Assembly: GCA_034520965.1 (NCBI GenBank)
Contig: JAXHMY010000002.1
Location: 32,001 to 96,000 of the forward strand
Direction of reading: 5' to 3'
From: Spirochaetia bacterium
GTDB taxonomy: Bacteria > Spirochaetota > Spirochaetia > DSM-16054 > Sediminispirochaetaceae
Length of the DNA stretch: 64,000 nucleotides
Part shown: positions 1 through 64,000 of the stretch, one piece after another
Numbering within the stretch: the stretch's first letter is position 1
Layout: each line of letters opens with the position of its first letter
Translations under genes and position numbers: made by a program
The notes under the pieces: generated by a model
The model's database searches: none
Seen by the model: only the letters and a program-made list of their open reading frames with translations
What the model was told of the DNA's origin: nothing

Positions 1-1285
1 CTTCTTCGGTAATGCGATGAAGAAAATCGTTCAGCTTATCTTCAGAATTTCTATCTGCGGCGATTACTGTAAGTGCATATACCGGATGGGGAAGGGCTAA
101 GGGCTTCAGACGAATGCGTCGTTCGGGAGAACAGAGGGTATCATTGGTGTGAAGTGATTCTACCTTCGTTATAACCCCGATGTCACCGGCAACCAGCTCT
201 TTTACCTCATTAAGTTTTCGCCCGTTGGCTTTGAACACTTTTGTGATTTTCTCTTTTTTATCTTCCCGATAATTTAAAGTTTCTGTATCAGCCGACAATA
301 CACCGTCAATCACCTTGATAAAAGAAAGTTTACCGGAGAATTGGTCAATGCTTGTTTTAAACACAATGCTACAGAAGGGTTCGTCCGAGCTGAAGGGCAG
401 TTCAATTTCATTTTCTTCTTTGTCAAAGGCCAATTCTTTATATGTTGCCGGAGAAGGGGCGTTATTTATCAGAAAATTGAGAAGGGAAGTTACTCCATTG
501 TTCAACTCAGCACTTCCACAAAGTACCGGTACTATCTTATTATCTCGAAGTCCTTCCAACAATCCTTTACGTATTTCATCTTCAGTAAGCGTTCCCTCTT
601 CAAAGTACTTTTCCATAAGTTCATCGTCGCCTTCGGCAGCAGATTCGATCATGGTTAAACGATACTCTTGAACCTGTTCCATCATGTCGTCGGGTATTTC
701 ACTTGGTTGATCCTTGGCAACCTTGTCATGAACTAGATACGCTTTGTTTTCAATAAGATTTACAACCCCCTTGAAATCGGTGCCGCTTCCTATTGGAATT
801 GTCACAGGAACAAAGGTTTTATCAAACTTCTCATTTAAGTCGCTGAAGGTTGTATCAAAACTGGCCCTGTCTACATCCAGCCTGTTGATAAATACAGTAC
901 GGGGCATCTTTCTGTTATCCAGACGTCTCCATAGCTTTATTGTTTCAATCTGAACACCAGAACGTGCTCCTACTACCATCAAGGCCGACTCAGCTGCTCT
1001 CAGGGTTGCAACTACTTCACCAACAAAATCTGCGATACCCGGAGTATCCAGAAGGTTCAATTCATGGTCATTCCATTCAACATGTGCAAGCGCTGTATGA
1101 ATTGAAATTTGACGTTCAATTTCTTCATCAGTATAGTCACTTACTGTTTTGCCTGTATCAGTTGCCTCGGCTTTGGGAATAACACCACCATTATACAATA
1201 TTTGTTCTAATAAGGTGGTTTTCCCGGTGCCGCTGTGCCCAATGATAGCTACGTTTTTAATGTCAGCGGTGGTAAAACTCATCAT
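1..1285 (-). CDS. Elongation factor G-like protein (divergent EF-G II type); 3' part runs off the window
   Basis: Manual translation from ATG at 1285 (RBS AAGGAG upstream) gives MMSFTTADIKNVAIIGHSGTGKTTLLEQ...EIERQISI...LLDTPG...FINRLD...DQFSGKLSFIKV. The frame is open to position 1. It is absent from the ORF track because no stop lies in the window. Confidence 0.9.
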   Translation of the reverse strand, partial: MMSFTTADIKNVAIIGHSGTGKTTLLEQILYNGGVIPKAEATDTGKTVSDYTDEEIERQISIHTALAHVEWNDHELNLLDTPGIADFVGEVVATLRAAESALMVVGARSGVQIETIKLWRRLDNRKMPRTVFINRLDVDRASFDTTFSDLNEKFDKTFVPVTIPIGSGTDFKGVVNLIENKAYLVHDKVAKDQPSEIPDDMMEQVQEYRLTMIESAAEGDDELMEKYFEEGTLTEDEIRKGLLEGLRDNKIVPVLCGSAELNNGVTSLLNFLINNAPSPATYKELAFDKEENEIELPFSSDEPFCSIVFKTSIDQFSGKLSFIKVIDGVLSADTETLNYREDKKEKITKVFKANGRKLNEVKELVAGDIGVITKVESLHTNDTLCSPERRIRLKPLALPHPVYALTVIAADRNSEDKLNDFLHRITEE

Positions 1286-1307
1286 GTTCTCCTTTTATGA
1301 AATTGGG

Positions 1308-1397
1308 ATTATATACTTTAAAATCAGTTTGGAGAGTTGTCAATAAAAAAGTAATGGTTCAAACCATGGGGAATTGAAGCAGGGAGTCGAATTACCC
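1308..1397 (+). repeat. Left copy of the long direct repeat (IS1634 target-site duplication)
   Basis: 1307-1387 is identical to 3362-3442 (81 bp). Similarity continues to 1397/3453 with one indel and one substitution. Confidence 0.9.
1315..1343 (-). promoter_or_regulatory. sigma70-type promoter of the EF-G II-like gene
   Basis: Minus strand TTGACA (1343-1338), 17-nt spacer, TAAAGT (1320-1315), about 30 bp upstream of the ATG. Confidence 0.6.
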
Positions 1398-3362
1398 CCC
1401 TAGTTCTGCAGCCCTTTAAATAATCCGACAAAATATTTTTCTTTCCCATAACAACATAGGGGAGATTTTTTTTAAATTTAACAACATATAATAGTTGCGT
1501 TGTGTTACGTTTTGTGCTATGCTCTTTTTATAGGGGAGGGGGCAGCATGTATTTGAAAAAAAGCACCTCGTCAAAGACAGGGCGTACGCAGCTTTCAATT
1601 GTGCACGGGTTTCGTGACAGCCAGGGAAAAACAAGGCAGAAAACGATTATGAGCCTTGGATATCTTGATGTGTTGGAAAAACAGTACGATGAGCCCATCG
1701 CTCACTTTGAACAGGTTGCAGAGCAAATGGATCAAGCTCGAAAGAGGAGAACCACACCATCGACCTTTCCATCTCTCCTCACTCGACTTTACCTCTCGGC
1801 ACTGACAACAGAAAGAACTTCGGCCATGTGGTCTTCTCTCATCTCTACCACGAAATGGAGCTGGACTATTTCATCAACAACCGCAGGCGCTACACCGATG
1901 CTCAGTACAATCACAACGCAATTTTCAAGATGCTCGTTTATTCCCGCCTCCTTGCCCCCGGCTCAAAGAAACGGGCATTTGAAAAGCGGAATATGCTCTT
2001 CGATAAAATGGATTTCTCCCTCGATGACGTATACCGCTCTCTTTCCTTCTTTGCACAATTCAAGGATCCGATGCTCCTGGCCATACATAAGCGGATTAAA
2101 AAGCTCTACGGCCGGGATACTTCACTGGTCTACTACGATGTGACCAACTACTACTTCGAGATATCTAAGCAGGATGAGCTCAGGCGTAAAGGGGTCTCTA
2201 AAGAACACAGGCCTGATCCGATCGTCCAGATGGGGCTGTTCATGGACACCGACGGTATTCCGCTGACCTACGGCTTGTATCCGGGAAATATGCTCGACAA
2301 GCAAACCCTCATTCCGATGATTCATCAGATCCGTAAAAAGTACGAACTGGGGCGGTTTATCGTGGTCGGCGATAGGGGAATGATCTCCGGGGATAACATT
2401 CGCCGGATTCTCATTGACCGTTGTGGGTACGTGCTCAGTTATTCAATACGGGCTGCTGATGCAGCCTTTAAGGAATATGTGCTTGATCAGAGTGAGTACC
2501 GGGAGATCGGCCGGGAAGGGTTCAAGATCAAGTCGCGCATCTACCCCAGAGAGATTTATGTCTCTACGCTGCAAGGCAAGAGACAGAAGATTTCGGTCAA
2601 TGAGAAGCATATTGTGTTCTACAGTCCTGACTATGCCAAGAAAGCAAAGGCGGACCGAGAGGCGGTGTTGTCGAAAGCGCAAAAACTCATCTCATCTCCT
2701 GCCGCCTATGCCAAAGCAAACTCCTATGGGGCTGCCAAATATGTGAAAGACCTCACCTTCTCCCCATCCTCCGGTGAACTGGTCGGTGATGCTAAACATT
2801 TCCTCATTGCCGATAAGGATGCTCTTGCCGAAGAAGAAAAATACGATGGCTATTACGCTATTGTAACCAGTGAGCTTGATAAGGAGGATGAGAACATCGT
2901 CGAGATCTACCGGGGACTTTGGAAGATAGAGGATTCTTTCAGGGTCACTAAAAGTGATCTTGAGACCCGTCCGGTGTACGTCTCCCGAGAAGATCACATC
3001 GAAGCACATTTTCTCAGCTGTTTTGTAGCTCTTGTGCTATTACGGTTGTTGGAGAAAAGACTCGGGTGCAAGTACCCTGTACAGAAGATACTCCAAAGCC
3101 TAAGGCGCAGCTCATGCTCACTATTGGAAGAGAATATGTATCTGTTTGATTATTATGACCAGGTGCTCTCGGATATCGGAGAGACTATGAGCATCGACTT
3201 TAGCCGAAAATACCGAACTGCCGGAGAAATTAAAAAAATCTTCGGCAGATCCAAAAAAAAGGGCTAAAACACAACAGTCTTGTGTTTTTAGTGCCCCCAT
3301 GCAATTTGTTATAAAGTAGTTAGTTACGACTCATATTTTGCTTTTTAGCTGCAAAAGTCGAG
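1398..3362 (+). mobile_element. IS1634-family insertion sequence
   Basis: Contains a transposase. Imperfect 15-bp terminal IRs: CCCTAGTTCTGCAGC (1398-1412) versus CTCGACTTTTGCAGC (reverse complement of 3348-3362). Flanked by a ~90-bp direct repeat. Confidence 0.85.
1547..3267 (+). CDS. IS1634-family DDE transposase, one frameshift near 1741
   Basis: N-terminus MYLKKSTSSKTGRTQLSIVHG joins ORF 1828-3267 if one A is added near 1741. Motifs YYDVTNYYFE, GVSKEHRPDPIVQMGL, VVGDRGM and YRGLWKIEDSFRVTK. Confidence 0.9.
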
Positions 3363-3453
3363 ATTATATACTTTAAAATCAGTTTGGAGAGTTGTCAATA
3401 AAAAAGTAATGGTTCAAACCATGGGGAATTGAAGCAGGGAGTTCAAATTACCC
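3363..3453 (+). repeat. Right copy of the long direct repeat
   Basis: Matches 1308-1397. Confidence 0.9.
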
Positions 3454-4681
3454 CCTCTATTAGAGTGTACCCACACTTTATTTTAGAGGAGGCCTGCCAA
3501 TGCTTATCCCCCATTTTGTCCCCATTCCGAATGTGAATATCACACCCAGCCACCTGACCACGGGCGCTGGTACTACACCAATGGCAGCTACAGACCCTGG
3601 CCCATGGGACGGTCACCCGTTTCAAATGCCTCGGATGCGGAGGAGGCTTTAGCGAGCAAACCTTCCGCCTGGACTACTATGTAAAGAGAAAGCTCGACTA
3701 TCAGGTGATTTTCGATCATATGACCAACTGCGGGGGAGTGCGTAAAACCGCCCGTATAATGGAGGTCAGCCACCAAGCGATCATCAACCGCTTGGGCCGC
3801 CTCGCCCGCCAGGCCATTGCCCTGCAGGCGGATATCCTCCAGGACTATGTTCCCTGCGAGGATCTGGTCACCGACGGCTTCGAGAGCTTTGTCAGCGATC
3901 AGTTCCAGCCGAATAACATTCACATCCTGGCCGGCAAGAGTTCACAGTTCTTTATCACCTTTGACTATGCCCATTTGCGGCGCAAGGGAAAGATGACCGA
4001 ACTGCAGAAGGCCGAACGTGACCAGCGGGAGAGGCACTACATCCGCAAGAGAATCTCCATTAGTCAGTCCTTCCTGCAGATTGTCGATTTGGTCGAGCAA
4101 TATGCGCAGAAGCGGCGACTCACCTGCCTTTACAGCGATGAGAAGCTCGAGTATCAAAGATTGGTCATGGGTTCGGATGTGCTCCAGAGCCTAAAAAGCG
4201 AGGGGAGGTTTGAGCATGTGAGAATCTTCTTCCCTTTTGGCGCGCACCATCGACAATCCACTTTTTTCTGTCAACTATCTGGACAGGCAATTTAGGAAGG
4301 ATAATGCCAATTATGTGCGCGAGACGGTCCGCTTCTCCCAGAATGTGAATAACTGTCTTGAGCGCATGGCGGTCTACCAGCTGTATCAGAATTATTTTAA
4401 GCCCTTTCGCATCGGAGATCCATTTCTTCAGAACTTCTCCCATGCCGAGGTGGCCGGTGTGCCCCGGGGTAAAATCGCGAGAGGGCTGCGGGGTATCTTT
4501 ACCATGCGCAAGTTCTACACGCATGTAAAGCTCAACTGGTCACAGCTGATGGTATGGGCACGGATGACCGGAACCCTGGATAAGTTCGACGGGATGTACT
4601 GGCCCAAATATGTGTGGATGTAACCTCCCTTACTCGCAGCCGGCGTGTGAAAAATTGGATCCCCCATGGTTTGAACCATTA
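3407..4681 (+). mobile_element. Unclassified IS1-like insertion sequence with 20-bp perfect terminal IRs
   Basis: TAATGGTTCAAACCATGGGG (3407-3426) is the exact reverse complement of 4662-4681. The IRs enclose one frameshifted, relatively GC-rich transposase-like ORF. Confidence 0.8.
3500..4623 (+). CDS. Putative DDE-type transposase (Zn finger, HTH, RNase H-like core); frameshifts near 3510, 3600 and 4230
   Basis: RBS GAGGAGG precedes ATG 3500. Reconstructed sequence FCPHSEC...RFKCLGCGGGFSEQTFRLDYY...GVRKTARIMEVSHQAI...VTDGFESF...YSDEKLEY...NPLFSVNYLDRQFRKD spans ORFs 3705-4295 and 4237-4623. Confidence 0.7.
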
Positions 4682-6706
4682 ATCTTTTTTCGCAAAATGG
4701 GAGAACTCCATCCCAAATGTCCCGCGCCCCTGGGTAATACTACGAAGAGCGGTCGAATAGCCGAACATCTGCGCCAAGGGAACAGAGGCTCGTACATGTT
4801 CCATGCTAGGCTTGCTTTCAAGACTTTCAATCAAGCCGCTGCGGCCAGTTAGATGGCTCATCACATCGCCTATAAATTCTTTTGGTGCCATTACATCAAC
4901 ATGCATTACCGGTTCCAGCAGGATCGGCTCGGCTTTCCGGCAGGCAGCATCGAAACCAAGGGAGCCGGCAGCTTCATAGGCAAAACTGGTGGCTGTCTGT
5001 TCGTCATATTCAGCATCAACCAGTGTCGCTTTAATATCAATAGACGGGTAGCCATACATAATGCCGGAGGAAAATGCGTTTTTTACCCCCCTTTCTACAG
5101 CGTCTTGATGCTCTCGGGGCAGTACCTTTTCATCGATATTACACACATACTGATCACCCTCGCCTCGGCTAAGTGGTTCTACCTTCAAGGTAATTCTTGC
5201 ATTGTTCTCCTTACCGGCAACAATTTTATGGAACTCTTCGGTATGAGTGGCTGTCTTTGAGATAGACTCACGGTAGGTGACCTGTGGGTTTCCTATCTTG
5301 GCATCTACCTTGAAGTCTTTCATGACTCGCGTTACCAGCACATCCAGATGCAGTTCACCCATACCGGAAATTATCAGCTGCCCGGTTTCTTCGTTTTCTT
5401 TTACAATAAAAGTGGGATCTTCTTGTTTAAGCAGCTCTAAGACCTTTTTCAGTTTCGCCTGGTCGGAAATGGTTTTAGGCTCGATGGCCACGTGAATAAC
5501 CGGCTCCGGGAACTGCATCTTTTCCAATAGAATTTTTTTTCCTTCCGATCCAATCGTATCTCCGGTTTGGGCAAGCTTAAAGCCGACTATCACTGCAATA
5601 TCACCTGCGCTTACCTTTTCCAGGGGCTCATTCCGGTTGGAGTGCATGCGAAGTATTCGGTTTACCCGTTCCCGTTTGTTTTTGGTAATATTGTAAATTG
5701 CAGTACCTTTTTTAATTTCGCCGCGGTACATTCGAATGAAACTCAATGAGCCTGCTTCCCGATCAGCTTGAATTTTAAACACTAGTCCCAGGGGCTGCTC
5801 TTTTTCATCCGCCTCGACGACTACCGTTTCCTCTGTTTTTACATCGATTCCATGAATCGGAGGGGCTTCCCAGGGAGATGGGAGATAATCAAGCACTCCA
5901 TCTAACAGCGGTTGCACTCCAATGTTTTTTAAGGATGCTCCCACAAATACCGGCACTATGGTCCTATTAAGAGTTTGAGTACGGATCGCCTGCTGGAGCA
6001 TTTCAACCGGGATATCCTTTCCTTCAAGATAAAGATCGGTAATATTTTCAGCGTAGGCAGAGACAGTATCGATTAGGTGTTCACGCCATTCCCCGGCTTT
6101 GGCTTTCCACTCCTCGGAAATTGGGCTGCGCTTCACCTCACTGCCGTAAGAGGTAGCTTCGAAATTTACTTCTTCCATACTCACCAGGTCGATTATGCCA
6201 TAAAAATCACCCTCCTTGCCCATCGGCAGGTATAATGGTAGGGGATTTGCATTTAGCTTTTCGGATATCTCTTCAACTACTGCATAAAAATCGGCACCCA
6301 GACGGTCCATTTTGTTTATATAGGCAATTCGTGGAATTTTATAGTAATCGGATTGATGCCATACTGTCTCCGATTGCGGTTCGACTCCTCCAACCGCACA
6401 GAATATACCAATAGCACCGTCCAACACCCGCAGAGATCGTTCAACCTCGGCGGTAAAATCCACATGCCCCGGGGTATCGATAATATTTATTTGGCAATCC
6501 TTCCAGAAACAGGTAGTTGCCGCGGAGGTAATTGTGATCCCACGGTTCTGTTCCTGTTCCATCCAGTCCATTACCGCCTCGCCGTCGTCGACCTCACCAA
6601 TACGATGACTTTTTCCTGTATAATATAAAATACGCTCGGTAGTTGTTGTCTTTCCGGCATCGATATGAGCCATGATTCCTATATTGCGCATAAATTTATG
6701 TGCCAT
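4679..6706 (-). CDS. fusA: Elongation factor G
   Basis: Motifs [37 protein letters not shown] and PQVTYRE. Likely start is ATG 6706. Confidence 0.95.
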
Positions 6707-6850
6707 TCGGTATCCCCTTGTTATGTTCATTAACTAAAAGTATTTAGGTTCTATCAAGTATATAAAAAAAAATGGAACGTGAAAAGCTGTAATTTCTTTT
6801 GGATGAGAAATCTGCTTGGCAGACCGAAATATTTTTTAGAATTCCTGGTA

Positions 6851-6879
6851 TTGACACTTCTTTCGCTATTTGATAGATT
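6851..6879 (+). promoter_or_regulatory. sigma70-type promoter of tRNA-Val
   Basis: TTGACA (6851-6856), 17-nt spacer, TAGATT (6874-6879), just upstream of the tRNA. Confidence 0.7.
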
Positions 6880-6893
6880 CCACTCATCAGTTC

Positions 6894-6966
6894 GGGTGGT
6901 TAGCTCAGTTGGGAGAGCGCCTGCCTTACAAGCAGGATGTCACTGGTTCAAGTCCAGTACCGCCCA
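6894..6966 (+). tRNA. tRNA-Val(TAC), CCA not encoded
   Basis: Acceptor stem GGGTGGT/ACCGCCC, D arm AGCTCAGTTGGGAGAGC, anticodon arm CCTGC-CTTACAA-GCAGG, T arm with GGTTCAAGTCC. Confidence 0.97.
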
Positions 6967-7000
6967 TTCTTAATTGCCTATTGCATAACAATTTAGAATT

Positions 7001-7029
7001 AAGCAGCCTGAACCGGGCTGCTTTTTTTT
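7001..7029 (+). terminator. Rho-independent terminator after tRNA-Val
   Basis: Hairpin AAGCAGCCTG-AAC-CGGGCTGCTT followed by a T run. Confidence 0.85.
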
Positions 7030-7116
7030 GTGCCAGTTAAATGTCCAGCTAAATGCCCCTCACGTGGAGTTTATAAAAAAGTTGCACCATTACGAATTCT
7101 TTATTAAAGTAACAGC

Positions 7117-8238
7117 GTGAAAAGAAAACAAACTGGAGCCCTAAAAAGCTGTACCTTTCTCATCAATCCGACCAGGCAACCTTCGTCGGTAAGGGTTCTA
7201 AAAAAAATCCTTAAAAAACGGACCTCCGCAGAGATAATCGAAACCAGCAATCGGGAAGAACTAAGCAACGAGGTGGTGAAGTTTTGCAAGGGGCCAGGGG
7301 AAAACCTTGTTATCTGGGGCGGAGATGGGACGGTCCATGATGCGATCAACGCCATGATGATCCACCCTCCCCAAGGAAAAGCCCTCGGTTTTCTTCGCGG
7401 CGGTACCGGTAACGGCATTCAGGATTCATATGAAATTCCCTGGAGAATAAGTCGTCAAATTGAAACCTACATCAAGAGTGCGGATAATAGATTTTATGAA
7501 GCTGTGGACCTGCTCAAAATAGAGACAAAACAAAAAGCTTTGTACGGGCAGCTGGTAGGTGTTGGTGTTGATGCAGATATTTTAAGGCTAAGAAATGATC
7601 AATTTGTATCTGTTACGGACACAGCCAAAGACACAGCAACAGCAACAGCCACCACCGCCGCAGGTATTAGGTTTTACATTGGTGCTGGTCTCAAGGTACT
7701 CAGAACCTTCGATTTTAAAGAAGTAAAAAGTAAAACCCTCACCTTTACTAATGGCAAGTATGCACTGAAAGGTGGTAAGATCAATGCCGAATTTCCCTTT
7801 AAAACCTTGGTGCGCGGCACAAAATCTACTTTAGTTGAAATTGGTACCCGTCCGTACTATGGAAAAGGTTTCAAAATTTGTCCGGATGTAGTGTGTAACG
7901 ACGGTAAAATGGATGCCTATTTATTTCAATTTACCAATCATTTTTCGGTTATTCGGAATATTGTTTCGGTTTGGAACGGCTGGCACGATAGGGTTAATCG
8001 ACATTTGGTTAAAGCCGGGTATCCTCTGATTGAACGTTACGAGGTTGAATCTACCGTAATCCGGATGGAAAAACCCTTTTCTTTCCATGTAGATGGAGAA
8101 CTGTATCATACAGGTCCTGACGCTGAGATTAGAATTTCTATTATGCCGCAAGTAGTAAACTTTTTAGTGCCTGAGCACTTTTACCGAAAATTTCACCCCT
8201 TCTTCTTTGAAGAGGCTGGAGTAAACATCCATAAGTAA
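7117..8238 (+). CDS. Diacylglycerol/lipid kinase family protein (DAGK/YegS-like)
   Basis: Motifs LINP, WGGDGT, GGTGN, GVGVDA, YYGKG and FHVDGE. Confidence 0.85.
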   Translation: MKRKQTGALKSCTFLINPTRQPSSVRVLKKILKKRTSAEIIETSNREELSNEVVKFCKGPGENLVIWGGDGTVHDAINAMMIHPPQGKALGFLRGGTGNGIQDSYEIPWRISRQIETYIKSADNRFYEAVDLLKIETKQKALYGQLVGVGVDADILRLRNDQFVSVTDTAKDTATATATTAAGIRFYIGAGLKVLRTFDFKEVKSKTLTFTNGKYALKGGKINAEFPFKTLVRGTKSTLVEIGTRPYYGKGFKICPDVVCNDGKMDAYLFQFTNHFSVIRNIVSVWNGWHDRVNRHLVKAGYPLIERYEVESTVIRMEKPFSFHVDGELYHTGPDAEIRISIMPQVVNFLVPEHFYRKFHPFFFEEAGVNIHK

Positions 8239-8297
8239 AAGCTTCACAAGTAAGTCAATCTCTTTACAGGCAACTATCCAGGCTATATTATGTCGAT

Positions 8298-8984
8298 ATG
8301 AGCGATATAGAGAAAAATATTTACGAGATACGCGATAAAATTGACGAGGCTGCCAAAAAAGCCGGGCGTTCCGGCAAAGATGTTCAGCTCATGGCTGTAA
8401 GCAAAACTAAAACCCGTGAGCAGGTTGAGGCGGCCTACCAGGCAGGGTTGCGCTTGTTTGGCGAAAACAGGGTACAGGAAGCCTATGAAAAATATGAGGG
8501 GTTTCATTCGGATGCAAGTCTCCATTTGATAGGACACCTTCAAAGCAACAAAGCCAAGCAGGCGGTGGAAATTGCCTGTTGTGTTCAATCAATTGATAAG
8601 CTTAAAACAGCTCGGGAACTTGAAAAGCGCTGCGCCGCAGTCGATAAGCAGATGGATATTTTTATGGAGTTTAATACATCGGGCGAAGATTCGAAAAGCG
8701 GGTATCTTTCCAAAGATTCTATGTATGCCGATATAGAGCAGATAGCATCATTTCCGCACTTGCATATCAGAGGTTTAATGACCATCGGTCCTTTTACCGA
8801 CGACATCGATGCGGTTCGGAGGGCCTTTGCTCTGCTGAAAAGTTATTATGAGGAGAGCAAGGAACGCTTTCCTGAGCTGCCGATCGATCAGCTTTCGATG
8901 GGCATGACTTCAGATTTCGAAACTGCAGTCGAGGAGGGCTCCACGATGGTGCGTATAGGAACGGCACTGTTCGGGTCCCGTTAG
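8298..8984 (+). CDS. yggS: Pyridoxal phosphate homeostasis protein (YggS family)
   Basis: Motifs MAVSKT, FGENRVQE, HLIGHLQSNK, LSMGMTSDF and VRIGTALFG. Confidence 0.95.
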   Translation: MSDIEKNIYEIRDKIDEAAKKAGRSGKDVQLMAVSKTKTREQVEAAYQAGLRLFGENRVQEAYEKYEGFHSDASLHLIGHLQSNKAKQAVEIACCVQSIDKLKTARELEKRCAAVDKQMDIFMEFNTSGEDSKSGYLSKDSMYADIEQIASFPHLHIRGLMTIGPFTDDIDAVRRAFALLKSYYEESKERFPELPIDQLSMGMTSDFETAVEEGSTMVRIGTALFGSR

Positions 8985-8990
8985 TTCAGC

Positions 8991-9383
8991 ATGAGTGTAC
9001 GAGCAAGGTCACTATTACTGTGCACATTACTTGTGGCTCTTTTCTCCTCTCCCCTGTATGTCTGGGGACAAAGCGATGAGTATGAGGCTTATAAACCGGA
9101 TGAGTTTCCCGAGTGGGCCCATTCTGTGAGGAGGTTTGAAACCATCTTTTTCGGTTCGCTGCCGTTTACATTTTTGTTCAGTTCCTTGGGGTTTGATATG
9201 TACGCGTACTCTTCCAGCGGCTTTCAGCAGGAGTACTTACCCCTTTTTTTAGGAACATCCCCGGAGAAGGAAGAGTTTACCAGAGATACTAGATTGCAAA
9301 AAATAGGAGTAAGTATATCACTTTCGCTGCTTATAGCGTTGGTGGATCTTATTATTGATACACAAAAAAATGCAGAAAACTAA
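8991..9383 (+). CDS. Hypothetical membrane protein
   Basis: Signal-peptide-like N-terminus and two hydrophobic segments; packed between yggS and rluD. Confidence 0.7.
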   Translation: MSVRARSLLLCTLLVALFSSPLYVWGQSDEYEAYKPDEFPEWAHSVRRFETIFFGSLPFTFLFSSLGFDMYAYSSSGFQQEYLPLFLGTSPEKEEFTRDTRLQKIGVSISLSLLIALVDLIIDTQKNAEN

Positions 9384-10305
9384 GTTACATGCACGCATAG
9401 AGGAACTCGAAGCACATGGGCTTCGAGCCGATCGATATATATCGGATTTTCTCCAACTATTTCCGCGCAGCCAGATTAAACAGCGTGAGGTAGAAATAGA
9501 AATAAATGGTCATCAGGCAAAATTAAGCAGAGCCCTGCGTGTTGGGGATGAGCTGGATGTATATTATATGCCCGAGCGCCCACTCCAGATTGAACCTGAA
9601 AATATACCCTTAGATATCATTTATGAGAACAACCACTGTCTGGTAATAAATAAGCCCCAGGGAATGGTGGTTCATCCGGCTGCCGGAAACTACTCCGGTA
9701 CTCTGGTTCAGGCTTTGCTTTGGCATGTGCCCCAGTTACAGACTAATTTTACGGATGATCTTCTTCGGCCGGGGATAGTCCATCGTTTGGACAAGGATAC
9801 TTCCGGCATAATCATTGCTGCCAAAACTCCGCAGGCCCTGGAGTTTCTCTCAAAACAGTTTGTAAATAAAACTTTGTCGAAGCACTACCTTGCAATAGTC
9901 AAAGGGGTTATTCAAAAACCGCATGGCCACATAGATTATCCGATTGCCAGAGACCCTTACCACCGTAAGCGCTTTACCTGGAAAAGAAGCGACGGCAAAG
10001 AAGCTCATACAAACTACCGGGTGATGAGAATTTTTTCAAAGACAAGCTTCGTAGCCTTAACCCCCAGTACCGGACGTACCCATCAGCTGCGAGTTCACAT
10101 GAGTTCACTTGGCCATCCGATTGTCGGCGATTCCCTGTACAGCAGATCCGGCGGCAGCGGAAAATCCTATTCGCTGATGCTGCATGCCTACAAACTAAAA
10201 ATCCAGCTTCCCGGAGAAAAAGAAACTCGTATCTTCAGAGCACACTTGCCGACTCATTTCCGGAAAGCACTGATCGAGCTGCGTCTTGGTAAGAGTAACG
10301 CCTAA
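9370..10305 (+). CDS. rluD: RluA/RluD-family pseudouridine synthase
   Basis: S4-like N-terminus, plus motifs NKPQGMVVHP, RPGIVHRLDKDTSG and TGRTHQLRVH. Confidence 0.9.
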   Translation: MQKTKLHARIEELEAHGLRADRYISDFLQLFPRSQIKQREVEIEINGHQAKLSRALRVGDELDVYYMPERPLQIEPENIPLDIIYENNHCLVINKPQGMVVHPAAGNYSGTLVQALLWHVPQLQTNFTDDLLRPGIVHRLDKDTSGIIIAAKTPQALEFLSKQFVNKTLSKHYLAIVKGVIQKPHGHIDYPIARDPYHRKRFTWKRSDGKEAHTNYRVMRIFSKTSFVALTPSTGRTHQLRVHMSSLGHPIVGDSLYSRSGGSGKSYSLMLHAYKLKIQLPGEKETRIFRAHLPTHFRKALIELRLGKSNA

Positions 10306-10347
10306 GTCAAAAATTAAAGTCAAAAATGAAGCTTTGTTCGGGCAGTT

Positions 10348-10926
10348 TTATGTATCTCTGAGCAGTTTGAGATCCGGGTTAAACATTTTTTCCGCTTTCA
10401 AGCTTGAGGGCGGACCATGGCCGGGCAGGACTAAAGTAGTTTCAGGCATTGAAAACAACTTTTCACTGATGGAACGAAGGAGGAGGGCTCTGGAAAAACT
10501 GTTTTTTGTATTGCCCACACGGCCGGCGGCCAGTACATCTCCGGTAAATACCATTCCACCGATATGATAAATAAGTGAATCTGAAGAGTGTCCGGGAACT
10601 TCAATAACCTCTACCTCTATGCCGGATGCTGCGTTAAACTTGTCCCCGTCTTTAATCGGTATTGAGGGAAAATCTAAAATATAAGGAGAAAAAGCATATA
10701 TATCGGCATCGTAAATTTTTTTAAGGGTCCGAATTCCTTTTACATGGGAATTATGATGATGGGTAACGAGAATGGTACGAATGGTGTATTTATTCCCTTC
10801 AATGAGGGTCAACAGCTCTTTATCCATGATTCCCGGATCAACTATAATTGCATCGCCTCCGCCGTTGGGACCAATCAAATAGGTGTTTGCAAAGCCTACA
10901 ACAGCAAAGTGAAAATATAACTTCAT
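10348..10926 (-). CDS. MBL-fold metallo-hydrolase
   Basis: Motifs THHHNSH, PGHS, FTGD and LPGHG. Confidence 0.9.
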   Translation of the reverse strand: MKLYFHFAVVGFANTYLIGPNGGGDAIIVDPGIMDKELLTLIEGNKYTIRTILVTHHHNSHVKGIRTLKKIYDADIYAFSPYILDFPSIPIKDGDKFNAASGIEVEVIEVPGHSSDSLIYHIGGMVFTGDVLAAGRVGNTKNSFSRALLLRSISEKLFSMPETTLVLPGHGPPSSLKAEKMFNPDLKLLRDT

Positions 10927-11519
10927 ATAGCGGTATCCTGTTGAAAGCGGGCTTCTTCATAGTTTGAGTACTTAAAACTCACTGTTTCTCTAGAACTGCT
11001 TACAAAATCTGCTTTCTTTAGATTGCAGTCGACAAAACTTACATCATGTAATACTGCGCTTGTAAAGTTCGAATAATACAGGTCGGAGTCATTAAATACG
11101 CAGTTCTCAGCGTTTATTCCCAAAAAATTAGTATGCACTATGTCGGAGTCTTTAAAATCGCAGTTAATAAAAGTACTGCCGGCGAAAACGGAGTACTTAA
11201 TATTTGTTTCAGTAAACCGACAGTTTTCAAATCGTGAATATTGTAAAAAGCACAAATCAAAACTACTATGGGAAAAGTCCACGTTCTTAAAACTGCTTTC
11301 GGAAAAATTGCACACCATAAATGTATGGTCGCTAAAGTCGCTATCCTCAACATTGATACACGAGGAGTTCAAGTCTTTCAAGACTTTAGTATCACGGATA
11401 ATCTCTATTAGGCGTGCATTACAGGCTTCAGGCTTATCCACATGATGAAGACAGTAGTCTTCTCCGTGGGCGGCATACAATTGACAGTCCGATTTTTGAC
11501 ATGTATTAAACAGAAACAT
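10923..11519 (-). CDS. Pentapeptide repeat protein
   Basis: Five-residue periodicity with F at every fifth position (CNFSE SSFKN VDFSH SSFDL); Cys/His-rich N-terminus. Confidence 0.85.
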   Translation of the reverse strand: MFLFNTCQKSDCQLYAAHGEDYCLHHVDKPEACNARLIEIIRDTKVLKDLNSSCINVEDSDFSDHTFMVCNFSESSFKNVDFSHSSFDLCFLQYSRFENCRFTETNIKYSVFAGSTFINCDFKDSDIVHTNFLGINAENCVFNDSDLYYSNFTSAVLHDVSFVDCNLKKADFVSSSRETVSFKYSNYEEARFQQDTAI

Positions 11520-11673
11520 ATGTATAGGGTATCGATTCTAGGACCATTATTCAATACATTATTCTAAAACTGAAGATGAACTATAATTTTCCAAATTCAG
11601 AACTTCTATGTTCAATAGTAGAAAATTGAATTGTATGCTAATATAGGCACCCACTATGTGAGAATGGAGTAGC

Positions 11674-12508
11674 TTGGTGAATGACAGGCCAATAGCAGTA
11701 TTTGATTCCGGGGTAGGGGGCTTACCCTATTTAGAACGGTTGAAAAAGTATGCTCCCGCTGAAGATTTTGTGTATTTTGCGGATAGGGGTAATTTCCCTT
11801 ATGGTGAACAGGACGATGCGGTTCTCCGCAACATAATTGTTCAATCAGTCGGCAAGTTTATCGATGCCACGGATCCGTAAGCTAATGCTGATAGCCTGTA
11901 ATACCGCCTCGGTGGTAGCCCTAGAGGAACTGCGCCGCCAATATGATATTCCCTTTATCGGCGTAGTCCCGGCGGTAAAACCTGCGGCGGAACTGTCGAA
12001 ACAGAGGGCGATCGGGGTATTGGCAACTCGCAGAACCGTTGAGGACCCGTACACTGAAAACCTCATCAGCCGCTTTGCTGCCGAATGTAGAGTGGTGCGC
12101 TATGCCGGGGTGGAAATTGTGCAGCTGGTGGAGCTTAACTACTTTTCGAGCACTGAAGAAGAAAGAGAAGCGATACTGCAGCCGGCGGTAGATTTTTTTA
12201 CATATCAGGCGGTAGATGCACTGGTAGTAGGGTGCACACATTTTATATTTGTTGAGGAGTTATTACATAAGATGCTGAAGGGTTCAGTAGAGATAATCGA
12301 TTCGCGAGAAGGGGTGGCTCAACAAGCTTTGAGAATACTTGAAGAATCACATCTATTCCGGGACAAAAACGTAACCAGTAACAGTACACGTAGTGGTACA
12401 GGCACTAACCGCTTATATGTCAGCGGCAAGGGCTTAAACTTTCAAGAAAATGAACGTTATCACCAGTTTTCTAAAATGTTCGAGTTGGAGTGGAGCGGAC
12501 GCCTGTGA
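11674..12508 (+). CDS. murI: Glutamate racemase, split by one extra base near 11878
   Basis: Motifs FDSGVGG and PYG in the first ORF; IACNTAS and VGCTHF in the second. Removing one T from CCG-T-AAG restores ...DPKLMLIACN. Confidence 0.9.
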
Positions 12509-13422
12509 GTATGCTGAGCGGCAGAGTTGCCTTTGGGGCAAATAATATTTTTACTGTGGTGGTGGACGGCACGTCGTATCTGTGTCGTCTGAAAGGCAAA
12601 ATATTACGACAGGACGAGAAAGCGTATAACCCTTTAGCACCGGGGGATGTGGTAGAGTTTGAAACCGATCTGCATACCTCCGAGGAAGGACTCATACACC
12701 GCAGAAGGCCCCGTAACAATTCTCTTGTCCGCTGGAATAGAAAGCGAAGGGCACTGCAGACGGTAGCGGCTAATCTGGATGTGCTGGTTGTGGTCACCTC
12801 CGCCAAAAACCCGCCCTTTCGACCGCGATTTATTGACCGTGTGTTAATTGCAGCGGATGAAATACCGGTAGTCATTGCTTTGAATAAGGTTGATCTGAAA
12901 TACGATGGGTCAATTAAAGAGCGCATGCAAATATATAGAGCGATGGACTATGAGGTAATTGAAACCTCTGCTAAGACTGGTGAAGGGATTGAACAACTGA
13001 ATGCCAGAATAAGTTCCGGTTTATCCGCCTTTTTCGGCCAGTCGGGGGTAGGAAAAAGCTCTCTCCTCAATGTGCTCTTTCCCGGGGTGGATGTAGAGGT
13101 GGGTGAGATCTCCCGTAAATACGATCGTGGAAGGCATGTAACCAAGAACGCCCGTTTATACGAATACGGGGAAAACTATTTTATCGATACCCCGGGCATC
13201 CGACAGATAGAGCTGGGAATCGAAGATAGGGATATGCTGGATCGGTATTTCAGAGACTTTGTTCCCTTTCTCGATAAATGTGAATTCCAACCCTGCACTC
13301 ACCTGCATGAACCCGGCTGTGCAGTACAGGCAGCGGTAGAGTCCAATCAGATCCATCCCGACAGATACGAGAGCTATGCCAGGATATATTACGAATTAGA
13401 ATCAAGAGTAGAGTACGGTTAA
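12505..13422 (+). CDS. rsgA: Ribosome small subunit-dependent GTPase A
   Basis: Circularly permuted GTPase order NKVD, GQSGVGKS, DTPG; C-terminal Zn site CEFQPCTHLHEPGC. Confidence 0.95.
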   Translation: MSMLSGRVAFGANNIFTVVVDGTSYLCRLKGKILRQDEKAYNPLAPGDVVEFETDLHTSEEGLIHRRRPRNNSLVRWNRKRRALQTVAANLDVLVVVTSAKNPPFRPRFIDRVLIAADEIPVVIALNKVDLKYDGSIKERMQIYRAMDYEVIETSAKTGEGIEQLNARISSGLSAFFGQSGVGKSSLLNVLFPGVDVEVGEISRKYDRGRHVTKNARLYEYGENYFIDTPGIRQIELGIEDRDMLDRYFRDFVPFLDKCEFQPCTHLHEPGCAVQAAVESNQIHPDRYESYARIYYELESRVEYG

Positions 13423-13426
13423 TCCT

Positions 13427-15799
13427 ATGCACCAACACACAATCAATGTTTTAGAATTTGAAAAAATTAGATCGGAGCTGTTAGAGTATTGTATCAGCGA
13501 GAATGGCCGTCATACGGTAAGCTTGCAAGGCTTTTATTATTCCCAGTCGGCTATACAGCCGTTACAGCTGAAGGTTGAACAAGCCCGTGAGTTTATGGAG
13601 CGCGAAGAGTTCCCATCCTTTGAGTTTCCTGAACTTGAGTCTGAGCTGCATGAGATCTCTACTGAGGGTGCCGTCCTTGAGGGAGAAGAGCTCATCCGGT
13701 TTGCCCGCTATTTTAATTCGTCCCACCGGCTTTCTGCTTACTTGCGGGGTGCCTCCGAATACGGATACCAGGATATAGCCGCCCACGGTGAGCAGATTGG
13801 TGATTTCAGGGACAGCGCAAAGGCAATTACTGCAGTTCTCAACCCAGATGGGAGTGTGAAAGATAGTCATCCTGAGCTGCGGAAACAGCGTGCACACATG
13901 GCCCGCCTGCGAAACGAGCTCAATCGGGCCGCTCAGAGCTACCTGCAGCAGAACTCCGACCGCTGGCAAAGTGATGTCCCGACACAGCGGGACGGCCGGA
14001 TTGTCCTGCCCCTGAAAGCCCAGTATCAGAACATGGTTTCCGGTGTCATTCATTACAGCTCTGCCCGTGGAGCCACGGTGTATATCGAGCCGCCGGAAAT
14101 AATGACCAAAAACAACGACATTGCCCTGGTTGAACAAGAAATTCGTGAAATTATTCTGTCGATACTGCGCGACCTTACAAAATCCGTGGCTTCCCGCCGA
14201 ACCGAAATAGAGCAGCTTATAGAGGCGGTGACGGAAATCGACAGTTTCATATGCCGGGCCGCATATGCACGGGTACACAATTGTGTACGCGCCAATTACC
14301 GGGAGCGCGGGTTTAAGCTTAAGCGCGCCCGTCACCCCCTGCTCCGCGACAGCGCGGTTCCGATCGACATAGAAACCTCACAAGATATACAGAGTCTTAT
14401 CATTAGCGGACCCAATGCGGGGGGGAAAACGGTTACCTTAAAAACTGTAGGACTTCTCTCGCTGATGAATCAATTCGGTCTGCAGATTCCCGCAGATGAA
14501 GGCACGGAGTTGGCGGTTTTTAACGGTATCTATGCAGACATAGGTGATGAACAGTCGATCGAAGGTTCACTTTCCACCTTTTCCGGACATATGACAAAGA
14601 TCGGAGAGATGCTGGAGCATGCTGATGTACATGCCTTAGCCCTGCTGGATGAACTCGGGTCGGGTACCGATCCGGGCGAAGGGGCTACTTTGGCAATGGC
14701 TGTGCTGGATGAGTTTTTAAAACGCGGAGCAACCACCCTGGCAACCTCGCACCACGGGCTGCTGAAAAATTACGGGTATACCACCCCCAGGGTGCAGAAT
14801 GCCTCAATGGACTTCGATACCTCAACCTTAACACCCAATTATAAAGTTGTGGTCGGGCTTCCCGGCGAAAGTCATGCCCTGGATATTGCCACTCGCAGCG
14901 GGCTGCCGAGTAATGTGATAAAGGCCGCCCGGGGCTACTTGTCAAGTGAGAGCGGTCAAGTCAGCGAGATGATTAAGGAGCTCGAGCGGAGACAGACCGA
15001 GTTTAAGCGACATGAAGAGTCCTTAAAGCAGCGCGAGGGCAGCTTGCAAGGACAAATCAAAGAGCACGATATGGCGGCACTTCGTCTGCGACAGCGCGAA
15101 CACCAGCTTAAGCAGAGCGGGTACGGTGAGCTGAACAAGTTTCTACGCGAGGCTCGGCAGGAGCTTGAAAACTTGGTGCACCAATTAAAAAGCGGCGAAA
15201 ACGTATCTAAAGAAGATACCAAACGGGTAAAAAAGTTTATTCGCAGGGTAGAGGAACGGGAGAAACAAGAAAAAGAGCAGGTTGAACAGGAGGAAATCGA
15301 GTTTGCCTCCAGTGACACCTACGAGTTTTCGCCGGGTATGCAGGTTATTACCGGACCGGGTCGACGGAGGGGCACCGTAATACGGCGGGCCAAGCAAGGG
15401 TATTGGCTAGTCGAGGTAGGAGCGATGAAAATCACCCTCCCCGAGAGAGATCTTATGCCTGCAGAAAGCCCTGCAGAAAGCTCTGAACAGAACAAAAAGC
15501 AGGGAACCCCGCGGTATGGGTATACCAGCGAATCGGGAACCCAGCCGGCCGCCTTCTCACTGGATGTGCGGGGAGAGCGCCTGGACGAGGCCTTGGACCG
15601 TGTAAATCGTCAGCTTGACAATGCAACCCTGGCCAACTTATATGAATTTGAGATTATTCACGGAAAGGGCGAGGGCATCCTGCAAACCGGTGTGCAGCGA
15701 TTACTTCAGGAGTCTCCGCAGGTCGAAGAGTTTTACTTTTCACGTCCTGAGCAGGGCGGAACCGGTAAAACTATTGTAAAATTAAAGCAGCAATTCTAA
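13427..15799 (+). CDS. mutS2: Endonuclease MutS2
   Basis: Motifs SGPNAGGKT, DIGDEQS, SLSTFS and DELGSGTDP; coiled coil; C-terminal Smr domain (IIHGKGEG). Confidence 0.95.
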   Translation: MHQHTINVLEFEKIRSELLEYCISENGRHTVSLQGFYYSQSAIQPLQLKVEQAREFMEREEFPSFEFPELESELHEISTEGAVLEGEELIRFARYFNSSHRLSAYLRGASEYGYQDIAAHGEQIGDFRDSAKAITAVLNPDGSVKDSHPELRKQRAHMARLRNELNRAAQSYLQQNSDRWQSDVPTQRDGRIVLPLKAQYQNMVSGVIHYSSARGATVYIEPPEIMTKNNDIALVEQEIREIILSILRDLTKSVASRRTEIEQLIEAVTEIDSFICRAAYARVHNCVRANYRERGFKLKRARHPLLRDSAVPIDIETSQDIQSLIISGPNAGGKTVTLKTVGLLSLMNQFGLQIPADEGTELAVFNGIYADIGDEQSIEGSLSTFSGHMTKIGEMLEHADVHALALLDELGSGTDPGEGATLAMAVLDEFLKRGATTLATSHHGLLKNYGYTTPRVQNASMDFDTSTLTPNYKVVVGLPGESHALDIATRSGLPSNVIKAARGYLSSESGQVSEMIKELERRQTEFKRHEESLKQREGSLQGQIKEHDMAALRLRQREHQLKQSGYGELNKFLREARQELENLVHQLKSGENVSKEDTKRVKKFIRRVEEREKQEKEQVEQEEIEFASSDTYEFSPGMQVITGPGRRRGTVIRRAKQGYWLVEVGAMKITLPERDLMPAESPAESSEQNKKQGTPRYGYTSESGTQPAAFSLDVRGERLDEALDRVNRQLDNATLANLYEFEIIHGKGEGILQTGVQRLLQESPQVEEFYFSRPEQGGTGKTIVKLKQQF

Positions 15800-15924
15800 A
15801 TTTGAAAATTTTAAAAAAATTTTCAAATTTAGAATGCTCACATTTTGTTTAACATAAGTAACTTATCTTAAAGGGTTTGAGGTTATTCTAATTTTGGAAG
15901 TCAAAAGACTTCCAAAATTAGAAT
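15793..15924. repeat. Pair of AT-rich palindromes (43 bp and 40 bp, 49-bp spacer)
   Basis: ATTCTAAATTTGAAAATTTT-AAA-AAAATTTTCAAATTTAGAAT (15793-15835) and ATTCTAATTTTGGAAGTC-AAAA-GACTTCCAAAATTAGAAT (15885-15924). Confidence 0.9.
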
Positions 15925-16021
15925 TCCTGAAATTAAAGCACTAATTGTTGCGTATTCATTAGATAATATCTACGATTAACAGTAACAGTAACAGTACGTA
16001 CTGTGATTGGAGCGAAAAGGT

Positions 16022-16372
16022 ATGCAAGAGAAAATAAGAAAATTTTTTGCAATTTTATCAATTGAGTTTGATGATATCCGTGACGGTTTAGTTATGCTTT
16101 TGGACAGCAGCGAAGAGCGGTTTCGCAAGCATGAGATTACCGGTTACGTATGGACAGAAAACAGCGCCCTGATGAAGAGGGAGGAGAAACTGCTGGAGAT
16201 AATTCAGAAGAGGGTAGCACAGCTGAATCCGGATGATTATAAAACCCTCGATGAAGCGGTAGAGGCAGTGCGAAAAATTGTACGCGGAATGTCCGGCATC
16301 CCCCAAGCGGTTCCTGAATTTATTGAAAAGCGAATGAACAAGGTGCTGCGGTATATAAACAATGAAATGTGA
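16022..16372 (+). CDS. Hypothetical helical protein
   Basis: Open frame with an RBS-like sequence upstream; located just before the V-ATPase cluster. Confidence 0.65.
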   Translation: MQEKIRKFFAILSIEFDDIRDGLVMLLDSSEERFRKHEITGYVWTENSALMKREEKLLEIIQKRVAQLNPDDYKTLDEAVEAVRKIVRGMSGIPQAVPEFIEKRMNKVLRYINNEM

Positions 16373-16498
16373 TGAGGTTAAAAAAACACATAATACTCCC
16401 TAATTATGTTGATATTTTTTTTATGCTCCATTACTATACCACTATATTAATAGGTAAATAAATATTGATTGATACATTGCTATTGAAAGGAAACGCGT

Positions 16499-17122
16499 AT
16501 GGACGTTCAGTTAAAAGAACTTATTGACCGAATTAAATCGGAAGGTATCGAAAGTGCAGAGCAGCAGGCACAAAAAATTGTGCAGGAAGCTGAATCACGG
16601 GCGAAGCAAATTGTCTCGGATGCAGAAACAGAAGCCGACAAAATAAGGCAGAAGGCCGAAGAGGACGCTCAGCGGCGCGAACAGACCGGCCGCCAAAGTT
16701 TAAAACAAGCCGGCCGCGACCTGCTTCTTAGCCTGGATAAACGACTGCAGGCTCTGTTTGATACGGTTATTTACACCGAAAGTGCTGCGGCGCTAAAGGG
16801 TAAACTTCTGCAAGGCACAATCAAACAGCTGATTGACCGCTGGGATGAAGAAGTTGCGGATGTACAGCTGCTGGTTGCCGAGGATGAGTTGCAGAATATT
16901 GAAAAGGGATTGCGCGATCAGCTTTCAGCGCAGTTGGCTAAGGGAATGGAACTGAAACCTCTAACAAATGTAGAAGCCGGTTTCCAGGTTGGCTATAAAG
17001 ATGGTTCGGCATATTACAATTTTACCGCTGAAGGTGTAGCTGAAATTGTATCCCAGTTTCTCAACCCTAAATTGGCCGAAATTTTGAAGGAAGCTGCAAA
17101 AGAAGCAAAAGAACAGGAGTAA
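16499..17122 (+). CDS. V-type ATP synthase subunit E
   Basis: Coiled-coil N-terminus (MDVQLKELIDRIKSEG); first gene of the cluster. Confidence 0.88.
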   Translation: MDVQLKELIDRIKSEGIESAEQQAQKIVQEAESRAKQIVSDAETEADKIRQKAEEDAQRREQTGRQSLKQAGRDLLLSLDKRLQALFDTVIYTESAAALKGKLLQGTIKQLIDRWDEEVADVQLLVAEDELQNIEKGLRDQLSAQLAKGMELKPLTNVEAGFQVGYKDGSAYYNFTAEGVAEIVSQFLNPKLAEILKEAAKEAKEQE

Positions 17123-17126
17123 CACC

Positions 17127-17666
17127 GTGCGACAGTATTATTACGTGATCGCTACTCTCCCGCTTCTTCAGTTTGAAGATAAGCCTCCTCTTACTCTTGA
17201 TGAGCTCTACTATTCCTGCCGAGGAAACATCGACACTAATGATTTAGAGCTCCTGGAGACAGTTTCTCTTGAACCGGGAAGCGCCCATGGGAATGAACTT
17301 CTGGAAAAATGGTATACCTGGGAAACTTCGTTACGGAATGAGCTTGTAAAACTCCGAAGTCAAAAAATCGGAGTTGAATCGGAAAAGTATAGACGCGAAG
17401 GTGAGGTGATCCCCGGTATCCCGGAAACAGCTCGAGAGGCTGCAAACCAGGATTCTCCACTTGCAGGTGAGGAACTACTCAATAAAGCACGGTGGACTTT
17501 TCTTGAAGAGCTTGAGGTTGGACACTATTTTGATTTGGTTAAATTGATGTTGTATGCACTCAAACTTCAGTTGCTTCATCGTAGAAGTAAATTTACGACC
17601 GAACAGGGAAGAGAGAAGTTTGAGCAAATTTATCAGCATGTACGGAAAGATATTGAGTCGGCCTAG
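17127..17666 (+). CDS. V-type ATPase subunit C-like (DUF2764-type) protein
   Basis: N-terminus YYYVIATLP and motif ETSLRNEL; located between subunits E and A. Confidence 0.75.
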   Translation: MRQYYYVIATLPLLQFEDKPPLTLDELYYSCRGNIDTNDLELLETVSLEPGSAHGNELLEKWYTWETSLRNELVKLRSQKIGVESEKYRREGEVIPGIPETAREAANQDSPLAGEELLNKARWTFLEELEVGHYFDLVKLMLYALKLQLLHRRSKFTTEQGREKFEQIYQHVRKDIESA

Positions 17667-17708
17667 TAAACGGGCTTGCCAAAACGCTGAGTTATTCGGA
17701 GAACTTTC

Positions 17709-19491
17709 ATGACAAAGACTACAGGCAAAGTTATAGGTGTTAACGGAAACATGGTCGCCGTAAAAGTAGAAGGCGACATTTCGTTAAATGAAGTTGGATA
17801 TGTTAAAGTAGGCGATCAAAACCTGAAATCTGAGGTAATCAGAATTCAGGGGGATACCGCCGAAATGCAGGTATTTGAAATGACCACCGGCATCGGTGTC
17901 AACGATGAGGTCGAGTTCAGCGGGGAACTCCTGGCGGTAGAGCTAGGTCCCGGGCTGCTTACTCAGATTTACGACGGACTGCAGAATCCGTTACCCAAGC
18001 TGGCCGAGGAAGCCGGATTCTTTCTGCCCCGCGGTCTTTATATGAATGCCCTGCCTCGTGATACTAAATGGGATTTTACTCCTAAGGTTAAGGAGGGTGA
18101 CACCGTGGCCGCCGCCGATACCCTCGGTACCGTTCCGGAGGGAATCTTTGAGCACCGTATCATGGTACCCTTTAATTTTTATGAATCTTATACCGTAAAA
18201 AAGATCGCCAAGAAAGGCGAATATACGGTTGAGCAGGAAATGGCGGTACTTGAAGATTCAAAAGGCAATCAGCACTCGGTTAATATGATGTTTGAGTGGC
18301 CGGTAAAGCGGGCCATTAGTTCATATGAAGAGCGGCTGGAACCGGATACCTCAATGGTAACAAAGACAAGAATTATCGATACCTTCATTCCAGTTGCCCG
18401 CGGAGGTACCTACTGTATTCCCGGCCCCTTTGGAGCAGGCAAAACAGTACTGCAGCAGGTTACCAGCCGTTATGCGGATGTGGATATTGTAATAATAGCC
18501 GCCTGCGGAGAGCGCGCCGGTGAGGTTGTAGAAACCCTGCGTGAGTTTCCTGAACTGATCGACCCCCGCACAGGGCGCACCCTGATGGAACGAACCGTCA
18601 TTATCGCCAACACCAGCTCCATGCCGGTCGCCGCCCGGGAGGCATCAGTGTATACCGCTGTAACCCTGGCTGAATATTACCGGCAGATGGGCCTGCACGT
18701 ACTGCTGCTGGCCGACTCCACCTCTCGCTGGGCTCAGGCCATGCGTGAGATGTCGGGCCGCCTTGAGGAGATTCCCGGTGAGGAAGCTTTTCCTGCGTAT
18801 CTTGAATCGGTTATTGCAGCCTTTTACGAACGAGCCGGTGTTGTCAGACTCAAGGATGGCTCCTTCGGTTCGGTTACTATCGGCGGAACGGTAAGTCCGG
18901 CGGGTGGTAACTTTGAAGAACCTGTAACCCAGGCAACGCTAAAAGTCGTCGGGGCCTTCCATGGACTCGATCGAGACCGTGCAGAAGCCCGTAAGTACCC
19001 TTCCATCCACCCATTAAACAGCTGGAGCAAGTATCCGGGGGTTGTCGATGTTGATAAAGTTAATTTTGCTAGAAGTGTTCTCTCGCGTGGGGATGAAGTC
19101 GGGCAAATGATGAAGGTAGTCGGCGAAGAGGGTACTAGCCTGGAAGACTATATTGTGAACTTGAAATCTGAGTTTCTAGATGCAGTATATTTGCAGCAGA
19201 ACTCTTTTGATCCGGTTGATGCAGCGGTAAGTGTAGAGCGGCAGAATTACGTATTCGACCAGCTGTATGAAATCCTTGGTTCTATTCTTGAGTTGAAAGA
19301 TAAAGAGGATGCACGGCATTTCTTTAACCAGCTGCGCCAGCATTTTATTGACTGGAATTATTCGGAATGGGATTCTGATGAGTTCAAAGAAAACGAGAGA
19401 AAGATAAAAACCCTTCTTGAGCAGAAACAAAAAGGCCTTATGGAAGAAGCAAAGCGGGCCAGAAAAGCAGCGGAGAGCAAGGAGCATAGCA

Positions 19492-19499
<8 letters not shown>
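17709..19499 (+). CDS. V-type ATP synthase subunit A
   Basis: P-loop GPFGAGKT, plus [16 protein letters not shown] and DSTSRWAQA. Confidence 0.97.
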
Positions 19500-20799
<1,300 letters not shown>

Positions 20800-20802
20800 A
20801 TT

Positions 20803-21399
20803 ATGGCGAAGGTTAAGCTTACAAAGAACGAACTAAAAAAACAGAAAGACTCCCTTAAGCGTTTTCAGCGGTACCTTCCGACTCTAATGCTCAAGAAACA
20901 GCAGTTACAGATGGTAATTCGTCAGGTAGAGAGCAAGGTTCGTCAAATTGAGCAGGAACGCCGCACACTTAAGGAAGAGCTGGATAAATGGATTGCCGTT
21001 TTTGGTGAAGATATTGGAATGGAAGACCTGATTAAAGTCGAACATATTGAAAGGGAAACCGGTAACATAGCTGGTGTAGATATTCCGGTTTTCAAGAGTC
21101 TGAAACTACAGGAAATACCCTACGACCTATTTACTATGCCCCTATGGACAGATAGAGGAATCGATGCAATCAAACGGATTGCCGAACTCGATGCCAGAAT
21201 AGACGTCTTAAAGCGACAAATTGAACTGTTGAGTGATGAGTTACGGATTACTACTCAGAGGGTAAACCTGTTTGAAAAGGTTATGATACCTGAGACAAAA
21301 GAGAATATCCGTAAAATACAGATTTATCTTGGCGACCAGCAGACGGCGGCAGTTGTCCGTGGGAAAATGGCCAAGAATAAAATCGAAAAGGTGAAATAG
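20803..21399 (+). CDS. V-type ATP synthase subunit D
   Basis: Motifs LTKNELKK, LPTLMLKK and TTQRVNLFEKVMIP. Confidence 0.95.
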   Translation: MAKVKLTKNELKKQKDSLKRFQRYLPTLMLKKQQLQMVIRQVESKVRQIEQERRTLKEELDKWIAVFGEDIGMEDLIKVEHIERETGNIAGVDIPVFKSLKLQEIPYDLFTMPLWTDRGIDAIKRIAELDARIDVLKRQIELLSDELRITTQRVNLFEKVMIPETKENIRKIQIYLGDQQTAAVVRGKMAKNKIEKVK

Positions 21400-21402
21400 C
21401 CT

Positions 21403-23292
21403 ATGATAGTAACAATGAAAAAGGTCTATCTGGTAGCCCAGGAATCTAAGCGTACCGAAACGCTTAAACGGCTGCGGGATATTGGAGTCCTTCACCTTGA
21501 AGAAATACAGGGACAGAGTGACGAGCTCGATGACCTGCAGAAAAAACGAAGCCTTCTGGAAAGAGCTCAGTTCATGCTTCCGACGGATATACCTGCAGAA
21601 GAATCTAAAGTTCAGACTGCAGACCAGGATTCTGATGGGCTGTCTAAAAAGACGGCGGACCATTACCTTTCTTCCAAGGATGTGGAAGAGGCCCTCGAGA
21701 TTGCCAAACGTGTAGAGCAGCAGCAGGAACAGAAAAGCAGTCACCGTGAGGCTATCGATAAATTAAATCGGGAGATGGAACGGGTGCAGCCCTTGGGCGA
21801 TTTTGATCCGCAGGATATAGATAAGTTGCGGGAAAAAGGGCTTAATCTACATTTGTTTATAGTTACCAAAGAAAAACGCAGCGAGTTCCCGGACAATATT
21901 ACCAAGTTCGAAGTCTATACCGAAAAATCAAGGTCAATTATTGCCGCATTAGTAGAGGATGATTCTAACCTGGCTGAAACATTTCCCGAGTTTGAATTGC
22001 CCCAGCTCTCCTCTACACAGATGGAGCAAGAACATACCCGGCATGAAAAAGAAATTGAGCAGATAGACAACGAAATGCTCAAGCTTGCCAAGTATCGATC
22101 GTTACTGACAAAAGCGCTGTTCCAAATTGATCAAGATATTGAATTTGAACAGGTAAGGTCCGGTCTGAACCAAGAAGATGAACTTAACTATTTAGGCGGG
22201 TTTGTACCGGAAAATAGAATAGAAAAACTGAATAAGGGTGCCGCTACTCATGGCTGGGCCCTTCTTATTCGGGATCCGGACCCTGAAGAGCCGATACCCA
22301 CCAAGGTAGAAAATCCAAAAACGGTAAAAATTGTAAAGCCCGTACTAGATTTTCTGGGAACGATTCCCGGATACTACGAATATGACATAAGTGCGTATCT
22401 TCTGTTCTTCCTTACCATATTCTTTGCCATGATAATTGGTGATGCCGGATACGGAACCATACTTTTGGGGACCACCCTGTACACCGTGGTAAAGAAAAAA
22501 CGAGCCGGAGAAGCGCTTTCAGAAACACAGAAGCTGATGCTGGTGTTTGGCAGTGCAACCGTAATATGGGGTGCTTTAAGCGGTGTGTGGTTTGGTTCTG
22601 TAACTATTTCACAGATTCCGTTCTTTGCCCGGCTCACCTACGAACCGATCTCCGGTTTCGGGGGAGATGCCAGCACGCAGACCATCCAGCATCTCTGTTT
22701 TGTGATCGGTACAATCCAGTTGAGTATCGCCCATGTGTGGAACTTTCTGTACCGTTGGAAAAGAAACGACCGCCTAAAGGCAATTGCCGAACTTGGCTGG
22801 CTGTCGATGGTATTGGGCCTCTATTATGTGGTCTTGTACCTGGTTTTAGATCCCGAGCAGTACCCGGTTCCACAGTTCAGCCTGTACATGATCTTTACCG
22901 GTCTTGCACTGGTGCTGTTACTGTCCGAGCAGGAGGGCAATTTTTTTAAGGGAATTTTTAAAGGGCTGGCGAACTTTATGCCGAAGGCCTTAGACTCAAT
23001 ATCAGCATTTTCTGATATTATAAGTTATATCCGCTTGTTTGCAGTTGGGCTTGCAACGGTAGAAATTGCAAAGAGTTTCAACTCAATGGCGGCTGATATG
23101 GGAAATACCGTGGTGGGCATAATCGGCGGAATAATTATTCTGCTTATCGGACACGGGCTCAATATGGCGATGGCGGCGTTATCGGTGGTAGTACATGGAG
23201 TGCGGCTCAACTTGCTCGAGTTCTCCGGCCACCTGGGTATGGAGTGGACAGGGATTCCGTATGATCCCTTTCGCAATAGACAAGAAAAGTAA
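21403..23292 (+). CDS. V-type ATP synthase subunit I
   Basis: Soluble N-terminal half; membrane half with GDAGYG, DIISYIRLFA and HGVRLNLLEF. Confidence 0.95.
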   Translation: MIVTMKKVYLVAQESKRTETLKRLRDIGVLHLEEIQGQSDELDDLQKKRSLLERAQFMLPTDIPAEESKVQTADQDSDGLSKKTADHYLSSKDVEEALEIAKRVEQQQEQKSSHREAIDKLNREMERVQPLGDFDPQDIDKLREKGLNLHLFIVTKEKRSEFPDNITKFEVYTEKSRSIIAALVEDDSNLAETFPEFELPQLSSTQMEQEHTRHEKEIEQIDNEMLKLAKYRSLLTKALFQIDQDIEFEQVRSGLNQEDELNYLGGFVPENRIEKLNKGAATHGWALLIRDPDPEEPIPTKVENPKTVKIVKPVLDFLGTIPGYYEYDISAYLLFFLTIFFAMIIGDAGYGTILLGTTLYTVVKKKRAGEALSETQKLMLVFGSATVIWGALSGVWFGSVTISQIPFFARLTYEPISGFGGDASTQTIQHLCFVIGTIQLSIAHVWNFLYRWKRNDRLKAIAELGWLSMVLGLYYVVLYLVLDPEQYPVPQFSLYMIFTGLALVLLLSEQEGNFFKGIFKGLANFMPKALDSISAFSDIISYIRLFAVGLATVEIAKSFNSMAADMGNTVVGIIGGIIILLIGHGLNMAMAALSVVVHGVRLNLLEFSGHLGMEWTGIPYDPFRNRQEK

Positions 23293-23318
23293 TAAACTAG
23301 GAAAGAAGGAGAAACATA

Positions 23319-23747
23319 ATGGATTTTGGACTGTTGGGAATTGGAGCGGCTCTAGCATTAGCCGCCTGTGGATCTGCTATTGGAGCTGGATCAGCCGGTA
23401 TGGCAGCTGTTGGTGCCTGGAAAAAGTGTTTTGCTCAAAATAAACCGGCACCGTTTACCTTGATCGCTTTTGTCGGTGCACCTCTTACACAGACAATTTA
23501 CGGTTATATTCTGATGAATACCCTGTATCAGGCTGCAGGTGACAACAGCCCCTGGCTTATCCTCGGAGCAGGTTTGTTTGGTGGTTTAGCGATGGGTTTT
23601 TCCGCCGCTTTTCAGGGCAAAGCCGGCGCCGCCGCATCGGATGCACTGGCCGAGACAGGGAAAGGATTTGGTAACTACATTATGGTACTTGGGCTGGTAG
23701 AAACAGTAGCCCTGTTTGTAATGGTATTTTTAATGGGCGTAGTATAG
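23319..23747 (+). CDS. V-type ATP synthase subunit K (4-TM proteolipid)
   Basis: Gly/Ala-rich helices with PLTQTIYG, FQGKAG and VETVALF. Confidence 0.95.
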   Translation: MDFGLLGIGAALALAACGSAIGAGSAGMAAVGAWKKCFAQNKPAPFTLIAFVGAPLTQTIYGYILMNTLYQAAGDNSPWLILGAGLFGGLAMGFSAAFQGKAGAAASDALAETGKGFGNYIMVLGLVETVALFVMVFLMGVV

Positions 23748-23811
23748 GCTGTTAATAAAGCTTGGAATAAATCGGTAAAGCATGCATAATCAAGAATAAA
23801 CAGGTTTTTTC

Positions 23812-23847
23812 AAGGCGAAGCACTCAAAAAGGGTGTTTCGCCTTTTT
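23812..23847 (+). terminator. Rho-independent terminator of the V-ATPase operon
   Basis: Hairpin AAGGCGAAGCACTC-AAAAA-GGGTGTTTCGCCTT followed by Ts. Confidence 0.8.
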
Positions 23848-23867
23848 AATTTTGGTATAGTAGTACC

Positions 23868-24905
23868 ATGAACGCACATAAGGTGATAATTGGCGATGTT
23901 CCGATAGGCGGAGGTACACCGGTAGCAGTGCAGACCATGTGGAAAGATCCGCTTACCCATAACCTGCAGCCTGTTGTTGACCAGCTGATACGGTTAAAAC
24001 AAGTAGGATGTGCCTTTGTTCGCTTCGCCGTACCGAATGAGGCTGCGGCTCATTTGTTAATAGAGCTCGCCCATAAAAGCCCTCTTCCTTTGGTTGCGGA
24101 TATTCATTACGATTATCGTCTTGCTTTGCAGTGTATCCAAGGGGGAATTGATAAGATTAGAATCAACCCAGGCAATATCGGTGCGCGATGGAAAGTAGAC
24201 GAGGTAATAAGGGCTGCCGCCGATACAATGATACCTATTCGGGTGGGTGTAAACAGCGGATCTCTACCGAAGAATCTAAGGCAAGAGACGGATATCCCGC
24301 GGGCGATGGTCACCGCTGCAGAAATAGAGATGGAAACCTTTCAGCAGCTTAACTACGAGAGTATTGTGTTTTCATTAAAAGCTTCCGACATTAATACTAC
24401 CGTGCATGCAAATGAACTGTTTGCCGAAAAATATCCATATCCACTTCACCTCGGTGTAACCGAGGCTGGTCCGCTTATTCCGGGAATCGTTAAGAGCAGT
24501 GTTGCCATGGTAAAGCTGTTGGAAAAGGGAATCGGAGATACCCTCAGAGTAAGCCTTTCGGATACTCCAATGAACGAGGTTATCACCGGCATAGAGATAT
24601 TAGGTGCCGCCGGTATGGGAATGAGCAGGCCGACCATCATTTCTTGTCCCCGATGCGGCCGAGCAAGCTTTGATACCCACAGTTTTGCAGAAAAACTGGC
24701 ACCGGTACTTTACGGTTTAGAAAAAAATATTACAGTTGCGATAATGGGCTGTGTGGTCAATGGCCCAGGCGAGGCACGTCACGCGGATCTCGGCATTACC
24801 GGTGCGGGAAAAGAGATTATACTTTTTAAGCATGGTGAAATACTGCGAAAAGTAAAAGAAGAGGAAGCCTTTGATACTTTTGTAGAGGAGTTGGAAAAGC
24901 TGTGA
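23868..24905 (+). CDS. ispG: 4-hydroxy-3-methylbut-2-enyl diphosphate synthase
   Basis: Motifs LVADIH, RINPGN, LHLGVTEAG, SCPRCGR and MGCVVNGPGE. Confidence 0.96.
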   Translation: MNAHKVIIGDVPIGGGTPVAVQTMWKDPLTHNLQPVVDQLIRLKQVGCAFVRFAVPNEAAAHLLIELAHKSPLPLVADIHYDYRLALQCIQGGIDKIRINPGNIGARWKVDEVIRAAADTMIPIRVGVNSGSLPKNLRQETDIPRAMVTAAEIEMETFQQLNYESIVFSLKASDINTTVHANELFAEKYPYPLHLGVTEAGPLIPGIVKSSVAMVKLLEKGIGDTLRVSLSDTPMNEVITGIEILGAAGMGMSRPTIISCPRCGRASFDTHSFAEKLAPVLYGLEKNITVAIMGCVVNGPGEARHADLGITGAGKEIILFKHGEILRKVKEEEAFDTFVEELEKL

Positions 24906-25864
24906 ACACACGACTGAAGTTGCTTGTAATCACCTGTGGTATAGCCGGTTTTATATTTTTTAATACCTCTTTTCTATTCAGCCAAAATAAGCCCCTTCCG
25001 CAATGGCTTAAGATGGAACAAGGTATTCAGAGTTACGATGAGGGGCAGCTGGGAACCGCTTTGTCCATTTTTAGAACAATTGCCGAAGATGACCCCCAAT
25101 ATGCAAATGTACATATGTGGATTGGCCATGTATTCGCCGCTGAGGGTGAGTACAAGGCTGCTATGGCCAAATATGAAGACGCCCTTTTCGATGAGCGCAA
25201 TTTTTTTCCCCAATCCGAACGCATAAATGCCTACTACAGTTTAGCTGAGGTTGCTCGAAGGCTTGAAGAATGGGAGCGCATGCATGGGTATCTTCAATCT
25301 ATTGTTGATGAAGCAATGACAGACCCTCTGCCGGCAGAACGAGTTGAGGCAATGCGGAGGAAATTTCTGAACGAAGGCCCGGATAAGCTGTTGGAGCTTT
25401 ACCGTATTAACGATAAACCGGTCCGCGCGGCCTATGAACAGCTTGGTATTCTAGCACTTCAACAGGGAAATTACCACAACGCACTACAGAATCTGCTCTT
25501 GTCTGTTACAACCTCCCTTTCTTTAGTTATAGAGGTTCTGCAGGAACGGGATCCTGAATATATATTTATACAATACGAGATGAACCCCGGACTTGAACGT
25601 TTTTTTACACGCAATACTGCTTCACTGCTGAAAGAATCCAGAGAGGTTCCGCATATAAAAGAGTACTTCAATTCGATCGGTTTATATCGTCAACTTTACT
25701 TATTAGGCATGGCAATGCTGGGAAGCGATGCAGAGGAAGCGGCGAAAGAAATTTGGACTCTCGTAGCGACACATTCCGAAGCAGGAAAATGGGCAAATCT
25801 TTCGCGGAACCAGTTAGGTTCCCCGAGTTTGGAAGTACTGCCCACAGTGCTCCACTACAGGTAA
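24902..25864 (+). CDS. Exported TPR-like protein
   Basis: Signal peptide followed by TPR-like helical repeats. Confidence 0.75.
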
Positions 25865-25868
25865 TTCC

Positions 25869-28685
25869 ATGGATAAAATCATAATAAAGGGTGCTCGTCA
25901 GCATAATTTAAAAAATATTGATATAGAGTTACCGCGGGACGCGCTCATTGTTGTGTCGGGTATGAGCGGTTCAGGAAAGTCCTCTTTGGCCTTCGATACT
26001 ATCTATGCCGAGGGTCAGCGTCGCTATGTAGAGTCCCTGTCATCATATGCACGCCAGTTTCTTGGACGAATGGAAAAGCCGGATATCGATTATATCGAGG
26101 GCTTGTCGCCGGCCATTTCGATTGAACAAAAAACTACCCATCGTAATCCACGCTCTACGGTCGGTACGGTCACCGAGATATATGACTATTTTAGGTTGCT
26201 GTGGGCAAGGGTGGGGCACCCGCACTGCCCCGTGTGCGGTCGACCGATTCAAGAGCAATCGGTTGACCAAATACTCGACACAATTCTTACCTTTCCAACC
26301 GGAACAAAACTTATGATTTTGGCGCCCCTGGTGCGTGGAAAAAAAGGGGAACATCAGAAGATAATTGAAGATATCCAGAAGGCAGGGTTTGTCCGCGTTC
26401 GCATCGACGGCAAAATTTACTCTTTAGATGAAGAAATACATCTGGAAAAAAAACAGAAACATGATATAGACGTAGTGGTAGCACGGGTAAAAATAGACCC
26501 TGAGTCCCGCAAACGGATCGCCGAGGCGGTAGAGACTGCTCTGGAAGTGGCCGATGGTACTCTGGTTGCCGTTAGTAAAACCGACGAAGGAGAGGGGGAA
26601 CACTTTTTTTCTCAGAAGAATGCCTGTCCAATCTGCGGAATAAGCCTGCCCGAGCTGCAGCCCAGTCTGTTCTCATTTAACAATCCCAATGGTGCATGCG
26701 GAACCTGTTCCGGTATCGGCGATACCCTGGAGTTTGACCCCGACCTGGTGGTGCCGGATAAACACCTGTCTTTCAACCAGGGCGCCATTGCAACCGCTAA
26801 CCCCGAAGCTGCCTGGCACCGCAGCTGGTTTGAGTCTTTAGCCGAACATTATAATTTCAGTCTTGAGACTCCCTTTAATGAGCTGCCGGAAGAGATTTAC
26901 ACTATTCTTCTGCATGGAAGCGATGACGAGATCCACGTAAACTATGTCAGCGAACGTCGTCAGGGCCGCTTTGAATACAACTCAAAGTTTAACGGAGTAT
27001 TGAACGATCTTAAACGGCGCTACCTAGAAACGAAATCCGATGGAGTAAAAAACTGGCTGGAACAATTCATGAGCCAGAAAAAGTGTCCCACCTGCGGCGG
27101 GACACGGCTAAAACCGGAGGCTCTCTCGGTATATGTGGGCGGCTTGGATATTCACAGTGCAACTCTGATGGCAGTCGACACGGCCTACGATTTTTTTAGC
27201 AGCATTTCCCTGGATGAAACCGAGCAGAAAATTTCCACACAAATTATGAAGGAAATTCTCAGTCGGCTGGAATTTATGAAAAGTGTAGGCTTAGAATACC
27301 TTACACTGGAACGTAAGGCCGCCACCCTATCCGGAGGCGAGGCACAGCGGATACGACTTGCAACCCAGATCGGCTCCTCCCTGGTGGGTGTGTTGTATAT
27401 TCTGGATGAACCGACGATTGGTCTGCACCAGCGGGATAATGAGCGACTGATTGATACCTTGAAGCATCTGCGGGACCTCGGTAATACTTTGATTGTAGTA
27501 GAACATGACGAGATGACCCTGCGTACCGCCGATTATATTGTCGACCTTGGTCCAGGTGCAGGAATTCACGGAGGGCACATAATTGCACAGGGAAATCTTC
27601 AGGATATTCTTCAAAACGATGAGAGTTTAACCGGAAGATACCTGAACGGAAAAGAGACGATTAAAGGCCCCTCTACTCGCAGAACCGGCAAGGGGACTTC
27701 ACTTTTGTTAAGAGGTGCGCAAGAACATAACCTAAAAAACATTGAGGTAGAGTTCCCTCTGGGAAAGTTAATCGGCATTACCGGCGTATCAGGTTCCGGA
27801 AAATCGACGCTCATGAACGACTTACTCTATCCGGCCCTCTCTAACCGGGTAGGCAGAACCCACCTTACAGAAGGCAGTTATTCGAGTCTCGAGGGCGAAG
27901 AGCACGTTGATAAGATTATCAATATTGATCAGGCCCCTATCGGGAGGACACCCCGCTCCAATCCCGCAACTTATGTAGGAATGTTCACTCCAATAAGAGA
28001 GTTATTTGCAGCCCTTCCGGAAGCTAAAGCCCGCGGGTATAAACCCGGACGTTTCTCTTTTAATGTAGCCGGCGGTCGCTGTGAGCACTGTCATGGCGAT
28101 GGTACGATTAAAATCGAGATGCACTTTTTACCGGATGTATATGTGACCTGCGATGTGTGCAAGGGCAAACGGTTTAATCAGGAAACCCTTGATGTTCGTT
28201 ACAAGGGAAAAAACATACATGACATTTTAGAGATGGATGTGGAGGAAGCCCGGAGTTTCTTTACAAAGATTCCTGCGGTTAAACGCAGGCTTGATACTCT
28301 GCACGCGGTTGGACTAGATTACATAAAGTTGGGTCAATCGGCACTCACCCTCTCGGGGGGTGAGGCACAGCGGGTTAAGCTTAGTCTTGAGCTTTCGAAG
28401 CGCAGTACAGGAAAAACTCTTTATATACTTGATGAACCTACTACAGGCTTACATTTTGCCGATGTAAAAAAGCTTATGGAAGTACTGCATGCCCTGGTTG
28501 ATCGCGGCAACACGGTAATATTGATTGAACATAATCTCGATGTAATTAAACAGGCCGATCATGTGATTGATCTTGGCCCTGAGGGCGGTAAAAACGGTGG
28601 ACAAATTGTGGCAGCCGGAACGCCGGAAGAAATAGTGAGGGTAGAGCAGTCATATACGGGGCGTTTTTTACGGGATGTACTCTAA
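25869..28685 (+). CDS. uvrA: Excinuclease ABC subunit A
   Basis: Two ABC modules (GMSGSGKS and [16 protein letters not shown] twice) and CxxC Zn fingers. Confidence 0.98.
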
Positions 28686-31600
28686 ACAGGTGAAAGTAAC
28701 ACTCAAAATAATACTCATATGTACAGTCCTGCTGACCGTGTGGAGCCTGCAGCTTTCTGCACAGACAGTTTCCGCCGAAACGGATACGGATGCGCACTCA
28801 CCGGAAGACCTAATTAAAGAGACAATCTACCTCGATATTACCACATCTAACTACTATGAACTTCAAGGATGGCTGCAGAATCTCGACCTTCAACAAAAAG
28901 GAAGTCGGCAGGATTTAGAGAATCGTCTATTGGAATATTACCGCACTTTGTTTAGCGAGGTACCTCGCACCAATTTCAAAGAACCCTCTTCCGATTCTTC
29001 GAAAACTGGTGTAAACAACATCCAAATAGAATCGGCACAGGAATTAAAGTACATACCTCAAGGGGAAGAACAAGCACTTATAGAGCTGGACGGCGGGGTT
29101 AGTTTGTACATGCGGGACACCGAAGGCAATACAAGCCATTCTGTTACCGCAAAAACTCTGCTTTTTAATCAGCAAAAGAACAGCATTACTGCGCAGGGCG
29201 GGGTCCTTTATAGGATGGAACAGGATGGATCCGACCAGGAATTTCAGGGCGAACAGATAAGCTTCAATATAGAGAATTACAGTGGTGTGTTTATCCGGGG
29301 GATGAGCAGTAGAGTAAGTGAAATCGAAGAAAATCAAATTAATTTCTATTTTAAAGGCGGTTCCATTTACCGTATAAAAAGAGATATTGTTCACCTAGAA
29401 AATGGAATCATCAGTTCAAGTCGTATCGAAAGCCCATATTACCACATTTCTGCCGGGAATGTGTGGATTCTCGGATTAAATGAATGGGCCCTGCAGAATG
29501 CCACTCTGTATGTGGGACATATACCGCTTCTATATGTCCCTTTTTATTACCGTCCCGGTGCCTCTTTTGTACTGCATCCATCAGTTGGGGTCAAAACAGT
29601 CGAAGGGTATTATTTCCAGACAACTACCTATTTTCTCGGCCGACAACCGGAGGAGTTGAGAAAACAATCATCCCTCTCATTTATGCAGGCATTGGATGAG
29701 GAAAAGCAGGAATACAATCAGGAACTGCGAGGTTTTTTTTTACATAGTACCCGCAAAAAGACAGAACCAAGTTGGGCTGAAAGCACCGGCTCTTTTGGAA
29801 AATTACAGGTTGACTATTATTCACGCTTGGGTATGCTCTCGGCCTTAAACTTTAAAGTGCGCAAGCTCGGATGGATAGATAAACTTGACTTACTGGCGGG
29901 AATCGGCCTCACCAACTATATTTATCCACTGTCTAATTACCCGGGCACCTACACAAGCTTTACGTTTGATCCAACCACCAAGCAATACAGCAGCGCTCCA
30001 CAAAACTCATATTTTTTTGGCACCGAATTACCCTTCCGTTTTAGTTTCGACCTGGAGCTTGAATATAAAAGAGATAGCTTTCGTACGAGCTTGAAAGCCC
30101 CCCTCTATACAGACCTTCAACTGCATGATCAGTTGCGAAACCGTGACGAAACTTTGGGATGGGCCAAATTACTTACCGGCGAAGAAATTCAGGAGACCAG
30201 CGACACATCCGAATTTACAAACCCGAAGTTTTACCAGCATACTACTTTCCGCTGGAGTTTAGCGGAAAAATCAAAATATATTGATAGTTTTAATATTAGC
30301 AAAATTGATTCACGTTTAACACTTTCCCAAAATAAGTTGGATGCTGACGAAGGCAGTCTTAATCAAATCGGTTACTGACTATCCGCAAACTTTCACTCCC
30401 TTAGACGTTGGTCTGAGTATACAGGGCACCTTGATTAGCGAAAAAGATAGAGCTGTGCAGGAGGAAAACGCCATAGACTCCCGTGCAGAGAAAGATCCAA
30501 GCCTTTCGGCTAAAGTAAGACCTCCATGGAAAATTCCTGATGAGGAGAAGCCCCGGGATCAGGATAGCTCGAAATATAAACTGCCCTCACAGAGCGGTTC
30601 AATTCCTCTTCCCAAGAAAAAAGTACTACCGATGTTTGCACATGACATGCATTATGCCCTGACCCCAGGTCTTTCTTACCATACCCAATACGACACATCT
30701 GTCGCAGCTCCCGAAGAGGTTAACTTTTCACCCCTTTATTCATATGTCTTTACCGATGGAATAGCGAACATTGCTTATGGGGTTGATCTGTTTAGAAATT
30801 CACTTCAATTTGATCAGACAACCAAATTTCGTGGCCGCTACCGGGATCATTACGCGGAAGAAGAGGGGTTTGATTTAGAAAGTCTCATTGAGCAGGATAA
30901 GTCACTAAGCTACTTTTCAGTGTTCAGTATCTCTGATGTAAAATATTTTTTTTGGCTGCAGCAGCCGGGCTTTTCAAAATCGTATACGAAGTATTCTATC
31001 GAAACCAAGTTATATCGTTACACTTATAATTCTGAGAACCGCAGGTTCGAACGAGCTCTGCCGGAATGGAATACCGAGAGTATACAAAACCACACTTCCG
31101 AAGTCCGGTTTGTATATGACGGCCTGTTCGGACAACAAGCCCTGTATACAATTTACAGAATGCCTCCGGACATGCAGCGAATTACCAGCGGAGTGAGCTT
31201 TGAATATAAGCTGCTGGAAGCCTCCGCTGAAGGGGAATACACGGAATTGCAGGATGAAACCTGGGAATTTGGTCCCCTTGCACTGGATAGTCGCCTTGTT
31301 TTCAACAAATCGAACAGCCTGAGCCAAAATTTCATTCTTTTACATCCCACTGCTGGACGCGAAAAGAGTATTTCTACCCTGGATCTGAACTTTTTTTCCA
31401 ATTCTCTGGGATTGTACGAACAATTTGAATGGAACTTAAGCGAAAACAGACCTGAAAAGAGCTTAAGTAAGGTCAAATTCTGGTGGTTAACCGGTGCTTT
31501 TGAAATGCGGCATACCGAAGGCTACAGCTTTTCTACTCCGGACGGATGGAAGGCGGATGCAGAAAAGAGCTTTCAGCCGTACCAGTTGTCCGCTCAACTG

Positions 31601-32110
31601 AAAGTGCCCGTCGAACCTGAACCGTTTTGGAAGGGTAGAATTAATTTGTCTTCAAGTCTTAGTTCCGCCCTGCAGTTGAACTTGCTACGGTATACCGACA
31701 GTATTCTCCAGTTTTCCTGGGACACAAAGCTTGGAATTGCTGAGTTTTTAGATCTAAAATTCAGTATAACCTCATCTAATAGCTCTATTTACAGGTACTT
31801 TCCCTCTTTTGTTGATGAACTTGGAGTGTCCAGGCTGAATGTGGGTGAGGACCTGCTAAAATCTTTTAACTTTTTTAACCCAGATGACCGTCGTGAATCT
31901 AATTTCAACCTGCATGACATATCCTTTTCCCTTGTCCACTATATGCACGATTGGCAGCTCAATATGGAGTACAAGGGAGGCCCCGAATTGAATTCGGAAT
32001 TGAATGAGGACAGGTACACATGGAGAAGCGAATTTAGTATATTCGTACAGTGGAATCCGATTCCAGAAATTAAAAAGCAGGTAGACGGCACCGATGAGGG
32101 CCTTCAATAA
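28675..32110 (+). CDS. LptD/OstA-like outer-membrane assembly protein, split by a frameshift near 30377
   Basis: Signal peptide; OstA-like region ([12 protein letters not shown]...[16 protein letters not shown]); beta-barrel-like C-terminal half. Removing one G from TAC-TGA-CTAT gives G-Y-Y-Y-P and joins ORFs 28675-30378 and 30341-32110. Confidence 0.7.
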
Positions 32111-32176
32111 AGCTGCTTTACAGTACTTGACGTAAGAAAGGGAGCATAGATACACTTTCCAAGGAGGAAATATTAC

Positions 32177-33133
32177 TTGAGTAACAGTTTTACCATTGTA
32201 CTTGATGATCAACATACATTAAAAGATATCTGTGGGGTACAGGATGAAAATCTGACGGCTTTAGAACAGGCCCTGGAAGCCCGGATATTCACCAGAGGAA
32301 ATGAGCTGATTTTAGATTCGGAAGATGCGGAAGTTCAAGCCGACTTTTCTGAAATAATTCGGCAGATTAAAGAGCACCAAAGTATAGGCCACACGCCGGA
32401 TCCTGAACTGGTTAGAACTATACATAAAACTGTTGCGGTAGAAAAAGAGGGAAAAGGCGACCTGTTAAAAGAACTCCATATTACTATACCGAGCAGTCCA
32501 AAAGTATTTCCCCGAAATATTCGCCAAGCTCAGTTTATAGAAGGAATGTCAAACTACGATATTTGCTTTGCAATAGGACCCGCCGGCACAGGAAAAACAT
32601 ATTTAGCGGTAGCCTATGCCCTGAAAGAGATTCTGGAGCGGAGAAAGAAAAAGCTTATTCTCACCCGGCCAGTTGTAGAGGCCGGTGAAAGTCTAGGTTT
32701 TCTTCCGGGGGATTTGACTCAGAAGATAAGCCCCTACTTACGGCCCTTGTATGATGCAATGGACGATCTGCTGCCCTTGCAAGTTATTAACAAACTCGAA
32801 GAGAGCCGCATTATCGAGATTGCTCCACTGGCATATATGCGAGGACGCAGTCTAAAAGATAGTTATATTGTATTGGACGAAGCTCAAAATACGACCAAAG
32901 AACAGATGAAAATGTTTCTTACCAGAATTGGCGAAGGCTCGAAGGCCATTATTACCGGAGATGTGACTCAAATCGACCTCCCCAAATCTCAGAATTCAGG
33001 TTTACTTCACGCGCAGAACGTACTACAGTCGGTGGAGGAGATCTTTTTCACCCATTTCAATTATCAAGATGTAGTGAGGAACCCTATCGTTAAAAAAATA
33101 GTACGAGCGTATGAAAATGAAAGTAAACGGTAA
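32177..33133 (+). CDS. phoH: PhoH family ATPase
   Basis: Motifs GPAGTGKT, RPVVEAGESLGFLPG, YMRGRS and DEAQN. Confidence 0.95.
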   Translation: MSNSFTIVLDDQHTLKDICGVQDENLTALEQALEARIFTRGNELILDSEDAEVQADFSEIIRQIKEHQSIGHTPDPELVRTIHKTVAVEKEGKGDLLKELHITIPSSPKVFPRNIRQAQFIEGMSNYDICFAIGPAGTGKTYLAVAYALKEILERRKKKLILTRPVVEAGESLGFLPGDLTQKISPYLRPLYDAMDDLLPLQVINKLEESRIIEIAPLAYMRGRSLKDSYIVLDEAQNTTKEQMKMFLTRIGEGSKAIITGDVTQIDLPKSQNSGLLHAQNVLQSVEEIFFTHFNYQDVVRNPIVKKIVRAYENESKR

Positions 33134-35300
33134 TTCTAAAAATAATATTACCGGGAATGCAAAAAGAAACCGCAGTATGCTTATTTTTATACTACTCGCG
33201 TATGTGCTGAATGTCGGTTTTCTCATCACTGGAACTCAAATACAACTGCCTTTATACAAACAGAAGCTGCGCAGCCTGGAGGCCGGGCAAGTGGCGGATT
33301 TCCAGGTAAAAGCTGAAAATGAAGTTTTTTACATCGATGACGAAAAGACAGAAGAGATAAAAGAACAACAGGCTTCTACTATCTTACCTGTGTATACAAT
33401 AGAAGAAACTAAGGTTTTAAATCTCATAAGCCATTTTGAAAGGTTTGCATCGTTTTACATGCAGGAAGGCCGAGATCTGCCGCCTCAAGAGTTGATTGAA
33501 GAGCTTTCAATGCGATTCCCCAATCGATTCGGCACCCAGGATATTGAAATCCTCGCAGACGCGGAGGAACTAGGGGAAACGCTTCCCGTGATTGAAGAAG
33601 AACTGCGCAGATTGCTGGAAAACGGAATTTTCCCCTCCGACGTGAAAACTGCACAGAACGGGAGAGGAGTACTGCAGTTGTGGCACTGGAAGGGAGATGA
33701 AAAACTGCATGAGAAGTATACTCAGAAAAATATCATTACAGAAAACGAGATAAAAAGCGTAGCTCAACAGAAGTTAGCCTCATTTAATTTCGAAGGTGAA
33801 ACAAAAGCAGCGGCGGTAATGCTGCTGAGTAATTTTGCCGAGCAAACCGCCTATTACAATGCCACCCTCACAACTGCCTTAAAGAATCAAGCCCGGCAGC
33901 AGATACAGCCAATTACCTACCACATTCAGAAAGGGGAACTCCTTATTTCGGAAGGCGACATTGTCAGCCATGAGGACATGAGGAAGGTTGAGGCCTTGTT
34001 AGAAAAGCGTCCTAAGCCCGACGTACAAGAGAGTATCGCAATTATTCTTTATATGGCGGGAATTTTCTTTTTGGCAATTATAATGTATAAGCCCCTTCTG
34101 CAGAGGAGCCGGCGGTTTTATCAACACACCAACATACTTCTCATAGCCTCGTTTATCTTCACCCTCAATATTTTTTTGGTACTGACTTTTACCCTGATCC
34201 CCCCCGGAATTCCGGTTTCGATCGGCATATTCACCGCTTTAATAAGTATGCTGATAGCTACCCTCATTGGCCAACGGATCGGCATAATATCTTCTCTTCT
34301 GTTATCTTTAATATTTTTTGCTATACCTGATATAGATATATATACATTCATCTTTTCTTTTCTAGCCGGAATCACTGCTACCTATCTTATTCGTAGCGCC
34401 GAAAAAAGAATTGATCTTGTGGCAGGAACCTTAAAGTTGGCCCTGGTAGTGGCGCTGATAACCGTGATAATCGGACTGTTCCAGCAGCAAGATGCCGGTT
34501 GGTTTCTCAAAGCCGGAGGTTTTGGAATTATTCATGCCTTTATCACTGGGGCCTTAAATCTTGCATTATTGCCGGCCTTTGAACATCTTTTAAATGCTCC
34601 TACAGTGTTCCGCTTGCGAGAGTTATCGGATACTAATACCCCCTTATTTAAGCGGATGATGACGATAGCCGGCGGCACCTACAGCCACTCGATGGGGGTT
34701 GCCAATTTGGCTGAATCAGCCTGCCGTGAAATCGGAGCAAACCACCTTTTGGCACGGGTAGGCGCCTATTATCACGATATAGGAAAGATGGACCAACCCG
34801 ATTACTTTATCGAAAATCAACAGGACAAAAATCGTCATGATGAAATTACTCCTAATCTTTCAGTGGCAGTTATCAAGTCGCACGTGAAAATAGGCAAAGA
34901 AAGGGCCAAAGAGTTAAAACTACCGCCTGAAGTTGTGGAAATCGTATCCGACCATCACGGCAGCGACGTTATCAGCTACTTCTATCAGCAGGCTTTAAAA
35001 AAAGGCGGAAAAGCGGTGCCGGAAGAGTTCTCTTACAATGGAACTCCGCCGCGGTCAAAGGAGTCTGCAGTGGTGATGCTGGCGGATACCATCGAAGCAC
35101 AGTCTAGAACAATCAAGAAGCCCTCCGTGCAGAAGTTTGAAAAAATGGTCTGGGATGCTATTATGCATAAAGTTAGTCGTAAGCAGATGAGTAATACAGA
35201 ATTAAGTTTTCGGGATATAGAAATTATAAAAACTAGTTTTGTTCAGATATTAGCCGGCCAATTTCATAGCCGAATTGAATATCCGGACCAAAAAAGTTAA
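33111..35300 (+). CDS. 7TM HD-family phosphohydrolase (PgpH-like)
   Basis: Extracellular domain, multiple TM helices, and motifs GTYSHS, YYHDIGK, DHHG and MLADTIEA; typical phoH-HD-ybeY gene order. Confidence 0.88.
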   Translation: MKMKVNGNSKNNITGNAKRNRSMLIFILLAYVLNVGFLITGTQIQLPLYKQKLRSLEAGQVADFQVKAENEVFYIDDEKTEEIKEQQASTILPVYTIEETKVLNLISHFERFASFYMQEGRDLPPQELIEELSMRFPNRFGTQDIEILADAEELGETLPVIEEELRRLLENGIFPSDVKTAQNGRGVLQLWHWKGDEKLHEKYTQKNIITENEIKSVAQQKLASFNFEGETKAAAVMLLSNFAEQTAYYNATLTTALKNQARQQIQPITYHIQKGELLISEGDIVSHEDMRKVEALLEKRPKPDVQESIAIILYMAGIFFLAIIMYKPLLQRSRRFYQHTNILLIASFIFTLNIFLVLTFTLIPPGIPVSIGIFTALISMLIATLIGQRIGIISSLLLSLIFFAIPDIDIYTFIFSFLAGITATYLIRSAEKRIDLVAGTLKLALVVALITVIIGLFQQQDAGWFLKAGGFGIIHAFITGALNLALLPAFEHLLNAPTVFRLRELSDTNTPLFKRMMTIAGGTYSHSMGVANLAESACREIGANHLLARVGAYYHDIGKMDQPDYFIENQQDKNRHDEITPNLSVAVIKSHVKIGKERAKELKLPPEVVEIVSDHHGSDVISYFYQQALKKGGKAVPEEFSYNGTPPRSKESAVVMLADTIEAQSRTIKKPSVQKFEKMVWDAIMHKVSRKQMSNTELSFRDIEIIKTSFVQILAGQFHSRIEYPDQKS

Positions 35301-35319
35301 AAGTGAGTATGAGTACATT

Positions 35320-35790
35320 ATGAACAGGGTAGAAGTAAGCATCGAAGGGATTGATCCTCCCGACTGGCAGGATAAGGCCTCTGAGTTTTGCAAAATGATT
35401 CTCAAAAAGCTGGATATTCATGGCTGGGAAGTTTCTTTGCTCTTCTGTGATGATAATTTTATACAGTCTTTAAACCTTCAATACCGCAACAAGGACGAAG
35501 CGACAGACGTGCTGAGTTTTGCAGCTTTCGCGGATGAACAGGAAAAAGGTTTCAGCGATTTAGCAGATCATGCTACAATCACAGCCGGAGACATAGTTAT
35601 ATCATTAGACACATTACAACGTCATTCACAGGAGTTTTCAGTCGCCCAAAATGAAGAGCTGAAACGCTTGTTGATTCATGGTATACTGCATTTAGCAGGA
35701 ATGGATCATGCTACAAACTCACCGGAGGAAAAGATGCTCCAGAAGCAGGAAGAACTAATGAAGCAGATGACAGGAGAGACTATATTTTGA
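35320..35790 (+). CDS. ybeY: rRNA maturation RNase YbeY
   Basis: Motifs LNLQYR, TDVLSF, GDIVIS and IHGILHLAGMDH. Confidence 0.95.
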   Translation: MNRVEVSIEGIDPPDWQDKASEFCKMILKKLDIHGWEVSLLFCDDNFIQSLNLQYRNKDEATDVLSFAAFADEQEKGFSDLADHATITAGDIVISLDTLQRHSQEFSVAQNEELKRLLIHGILHLAGMDHATNSPEEKMLQKQEELMKQMTGETIF

Positions 35791-36581
35791 GTACCCCTTC
35801 TTTTTTCAAAAAGTTGTTTGGAATCTCAGGGCAGCAAAGCGATACTCAAGGCGATGACTACGATAGTCTAAATTTTGAAGAACAGGATATGATTCGAGGG
35901 GTAGTAACCCTTTCAGATACTACAGTGAAAGAGGTGATTGTCCCACGTATAGATGTCGAGTTCGTAGCAATTGAATCAACCTTTAACGAGCTGATTGATA
36001 CCCTGGGCGAGGGGGGCTACTCAAGGTTTCCCGTATACAAAGACACAATTGATAATGTGGTTGGTATCCTTTATGTAAAGGATCTGCTGAAACAGGTGAA
36101 GAGCCAGGAAGATTTCAGTGTCGAAAAAATAATTAGACGCCCCTATTTTGTACCGGAAAGTAAGCGCCTTGATTCTCTGCTGCGTGAGTTTAAACGGAGA
36201 AAGGTTCATATTGCCGTGGCAGTAGACGAGTATGGCGGGGTGTCGGGCATTGTGTGCTTAGAAGACATCATTGAAGAGATAGTGGGTGACATACAGGATG
36301 AGTTTGACAACGAAGTGGAAGACATTCTAGAGATCGGAGAGGGAACGTATTTGTGTGATGCCAGAGTTGATATCGAAGATCTAAATGAAAAACTCAGCCT
36401 AATGCTTCCGGAGGAAGATTTTGATACCTTGGGAGGCTTTGTCTTCGACATGTTTGGAAAAATTCCCGTGAAGTACGAAAAAGTTAAATACAGTGGTATC
36501 GATTTTATCATTCAGGAAATGGATGGGCATAAAATAAAAACTGTAAAATTAGTACTTAAGGATAGCAACAGTGCCGCATAG
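35787..36581 (+). CDS. CBS/CorC-HlyC domain protein
   Basis: Motifs YSRFPVY, VDEYGGVSG, EDIIEEIVGDI and DTLGG. Confidence 0.9.
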   Translation: MSTPSFFKKLFGISGQQSDTQGDDYDSLNFEEQDMIRGVVTLSDTTVKEVIVPRIDVEFVAIESTFNELIDTLGEGGYSRFPVYKDTIDNVVGILYVKDLLKQVKSQEDFSVEKIIRRPYFVPESKRLDSLLREFKRRKVHIAVAVDEYGGVSGIVCLEDIIEEIVGDIQDEFDNEVEDILEIGEGTYLCDARVDIEDLNEKLSLMLPEEDFDTLGGFVFDMFGKIPVKYEKVKYSGIDFIIQEMDGHKIKTVKLVLKDSNSAA

Positions 36582-38603
36582 ATGCGGAAAAAAAAGAAAG
36601 ATAGGGAGTGCTCTGAGTCTCTTAATCCTTAGTTGGATATTGTTAGTGTCGGCTGTGAATCCGGCGGTTGACCTGTATCAGCAGGGTGAAGAACGGCTTC
36701 AATCCGGCGATGTGTACGGGGCAATTGATCTTTTCAAAGAATCTCTTTCTTATAATGCGGATTATGTTGATCCGTTATACGGCCTGGGACAAGCTTATTT
36801 TAAATTGGAAGAATATGAGCAGGCCCTTGTGTATATCCAGCAAGCACGAAGGTTTGACAGAAACAATACCAGCATCACCGCACTTGAAGGAAGAATTAAT
36901 ACCGGTCTGGGAAAGTATTCGGAAGCGGAGAGAATTTTTGATAAAATTCTTGAAAAAGAGCCCCACAATCTTGATGCCCAATTTGGAATGGCCGAGCTGC
37001 AAGCCGCGATGGGGAGCGTCGAAAATGCGATCGCCGGGTATCGAAAGGCCTTGGAATCGGATCCATACAACCGCCGCGGTTTGTTATCTGCAGCGCTCTT
37101 GTACAGCGCCCAGAACAACCTTCAGGAGGCTGCCGAGCTAATACAAACGGCAGTCGACAGCTATCCGGAGGATCCTCGGGTGCACTCTATTGCCGCTGAG
37201 TACTACTTTAAAAGGGATAATCCCCGTAAAGCTGAAGAGCATGCCCGTCAAGCACTTCAATTGTATTCAGAATCTGAAGATGCAATATACGTGCTTATAC
37301 GAATTCTGTTCGCACAAAACAGATTCGCCGATGCCATAGAAGCGGTAGAAAAAAATATAAATATAGATCGCGATAAGCCGCTTTTATGGTACCTACGGGC
37401 AAAGGCGTATTGGAAAACCGGAGATCAGCAACGGGCTTTGGAGAGCTTTTATACCGCCTTAAGCCTTAAACCAAGTGATGAAATTACAAGAATCGCTCTA
37501 GAAGAGTTTCTTATGGACCGTTTTGCAGGGGATTCCCAAGAGAGAAAAAAGGCCGCTGATATAAGGTTTGAGTACGGTGCTTCCTACGAACGGGATAACC
37601 GAATTGAACTTGCCCGACAAGAATACCGTCGGGGCCTGATGCTTCACCCCTACAGCCGTGAAGGACGGCAAATGTATGCGGCCACCTTCAAACGGTCCGA
37701 TAACATTGGGAAATACCTTTCTATTTTGAAAGTACTTGAGACCGAGGGAAACACAAGCCAAGAGATACAAGATGAAATTGAGATTTACACAAGCTTACGC
37801 GAAGAGAGTATTGCCCAATCGTGGGATGTCGATCAGTTTGCCATAGATCGCTATCGCTATAAGATAGCACTTTTTACCAATAATAATCAGTCCCAGGTAA
37901 TTCATCTAAAGGCGGAAGAATATTTAACAAGTTACATGCAGGGAATACTCCAGGGCAATGAACATCTTGATATCGTAGATACCGGTTCCGTTGAATCCTT
38001 TGCTGAGGCCTTTAGAAGGGCACGAGAAACAGATATCGATTATTTTATAGTTACTACTTATCGAGAGGGTGAAAGGGCCTTCAAAGGCTCTGCAACAGTG
38101 TATAACGGGTCTACCGGAACCGTTATAAAAACTTTTAATAGTTTGCGCACTGGAAATAGACGAGTCAGTCAAGCTCTCATACGAATCGCCGGGACATTCT
38201 CTGATAGCTTACCACTGCGGGGCAGGATTTACCGAAGACAAAATAACACGGTTTTACTTGATGTAGGGATTTCCAAGGAGTTTCTCCTGACGACCGGTTT
38301 AATGTCATTCGCGGAGAAATTTTAGAGCTTGCGGATAACCAATTTGCCTTAGAGTACAATCAGCGTTATATTCTAGGTTACATAGAGATAAGCAATGTAG
38401 ATGATCTTCTTTCTGTGGGCCAAGTGAGCACAGATCAATTTTTCGATTTAATAAATCCCGGGGATGCGGTGATTCCAGTTAACAGCATCAGCGAAGAAGC
38501 AGGGGCTGAGGGAAATGCAGGGGCTGCCCAAGAGGGTACTGATCTTCGTGAATCTCCCGTAATTCCCTCGGAGATCTATAAATCGCTGCTCGAGGTTGAG
38601 TGA
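36571..38603 (+). CDS. Exported TPR protein, frameshift near 38270
   Basis: Many TPR repeats. An alternative frame from about 38270 (FQGVSPDDRFNVIRG...) is open and runs into ORF 38415-38603. Confidence 0.8.
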
Positions 38604-38639
38604 TTCAGCTATTCTGATATGTTGTGACCCTTGTCAAGT

Positions 38640-38910
38640 ATTCTATAGTAAAAGTTTATAGTACCCCCTTCTTTATAAGACCGAGAGGAGAAAAAGATAG
38701 AGGAATACATGCAACCGTCGATGTACAGACTGATATTCGCGGATTGGTTACCTGCAGTGCAATGTAATCGTCGGGAGCTTGCCTCTGTCTCAATTCAAGG
38801 ATTCCTCCTACCAAAAAGAGGGCCTTCAGAATAGCTCGAGGATTCTCCTTCGCTTCTTCTCGTATTCCTCTATCCATTCTACCCCTCGGTTTCAAAACTC
38901 AGTTAAACCT
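38640..38910 (-). ncRNA. Putative bridge/seek RNA region of the IS1111-type element (boundaries approximate)
   Basis: 3' non-coding region containing segments that match the target and donor junctions (38826-38836, 38786-38795, 38730-38736). Confidence 0.7.
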
Positions 38911-40008
38911 CTACGTTGTTTGTTCTCTCATTATTCCCCAAATAAAACCGCAAAGCTCACGTGCAACTGCCGTAGCAACCTTCTGTGAAGGTTTTCCTGT
39001 AAACAGAAGGTGCTGATATCGCCGCGAAAGTCTTTTCCCTGCTTTATCGGCATACGCTCTTGCCTGAGGATCTACTTCTCGTCTTCGTTTTATCAGTCGC
39101 TTTGAGGAGGGATCATAGGTGCGACAATGCCAGGCACTTTCTACCAACAGGCGCCTCAAACGCTTTATTTCCTGATTTTGTAATACCGTTCTGACGACGA
39201 CGTTCTCCACTGGAGTGTTCAGCCGGTACCAAACCAAGATAACTCATGAACTGCGAGGGCTTGGCAAATCGCCGAAAATCACTTATTTCGGCAATGATTG
39301 ATAACGCGGTAAAGGTTCCAATCCCCTTAATGGCCATCAGCCTTTTCACTTTTCCCTATAGCGCCCTTCAGAGGCAAGGGCTTCAATGCGCTGGTCGATT
39401 CGTTTAATATTTTCAGTGATGTAGTCCAGATGCCCCAGGTACTCCTTTACAGTCTCTTTCTGCAATGAGTTGAGCTCTGCGATGGCTTTCTTAATCCACA
39501 GTCGGTGTTTTCCTGTCCAGATTATCCCCATCACGGTAGATCAGACCATGACGAAGCAGAAGACTGAGAATTTTTCTGCTTGTAGCGTCTCTGCTCGTCT
39601 TTGTAATCATCCCTGACGTGCAGAAACTCACGCACCGCCTCATCGGCTCTGGTGGGAATGTGAACCCCTGTCAACTGTCCGGAACGCAAATTACGGGCAA
39701 GCATGTCGGCGTCCCGTTTGTCGGTTTTTATTCGCTCTGATGGTTTTTTTGGAATCAGTCCCGGGGCTGCAACAAGACAGGCAATGCCCATACCTTCGAG
39801 CATCCGATAGGTACTGTAACCGCTTGGCCCTGCTTCATAGCAGCACAAAGCTCACCCTTTTCCTGGAGCTTCTTAAATATTTGCGCAGCTCGCTTTCCCT
39901 GTTTTTCTTCTGAACGACTATCGATGGGACCTGTTCGCCATTCTTATACCCGACGATGAATACCGTCTCCTTGTGGACATCCATTCCTACATAAATTACA
40001 CTGTTCAT
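38911..40008 (-). CDS. IS110-family recombinase/transposase with multiple frameshifts
   Basis: RBS GGAGG, then MNSVIYVGMDVHK, CYEAGP, KTDKRDA, GIGTFTA, SYLGLVPAEHSSG (catalytic Ser region), RRLLVESAW and AVAREL, spread over four ORF fragments plus an unlisted N-terminal frame. Confidence 0.9.
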
Positions 40009-40106
40009 AGTGGCCTCCTGTTTGTATGTGGCGTGTTTGCCATTGTGTTTTTACCATTTTGCAGGCTAATCCACGATTTTGCAAACACGGGGGTCACTTC
40101 ATATTG

Positions 40107-40236
40107 TCTCATTTTGGATAGTGTAATTACACTATCCAAAATGAGAATGCCTCCACACGTTGAGATATATAAAAATTTGCAAAGAAATTGATGCGAATTC
40201 TAAATTTGGAAGTCAAAAGACTTCCAAATTTAGAAT
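40107..40236. repeat. Second pair of AT-rich palindromes (48-bp spacer); the first is interrupted at its left tip by the IS
   Basis: TCTCATTTTGGATAGTGTAA|TTACACTATCCAAAATGAGA (40107-40146, perfect) and ATTCTAAATTTGGAAGTC-AAAA-GACTTCCAAATTTAGAAT (40197-40236). Confidence 0.9.
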
Positions 40237-40252
40237 CGCTGTGAGTGATTTA

Positions 40253-40281
40253 TTGACATATATTTCCCTATATCATATAGT
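40253..40281 (+). promoter_or_regulatory. sigma70-type promoter of the gap operon
   Basis: TTGACA (40253-40258), 17-nt spacer, TATAGT (40276-40281). Confidence 0.75.
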
Positions 40282-40310
40282 TTAGTCTCACAAAAAGATT
40301 TATAAGCTAG

Positions 40311-41321
<1,011 letters not shown>

Positions 41322-41331
41322 GGGGGCTTTT

Positions 41332-42513
41332 ATGGCCGTGAAAACAGTAAAAGATATTGATTTAAAAGGAAAGCGTGTCCTTGTACGGGCGGATTTTAAT
41401 GTCCCCCTCAAGGAAGGCGTAATTACCGATGATACTCGTATTAAAGCGGCCCTTCCGACGCTCCAGTATATACTGGAGCAGGAGGGGGCCTCTCTGGTCT
41501 TGATGAGCCACCTCGGCAGACCCAAGGGCGAGCCCAAACCGGAGTTTAGCTTAGCACCAATTGCCCAGCGATTGTCCGAGCTGCTCGACCGACCGGTTGA
41601 GATGGCACCCGACTGTGTAGGTACTGAAACCACACAAATGGCGCAAAAACTCAAACCCGGTGAAGTCCTGTTGCTCGAGAACGTGCGCTATCACGCCGGC
41701 GAAACTAAGAATGATGCCGATTTTGCGAAGGAACTTGCGAAAAATGGTGACGTGTTTATAAATGATGCCTTTGGCACCGCCCATCGCGCCCATGCATCCA
41801 CTGAAGGGGTTGCACATTTGCTACCCTCTGCAGCCGGCTTTCTGATAGACAAGGAAGTACGTTTCTTTGAACACCTTCTGTCGAATCCTGAAAAACCCTT
41901 TGTTGCGGTTATCGGCGGTGCGAAGGTTTCAAGCAAAATCGGGGTTTTAGAAACTCTGCTTGATAAATGTACGACCCTGGTAATCGGCGGAGCAATGTCA
42001 TATACCTTTTTGAAGGCCCAGGGCCATTCTATCGGTAAATCGATGGTAGAAAATGATTATATCGATACGGCAAAATCTCTGCTCGAACGAGCACAGAAGG
42101 CGGGTATTCAGGTGCTCTTGCCTCTGGATCATATGGCCGGAAGAGAGTTCGATGAGAACACCGACCCTGTATATGTGGACGAGGTAGATCTGCCGGACGA
42201 ACTTATCGGGCTTGATATCGGCATGAAAACTCTGGAGGCTTTGAAAGAAAGCATTTCGGAAGCCAAGTCACTGATATGGAATGGGCCGATGGGAGTATTT
42301 GAGTTCGAGAACTTTGCAAAGGGAACGCTAGAGGTTGCAGAAATGGTTGCCGCTTGTAAGGGGACTACCGTTGTCGGTGGTGGTGATTCCGTCGCCGCCG
42401 TGAATAAATTCGGTTTTGCAGAAAAAATCGATCATGTTTCAACCGGGGGCGGGGCCAGTCTAGAGTTTCTTGAAGGCAAAAAATTGCCCGGTATTGCAGT
42501 ATTAGTTTCGTAA
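41332..42513 (+). CDS. pgk: Phosphoglycerate kinase
   Basis: Motifs [21 protein letters not shown] and STGGGASLE. Confidence 0.98.
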
Positions 42514-42616
42514 GTCCTTTCTGGTCAAGCGAAACGACGAAAACAGCCGTATGCGGCTATTTTCTTATTAGAAAAATAACAGCGGCCGTTAACCGGTTGC
42601 ATAATTGGGAGATTAT

Positions 42617-43363
42617 ATGCGAAAACCTTATATAGCTGGAAATTGGAAAATGCACAAAACCAGAGTCGAAGCCCGTGATGATGCGGCGGATCTGGTAAAG
42701 CAGGTGAAAGGAGTGGACCATAAGGTGATGATAGCTCCTTCCTTCACTTCGCTTGGAGTAGTTGCCGAAGTGGTTAAGGGCAGCAATGTAATATTAGGTG
42801 CGCAAAACATGGCCGCTGCAGAAGATGGCGCACATACCGGAGAGGTGTCTCCGCTTATGTTGAAAGAGTGCGGAGTAGAAACCGTTATACTCGGACATTC
42901 TGAACGACGCCATGTATACGGCGAAACTGATCAACTTATTAACACGAAAGTGAAGTTGGCTTTACAGCACGGTTTTGAAGTAATTTTGTGCATCGGTGAA
43001 ACCCTTGAAGAGCGAGAGGCCAATCAAGCAGAGTCTGTAGTTAAAGAACAGCTGAGTTCCGGCTTGCAAGAAGTGAAGAGTGAACAGCTTGAAAAGGTAG
43101 TAATTGCGTACGAACCGGTGTGGGCAATAGGGACCGGAAAAACCGCCACCCCCGAGGATGCGGATGCAATCCACAAAGTGGTTCGTGCGGAAGTGGAAAG
43201 CTTGTACGATCATAAGGCAGCCGAACAGATGATTATTCAATACGGAGGTTCGGTTAAGCCTAATAATATAGCATCGCTGATGGACAAAGAGAACATCGAC
43301 GGTGCACTGGTTGGAGGTGCATCGTTAAAAACGGAGACCTTCGTGCCTATTGTGAAATTTTAG
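42617..43363 (+). CDS. tpiA: Triosephosphate isomerase
   Basis: Motifs AGNWKM, GHSERR, AYEPVWAIGTG and YGGSV. Confidence 0.98.
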   Translation: MRKPYIAGNWKMHKTRVEARDDAADLVKQVKGVDHKVMIAPSFTSLGVVAEVVKGSNVILGAQNMAAAEDGAHTGEVSPLMLKECGVETVILGHSERRHVYGETDQLINTKVKLALQHGFEVILCIGETLEEREANQAESVVKEQLSSGLQEVKSEQLEKVVIAYEPVWAIGTGKTATPEDADAIHKVVRAEVESLYDHKAAEQMIIQYGGSVKPNNIASLMDKENIDGALVGGASLKTETFVPIVKF

Positions 43364-43387
43364 TAAACTGGTAATGGAGTAACACTT

Positions 43388-43759
43388 ATGGGATTTTTTG
43401 GTATTTTGCTCTTGGTAATCTTCGTTATTACGGCACTTCTACTGATTGTGCTGGTAATGATCCAAGACGACCAAGGTGAAGGATTAGGCGGAATTTTCGG
43501 CGGCTCTAGCAGTACCGCATTTGGCTCTCGTTCGGGTAATATTCTTACGCGTGCAACCTCTATATTAGGGGCTGTGTTTTTATTGACTGCTTTTGGGCTT
43601 GCATGGGTGAATAAGACTCCCGAAGGGGGCGATGTAATCGGCGCCGCTCGAGCAGAAGCAGCTCAAGAAAGCGAAGAGTGGTGGAATGAACCAGTAGAAG
43701 AATCGCCGGCATTGGACGAACAGGACCAAGACGAGCTACCTACCACCTCAGAACAGTAA
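43388..43759 (+). CDS. secG: Preprotein translocase subunit SecG
   Basis: Two TM helices joined by a GLGGIFGG linker; located after tpiA. Confidence 0.9.
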   Translation: MGFFGILLLVIFVITALLLIVLVMIQDDQGEGLGGIFGGSSSTAFGSRSGNILTRATSILGAVFLLTAFGLAWVNKTPEGGDVIGAARAEAAQESEEWWNEPVEESPALDEQDQDELPTTSEQ

Positions 43760-43884
43760 ACTCAGGGTGTCCCCGCTGTACCGTAGTACGACCTTTGGGA
43801 CGTGGGGACACTTACTTATGTTCTTTCTGTTCAGATTTTCTGTTCTAAAATCCACATGCCCTCCGTGCATGGATAGGAGCAATA

Positions 43885-44298
43885 ATGAAAGTAGCAGTAG
43901 TATTTTTTGCCGGGAATAACCGTAAGCAGCTTGCTGAGACTGCTAAAGGATTACAGCAAGGATTAGAGAAACAGGGCCATCAGGTAGATCTCATTGACGG
44001 AGATCGAGATGTTAATGTAAAGCTCACTGTGTATGAATATATATGCATTGGTGCAACCGCAATTAATTTTTTTGGCGGAAAAGTGAAGGAACATATTCCA
44101 AAATTTCTCGCCAATTCCGGATTGGTATCCGGGAAGCGTTGCTTTGCATTTACAACTAAAACAGGGCTCAGGCAAACAAAAACTCTACGTAAACTTATGA
44201 ACTTTATGGAACATGAAGGGATGTACTTAAAAAACTCGGATGTTCTTGGGAACTCTCAAGAAGCTGAAGAAGTTGGAAAACGGCTTCATGTGGGTTAA
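43885..44298 (+). CDS. Flavodoxin-like fold protein
   Basis: Alpha/beta pattern starting MKVAVVF...YEYICIG; FMN loop is degenerate. Confidence 0.6.
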   Translation: MKVAVVFFAGNNRKQLAETAKGLQQGLEKQGHQVDLIDGDRDVNVKLTVYEYICIGATAINFFGGKVKEHIPKFLANSGLVSGKRCFAFTTKTGLRQTKTLRKLMNFMEHEGMYLKNSDVLGNSQEAEEVGKRLHVG

Positions 44299-44338
44299 GT
44301 TTGAGAGCAATAATGCTTAAAAGGAAGGTTATCGCTAT

Positions 44339-45388
44339 ATGAGAAAAATCGGATTAGCCGTATTAATAATATTTACCATTTTGACCGGCTCGCTTTGGGC
44401 GGATGTGATAGGAGAAACCGTGGCAACGGTAAACCTCACCCGTACAGAGGGGATTACAGCCCGGCAGGTAGACAAAAAACTTGCAGAAATCCGCAACATG
44501 GGTACTCAAACCGGTATACAGCCGGATAAGATTACCCGTGAACAGGTTCTGGATTCACTCATTTCAGAGGTGCTCATTAAACAAGCCGCTGAGCGCGACG
44601 GGGTAAGAGTTCAGCAGGAAGATATAGACCGACTTGTAAACCAGCAGAAGCGTCAAATTGAAGCGCAGATGGGGCAAAAACTCAGTGACCAGGAGTTTCA
44701 ATCTATAGTAAGCCAGGAAACCGGATATTCATGGCAAGAGTACCGGCAACGATTAGAGGACCAGATACTGCAGCAAACCTATATCACCCAAAAAAAACGG
44801 GGGATGTTCGAAGCAATAAATCCGCCGACTGAACGGGAAATACAGGCTTTGTACCGGGAGAACGCCACCGAGTTTACAAACCCGGAGTTCGTGCGAATCA
44901 GCCATGTATTTATCCCCCTTGCCAATAAGAGCGAAGCCGAGCAGGAAGAGGCTCGTAGAAAAATAGAAAAGGCACGTACACAGCTGCGGTCCGGTGAAAT
45001 GAGTTTTGACGACCTGGTTTTGAAATACTCTGAAGATGAAAATTCAAAGTTCAGTGGTGGAGATGTCGGCTTTGTCACCCGTAATAATCAACAGGTCAAA
45101 CAAGTATACGGTGAGAACTTTTTTGATGAGATTTTTGAACTCGAAGAGGGAGAAGTGTCGGATATAATTGAATCGAACGTAGGTTTCCATATTGTTAAAG
45201 CAACCACCCATGAACAGCCCAAAATCCTAAGCCTTGACGACAGAATAGCTCCGGATAACCCCACTACGGTACGTGAATATTTACGTAATCGAATTTACCA
45301 GGAGCGTCAGCAGCAAACGCTCCAACAGGCTATGAACGACGTAATGGAAGAGTTACGCGAGCAGGCCGAAATTGTACGATACGACTAA
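44339..45388 (+). CDS. SurA/PrsA-like peptidyl-prolyl isomerase
   Basis: Signal peptide; parvulin motifs ISHVFI, YSED, GGDVG and GFHIVK. Confidence 0.9.
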   Translation: MRKIGLAVLIIFTILTGSLWADVIGETVATVNLTRTEGITARQVDKKLAEIRNMGTQTGIQPDKITREQVLDSLISEVLIKQAAERDGVRVQQEDIDRLVNQQKRQIEAQMGQKLSDQEFQSIVSQETGYSWQEYRQRLEDQILQQTYITQKKRGMFEAINPPTEREIQALYRENATEFTNPEFVRISHVFIPLANKSEAEQEEARRKIEKARTQLRSGEMSFDDLVLKYSEDENSKFSGGDVGFVTRNNQQVKQVYGENFFDEIFELEEGEVSDIIESNVGFHIVKATTHEQPKILSLDDRIAPDNPTTVREYLRNRIYQERQQQTLQQAMNDVMEELREQAEIVRYD

Positions 45389-45390
45389 TA

Positions 45391-45816
45391 ATGGGATCCA
45401 GAAGAAAAGCACGTATTTTAGCGCTGCAGGCATTGTTCAGCTGGGATTACACAGCCAAAAGCAGTGCCGAACTTGGGCGCTTTGAATGGCTGGATGAAGA
45501 ACGGCTGGCAAGCTTTGAAGATGATACCCTCATGTTTGCCCGCTTGATAGTGCAGGGAACCCTGGAAAATATAGAAGAAATTGACACTAAAATTACTGAG
45601 CAGCTTGAGCACTGGGATTTCAGCCGTCTGGCCCGGGTCGATTTAGCAATTCTGCGGTTTAGCATTTATGCATTGGTGTATCAAAAGGAGATACCCTCCT
45701 CTGTAACTATTGATGAGGCAATCGATATTGCGAAACACTACGGGAGCGGCGAATCGTATCGCTTTATCAATGGTGTTTTGGATGGGATACGGAAGCAGTT
45801 AACGGAAAAGCAATGA
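45391..45816 (+). CDS. nusB: Transcription antitermination factor NusB
   Basis: Motifs RRKARILALQALF, VDLAILR, IDEAIDIAK and FINGVLD. Confidence 0.96.
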   Translation: MGSRRKARILALQALFSWDYTAKSSAELGRFEWLDEERLASFEDDTLMFARLIVQGTLENIEEIDTKITEQLEHWDFSRLARVDLAILRFSIYALVYQKEIPSSVTIDEAIDIAKHYGSGESYRFINGVLDGIRKQLTEKQ

Positions 45817-47435
45817 ATAAAAAAGATCTGTGGTTGTTAGCGGCGATTGTCGTCATAGCAGTAATGCTTGGTCTTACGCTTACAACTATACTGCAGCAAA
45901 AAAAAAGCACCAGCGCTATCCAGGAAGCTGATAAAATTGCGGAAATAGACAGACTTCTGGCCAATGGAATCGAACAGACCGCGGTAGAAAATATTGAGAC
46001 TCTTGCCCGTAAAGATTTGTCTGCTGCAAGTTACATCCGATTAATAAAACGAGCCCGGCAAATCTCCCGCCGTAGCACTAACTATGACTTATATAATTAT
46101 GTTTCCCGGGCAGCTTTGGAAGCCTACCCGGCCAGAGGGGATCTAAATGCACTACGTATATACGGTCTGCTGCGTGAAGGCCGTACCGAAGCAGCAGCAG
46201 ATATTTATAACGAGAGCGAAATCGAAACCGAAGATTGGCCGGATCTCACATCAGAAATAAGCCTTTACGTAGAGACCTCCGCGACGGGGAAGGAGGACGC
46301 TCTTTCCAAGAAGAGTACAGCAGAAGATTTTCTGGGGATGTATCGAAAAACCGGAAGCTATGGATTTTTGCTTGATGCAGTACTGCTTTTACTGCGCCGC
46401 GGCGAGGTACAGTCCGCTTATTCTACTGTGACTGAAGAAGCAGAGTTAGAAACCCTGCCCCCCGATTTTATGTTCTTCCTTGCTTTTGATGCGGCTAAAT
46501 GGCAGCATGCCCAGTCTGTGTTAGCCGTTCAGCCTCAAATATTCAACAAAATTGAATATCAGTTTCTAAAAGCAGATATTTTCATGCATCAAAACCAGCT
46601 GTACATGGCAGCAGAACTTTATGAAAATCTTTTAGAAAAGGAAATTCAGCTTACAACTACTCAAAAAAGCAGGGCTTTGCTTAACCTCCTGTATATTTAC
46701 GATACACTTGAAAAGCCCATTCCAAGTTCAATCATGCAGTTGGTAATGGATATCTCAACCGAAGATCCTGAAAATTCAGCACTTCTGTTTGCCGGCTATT
46801 TTTTATCACATAACAACACCGACCGGGCCCAGAAAATTTTGGATATTTCGGCTAAGGGTAGTCAGGAAAGCGTTCTGAGACAGGTTATTCAGGAAGGAAC
46901 AGCTCAAAGGGTCAATCCCGAACGTTACAAATCACTTTTGTGGAGATTGGTCTATCGAACCGATCAAGAGCGATATGCACAGTATCTGGCTTGGTTCCTT
47001 ATAGGGATTGAGGATATTCAGGGGCTAAAAAGCTTAACTGTCCACAGCCGCCGAACCTTCGGAAGCCGGAGCTGGATACAATTTTATGAGGCAGTAGTAC
47101 TCATGTATTCACGCGACTACGCACAAGCGGCTGAGACATTTAAAGGAGCTTTTCCCGAAGATCCCCATTGGGAGTATCTCTACAACGCTGCGATAGCTTA
47201 TTCTGTGACCAACAATCTATCAGCAGCACTCGACGAATTGAAGGCTGCCGAGGCTGTGGTACCGGCCGGTTCGCCCGGGAACGCGGCGGTGTTATCCGAA
47301 CAAATTGAACTGCTTATTCAAAGCAATCGCTTAACTGAAGCTCGCACGCAACTGGCTATTTTAGAAAACAGGTTTCCACACAATATGAACGTTGGACTCC
47401 TAAAGAGCCTGCTCGAAGCTCGTTTAAGCAACTGA
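45813..47435 (+). CDS. Membrane-anchored TPR-like hypothetical protein
   Basis: N-terminal TM helix followed by helical repeats. Confidence 0.7.
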   Translation: MNKKDLWLLAAIVVIAVMLGLTLTTILQQKKSTSAIQEADKIAEIDRLLANGIEQTAVENIETLARKDLSAASYIRLIKRARQISRRSTNYDLYNYVSRAALEAYPARGDLNALRIYGLLREGRTEAAADIYNESEIETEDWPDLTSEISLYVETSATGKEDALSKKSTAEDFLGMYRKTGSYGFLLDAVLLLLRRGEVQSAYSTVTEEAELETLPPDFMFFLAFDAAKWQHAQSVLAVQPQIFNKIEYQFLKADIFMHQNQLYMAAELYENLLEKEIQLTTTQKSRALLNLLYIYDTLEKPIPSSIMQLVMDISTEDPENSALLFAGYFLSHNNTDRAQKILDISAKGSQESVLRQVIQEGTAQRVNPERYKSLLWRLVYRTDQERYAQYLAWFLIGIEDIQGLKSLTVHSRRTFGSRSWIQFYEAVVLMYSRDYAQAAETFKGAFPEDPHWEYLYNAAIAYSVTNNLSAALDELKAAEAVVPAGSPGNAAVLSEQIELLIQSNRLTEARTQLAILENRFPHNMNVGLLKSLLEARLSN

Positions 47436-47462
47436 TACTATAAAACGGGAGTTACGATAATC

Positions 47463-48212
47463 ATGATAAAACTTAAAAGCCGCGAGGAAATAGATAGAAT
47501 AAGAGAATCCTGTCATTTGGTAGAACGGACTCATCAGGAAATTGCAAAGCTAATCGACGTGGGAATTACCACCCTCGAGTTAGACCGGTTTGCTAAAAAC
47601 TATATTAAGACCCATGGAGGCACCCCGGCCTTTCTCGATTATATGGGGTTTCCAGCCAGTCTGTGTACCTCAGTGAACAGCGTAGTTATTCATGGAATTC
47701 CGGGGGGATATAAGCTCCAAAACGGAGATATAATCAGCCTTGACTTAGGTATCGATCTGAACGGGTATTTCAGCGATGCCGCACGAACTTATGAAATCGG
47801 CTCTGTCTCGGAAAAAGCCCATGAGTTGGTTGAAGTAACCCGTCAGTGCTTGTATGCCGGAATAGATAAAGCACAGACAGGTAACCGGATACAGGATATC
47901 GGTCGAGCAGTTTCCGCTCTGGCTAAACAACATAATTTTGGAGTTGTAAAGGATTACTGCGGCCATGGAGTCGGTTTTTCGCAACACGAGGATCCTCAGA
48001 TACCCAATTATGTAAGCCGGGGAGCTAATCCTCGAATAAAACAGGGGATGATACTGGCAATAGAGCCAATGATCAACCTTGGCACTGGTAAAGTGGTGGT
48101 ACATGATGATGGCTGGACTGTGGAAACCGAGGATGGACAATTATCTGCCCATTGGGAACATACTGTGGCGGTGTTTGATGATCATACCGAAATTTTGACC
48201 CTGATAGATTAG
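47463..48212 (+). CDS. map: Methionine aminopeptidase type I
   Basis: Motifs VIHGIP, SLDLG, SDAART, GHGVG, AIEPM and HWEHTV. Confidence 0.97.
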   Translation: MIKLKSREEIDRIRESCHLVERTHQEIAKLIDVGITTLELDRFAKNYIKTHGGTPAFLDYMGFPASLCTSVNSVVIHGIPGGYKLQNGDIISLDLGIDLNGYFSDAARTYEIGSVSEKAHELVEVTRQCLYAGIDKAQTGNRIQDIGRAVSALAKQHNFGVVKDYCGHGVGFSQHEDPQIPNYVSRGANPRIKQGMILAIEPMINLGTGKVVVHDDGWTVETEDGQLSAHWEHTVAVFDDHTEILTLID

Positions 48213-48296
48213 CACAGTTTTTTTTTTGACGCTTAAAGAAAAATATATATATATTCTAAATACCTGTTCAAACAAAGCATAAGATGTGGAGGAAAA

Positions 48297-49814
48297 GTGA
48301 AAATGAATCACAGAAAATTATTCTATTCTAAGAAGTTCTTTCTGTTTAACCTAGTGCTGGTTGGAATTTTGGTTGGTTTTACTCTCTCGTTTATTACATT
48401 CGGTTGTTCTACCGATGTAAAGCCTGGCGAGAAGACTCAAGCACAGACACAACCTGCAACAAGTGCAGCTGACAGTGATACTTCAACAGCGCTTTCTTTG
48501 CAGAACTCATTTAGAAGCGTTGCACAGAAAGCACTTCCGGTGGTAGTTGAGTTAAAGGTGGTAGAAATCCGACAGCAGCGGGCACCGGATTCCCGCGGAT
48601 GGCCATGGGACTTTCTTTTTCCTGAAGAAGAAAATAACAATAATGGTGATAACCAAGAGCGAGAGTTCCGCAGCCAAGGGCTCGGTTCGGGTGTTATTGT
48701 AAGAAATGAAGGGAATAAATACTATATTCTTACAAATGACCATGTGGTTGGTGAGGCCGACGAGATTATAGCGGTGCTAAACGACGGTAAGGAGTTTACC
48801 GCCTCGCTGGTTGGCAAAGACCCGAGAAAGGACCTGGCACTGGTAATGTTTGAATCGGAACAGGGAAATATTCCAATTGCCGAACTTGGCGATTCTGATG
48901 CCACCCAGGTTGGCGACTGGGTATTAGCAGTGGGCAGTCCCTTTGGTTTTGTCTCCAGTGTCACTGCCGGAATAGTAAGTGCGAAGGGGCGTTCAGGGCC
49001 TCAGGGCAATATTAGTGATTTTATACAGACCGATGCGGCTATCAACCGGGGCAATTCCGGGGGCGCTTTGGTAAATATTCACGGCGAAGTGGTTGGAATA
49101 AATACCTGGATTGCAGCCCCAACGGGGGGCAGCGTAGGATTAGGTTTTTCTATCCCCATTAACAATGCCAAAAAGACTATCGACGACTTTATCACCAAGG
49201 GAAAGGTAGAATACGGCTGGCTTGGTGTTACCGTTGGAGATGTAAACCGGGAGCTTGCCGAGGAACTTGGAATTGAAGAGACCAAGGGGGCATTCATTCA
49301 TAATGTGTACATCGATTCTCCAGCAGACAAGGGCGGTATACGTCCGGGAGACTTCATTACTCAGATAAACGGTGAGGATGTCTCAAATCGTGACGAAGTT
49401 GTAAGAAAAGTCGGCGATTTAGAGGCAGGCGATACCGCTACCTTTGAGGTGAATCGTTTCGGAAGTACCCGTACGGTGAAAGTCAAGATTGGTGAAAGAA
49501 AAGACAGTGAAGAGATCCTTTCGAACCAAAAGAAACTGTGGCCGGGAATGATTGTAGTACCTTTGAACGAAGAGGTTCGTCAACAGCTTGAACTGGATGA
49601 TTCACAAAACGGGGTATTAGTCGCTAATGTTGATCGTGGAACAAAAACCTATATCGGCGGTATAAGAAATTACGATGTAGTTACGGCGGTGAACGATGAA
49701 AAGATTGAAACAATAGAAGATTTTTATCAGTTGATCGGAGACAACTCTATCGATGAGTTCAAAATTTCGTACCTGCGGGAAGGTGAAAAATACTTTACCG
49801 GAATTGAGCGTTAG
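48297..49814 (+). CDS. htrA: DegP/HtrA serine endoprotease (Do family)
   Basis: Catalytic motifs LTNDHVV, KDLAL and TDAAINRGNSGG; two PDZ domains. Confidence 0.95.
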   Translation: MKMNHRKLFYSKKFFLFNLVLVGILVGFTLSFITFGCSTDVKPGEKTQAQTQPATSAADSDTSTALSLQNSFRSVAQKALPVVVELKVVEIRQQRAPDSRGWPWDFLFPEEENNNNGDNQEREFRSQGLGSGVIVRNEGNKYYILTNDHVVGEADEIIAVLNDGKEFTASLVGKDPRKDLALVMFESEQGNIPIAELGDSDATQVGDWVLAVGSPFGFVSSVTAGIVSAKGRSGPQGNISDFIQTDAAINRGNSGGALVNIHGEVVGINTWIAAPTGGSVGLGFSIPINNAKKTIDDFITKGKVEYGWLGVTVGDVNRELAEELGIEETKGAFIHNVYIDSPADKGGIRPGDFITQINGEDVSNRDEVVRKVGDLEAGDTATFEVNRFGSTRTVKVKIGERKDSEEILSNQKKLWPGMIVVPLNEEVRQQLELDDSQNGVLVANVDRGTKTYIGGIRNYDVVTAVNDEKIETIEDFYQLIGDNSIDEFKISYLREGEKYFTGIER

Positions 49815-49846
49815 GGTACACTACATATTGTATTCAGTGTAATCTC

Positions 49847-49872
49847 AGGGAGGGCTTTGTGGCCCTCCCTTT
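49847..49872 (+). terminator. Probable terminator hairpin after htrA
   Basis: AGGGAGGGC-TTTGTG-GCCCTCCCT followed by a short T tail. Confidence 0.6.
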
Positions 49873-49890
49873 ACTTATTCGGAGGTATTG

Positions 49891-50499
49891 ATGAAAGATT
49901 TTGTCGAGTACGATCAGGTACGAAACAACTCTCTTAAACTCGCATATACTATTCATAAGGACGGGTTTATCCCGGATGTTATTTATGTACTTTTGCGAGG
50001 CGGTGCATATATCGGCAACGTGATTAGCGAATATTTTAAGATCGTACGTAAGGACGAACGCCCCGTTTTTTATGCGGCCGTGGTCGCCCGCTCCTATACT
50101 GATATCCATCAACGCTCACGTGTAATGATTGACGGGTGGACATATAAACCCGAGTACCTGCGGAACGGGGACAAAGTCTTGTTGGTCGATGATATTTATG
50201 ACTCAGGACGCACCATGAACTATCTGGCGGAAGTTATCATGGATCATGGTATTCCTCGAAAAGATCTAAAAATAGCCGTTCACGATTATAAAGTATTTCC
50301 CGACAGTACAGAAAAAATGCCGGTCAGCCCCGACTATTTTTGCCGAAAGCATACGGTTACCTCTCCAGAGAACGATGTATGGATTCACTACAAAAGTCAT
50401 GAATTAGTAGGTTTGACAAAAGAGGAATTCCAGAATAACTACTCCTTTACCGATAAAGGGTTTATAGAGATACTTGATCAGGAACTATTTAAAAGATAG
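49891..50499 (+). CDS. Phosphoribosyltransferase
   Basis: Motif LLRGG and PRPP-binding motif VLLVDDIYDSGRT. Confidence 0.9.
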   Translation: MKDFVEYDQVRNNSLKLAYTIHKDGFIPDVIYVLLRGGAYIGNVISEYFKIVRKDERPVFYAAVVARSYTDIHQRSRVMIDGWTYKPEYLRNGDKVLLVDDIYDSGRTMNYLAEVIMDHGIPRKDLKIAVHDYKVFPDSTEKMPVSPDYFCRKHTVTSPENDVWIHYKSHELVGLTKEEFQNNYSFTDKGFIEILDQELFKR

Positions 50500-50511
50500 C
50501 GGCGAGGGGGT

Positions 50512-53500
50512 ATGAACATCCCAAATATGGACAAATCACAAAAAATAGCGGTTCTATTTTTTCTCCTGTTGCTTGGAATGGTGCACTTGTATGCCCAAGA
50601 AAACACGGTAACTCCGACACCCTCCCCAGGTGCTTTTTCTGAAGCATTGTATGTGCATATCGAATCGAACCTAGATAAACCGGTTCAGTACCGTTTCAGT
50701 AAGAGCAGCGACGACACCTGGGTGGACTACACCCAGGCTCTTCGCCTCTCTGCACTATCAGGGGAAGAACGAACTTTTACTCTGCAAGTACGCGTGCAGA
50801 ATACGGGTACTGACACGGTAGAGAGCTTTCAGTACGTAATCGACCGGCGTATGCCGAATGAGCCGGAAATAGAGATACGTCGGCAAGACGCGGGATACTT
50901 TGTTAATTTTTCAATTGATGAAAACCAAGCTCAGGTAAAATACTGGCTTTCTAGTTTTGAACAGCCCGAATTCAAAGCCTGGAACAGAAAAATGCTTGCA
51001 GCCCCGCAGAAAAGTGTAGTAAAAGCATACAGCGTCGACGAAGCCGGCAACCGCAGCCGGGTGGTTACTAAAAAACTTCCGGAGCTGCATCCCTGCAGAA
51101 GCTCCTCAGAGATTGATATTCCATCCCCGGTAGCCGGAACTTTTGTAAATGCACAATGGCTTATTATCCCGAACGCCAACTGTTTTGAATGGATACGCTA
51201 CAGCCTGGAAACAGAAACCTCCCGCAGCGATGAAACAGCTTATACTGCCCCTGTTCTCATTCGGACAATCGGTACTATTACCCTTAGGGTTCAGGCAAAG
51301 CCTTATTACCAGGAGCAGTTGTCCGAGAAAAAACTGGAATTCACCATTACCAAGCCGAAAGATTCGATTCTGAATGCCTTTTCAGCATCAGCAACAAAAA
51401 CCAGCGGGCCGGTCGAAGATCTACGTTCCTTTCCTTTACCCTCTGCTGAAAAGGGAGTGGAGCTTTACTACAGTTTAGAGGATACCCCCGTCAACCCGAA
51501 TCATCCCCAACTTGTTTCTCCTATACCGGTCAAACTATCCGAGGGTATGAAAAATTTTTTAGCCTATCGTATTGGAGCGTATCTTCCGAATGAGGATCGC
51601 ATGCTGCAGTATCGTTTTTTTTATATCATCGATGAAAGAATACCTCCGAATCCGCAATTTCGCTTATCTGATACACTCCCGTTTCGTTCAAAGCTTCAAG
51701 TAGCATTAGAAGCAGGAAAGGGGGCTGAAATTTATTACACCACCGACGGATCTACCCCCGACCGGTTCTCCAATCGGTATGCAGGGCCTTTTAACATTAC
51801 CTCCGATGGAAACTCGGATTTGGGAATAATACCAGTACAAGCTGTAGCTCGCTATCCGAACGGAAATAGCAGTGAGATTGTACGAAAACAGCTGCCCTAT
51901 GATAGAAGAGCGCCTTCCCCCCCAAGTTATGATATCCTTAAGGTAGATAAGTATGGTGCTGATATTCAGGTAGATCACCCGGACCCTTCTATGGAAATTG
52001 TGTATGCAGTGGGTTACGGGAATACTCCTCCTTTACAGATAAACCGAAACTCCCCCGTAATATCAAGAAATTTAAGAGTAGATTTTCCCTATGGGTTTCA
52101 GGGAAAAGCCTTTGTGCGCTTTGCGGCAAGGGATAAAGCCGGAAATATTTCGACCGCTACGGCTACTGCACGGGTTGAAGTCGACTCGGTACCGCCGGAA
52201 GCTCCATCCATACGACGGGATCAGCAAAAACTCATGATAACAGGTTCTCACGATCTGTTTTACCGTGTCCAAGGCACAAATGATGGGTTTAAAGAGTATA
52301 CCGGGCCTATCGATTTGAACGTCGAAGATAAGCTCCGGCAAAAGTTTGAAGTAGCCGCATACGCAGAAGATTCGAGGAATAACCGATCAATAAGTACGGA
52401 GAGAGTGTTTTTTATAGATACCAGAACTCCTAAACCGCCCCAGATTATCAGCAATGTTGACAGCTCCATAGTCAATCGTCCCATTCTGGTTCGTTGTATT
52501 GGCCCATACGCCGATTCAGTTGTCTATTATAAACTGTTCAGAGTAGCAAAAGGAGACAACCTGCCCGAGGTTGCTGAAGATTCAAAACCCGGTTTTTCGG
52601 ATAGTTTATATAGTGAACCTATCCAACTCAGTGGTGCCGAGGATCGGGAAGTTCTCTATGTCGTAAGAGCGCGCAGCTATCTGCCTTCCGCAGATGTATG
52701 GAGCCCTGTAACCAGCAGTTCATTCACCATAGACAGAAAAACACCTGAAGCGGTCAAGCTTGGGTCGATTATAGGCAAAACAAGACTTTTCTCTGAAGCT
52801 GTCACAGTACAGGCTGAAGCAGCCTCAGAGGAAGAGGAAAGCTGGATATATGTAGCTGAAGAAGAACCTACTGCTGCTGATATAAGCATCGAGAAAATAC
52901 TCTCGGAAGGGGTTCCCCTGTCACGGGGAGTCCTAGTTGAAGGCGTTGAGGGAGAAGAAAAAAAGTACCGGATCCATAGCGCCACCGTGGACAAAGCCGG
53001 GAACAGTGACCGGAGCAAAACTGTTGAACTTACGCTCGATCGTAAAAAGCCGGAGATACCCCGGTTAGAAGGTTTACCGGCTGAAGCAGATACAAATAAG
53101 CAGGTTAAAATTTTTGCTCCCGACGATTATCAACATAAAATAATTTATGAACTGGCCGTAAACCAGGGCCTGCCGCAAGTACCCACGGCTGATTCATCGG
53201 TTCTAAATGATTCCCCCTTAGTTTTAAGCGGCACTCCTGAAAATGACGGCGGAATAAACCATTATGCAATTTCCTTCCGAGGTTTAGATCAGGCTGGTAA
53301 TATGTCGCCGGTGAAAACTGAACACGTAAGAATCTCTCAGATTAAGCCACAGCCACCACAGATTGTTGTGGAGCATATTGGCAAACAGCAATTTTTGATT
53401 CAAATAGATGCGGAACATGAAATGTCCATCTATGCAAAAATAAACGACGCAAAAATAAACGACGCAAAAATAAACGACGCAAAAATAAACGACGCAAACT

Positions 53501-55593
53501 ATAAGCGTTATACCCAGGGCCTTACTTTTTATCAAGGCAATACAGCAGAAAGGCTTGAAATAGAGGCATATTCCCAAAACAGTTTTGGGAATAGAAGCGA
53601 GATTTCCAAGAAAACGGTGTCCTTAAAGCAATTTAATCAGCCCTTCATCTCTGGAGTAGAAGATGGGCGGCTATATACCGAGGATGTGCACATCAAACCG
53701 GCACACAGTAGCTTAGATGTACGTTATGAATTATCAAGCAGTAAATACAGCGGTGATTCTCTGAGTGCACTTTCCCCAAAGTTGTTCAAACCCATCTCTG
53801 TTCGTCTCAGTCCTGGTCAAGCAGAAGAGTACCGATTGTCCGTTGGTCTATATGATGACGAGAGTGATTCAATTCATTCTATTCAAAGTTACGAGTTTGT
53901 AATTGATAAGGCGGCACCACTTCCACCACAGATAGTCGGCATTCAGCCGGGCTACCATTACACGGAAGATCAGACCATACGATTTATTACAAAAAGGGAT
54001 GCTACGGTCTACTTCCGCACCAGGGAAGAGGCGCGGGGCAACACCTCCTTCAGACCCTATGTGCAGCCGGAGAAGATAAGTGTCCGTCCTGGAACCAGGA
54101 AAAATATTGTTGTAGAAGCGTGGGCCGAAGACAGTGCCGGAAATAGAAGCCGGGAGGTTACTGAGAGCTTTGTTATTGATAAAGAAAGCATTTATGTCTC
54201 GCAACAGGGGCAGGACTCATTTTCCGGAGGAAAGGAAGCTCCCTTTCGAAGTATTGATAGAGCCTTATACGAGGCATCCTCCTCCAGCAGAAATACTATT
54301 TATCTTGCTGCAGGTGACTATACAATCAGCGATCCGGTTTCCGTAACAAAACAGCTTAATATAGTCGGAGAAGCTGCTGGAAAAACTACGCTGAAAGCAG
54401 GCAGCGAATTCAGCAGCCTTCAACCACTTTTTACAGTGTCCCGGGGGACCCTAAAGATAGAGGATGTCCTTATATCAAACAACCTTCACAGCCCTTTGGT
54501 GGTGCAAGAGGGTGAGTATTCGAGGACAGTTATCCGTAACAGCACCATTCTACACAAACAACAGGAAGCTCACACTGTTATGTGGTCACAGGCGGGCGAG
54601 CTTGTTCTACACAATACCCTGATAGAAACTGATTCTGTTCGTGATGGAAGCATACTCAAAATTGACGACAGTACTGCAGATCTGAGTGACTCTACAGTCA
54701 GAGTGAACAAGAGCTCTCACAATCTGGCGCTGCTGCAGCTGCAGAGTTCCGACATCAAAATCAGCGGCACAAATCTTGCAGCAGTAGAATCTGAAATAGT
54801 ACAGGTAATAAGCGCTGAAAAAGCTGAAATTATTATTGAAAACAGCTCGATCGATTACGGCTCATCCAAAACAAGAGCCACGGGTATTCAGCAGATTGAT
54901 GGAACCTTGACTTTGAAGGATACACGCATTGGCAATGGTAAGGGATCGGCACATATCGCTGCCGGTATTAAACTGGAGAATGTGGAGGCCGAAATTGTGG
55001 GTACTACTTTAGACGGATCTGCCGAGCTTGGTATTATTCAACTGCAAGCTAAAAACAGCCGTCTAAACCTTCAAAATTCTAGCTTAATAAACGCCCGCAC
55101 CCAGGAGTTTTCATACCTGATGAGACTGCAGGGGGGCAGCAGCAGCTTAAGTAATACTCAGCTTAAGGCTGATAGTTCGTACAATGTGTATGGGGTCGAA
55201 TTAAGGGACCAAGCGGTGGTGATGCTGCAGGACAGCGAGATAGAGCTGTATCGGGGCGAGAGCAGTACCTACGGCATTATCATCCAAGGGCCGGTGCTGT
55301 GCACGGTCCAGAACAGCCGGCTTATCAACATTCCTGACCAGGCCTCTAATGGGACCGGCTCGATTGCAGTACTGCAAGAAGATTCCCGGGGCGACGTTAA
55401 ATTACTCGATAATCTGTTTCGCGGCTGGACCTACCTGCTCAGCAGCCCTGAAGTACAGGCCCGCGATGTAGAGACCCTTGAGGCTGAGCTCCCGCCCCTT
55501 CGAAACAAGCACCCCCCACCAGGGAAACCGGGTAGAATAAAAAAAGCCCCGCAGTCAGGCTGCAGGCAGCCGCGCTACGGGGTTTTTATCTGA
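50512..55593 (+). CDS. Large exported protein with tandem Ig-like/chitobiase C-terminal-like modules and a C-terminal right-handed beta-helix; true stop may be at 55540
   Basis: Signal peptide; recurring DxAGN and IDxxxPxxP motifs; IYYTTDGSTP; IYVSQQGQD...APFRSIDRAL followed by a beta-helix-like region. Confidence 0.8.
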   Translation: MNIPNMDKSQKIAVLFFLLLLGMVHLYAQENTVTPTPSPGAFSEALYVHIESNLDKPVQYRFSKSSDDTWVDYTQALRLSALSGEERTFTLQVRVQNTGTDTVESFQYVIDRRMPNEPEIEIRRQDAGYFVNFSIDENQAQVKYWLSSFEQPEFKAWNRKMLAAPQKSVVKAYSVDEAGNRSRVVTKKLPELHPCRSSSEIDIPSPVAGTFVNAQWLIIPNANCFEWIRYSLETETSRSDETAYTAPVLIRTIGTITLRVQAKPYYQEQLSEKKLEFTITKPKDSILNAFSASATKTSGPVEDLRSFPLPSAEKGVELYYSLEDTPVNPNHPQLVSPIPVKLSEGMKNFLAYRIGAYLPNEDRMLQYRFFYIIDERIPPNPQFRLSDTLPFRSKLQVALEAGKGAEIYYTTDGSTPDRFSNRYAGPFNITSDGNSDLGIIPVQAVARYPNGNSSEIVRKQLPYDRRAPSPPSYDILKVDKYGADIQVDHPDPSMEIVYAVGYGNTPPLQINRNSPVISRNLRVDFPYGFQGKAFVRFAARDKAGNISTATATARVEVDSVPPEAPSIRRDQQKLMITGSHDLFYRVQGTNDGFKEYTGPIDLNVEDKLRQKFEVAAYAEDSRNNRSISTERVFFIDTRTPKPPQIISNVDSSIVNRPILVRCIGPYADSVVYYKLFRVAKGDNLPEVAEDSKPGFSDSLYSEPIQLSGAEDREVLYVVRARSYLPSADVWSPVTSSSFTIDRKTPEAVKLGSIIGKTRLFSEAVTVQAEAASEEEESWIYVAEEEPTAADISIEKILSEGVPLSRGVLVEGVEGEEKKYRIHSATVDKAGNSDRSKTVELTLDRKKPEIPRLEGLPAEADTNKQVKIFAPDDYQHKIIYELAVNQGLPQVPTADSSVLNDSPLVLSGTPENDGGINHYAISFRGLDQAGNMSPVKTEHVRISQIKPQPPQIVVEHIGKQQFLIQIDAEHEMSIYAKINDAKINDAKINDAKINDANYKRYTQGLTFYQGNTAERLEIEAYSQNSFGNRSEISKKTVSLKQFNQPFISGVEDGRLYTEDVHIKPAHSSLDVRYELSSSKYSGDSLSALSPKLFKPISVRLSPGQAEEYRLSVGLYDDESDSIHSIQSYEFVIDKAAPLPPQIVGIQPGYHYTEDQTIRFITKRDATVYFRTREEARGNTSFRPYVQPEKISVRPGTRKNIVVEAWAEDSAGNRSREVTESFVIDKESIYVSQQGQDSFSGGKEAPFRSIDRALYEASSSSRNTIYLAAGDYTISDPVSVTKQLNIVGEAAGKTTLKAGSEFSSLQPLFTVSRGTLKIEDVLISNNLHSPLVVQEGEYSRTVIRNSTILHKQQEAHTVMWSQAGELVLHNTLIETDSVRDGSILKIDDSTADLSDSTVRVNKSSHNLALLQLQSSDIKISGTNLAAVESEIVQVISAEKAEIIIENSSIDYGSSKTRATGIQQIDGTLTLKDTRIGNGKGSAHIAAGIKLENVEAEIVGTTLDGSAELGIIQLQAKNSRLNLQNSSLINARTQEFSYLMRLQGGSSSLSNTQLKADSSYNVYGVELRDQAVVMLQDSEIELYRGESSTYGIIIQGPVLCTVQNSRLINIPDQASNGTGSIAVLQEDSRGDVKLLDNLFRGWTYLLSSPEVQARDVETLEAELPPLRNKHPPPGKPGRIKKAPQSGCRQPRYGVFI
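53434..53498 (+). repeat. 15-bp in-frame tandem repeat, 4.3 copies
   Basis: GCAAAAATAAACGAC x4 plus GCAAA, encoding (AKIND)4. Confidence 0.97.
55541..55587. terminator. Bidirectional terminator-like hairpin between convergent genes
   Basis: AAAAAGCCCCGCAG ... CTACGGGGTTTTT. Confidence 0.6.
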
Positions 55594-55606
55594 ACAAGTA
55601 ACTACA

Positions 55607-56645
55607 CTACTGGCGTTCAAACTTGCCTGAACCGGTACGCTTCCACAGTCCGTTCTGGGTAGCCAGATAAATATCATCATTAGAAGGTGCTTGATATACC
55701 TGGTATACCAGCGCACTGGCCAATTCAGGGTAACTGGCCGCATAGTCATCGGGGCTTTCGGTAAAAGTGTAACTGGTAAGCTCCATCTGATAATGGCCGT
55801 TATACGTACCAATCATCAAGTAATCCGTTCCACTAATAGTCACAACCGACGCCGATCCATACTCTGCTTCAACTGATCCATCAACGGTGGTTATATGAGT
55901 CCAAACGCCCCCAGTTGTCAAGCTGAAAACCTCTCCGTTGGTTGTAACCAGGTACAGGTCTGTTCCATCATCGGTAATTGCTGCGAAATCTCCATTTTTT
56001 TCAGGTGGACTACTGAAACCGGTATCGTCCAAAGTAGAACCATCCCAACTATACACAGTTGAATCTGTTATAAGATAGTGAGTAGTATCACCAGTTAAAT
56101 AAGTTCCGTCTACTATGGAAACTGTGCCTACTGAGGTTTCTCCACTTATGCCTGATAAAGGTTTTTTTATGTGTAAAGTCCCTCCGTTGAGCTTTAAGGC
56201 AAAGGTATCGAACCCGATATCAACCAATTTTTCCATCATCAGAAAAGCTATCTACGGTTGTCCAGCCTCCACTTAGGCTCCTAATTTTTCCATCATCTAA
56301 ATTTTCATCATCGTTATTGAAGTAAGCATATAAGGTATCTGAATCTTCCACGATGTTATAGGCAAATCCGCCGTCGAGGCTGTTCCAGTTGTCGCCGGAT
56401 TGCTCCCACACGGTTCGGCCGCCAAGTGCGTAGATTGTATTGGAGTTGGCTTCAACCACCTGGTATACATCTACCTCTGAAATTTTGGAGGTTATCTGTT
56501 TCTTCTCCTGGCTGATGGTGTAGAAAATACCGACCCCGTCCTGGTTGCAGCCGGCGGAGAGTAAGGATAGCAGAGAGAGCAGGGCAAGGGTGCTAATGCC
56601 TATCATCGCTCTGCCTAGTGCTGTTCTATATTTTTGAATGCTCAT
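55607..56645 (-). CDS. Lipoprotein rich in beta structure, split by a frameshift near 56230
   Basis: ATG at 56645 and lipobox LLSAG-C. Removing one base from the A run restores ...DDGKLVDIG... and joins ORFs 56220-56753 and 55607-56239. Confidence 0.75.
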
Positions 56646-56655
56646 AATGTTACCT

Positions 56656-57358
56656 CTATGAAAAATGGTATCGAGCCGAAAAACTAAGCTCAAGAAAATT
56701 ACCAAAGCTGGAGTTTTCTGATTTATCAAAATAGAGTTACAGGTACCCACCAATAGTCCAAGCTAAGGCCAAGGCCCCACTCTGCGTTCAAATTGTAGTA
56801 GCCGGAAATACCTGGAATTGCAATCGGTCCCATATACAGCTGATCTTGAACCCGGTTAATTACGAAGCCCCCCTGCAGGGATACCGGAAACTCAAAGGAA
56901 CCGTAACGGAACAGGTATTCGGCAAACATGGTAATAGGAATCAGGCTGTTTACGTACCCGTTCGGGGTAAATGAAAAAGAGCCTGCAAGTTCAACTCCAA
57001 TGGCAAAGCGGGTGGTTAAGTAACTTCCCCAACTCAAAGAGCCGCTGCCGCCCAGGCTAAGCTGGCCAAAGGCCGGTTCAAAGGTACTGACATCCTCGTT
57101 ATCTCCCGCTGCAGGGAAGTGGAAAAACAGCGGAATATACAGTCCCGTATCAATAGTAAAAATCTGGCTTCCCAGGTCGTATGCTTCCAGGAATTGTTCT
57201 TCCTCAGGATACCCTTCGGCGGGAGGTTCTTTTTCTTCCGGACGTTCCTGGAAGTCGCCATCAGGTTCCTGCTCTTCTTGGGCACTTAAGGCGAAGGGCA
57301 TGCCCCCCAGAAACAGCAAAATTATCAGTAAAAATGTAAATGTATGAAGTCTTGACAT
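56656..57358 (-). CDS. Small outer-membrane beta-barrel protein (TP0733/OmpW-like), frameshift near 56740
   Basis: Signal peptide, acidic linker and amphipathic strands. Removing one base gives C-terminus WWVPELYFDKSENSSFGNFLELSFSARYHFS* ending at 56656. Confidence 0.7.
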
Positions 57359-57530
57359 ATATTTCCAATCTTCCTTCTATTCAAAATAGAGTCTAGTTGA
57401 ACTGAATAGTAACACTCCCACATTCTTTTATCAACACAGCTATAAGTAATAATTTGGCATGCCATATATCGTAAAATAGTATTATATATTATAATATTCT
57501 TATATCTATATGCACAAAAGGAGTTTCTAT

Positions 57531-58418
57531 ATGTCTGCCGAGATTATTGATGGAAAAGAACTTGCAAAGGAGATGCGAGCTGAAATCGCCGAAGAAGTAC
57601 AAAAACTTGCCGCCCAAGGCGTAACTCCCGGACTTGGAGTTGTTTTAGTAGGTGAGGACCCGGCCAGCAACTCTTATGTGAAGGCAAAAGAGCGGGCCTG
57701 TGAAAAGGCCGGTATTTATTCCGACGACAATCGTTTACCAACCGATACCAGCGAGACCAAGCTACTCGAAATAATTGACCGGATGAACGAAGATCCTAAA
57801 ATACACGGTATTCTTGTCCAGCTGCCCCTGCCCGATCATATTGATGAAGAGAAGGTACTGCTGAGAATAAAACCGGAAAAAGATGTCGACGGGTTTCATC
57901 CCTTCAACGTCGGAAAAATGATGCTTGGCCAGCCGGCCTTTCTGCCGTGTACCCCCCATGGAGTCATTCAGATGCTGATTCGATCGGGAGTGGTTAGCAA
58001 AGGAGCCCATGCGGTTATTGTCGGACGAAGCAATATAGTCGGAAAGCCCCTGGCAAACATGCTGCTGCAAAAGGCTGAAGGGCGCAATGCAACCGTAACG
58101 GTATGTCACTCCGCTACAAAGGATATGGCCTCTATCACCCAGCAGGCGGATATACTGATTGCCGCGGCGGGGAAACCCGAAATGATCACCGCCGATATGG
58201 TCAAGCCCGGAGCGGTAGTGATCGATGTGGGAGTGAACCGAGTAGAAGATTCCAGTAAAAAAAAGGGCTACCGTTTAGTAGGGGATGTGGAATTTGGGCC
58301 GATTGCTGAGAAAGCCTCCAAAATAACCCCGGTCCCCGGGGGCGTTGGGCCAATGACCATTACGATGCTGCTGTACAATACTCTTGAATCGGCAAAAAAC
58401 CATATGAAAGGTTTCTAA
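57531..58418 (+). CDS. folD: Methylenetetrahydrofolate dehydrogenase/cyclohydrolase
   Basis: Motifs [30 protein letters not shown] and [10 protein letters not shown]. Confidence 0.97.
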
Positions 58419-58548
58419 ATTTTGCATTGATAAACACAAGCCCTCTGCTGCGCATATTAGGTGCCGGCCGGGGGCTTTTTGCTGGATACTTCTCATTTTT
58501 TAAACCCTATGGTAGGATAAACGGCGATATTTCCCTGGAGGCCCCCAC

Positions 58549-59799
58549 ATGACAACTCGTAATCTCAAGAAGCAATACCACGAGCTGCACGCAGACAATT
58601 TCCCGCAGACTATGCACATCAGCTTTGGAGAAGACTCATACCTACAAACGTTACAGTTTGAAAAGGTCACCTGGTCGATCGGGGGCGAAGAGAAGGGCTT
58701 GCGCTACGGTGAGAATCCCCATCAATCGGCGGCACTTTATCGCCTACTCAACGGCAATCTGGTGCTTGGGGACGTAGAGGCGATCAGCGCCGATTCTGCC
58801 CTTGTTTCAACTGCTCAGCTAAGAAAATCGGGAAAGCATCCCGGCATGATTAATATTACCGATGTCGACAGCGCTCTAAGTATTCTTAGATACTTTCCTG
58901 AGCATCCTAGCGCTGTAATTATCAAACACAACAACCCCTGCGGGGTAGCCCAGCGGGAAAGTTTAGCCGACAGCTATATACAGGCCTTTATGGCCGATCC
59001 TATTGCTGCATTCGGCGGGGTAGTTGCTCTGAACCGTGAGGTTGATGCAGCTACGGCTGAAGAAATTAACCGCCACTATACCGAAGTAATTGTAGCCCCA
59101 TCCTATACCGATGGGGCAATGCAGCTGTTTGAGAAAAAGAAAAATTTGCGGATTATGGAAATAAAAAATATTGAACGACTGCAACAGCTCACGGCAGCCC
59201 CGCATATCGATTTTCACTCTCTGATAGACGGAGGTCTGGTACTGCAGTGGTCGTATACTACACGAATTATGACTACCGCCGATTTTCTGCCGGCGGAAAC
59301 TGAATATAAGGGCCGGCAGTACCGGGTAAATCGGGCCCCCACCGAGGCTGAACTTCAGGACTTACTGTTTGGCTGGCAGGTAGAAAGCGGGGTAACCAGT
59401 AATTCGGTTCTCTACGTGAAAAACCGCACGACCGTTGGAATTGGTACCGGAGAACAGGACAGGGTCGGCTGTGCGCAGATCGCTAGGGATAAAGCCTATG
59501 CCAAAGCCTTGCAGCGGTTTTCACTGAACCGCTATGGAAAAAATTACCGCGAACTTGAACAGGCGAAGCAGGCCCAGATCGATTCAGAAGTCCATGAGCG
59601 CCATGCAGATATTGAGGGAGGGGTCATGGTTTCAGACGGGTTCTTTCCCTTCAGAGACGGTATTGAAGTGGGTTTACACGAGGGGGTAAACGCCGTAGTA
59701 CAGCCGGGCGGCTCAGTCCGCGATTTTGAATCTATTGAAGCCTGTAACGACTTCGAAGCTGCCATGGTGTTTACCGGGGAGCGTTCTTTTCGTCATTAA
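58549..59799 (+). CDS. PurH-like AICAR transformylase domain protein lacking the N-terminal IMP cyclohydrolase domain
   Basis: Motifs LRYGENPHQ, IIKHNNPCG, AFGG, SNS, SDGFFPFRD, QPGGS and FTGERSFRH. Confidence 0.85.
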   Translation: MTTRNLKKQYHELHADNFPQTMHISFGEDSYLQTLQFEKVTWSIGGEEKGLRYGENPHQSAALYRLLNGNLVLGDVEAISADSALVSTAQLRKSGKHPGMINITDVDSALSILRYFPEHPSAVIIKHNNPCGVAQRESLADSYIQAFMADPIAAFGGVVALNREVDAATAEEINRHYTEVIVAPSYTDGAMQLFEKKKNLRIMEIKNIERLQQLTAAPHIDFHSLIDGGLVLQWSYTTRIMTTADFLPAETEYKGRQYRVNRAPTEAELQDLLFGWQVESGVTSNSVLYVKNRTTVGIGTGEQDRVGCAQIARDKAYAKALQRFSLNRYGKNYRELEQAKQAQIDSEVHERHADIEGGVMVSDGFFPFRDGIEVGLHEGVNAVVQPGGSVRDFESIEACNDFEAAMVFTGERSFRH

Positions 59800-59800
59800 A

Positions 59801-59832
59801 GTTTTTTTCAAAATATCAATTTTGAAAAAAAC
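59801..59832. repeat. AT-rich palindrome directly after the purH-like stop codon
   Basis: GTTTTTTTCAAAAT-ATCA-ATTTTGAAAAAAAC. Confidence 0.7.
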
Positions 59833-59848
59833 TGCCTAAGGATTAATT

Positions 59849-61993
59849 ATGCGGAATATTAAGAAAACATACATAAGCGTGGCCATCGCAGGCCTGCTTA
59901 CCCTGATAATAGCCGGCGGATGGTTGTTATTGCATCTGCAGCTGCGGCAGGTTCAACAGGATTTCAAAAACTTCACTCAGAACGTAAGTGAGGAAGTCGA
60001 AAACCGGCAATCAACTCTGGAAAGGATCGGTTTAAACCAGAACATACTTTTCAGCAAGCTGAATGAAAGCCGGGAGGCACTGCAGCTGCCGCGCACCGAG
60101 GCCATACCCCTTCAAGCCGAAAGCGGATCGCCCGATAGCGGCTCCTCCGAATCTGCCGCAAGCCAAGGAACCGGAGAAAACACAGGGGATGCGCTTTTCT
60201 TCCGAGGGGTAGAGTACTTTGACGAGTATTACCGCCTGAAGGAATTGCAGCGACGGTTTGCCGCGTATCTTGATAATCAGCAGCTGCAGAATAGTCTGAC
60301 CGAATTAAAACTGAGCCCGCAGCAAAACAGCCAACGCCGATATTCACTTACAAAAAGCGGAGAGCGCCTTTTTATTCTGGATACCCTGTATATACAGGAT
60401 ATTCCCCAGATCAGGGTAAGCTCACGCTTGCATCGGGAAAAAACCTTCAGCCTGAAAAATGTGAACAGCGCTGTGGAAAAATCCGCCAATTATCTAAGAG
60501 AGGAGCTTGCAGAAATTGAGAGGCATGCGAATCTGTTTACCGAAAAACTACAGTATGTGAGGGATTTGTTCCAAAGTAATCAGGTTACACAGTTATTACA
60601 GGAAAAGCGTTTAAAACTCTTGTCACCTGAACCTCCCGCCGGTCAGACCCTGGACACTACTGAGTGGCGTATAAGGAGCGCCGGTACAAACGGCAGCGAC
60701 GGCGGCTGGATATTCAATTTTGGGGTCCGTTTTCAGAATAACCGTTTTTTTATAGAAGAGCAGAGCTATGAGGAGTGGAGCGATTTTAAAGCAGACTTGC
60801 TTGAGCGCATACAACAGATCGATGCTCGCACGCCACAGCAGAGAGATGTTGCCAGGATGCTTAAAGAGCTTTCTTCACTGTCCAAGGACGAGGCCTTTCA
60901 AGCATTTTTGACGGAAAATAATTTAGAGATGAGGTCGGAGCCCCGCGAGGACGGCGATTATTACTATTTTGATCTCTTTCATGAAGACTCACGGCATTAC
61001 GGTGCATTTGCCGTTCTAAAAAAACATGGAAAAATCTACTTAACCGACAGTGAAGACTTAGTCATCTCTGAACTTAAAACAATTTCCTCGGATAACCGTA
61101 TTTCAAGTCAGGCTGGGAAGGACTTGTTCCCCACCGAGGCGAATCAGAATACTGCAATTCAGGAGTTGCCCGAGGCATCTTCAATTTCTATGGCCGGCAA
61201 CAGTAAAGAAACATTGATATTGCTTTGCGGAACCCATGAGAAAAATGCCGATACCATGATGATTGCACGATTATCTAAGGATACCGGAATCCGCCTGCTG
61301 AGCATCCCCCGGGATATCTATTACAAGCAGCGAAGGGTGAGCGATTATTACCGTTTATACGGTATTCAGAAGCTGCGTTCGGTAGTGGAAGAGCTTACCG
61401 GGATAGAGTTTGACGGACATATAACGGTTGATATGTACGCTTTTATCGATGTGGTTAATATCCTAGACGGGATAAACGTGTATCTTGATAAAGCGCTGAT
61501 TGACCCGACCTATAGAATACGGGAGCACGGAGAATGGAAAACCCTGTATTTTAAAGCAGGAGAGCACCATCTAACGGGAATCGAAGCCCTGCGGATAGCC
61601 CGGTCACGCCACACCTCGGATGATTTCGACCGAGCGTATCGACAACAGTTGGTCATAAAAGCCCTTTTTAAAAAGCTGAACAGCCTGCATGCGGGAAATC
61701 TGCAGGAGGTATATAACTTGTTCAAGGTGCTGTCCGAATACGTGGATACTGACTTTTCAGCTTACGATTTAGCCCAGTTCTTTCTAAAGTATCATAACGC
61801 CGATCTGGAGCCGCGGAAAAGCATTTCTACCGATAATATTCTCTATACTACCTACAGCAACTACTATCTCTCCGGCTTGACTGAAGAGGAAGTTGACGAC
61901 GATTTTAATAAGGGTGCCTGGATTTTACTACCGAAAGACAATGAGTGGGAGCTTATCCCCCGATTTGTGTACCAGCAGCTTTACACCGATTAA
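59849..61993 (+). CDS. LCP (LytR-CpsA-Psr) family protein with a long N-terminal extension
   Basis: N-terminal TM helix; C-terminal motifs ADTMMI, SIPRD, ARSRH and DFDRAYRQQ. Confidence 0.88.
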   Translation: MRNIKKTYISVAIAGLLTLIIAGGWLLLHLQLRQVQQDFKNFTQNVSEEVENRQSTLERIGLNQNILFSKLNESREALQLPRTEAIPLQAESGSPDSGSSESAASQGTGENTGDALFFRGVEYFDEYYRLKELQRRFAAYLDNQQLQNSLTELKLSPQQNSQRRYSLTKSGERLFILDTLYIQDIPQIRVSSRLHREKTFSLKNVNSAVEKSANYLREELAEIERHANLFTEKLQYVRDLFQSNQVTQLLQEKRLKLLSPEPPAGQTLDTTEWRIRSAGTNGSDGGWIFNFGVRFQNNRFFIEEQSYEEWSDFKADLLERIQQIDARTPQQRDVARMLKELSSLSKDEAFQAFLTENNLEMRSEPREDGDYYYFDLFHEDSRHYGAFAVLKKHGKIYLTDSEDLVISELKTISSDNRISSQAGKDLFPTEANQNTAIQELPEASSISMAGNSKETLILLCGTHEKNADTMMIARLSKDTGIRLLSIPRDIYYKQRRVSDYYRLYGIQKLRSVVEELTGIEFDGHITVDMYAFIDVVNILDGINVYLDKALIDPTYRIREHGEWKTLYFKAGEHHLTGIEALRIARSRHTSDDFDRAYRQQLVIKALFKKLNSLHAGNLQEVYNLFKVLSEYVDTDFSAYDLAQFFLKYHNADLEPRKSISTDNILYTTYSNYYLSGLTEEEVDDDFNKGAWILLPKDNEWELIPRFVYQQLYTD

Positions 61994-62012
61994 TTGACAG
62001 GAGCTTTGCTAA

Positions 62013-63398
62013 ATGTCCAAGAAATATTGGCTTGAAATATACGGATGCCAAATGAATTTTGCCGAAGGCTATGCCCTGGAAAACAGCCTAAAACAGCAGG
62101 GGTGGGAACAGGCCGATGTGCCGGAAAAGGCGGACGCGGTTATTCTGCATACCTGCTCGGTTCGTCAGACTGCGGAAAACCGCATCTGGGGAAGAATCGG
62201 TTTTTTTAAACATCTGAAACAGAGAAATCCTGCTAAGCTGGTGGTGATGGGCTGCATGGCAGAACGCTTAAAGGTGGAACTACGTAAGAAGGAACCGGCA
62301 ATTGATCTGGTAGTCGGAAACTTTGAGAAAGAGCAGCTGCCGGATTTAATTGAAGGCCTGAACAGAAACCACCAGCCCGGTATAACACAAACTCCACATA
62401 TTGCGTCCACAGCTCTAAGCCCCGGAAAAGAAGAGTATGAAAGCCCGGAGGAAAAGCCGTTTCATTTTCAAGATTCCCATCAAAGGGAGAGAGATTTCCA
62501 TGCATTTGTACCGATAATGCACGGCTGCGATAATTTTTGTACCTACTGCATCGTGCCCCATGTCCGCGGACGCGAGGTATCACGTTCGCCCCAAAATATT
62601 CGCCGCGAGCTGCAGGGCTTAGAGGCAAATGGAGTCAAAGAAATAACCCTGCTAGGCCAGAATGTAAACTCTTACTCCTATGGCAGGGACGCTACAGATT
62701 CCGTCACCCGGCAGTATAAGTTTCCCGATATTCTGAAGGAAATAGTAGATCAGCTTGATCACATCGAGTGGGTCAGATTTCTGACCTCCCACCCAAAGGA
62801 TATTCCCCAGCAACTCATCGCAATGATCGCCTCTGAACCGCGGTTGTGCTCACATATACACTTGCCGGTACAGCATGGTTCAAGTTCAGTCTTGAAGAGA
62901 ATGAACCGAAAATATACAAGAGACGATTATTTGCAGTTGGTCACCCAGATACGTAGCAGTATTGACGAACCGGCTCTTACAACTGATATTATGATTGGAT
63001 TTCCGGGAGAAACGGAGGCTGATTTTCAGGCTACCCTCGATTTAATGCAGGAGGTTGAGTTTGACGATGCTTTTATGTACTACTTCAATCCTCGCTCAGG
63101 AACTCCGGCAGCCGAGTTCGAAGGTCAAATTGACCATCAAACTAAGCTTAACCGCTTGTCGGAAATAATTGCCCTGCAAAAAGAGATAAGCCGAAAGAGA
63201 AGAGTGAAGCGCGTGGGTAAGGAAGAACGGGTGTTGGTTGAATCACCCTCCAAAAAGAATCCCAGGGAACTTCTGGCTAGAACGGAAAGGGATCATAGGG
63301 TCGTCTTTCCAGGGGATTCCTCTCTCATCGGCCAATTCGTCAAAGTGCGAATCGACTCGATGATTGGGAATACTCTTAAAGGCATTTATACAGGCTGA
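62013..63398 (+). CDS. miaB: tRNA-2-methylthio-N6-dimethylallyladenosine synthase
   Basis: Motifs YGCQMN, TCSVR, radical-SAM CDNFCTYC, GQNVNSY and HLPVQHGS; TRAM domain. Confidence 0.95.
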   Translation: MSKKYWLEIYGCQMNFAEGYALENSLKQQGWEQADVPEKADAVILHTCSVRQTAENRIWGRIGFFKHLKQRNPAKLVVMGCMAERLKVELRKKEPAIDLVVGNFEKEQLPDLIEGLNRNHQPGITQTPHIASTALSPGKEEYESPEEKPFHFQDSHQRERDFHAFVPIMHGCDNFCTYCIVPHVRGREVSRSPQNIRRELQGLEANGVKEITLLGQNVNSYSYGRDATDSVTRQYKFPDILKEIVDQLDHIEWVRFLTSHPKDIPQQLIAMIASEPRLCSHIHLPVQHGSSSVLKRMNRKYTRDDYLQLVTQIRSSIDEPALTTDIMIGFPGETEADFQATLDLMQEVEFDDAFMYYFNPRSGTPAAEFEGQIDHQTKLNRLSEIIALQKEISRKRRVKRVGKEERVLVESPSKKNPRELLARTERDHRVVFPGDSSLIGQFVKVRIDSMIGNTLKGIYTG

Positions 63399-63403
63399 GG
63401 CTT

Positions 63404-64000
63404 ATGAATAGATATGTACTTCTGCTTTTTATAACAAGCATACTCGTGTTCAGCAACGGGATAATTTTTTCCCGGGAGCAGCCCGAACTTTCGGATCTAG
63501 TGGGGACAGCGGAGTTTTTTCCAAACCTGCAGGCGGAGTATAGTTCAGCGGCTTCTCCTCAGGAGGCGCTTGAACTTATCCGTAAGTTCTTACCTACAGT
63601 CGATCAAAACGAGCATCGCCATAAGCTGCTGCTGGATATGGCCAAAATAGAGGAACAGATAGGCAGACTGCAGGATGCACAGCTGCACTATCAGTCGGCC
63701 GCTTTTGCTCCTAGTGGGAAACGTGATTTTCGCGCCCTGTACCTCTCAGCCTTGCTCTTGATCGAGTTTGCAGACTTTGAACAGGCTTTCCTTCAATGCC
63801 GTCATATAGTCCGGGAAAGTACGGATACAGAACTGGCTCACATGGCTCGCATGCAGGAAGCTCGTATACTTCAGCACCAAGATCGTGAGGCGGAAGCAGC
63901 CACGATTCTTCACTCTCTCTACGAGATCCGTGGTCAACTGCCGGCAGAAGTGCTCTACGGTATGTATGTACTTTATGCATCTCAACCTGAGATGTCCGAT
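63404..64000 (+). CDS. Exported TPR-like protein; 3' end outside the window
   Basis: Manual translation MNRYVLLLFITSILVFSNG...LLDMAKIEEQIGRLQDAQLHYQSAA... is open to the window end. Confidence 0.7.
   Translation, partial: MNRYVLLLFITSILVFSNGIIFSREQPELSDLVGTAEFFPNLQAEYSSAASPQEALELIRKFLPTVDQNEHRHKLLLDMAKIEEQIGRLQDAQLHYQSAAFAPSGKRDFRALYLSALLLIEFADFEQAFLQCRHIVRESTDTELAHMARMQEARILQHQDREAEAATILHSLYEIRGQLPAEVLYGMYVLYASQPEMSD

Follow-up and report, generated by a model that had tools for sequence, protein, structure and literature searches.

The window analysed here comprises 64,000 nucleotides of a spirochaete genome (positions 32001-96000 of contig C2 in the host genome, G000:C2:32001-96000). It features on the minus strand an insertion sequence (IS) of the IS110 superfamily, which is nested in the terminal repeat of a host MITE (Table 1). 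A TPR-repeat gene lies at 36571-38603 on the plus strand; it is apparently split by a frameshift near 38310—possibly another consensus error of the kind discussed below for the recombinase gene—and its second frame ends at a stop inside the 9-bp duplication of the MITE. Just outside the MITE on the other side, a near-consensus promoter TTGACA-17-TATAGT is predicted from the sequence at 40253-40281 (plus strand). The genes downstream of it are presumably gap, pgk, tpi, and secG, as judged by their translations. The MITE with the inserted element is located between this promoter and the TPR gene and disrupts neither. Other repeats of the window are a DDE_Tnp_1 transposase element at 1398-3368, which has two genome copies, and an adjoining 1,290-bp element with terminal repeats at 3403-4691, which has about ten. 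A second 1,300-bp repeat family occurs in about five genome copies. In the region G000:C3:40600-79600, about twenty copies of a 135-bp repeat are placed between small genes, with a few more on C8 and C2, resembling an integron-like cassette array.

Table 1. Coordinates of the insertion sequence, its predicted RNA, and the surrounding MITE in the window
Feature	Position	Strand	Remark
IS110-superfamily element proper	40109-38616	minus	1,494 bp
Core AG, left junction	40108..40109	minus	alignment of three genome copies
Core AG, right junction	38614..38615	minus	
Left subterminal inverted repeat ATGAAGTGACCC	40091..40102	minus	7 nt inside left end (core + ACAAT)
Right subterminal inverted repeat	38619..38630	minus	3 nt (ATC) from right end
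Outward-facing -35 TTGACA (predicted)	38632..38637	minus	sequence match
IS110-family DEDD recombinase gene	38911..40008	minus	ATG 40008 to TAG 38911, in fragments
Predicted bridge RNA, ~210 nt	38680..38890	minus	closing stem enclosing target and donor hairpins; ends approximate
Right-target guide AGCUAUU-CU	38828..38836	minus	complement of core + 7 nt of right target; target loop, 5' strand
Left-target guide AAUUG-AG	38789..38795	minus	same sense as left target + core; target loop, 3' strand
Target-loop handshake base	38788..38788	minus	follows left-target guide; third base of the AGA first proposed as core
Right-donor guide AUUG(C)-AC	38757..38763	minus	four bases complementary to right donor +5..+2
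Left-donor guide AUAUC-AG	38730..38736	minus	same sense as left donor + core
Main part of host MITE	40110..40241		two perfect palindromic hairpins, CAGC end
Last 8 bp of MITE = right target, AATAGCTG in element orientation	38606..38613		
MITE 9-bp target-site duplication, left copy AATCACTCA	40242..40250		
MITE 9-bp target-site duplication, right copy	38597..38605		overlaps probable TPR-gene stop codon

The element has an IS1111-type layout of 12-bp subterminal repeats, end extensions of 7 nt on the left (AGACAAT) and 3 nt on the right (ATC), and a predicted 3' non-coding RNA. The left and right repeats match in 10 of 12 positions, and the non-coding parts extend over 102 nt upstream and 295 nt downstream of the gene. 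The initial annotation had drawn the element from 38607 to 40148; these ends include parts of the MITE, and the proper span is the one in Table 1. Abutting the two ends would create a putative promoter, TTGACA-17 nt-GACAAT, with 10 of 12 consensus promoter bases; a promoter scan is blind to it because it arises only once the ends join. The circle joint, from right end to left end, was absent from the contigs of four runs, a form of data that drops rare forms.

The host genome contains three full copies of the element and one 155-bp fragment. The full copies have identical ends in the alignment, from AG-ACAATATG through to CATATC-AG, and sit at three different sites, which by sequence is evidence of transposition. 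The copy on C3 carries an intact frame of 365 aa (G000:C3:264339-265433), and that on C9 has numerous indels. The 155-bp fragment (G000:C2:545716-545869) retains the end of the gene together with the first half of the RNA, in which the right-target guide lies; the sequence adjoining it is taken here to be an istA of IS21 type.

Fragments of the recombinase in the window copy match Pfam PF01548 and PF02371, and the intact C3 copy scores 252.6 bits with NCBIfam NF033542. The latter features both a RuvC-like DEDD domain and a Tnp domain with the catalytic serine, the window copy being fragmentary. Across 42 homologues, D10, E59, D100, and S267 are invariant and D97 is near-invariant. The window copy carries six single-base indels, near 39164, 39349, 39520, 39571, 39847, and 39874. 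All six are missing from the C3 copy and from the contigs of run X1 and of run X3; run X2 covers five of them and lacks these as well. Run X1 may be the source sample, since its contigs contain the right flank of the window without differences as well as the left junction of the C3 copy; its depth is 12 over the element and 4 and 6.7 over the two flanks, a roughly two- to threefold excess. The six frameshifts are thus probably assembly or consensus errors, with collapsed contigs leaving some doubt for this particular copy. No repair of the frame, as envisaged in the initial annotation, is required because an intact natural copy exists, which had been missed there together with the nature of the target as a multicopy MITE end.

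The interrupted repeat bears the marks of a MITE: it is short, non-coding, and multicopy, with terminal inverted repeats and a flanking duplication. Its ends read CAG...CTG, and the insertion point is 8 bp from its other end, inside the terminal repeat. Both junctions read as first annotated, and the empty target deduced from them is real: excising the element in silico restores a 142-bp unit with a single mismatch to an uninterrupted copy at G000:C2:217479, and AATCACTCA flanks this restored MITE on both outer sides in the window. The left flank (40241-40110) has 38 genome matches of at least 80 nt, and 21 of these 38 carry a perfect 9-bp flanking repeat. A wider pattern yields 33 paired copies of 123-175 bp with duplications matching in at least 8 of 9 positions. 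The MITE is present in 7 of 9 genomes of the same genus. At least three related subfamilies occur in the host genome, with a common CAG(C/G)NATTCT end, differing hairpin interiors, a length of ~140 bp, and 9-bp duplications. A search for an autonomous partner among 24 unpaired ends, three DDE_Tnp_1 matches, and 87 long repeats of this genome (86% complete) yielded none. Nine Rfam matches were obtained, all to miRNA-precursor models far under their gathering scores; they lie within the MITE palindromes, and the RNA has none. A contig of run X3 joins the flanks 38606 and 40243 without MITE or IS, with nearly both 9-bp repeats and three letters between them. This joint may be a footprint left by excision in a related strain and is too weak to be counted as support.

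Two of the three genome copies of the element sit in a MITE end. For one of these, the error-rich C9 copy, the 9-bp flanking duplication is not recognisable. The C3 copy is located outside any MITE, in the last codons of a gene, at a guide-like site with three mismatches. The 14-mer predicted by the two target guides described below has 24 genome sites with at most one mismatch, 22 of which are MITE arms; 500 shuffled guides gave a mean of 1.1 sites and a maximum of 8.

Homologous loci were drawn from related genomes, metagenomes, and viral contigs. An end-calling script found both ends in 108 of 185 loci, which correspond to 102 distinct insertions with 81 different tails. Eight of these tails were removed (the query, one with an internal deletion, three with short flanks, and three for short flanks or 90% redundancy), so that 73 were tested. 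To call the ends, the script demanded a left core of A[GA], a right end resembling CAT, and repeats agreeing in 9 or more of 12 positions. The conservation seen in core and repeats is therefore partly built in, as for the 9-12 of 12 matching repeat positions in the 73 homologues. The guide columns were unused in end-calling, and the targets were unused in the alignment. The permutation figures given below overstate independence because the homologues are kin; sister elements in the tree bear differing targets and guides.

The core had been proposed as AG(A), of which the AG holds and the third A does not. Uninterrupted MITE copies have a single AG at the empty site, and there is no true target duplication. 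Of the 73 homologues, 63 have AG at both junctions, a figure that the end-calling pattern partly dictates. The base after the core at the right junction is free (G in 22, C in 21, A in 18, and T in 12), which rules out AGA as the core. It appears as such at this locus because donor +1 and target +1 are both A. The third A of the RNA segment is instead the handshake base, in the sense in which Hiraizumi 2024 (PMC11208158) describes such positions: the column of base 38788 equals right donor +1 in 71 of 73 homologues (permutation mean 43.7, maximum 55) and right target +1 in only 16 (mean 16.5). In the window element, this handshake is neutral since donor and target share the A. In the donor loop, the base that follows the left-donor guide agrees with right target +1 in 37 of 73 homologues (mean 18.0, maximum 28) and is unmatched in the window element.

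Four RNA segments had been singled out as guides in the initial annotation, and all are found where it placed them: AGCTATTCT (38836-38828) for the right target, AATTGAGA (38795-38788) for the left target, ATTGCACT (38763-38756) for the right donor, and ATATCAG (38736-38730) for the left donor. When 250 nt of the non-coding region were mononucleotide-shuffled 5,000 times, the 9/9 match of the right-target segment recurred in 0.06%, the 7/7 match of the left-donor segment in 1.8%, and the 7/8 match of the left-target segment in 16%; a match of at least 4/7 to core plus right donor, the level applied to the remaining segment, recurred in 100%. Only the right-target and left-donor segments thus beat chance by sequence alone, and the other two rest therefore on covariation.

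This covariation was assessed without the window element, in the 73 non-redundant homologues, and the guides follow both target and donor. The right-target guide, which matches in 9 of 9 positions in the window, has columns that pair with right target +1..+4 in 67, 59, 62, and 56 of 72 homologues (expected 18.6-20.3); the window element uses a 7-nt register, and a 6-nt register is commoner among the homologues. The left-target guide has one mismatch at the window site and none to other MITE variants. It equals left target -1..-4 in 68, 71, 48, and 33 of 73 (permutation means 41.6, 25.1, 18.7, and 17.2; maxima 52, 38, 34, and 29), and position -5 is without covariation (16 versus 16.2). The left-donor guide equals left donor -1..-3 in 73, 73, and 70 of 73 (means 53.5, 59.9, and 58.4; maxima 61, 65, and 65). 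The right-donor guide is complementary to donor +5..+1 in 40, 45, 41, 56, and 41 of 73 (means 27.5, 21.4, 31.0, 49.7, and 35.0; maxima 37, 34, 39, 57, and 44), a modest covariation in which three of the five positions exceed the maximum of 2,000 permutations. Of the right-donor segment first proposed, AUUG(C) is retained, but its CU is out of register and pairs with the core only via a bulge; in the family register, pairing at the core positions of this guide is seen in 56 of 73 homologues for the G and in 3 of 73 for the A, and the window has AC. As judged by these comparisons, the target loop covaries with both target strands and the donor loop with both donor strands, strongly through its left guide and modestly through its right guide, which upholds the initial reading as a bridge or seek RNA.

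The structure alignment comprises 41 of 74 tails. In a hand-built two-hairpin model, 90.2% of 1,060 cells are paired and 17 of 26 pairs are compensatory; 0 of 500 shuffles scored as high, and sliding the model along the alignment lowers pairing to 31-48%. Its weakest part is the inner donor stem (70%), partly because of a one-column shift in the spirochaete rows. RNAalifold places compensated stems that bracket both target guides and leaves the right-donor guide open, and it pairs three left-donor guide bases in a small hairpin without compensatory change. The folding check suggested with the initial annotation is borne out by the comparative structure, which places the segments in two loops. 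The minimum-energy fold of the window RNA alone buries both target guides in stems, and single-sequence folding is misleading as a loop test. Under a constrained fold, opening all four guides costs 6.9 kcal/mol, compared with a median of 7.7 in the homologues. A location of the guides in two loops is supported by the comparative models, from which the placement is taken. The RNA model R1 scores 123 bits at the window element, with the identical C3 copy being part of its training set; in the genome, it finds three sites, all beside the gene, and no RNA-only copy. One metatranscriptome contig of a variant covers 38666-38908, with the strand not given by contigs and with DNA carry-over being possible, so that it hints at expression weakly at most. 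The X19 RNA contigs were set aside as too weak to serve as support.

The reading favoured here, with a probability of roughly 0.92, is that of an RNA-guided IS of the IS110 superfamily, belonging to the ISEc45/ISCARN28 cluster and having an IS1111-type layout, which is inserted in the terminal repeat of a host MITE. Its ends, core, and MITE nesting, the covariation of its guides with target and donor, and its conserved fold are taken from sequence comparison. The circle, promoter activity, RNA binding, and chemistry would follow by analogy with work on IS621 and ISEc11. The element ends would be joined into a circle at the AG core, where the junction promoter TTGACA-17-GACAAT would drive the recombinase and the RNA downstream of it. 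This RNA would fold into two hairpins, of which one would pair through its internal loop with both strands of the target AATTG-AG-AATAGCT, and the second likewise with the two strands of ATATC-AG-ACAAT, the circle junction. Strands would then be swapped beside the core by the DEDD/serine recombinase, without a true duplication. Since the guide would aim at an end motif common to dozens of intergenic MITE copies, many harmless landing sites would be available, and near matches elsewhere are used as well, as by the C3 copy with its three mismatches. Recent preprints favour, in the parts available, a copy-out route via single-strand circles; the present data are compatible with either cut-out or copy-out, and nothing in them distinguishes the two.

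Among the alternatives, the one that survives best—albeit as an unlikely one—holds that only the target hairpin is a functional guide, that the protein mainly recognises the donor ends at the subterminal repeats, and that the second hairpin is accessory or processed away. It draws on the 82-nt target-only RNA described as sufficient for ISEc11 movement, on CazIS110-1, for which 90% of transcripts are described as target-loop-only RNA, and on the element itself, which has long repeats and a right-donor guide of 4 nt that leaves the core unpaired in register. However, the left-donor guide follows every change at donor -1 and -2 (73/73 each), the donor hairpin shows compensatory pairs, and excision and integration of CazIS110-1 are described as needing the full-length RNA. 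Still less probable is a recognition of the MITE as an extruded hairpin or via a bound protein rather than by guide pairing only. Such recognition would suit an insertion point at the foot of a perfect ~45-bp palindrome and the preference of other family members for REP and attC hairpins, as published. Against it, the C3 copy occupies a guide-like site outside any MITE, the insertions in genomes G104, G399, and G052 retain the end motif with no MITE left end by the flanking-repeat test, and the guides track linear sequence across the homologues. It is hardly credible that the matches arose by chance or are left over from local duplication, with the tail being only a terminator-rich spacer in a dead element: the left-target and right-donor segments are each expected by chance and the window copy as assembled has six frameshifts, but the guide columns vary together with unrelated targets across 72-73 homologues aligned blind to those targets, the fold is conserved, and an intact copy exists.

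The targeting of MITE ends by such elements recurs among relatives. A 50%-identical element in G234 has 5 of 5 fetched copies in the end of a ~125-bp repeat with the same terminus type and flanking repeats of 9-10 bp, and the elements of G002/G036, G026, G104, G052, and G399 have right targets of the same end motif. On the tree, with the query labelled by its off-target copy, MITE-end-targeting elements form two supported clades with three changes as labelled; the tree leaves the relation between the two clades unsettled, and a single origin of this targeting does not emerge from it. Under the pattern used, the end motif was counted 55 times in G026, 19 in G104, 6 in G399, 4 in G052, and once in G234, compared with 2, 0, 4, 0, and 2 in five control genomes. 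By these counts, only some of the genomes that host MITE-targeting elements are enriched for it. In run X3, a close variant has one base changed in each target guide, giving AAAUG and AGCGAUU (among the 40 of 61 differences listed). Both changes fit other MITE-end variants, and the host genome holds eight exact sites AATTG-AG-AATCGCT and seven AAATG-AG-AATAGCT.

Some related loci have lost or rearranged their RNA region. The loci L007/L008 (G036:C81, G002:C32) and L004/L011 (G026:C26) are about 70% identical and frameshifted, with the target hairpin deleted via short homology or nearly the whole tail gone, and they retain both ends in a MITE-type site despite this loss. The G002 and G036 loci share identical coordinates and end sequences, yet the two genomes are placed in different families. 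At L037 (G139:C255), the guide RNA region is partly duplicated and then interrupted by transposase-like sequence, which closely resembles what we take to be an IS1634-like transposase of the window's genome.

The nearest named element is ISEc45, with a recombinase 44% identical over 362 aa and the same RNA scaffold in its tail as detected by R1 (28.8 bits). ISCARN28 is 43.5% identical to ISEc45 and falls into the same cluster of the published identity matrix, where it is labelled IS1111; by eye, it shares the YEAGP, KTD-RD, HSSG, and REL-GF-W motifs with the present recombinase. In contrast, the recombinase of IS4321—the one canonical IS1111 member compared—is only 27% identical over 289 aa, with a long branch in the tree, and R1 does not detect its tail (best 4.9 bits). 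In the published matrix, ISCARN28 is 14-26% identical to the canonical IS1111 cluster. By sequence identity to ISEc45, the recombinase thus belongs with ISEc45/ISCARN28 and not with canonical IS1111, so that the initial label of an IS1111-type recombinase element applies to the layout but not to the enzyme. The present element differs from ISEc45 and ISCARN28 in belonging to a spirochaete subclade that has guides of its own and targets a MITE end. An ISfinder group label for ISEc45 was not found in published supplements, and the papers found include no biochemical or structural study of this recombinase cluster. The bridge RNA of ISCARN28 is drawn in Durrant 2024, whose Supplementary Table 5 may bear on the grouping.

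The ISEc11, ISKpn4, ISPa11, and ISPst6 elements treated in Siddiquee 2024 (PMC11187229) share with the present element a downstream non-coding region, subterminal repeats of 11-13 bp, extensions of 7 and 3 nt, and a junction promoter, the latter predicted here by sequence. The order of the guides, with the top-strand complement 5' of the bottom-strand match, is also common to both; the right-before-left order of the initial annotation is therefore correct but not new, being stated there for IS1111 seekRNAs. Differences from those elements are the longer recombinase (365 aa compared with 330-350) and a simple two-loop donor hairpin that covaries. Measured against IS1111 in the strict sense of that account, the repeats, extensions, layout, and guide order agree, and the protein does not. 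With IS621, as described in Durrant 2024, Hiraizumi 2024 (PMC11208158), Hiraizumi 2026 (PMC13626964), and PDB 8wt6, the element shares a target loop followed by a donor loop, two guides in each loop—the second followed by a handshake that matches the partner DNA after exchange—and a CT core once it is read on the other strand. It differs from IS621 by an RNA located 3' of the gene, an AG core relative to the gene, handshake bases that follow the bottom-strand guides, long subterminal repeats, and a weak protein similarity (E 1.9e-8 over about 100 aa).

Homing of an IS110-superfamily element to the repeat of another mobile element is also described for IS1111 of Coxiella burnetii, of which 20 of 21 copies lie in QMITE2 (Wachter 2018, PMC5896051; review PMC10969869), a repeat of 150-190 bp with direct repeats of 7-11 nt. 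The present MITE is unrelated, the site targeted is formed by the final 15 bp of its terminal repeat instead of a GTAG REP, and the guide that explains the choice of target is read directly here. Further published cases are IS4321/IS5075 in Tn21 terminal repeats and IS1383 in IS1384 repeats, and an AG crossover has been published for ISPpu9. Both the mechanism, with RNA-guided IS110/IS1111 recombination reported in 2024, and the earlier reported targeting of MITEs and repeat ends are hence already known, and the element is a well-supported new example of them. Its value is that of a clean natural test case: one genome offers an intact copy, unoccupied targets, and an off-target insertion, and there are in addition naturally occurring guide variants and 73 homologues whose ends have been called.

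Read on the opposite strand, the element has a CT core and its long guide first, and the handshake comes after the second guide of each loop (71/73 for the target, 37/73 for the donor). IS621 features, according to Hiraizumi 2024 (PMC11208158), a CT core, a 9-nt first guide, and a short second guide after which the handshake comes, with the same arrangement in the donor loop. By this analogy, we infer one machine acting on an inverted donor site. With moderate confidence, the 3'-RNA guide order may in this cluster be regarded as the IS621 machine working on a donor inverted relative to the gene, and not as a mechanism of its own. A spirochaete lineage of these elements may also have held its guide on the end motif of a single MITE superfamily in several host families, its single-base guide changes following the MITE variants. 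The strand-flip argument was not found in the literature searched, where Durrant 2024 may bear on it in Extended Data Fig. 10c (implicitly) and Supplementary Table 5. If it is true, the strand that is cut and exchanged first would be the template strand of the gene, and the design rules of IS621 would transfer after a strand flip. The opposite-strand handshake offers a cheap and direct prediction by which to decide whether elements with a 5' RNA and those with a 3' RNA exchange strands by one mechanism—a question left open in the account of Siddiquee 2024 (PMC11187229).

Follow-up and report, generated by a model that had tools for sequence, protein, structure and literature searches.

A MITE terminal inverted repeat is interrupted by an IS110-family element with IS1111-type layout, most likely placed there by a predicted guide RNA

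Within the 64,000-nucleotide stretch of Spirochaetia DNA analysed here, called the window throughout (assembly GCA_034520965.1, contig JAXHMY010000002.1, positions 32,001 to 96,000), an insertion sequence (IS) interrupts a palindrome located behind a TPR gene, and the locus raises the question of what kind of repeat this palindrome belongs to and what directed the IS to one precise base of it. The initial annotation had proposed that removal of the IS (38616-40109) regenerates a perfect 44-bp palindrome 7 bp after the stop codon of the TPR gene. Both statements proved exact: positions 38611-38615 joined to 40110-40148 give 44 nt identical to their own reverse complement, and the TGA maps at 38601-38603. 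The related palindromes indicated at 40197, 15793 and 15885 all exist and have the sequence ATTCTnAnTTTGxA in common; specifically, the one at 40197-40236 has 18-nt arms with 100% complementarity. The further family ends were found as described, with AGAATCGCT at 40232-40240 and AGCAATTCT at 15789-15797, and the 9/9 match between a predicted guide and the occupied end extends to 11/11 (38826-38836 against 38607-38617, in inverted orientation). Chance comes nowhere near explaining the palindrome and its relatives; the repeat is found at 73 loci of the genome. A search of the region against Rfam returned no explaining family: E-values up to 1 gave only microRNA models on the two palindromes of the interrupted repeat, whose scores of 22-27 bits fall short of the cut-offs of 74-90. 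A GAPDH gene is located downstream, for which the palindromes might conceivably act as terminators or as regulatory hairpins.

The description of the IS as lying in the 'tip' of the palindrome is correct if the outer end is meant and incorrect for the hairpin loop, as the insertion point is 5 bp from where the palindrome begins on its outer side and 10 bp from the terminus of the larger unit described below. Because TCT stands before both junctions, the IS boundary slides by up to 3 bp; comparison with relatives shows that the two junctions have a 2-bp core in common, which reads CT on the plus and AG on the transposase strand. The features of the locus are collected in Table 1.

Table 1. Features of the interrupted repeat, the inserted element and a second repeat unit, in window coordinates
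Feature	Position	Strand	Basis or remark
Second MITE, same superfamily, other subfamily; palindromes at 15793 and 15885; 9-bp duplication AAATTAAAG	15788..15929	+	Census (C2:47788-47929, target-site duplication 9/9)
Left copy of the MITE 9-bp target-site duplication, TGAGTGATT	38597..38605	.	Includes the upstream TGA stop codon; same 9-mer at 40242-40250; single copy in sister genomes G003 and G002
Outer 10 bp of the MITE left terminal inverted repeat, CAGCTATTCT, severed from the rest by the IS	38606..38615	+	Alignment of 24 copies, 47 near-full copies
IS110-family, IS1111-type insertion sequence, 1,494 bp counting one 2-bp core	38616..40109	-	Three genomic copies; ends of relatives ACAATATGAAGTG...CACAnCATATC; conserved body 38616-40107
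3' non-coding region, 295 nt, predicted source of guide (seek/bridge) RNA	38616..38910	-	Fold z = -3.28; aligns with the non-coding regions of relatives
Subterminal inverted repeat, transposase-distal arm	38617..38630	.	14 nt, 86% (12/14) complementary with 40091-40104
TTGACA near the IS right end, candidate -35 box	38632..38637	-	Exact in 16/20 aligned right ends
Candidate donor guide, AUAUCAG = IS right end + core	38730..38736	-	Same place in 4/4 elements compared; conserved in the alignment of relatives
Predicted target-binding module: closing stems, guide-bearing internal loop, distal hairpin	38772..38852	-	Alignment A3, pair counts
Predicted guide identical to the top strand, RNA AAUUGAG	38789..38795	-	Left target AAATGAG 6/7; MITE CAATTTGG variant 7/7
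Predicted guide complementary to the top strand, RNA AGCUAUUCU	38828..38836	-	Pairs with AGAATAGCT = core + outer MITE terminus
DEDD transposase gene	38911..40008	-	Six 1-bp indels as assembled, compared with the intact copy (365 aa, contig C3)
Subterminal inverted repeat, transposase-proximal arm	40091..40104	.	Pairs with 38617-38630
Other 132 bp of the MITE: remainder of palindrome 1 (to 40148), spacer, palindrome 2 (40197-40236), right terminal repeat AGAATCGCTG	40110..40241	+	Copy alignment and census
Right copy of the MITE 9-bp target-site duplication, TGAGTGATT	40242..40250	.	Sequence

The inserted element belongs to the IS110 family and has the IS1111-type layout, as had been stated, with a DEDD transposase, a 3' non-coding region and subterminal inverted repeats. 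The transposase of the intact copy carries the two domains of the family, PF01548 (8.8e-13, residues 7-152) and PF02371 (3.3e-26, residues 222-304), and matches NCBIfam NF033542, 'IS110 family RNA-guided transposase', with 252.6 bits against a cut-off of 140. In keeping with this family, no target-site duplication extends past the short core, and the two MITE-borne copies described below share one orientation; AG/CT alone is common to both junctions in 20 of the 21 elements with both ends, locus L038 having A-T. These counts come from loci of relatives of which 9 out of 30, devoid of a pair of conserved ends, were left out. A search of a collection of genome contigs for related loci gave a single locus of 71% identity (L014), with no recognisable IS ends.

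Several features point to the IS1111 group. The transposase motif GLVPAEHSSG fits the GL-P----S(T)G motif of the C-terminal domain that characterises this group (PMC11187229). The 14-nt subterminal inverted repeats, conserved in relatives, compare with about 11-13 bp in the group, and the non-coding DNA is distributed as in the group, with 295 nt downstream of the transposase gene versus about 100 nt upstream. In contrast to the seekRNA elements of that report, its transposase has 365 aa against the 330-350 aa quoted for IS1111 transposases. Its terminal extensions beyond the 14-nt repeat measure 3-5 nt on the left and 1-3 nt on the right, varying with the placement of the AG core, and may depart from the rule of 7 bp and 3 bp, respectively (PMC11187229). 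In addition, identity to IS4321-family proteins, which are bona fide members of the IS1111 group, is about 26.6% over 76% of the query. Because of this length, this identity and the 44% identity to ISEc45, we speak of an 'IS1111-type layout' rather than of proven membership of the IS1111 clade.

The interrupted repeat itself had been regarded as an undescribed REP-like unit. Our data indicate instead a MITE of 142 bp (38606-40241, interrupted by the IS), of which the 44-nt palindrome is the first arm. The unit is small, non-coding and multicopy, and it is bounded by terminal inverted repeats, CAGCnATTCT...AGAATCGCTG (CAGC[T/A]ATTCT across 24 aligned copies), and by a target-site duplication whose length is fixed and whose sequence varies between copies. 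Specifically, a genome census of the 73 MITE loci identified 47 as near-full length, and comparison of the 9-mers on either side gave 9/9 for 35 of these and 8/9 for a further 3 (38/47 at 8/9 or better), the duplications differing from site to site. The units are mostly intergenic, and the 132-bp part in the window is identical at 131/132 positions to an IS-free copy at C2:217479-217610.

The sister genomes give a consistent picture. Both G003 and G002 have an uninterrupted locus with neither MITE nor IS and with AGAGTGATT present once, while G007 carries a short scar, AGAGTGATT-CCTG-GAGTGATT; the same CTG scar appears in contigs of runs X3, X6, X18 and X19. The empty allele that the initial annotation had suggested looking for was thus found, and it does not contain the 44-bp palindrome because the entire MITE is absent from it. 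A 1,697-bp element with related ends, a candidate autonomous partner of the MITE, was also identified (C1:856108-857804; ends AAGCAATTCGAAATGTGA and CAGCAATGCGAAAAGTGA, 9-bp duplication GATTTAGCA), its end match to the window MITE being confined to the first 9-10 bases. Its 335-aa ORF is 44-47% identical to proteins annotated in some records as ISNCY family transposase, and is followed, after a stop, by an open continuation in the same frame; Pfam and NCBIfam searches with this ORF and its continuation returned nothing significant.

That the family consists of REP/BIME-type units spread by a RAYT (Y1 transposase) appears extremely improbable against this background. Such units would share the perfect palindromes and the mostly intergenic placement, and the genome does contain one PF01797 match (C1:1113541-1113864, 57.1 bits); this match, however, lies about 90 kb from the nearest end-like match among those listed. 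Direct 9-bp repeats whose sequence varies with the site flank 38 of the 47 near-full copies, at odds with a REP/RAYT origin, and we know of no REP units that make target duplications. The empty site and the scar in the sister genomes, together with the 1,697-bp element, its 9-bp duplication and its ISNCY-like transposase, likewise argue for a MITE.

Three copies of the IS were found in the genome: c1 in the window, c2 on contig C3 and c3 on contig C9. Copies c1 and c3 occupy the same base, in the same orientation, of MITE left ends, and both are flanked as CAGCTA.TCT / IS / CATTTTGGATAG. The c2 copy, which is the one intact copy, lies in the 3' end of a gene with the flanks ACTATTCT / IS / CATTTGAGG. 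The expectation that the flanks of all copies reconstruct the palindrome therefore holds for c1 and c3 and not for c2, which is outside any palindrome, though its site has 12 contiguous bases in common with the MITE site. The proposal that the palindrome is the target has to be amended, as the MITE terminal repeat is targeted rather than the palindrome as such. The notion that the repeat family offers a supply of landing sites was borne out: the genome contains 24 sites within one mismatch of the guide-defined 14-mer, where base composition predicts about 1.07; ends of the MITE family account for 22 of them. At least six MITE ends are identical to the c1 site and unoccupied; therefore, the activity of the IS is low or recent. 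Contigs of runs X1 and X2, which are unable to show absence, contained no IS-crossing joint at the locus and no circle junction. In addition, a solo piece of the IS non-coding region was found at C2:545716-545869; judged by its coordinates it comprises neither the 3' guide nor the donor part, and it looks like a remnant.

These copies bear on two other explanations of the locus. According to the first, the palindrome would be part of an IS whose ends have been misplaced, with no separate repeat family. Both c1 and c3 indeed adjoin a palindrome, yet the c2 copy has none, 47 near-full MITE copies occur with no IS, and the flanks of relatives that share the IS ends are unrelated, so that this explanation is refuted and its residual likelihood is negligible.

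The second, which we consider unlikely, postulates a single homing event, with c3 deriving from a composite MITE::IS moved or duplicated as a unit, for example by the MITE transposase or by recombination, so that the shared position would be no sign of repeated targeting. The composite in the window keeps both outer MITE termini and a perfect 9-bp duplication and is in principle mobilisable, and c1 and c3 have about 130 bp of flank in common on one side; the two may indeed not be independent events. Nevertheless, the MITE part of c1, at 131/132 to an IS-free copy, is only 125/132 to that of c3, and c3 has no target duplication, its flanks matching at 2/9. Moreover, targeting can be deduced independently of c3, both from c2, with its 12-nt shared site outside any MITE, and from four to five related IS lineages of other genomes, which sit at the equivalent base of like ends and carry matching guides.

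What, then, recognises this base? The initial annotation had taken the element to be RNA-programmed, and the non-coding region does carry segments matching the insertion site, which change with the flanks in 15 relatives. In the window element, the AGCUAUUCU guide (9/9) lies 5' of the AAUUGAG guide (6/7), and their target matches overlap at AG on opposite strands. This is the arrangement described for the seekRNA, which originates from the 3' non-coding region of IS1111-type elements and has its top-strand match 5' of its bottom-strand match, both overlapping in the target (PMC11187229). In four element families, reverse-complementing the right flank yields the 5' guide, and the left flank equals the 3' guide.

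With guide alignment columns that were picked after the guides of the window were known, the right guides of 15 elements match their own right flanks at a mean of 6.93/9, compared to 4.23/9 for mismatched pairings, and the left guides match their own flanks across elements at a mean of 5.4/7 compared to 3.7/7; in both cases, none of 20,000 permutations reached the observed sum. The putative target-binding module shows a conserved secondary structure, drawn by eye from alignment A3, with the guides in an internal loop. It comprises 17 pairs, with 81.5% of cells paired versus 68.2 +/- 1.5 after shuffling (0/500), and 10 of the 17 have changed on both sides in a compensatory manner. Its covariation score is 0.425, compared to 0.191 for shuffled alignments (0/500) and 0.04-0.22 for slid partners; given the relatedness of the sequences, the shuffle figures are not to be taken as probabilities. 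This hand-drawn structure followed an RNAalifold run on the 200-column alignment A2, in which no more than 9 pairs emerged and the guide loop was not recovered, in part from the 5' part being out of register. Contigs from the RNA libraries X17 and X18 cover 38666-38908 and 38633-38845 at a depth of 2.7-5.7, their source being a variant about 95% alike and such libraries being liable to hold DNA. All together, guide segments that track the flanks and stems with compensatory changes are, as judged from the alignments, the design of a seekRNA or bridge RNA.

Recognition of the site by the transposase protein or by the shape of a DNA hairpin, with no guide RNA and with the matches in the non-coding region being leftovers of earlier insertions, is very improbable. 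The target does lie in a perfect palindrome, as it does in G125 (ACCTCTAAAAACCC...GGGGGTTTTAGAGGT); however, c2 and the relatives in G108, G164 and G066 occupy non-palindromic sites. Furthermore, across 15 elements with unrelated flanks the guide segments vary in step with those flanks and the transposase-binding ends do not change, and dependence on the guide has been demonstrated experimentally for IS1111- and IS110-type elements (PMC11187229).

In conclusion, the IS sits 10 bp inside the left terminal repeat of a MITE, and was most likely placed there by a predicted guide RNA from its 3' non-coding region that matches both sides of the insertion, a reading to which we assign a probability of roughly 0.85. 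Because the predicted guides spell the MITE terminal repeat, dozens of MITE ends are the main landing sites of this IS. According to the mechanism that we propose, the non-coding region would be transcribed and processed into a transposase-binding RNA, in which the 5' guide AGCUAUUCU would pair with the top strand of the core and right target (AG-AATAGCT), and the 3' guide AAUUGAG with the bottom strand of the left target and core (AAATG-AG). A second loop, formed by AUAUCAG and its neighbours, would hold the joined IS ends, and recombination would take place at the shared AG/CT core with no target duplication. In the excised circle, TTGACA would be joined with GACAAT to give a promoter, TTGACA-N17-GACAAT, and the end-to-end junction would read ...CATATC-AG-ACAATATG... 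Besides the small number of copies, the unoccupied MITE ends and the length and low identity of the transposase mentioned above, it speaks against this reading that one base of the 3' guide does not match the occupied site and that the window copy has a broken transposase as assembled. As to the latter, contigs of runs X1 and X2 have the intact reading at all six indel places, and the frameshifts may be assembly errors; the c3 copy on contig C9 also contains many indels, and the upstream TPR gene has a frameshift.

A wider reading, which we offer as a tentative and on balance doubtful possibility, is that a clade of RNA-guided IS has long been parasitic on one MITE/ISNCY-like superfamily across several families of this bacterial class, and that it has followed the changing fifth base of CAGC[T/A/G]ATTCT by altering a single base of its guide. 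The guide-target pairs on which it draws are the window guide AGCUAUUCU, to which that of G052 is identical, the G104 guide AGCAAUUCU on AGAATTGCT, and the G234 guide AGCGGUUCU on AGAACTGCT, the last inside a MITE with a 9/9 duplication; in addition, runs X3, X17 and X18 contain a variant, about 95% alike, with the reading AGCGAUUCU, which would fit the other end of the MITE. With its insertion separating 10 bp at the outer side from the remainder of the repeat, the IS may put its prey out of action, or it may ride along as a composite. These data add a natural guide-target series, including single-base re-targeting among close variants, for IS1111-type recombinases in a little-studied bacterial class, and provide another case in which an IS preferentially lands in the ends of other transposons. 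In terms of annotation, the palindromes described here are to be read as parts of a MITE with 9-bp duplications.

An RNA-guided IS in the end of a MITE is a clean further example of known behaviour and involves no new mechanism, IS1111 in QMITE2 and IS4321/IS5075 in the ends of Tn21 being direct precedents. IS4321 and IS5075 reportedly insert into Tn21 ends, and the likeness to our case is that an IS of the RNA-guided type enters a second transposon at its terminal repeat, with a fixed position and a fixed orientation; the two cases differ in the prey, a large Tn3-family transposon there and a MITE here.

In Coxiella burnetii RSA 493, 20 of 21 IS1111 copies lie in the MITE QMITE2 (Wachter et al. 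2018, PMC5896051). There, as here, copies of an IS110/IS1111-kind element are found at one place in a small MITE with a palindrome and mostly 9-bp direct repeats, and IS-free MITE copies represent uninterrupted targets. The two systems differ in phylum, MITE sequence and target, which are unrelated, in the share of copies located in MITEs (2 of 3 here), and in the insertion occurring here in the terminal inverted repeat itself. ISPpu9 of Pseudomonas putida is another IS110-family element found in palindromic repeats (REP sequences), and its small-RNA gene also occurs in additional solo copies (PMC12288879), to which our solo non-coding piece is comparable, except that the latter is devoid of the 3' guide and donor part.

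The closest named transposase in the plasmid collection is that of ISEc45, with 44% identity over 98% of the protein. As read at locus L046, ISEc45 likewise has a 3' non-coding region, a TTGACA near its right end and short subterminal repeats (TGACCTTT/AAAGGTCA), while its end sequences differ; by title and abstract, none of the literature matches listed appeared to deal with its group or with its target. Finally, the element resembles ISEc11, ISPa11 and ISKpn4 with their seekRNA (Siddiquee et al. 2024, PMC11187229) and IS621 with its bridge RNA (PMC11208158) in its 3' non-coding region, its subterminal repeats and its two overlapping target matches on opposite strands, here predicted from sequence, and, as in those elements, close relatives appear to have been naturally re-targeted through changes in their guide segments (PMC11187229, PMC11208158).

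When the insertion sequence (IS, an IS110-family element) is removed from the window, its flanks join into 44 nt that a script found equal to their own reverse complement, beginning seven bases after the stop of the upstream ORF. In addition, a second perfect palindrome lies near the IS, and an inverted repeat search paired the guide region perfectly with the left junction over 11 nt. On these points, including the palindromes at 40197, 15793 and 15885, the initial annotation had read the sequence correctly throughout.

Features of the window and of related loci (a slash marks the junction or insertion point)
Feature	Position	Strand	Detail
Second-subfamily MITE	15788-15929		duplication AAATTAAAG
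Further palindromes	15793 and 15885
TPR-repeat gene	36571-38603		broken in two: ORFs of 584 aa and 62 aa, in different frames
Upstream ORF stop	38601-38603		TGA
MITE, counted with IS	38606-40241		TGAGTGATT as duplication on both sides
44-nt palindrome	38611-38615 joined to 40110-40148		ATTCTCATTTTGGATAGTGTAA/TTACACTATCCAAAATGAGAAT
IS (copy c1)	38616-40109	minus	1,494 bp
Subterminal inverted repeats	38617-38630 and 40091-40104		14 nt
Complementary stretches	38826-38836 and 38607-38617		11 nt
3' non-coding region	38616-38910		295 nt
Predicted 3' guide	38789-38795	minus
Predicted 5' guide	38828-38836	minus
Palindrome 2	40197-40236
GAPDH start codon	40320		78 bp downstream of palindrome 2/MITE right end
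Solo IS fragment (L003)	G000:C2:545716-545869		154 bp, 98% identical to IS
1,697-bp element (L045 501-2197)	G000:C1:856108-857804		duplication GATTTAGCA
Y1 transposase (PF01797) match	G000:C1:1113541-1113864		395-codon open frame near contig end
Empty site in sister G007 (L006)	C6 about 51760-51790		AGAGTGATT-CCTG-GAGTGATT

The right flank (40110-40330), used as a BLAST query against the genome, gave 116 matches, and the 24 of at least 90 nt were aligned with their flanks. The aligned unit, of about 142 bp, consists of CAGC[T/A]ATTCT, palindrome 1, a spacer, palindrome 2 and then AGAATCGCTG; its two ends are mutual inverted repeats, and each of the 24 copies stands between direct 9-mers of its own. 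With a natural, uninterrupted MITE copy as query, a census located 73 loci in the genome, 47 near full length and 26 partial (right end only in 23, left end only in 1, internal in 2). The flanking 9-mers of the 47 agree at 9/9 positions in 35 cases, at 8/9 in 3 and at 1-7 of 9 in the other 9. Moreover, a scan for paired like ends that are spaced 300-5,000 bp and flanked by a 9-bp duplication returned two elements, namely the window MITE carrying the IS and a 1,697-bp element, whose ends match the window MITE over the first 9-10 bases only. The latter encodes a 335-aa ORF, 44-47% identical to proteins annotated in some records as ISNCY family transposase, whose stop is followed by a 103-codon same-frame continuation containing SRWKIEN. 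The 1,697-bp element is thus a candidate for an autonomous MITE relative.

The empty allele anticipated by the initial annotation was found in the sister genomes G003 and G002, which read ...CTCGAGATAGAGTGATT/TATTGACA... at the locus; the 44-nt palindrome, however, is missing there, since the whole MITE is absent along with the IS. At the same place the sister G007 carries CCTG, and contigs of sequencing runs X3, X6, X18 and X19 join 38606 to 40243 with the same three extra letters as G007. The CCTG sequence is likely a cut-and-paste excision scar of the MITE and, if so, the MITE was formerly present in the G007/scar-allele lineage and mobile. Scar-allele contigs from RNA libraries span the upstream gene's end into the GAPDH gene, between which the MITE plus IS now sits. 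All together, terminal inverted repeats, 9-bp duplications, empty and scar sites, and an ISNCY-like element with related ends lead us to conclude that the repeats form a MITE superfamily rather than a REP family, with a probable tie to ISNCY-like elements. The REP assignment was rejected, the genome's lone PF01797 match adjoining none of the listed family members.

Three full IS copies and one 154-bp fragment are present in the genome. In the window copy (c1), the minus strand holds pieces of one gene in four frames; the copy on contig C3 (c2) has an intact 365-aa ORF with PF01548 and PF02371, its protein scoring 252.6 bits against NF033542. Set against c2, c1 has one substitution and six 1-bp indels, of which four fall in homopolymer runs; the copy on contig C9 (c3) is 96.9% identical, with many indels. 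In the runs that represent the element best, X1 and X2, contigs read as c2 at all six indel places, and their depth is 12-15 over the IS versus 4 for the left flank. Both observations are compatible with three collapsed copies and no c1-type variant, bearing in mind that contigs lose minority variants. The G007 orthologue of the split TPR-repeat gene is one open frame to the same stop; the split gene and the six indels of c1 suggest single-base indel errors of assembly. The element shows the characters of the IS110 family and, of the IS1111 group, the 3' non-coding region and subterminal repeats, its transposase length falling outside the quoted range; the transposase is 44% identical to that of ISEc45 and about 26.6% identical to IS4321-family proteins. 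The solo fragment spans the transposase gene end and the first non-coding part, including the 5' guide; the 3' guide and the donor part are missing from it, which makes a remnant likely.

Concerning the landing sites, c1 and c3 each interrupt a MITE left end, at an identical base and facing the same way with respect to the MITE. The expectation that copies would lie in such palindromes thus held for these two, but not for c2, which sits outside any MITE, 14 bp ahead of the predicted native stop of a 433-aa ORF, at ACTATTCT/CATTTGAGG. In transposase orientation the MITE site and the c2 site share AAATGAGAATAG; the IS is thus site-specific, and the palindrome itself is not needed. The two guides define the 14-mer AATTG-AG-AATAGCT, of which no exact occurrence was found in the genome; one-mismatch sites number 24, against about 1.07 predicted from base composition. 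Since 22 of the 24 are MITE ends (judged by printed context), the MITE family supplies the landing sites, and the exact 14-mer used by c1 recurs at six MITE ends that are free of the IS and at one other site. The proposal of many safe intergenic sites is upheld as to supply, but few MITE ends are occupied, and of the three IS insertions one struck a gene.

Relatives, searched with the intact 365-aa protein (E up to 1e-40), were present in 26/301 genomes of the class. Both conserved ends, ACAATATGAAGTG...CACAnCATATC, spaced 1,200-2,000 bp, occur in 21/30 loci, of which 20 were aligned, L028 being excluded as identical to L026. AG borders the element on both sides in all aligned loci but L038, and the flanks differ. 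The aligned 3' regions contain two short variable segments within conserved surroundings, the 5' segment being the reverse complement of the right flank and the 3' segment equalling the left flank.

Examples of 5' guides and right flanks
Element	5' guide	Right flank	Match
Own element	AGCUAUUCU	AGAATAGCT	9/9
G104	AGCAAUUCU	AGAATTGCT	9/9
G052	AGCUAUUCU	AGAATAGCT	9/9
G234	AGCGGUUCU	AGAACTGCT	8/9 plus G-T pair
G164	UAAAAAACU	AGTTTTTTT	8/9

For the 5' guide, 15 elements were counted, leaving out L024 (flank truncated at the locus end), L026/L028 (guide part deleted) and the second copies L041-L043, with the same one-to-two-base register shift allowed whether a pairing was true or false. On average, guides matched their own right flank at 6.93 of 9 bases and other elements' flanks at 4.23; the observed sum was reached by 0/20,000 permutations. 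Similarly, the 3' guide of 16 elements in fixed register matched at 5.4 of 7 versus 3.7 (0/20,000), the seven bases including the two of the shared AG. In the structure drawn by hand from 15 aligned elements (L033 being excluded as poorly aligned), the guides are predicted to lie opposite one another in an internal loop that has closing stems on one side and a distal hairpin on the other. Paired cells amount to 81.5% versus 68.2 +/- 1.5 when shuffled (0/500 shuffles reach it), the covariation score is 0.425 versus 0.191 shuffled (0/500) and 0.04-0.22 with slid partners, and 10/17 pairs changed on both sides. Because the sequences are related and the structure was drawn from them, these figures are support for the model, not proof. 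In addition, a conserved stretch, AUAUCAG, is identical to the IS right end plus core in 4/4 elements compared and is a candidate donor guide.

Among the relatives, that of G234 lies inside a MITE of ~120 bp, at GGTCCAAAATG-AG-AACTGCTG; the MITE flanks match 9/9 in one copy and, in the other, with a shift of one base. Those of G104, G052 and G002/G036 lie at AG-AAT[T/A]GCT ends of hairpin units without clear duplication, and those of G108, G164, G066 and others in non-palindromic, unrelated sites. The G002/G036 case (L028, G002:C32; L026, G036:C81) is a decayed relative of 70% aa identity, its target-binding part deleted, in a 50-bp hairpin unit CAGCGATTC...GAGAATTGCTG; apparently the same contig piece occurs in these two genomes, which are placed in different families, and shared DNA, mis-binning or a recent transfer may account for it. 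The G125 relative (L017, L041; 53% identical, six copies) repeats the window geometry, a few bases inside the repeat's outer end, but in an unrelated palindromic repeat, ACCTCTAAAAACCC-TAAATT-GGGGGTTTTAGAGGT. An IS variant about 95% alike in runs X3, X17 and X18 has C for A at 38833, turning the guide into AGCGAUUCU, the perfect complement of the MITE right terminal repeat, and might be a case of natural re-targeting by one base. At 38803, within the distal hairpin, these contigs are also 3 bases short.

In conclusion, the central idea of the initial annotation, that the IS homes by RNA guidance into a dispersed repeat, holds, although it misjudged the nature of the repeat, which is the terminal repeat of a MITE instead of a REP-like palindrome. 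Its claim of novelty was not borne out: a literature search on IS110/IS1111 and MITEs led to a direct precedent in PMC5896051, where 20/21 IS1111 copies of Coxiella RSA 493 lie in the MITE QMITE2, whose direct repeats are mostly 9 bp. The behaviour is therefore already known in kind and the member new, and the case yields a good comparative data set of guide/target pairs. Likewise, IS4321 and IS5075 target terminal repeats of Tn21-family transposons (cited in PMC11187229), and REPs are targeted by ISPa11 (PMC11187229) and ISPpu9 (PMC12288879); the words 'MITE' and 'ISEc45' are absent from the text of PMC11187229. As described there, IS1111-type seekRNAs combine a top-strand complement 5' and a bottom-strand complement 3', overlapping at the insertion point, with a 3' non-coding region and subterminal repeats in the IS. 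The window IS resembles these elements in match order, overlap, 3' non-coding region and subterminal repeats.
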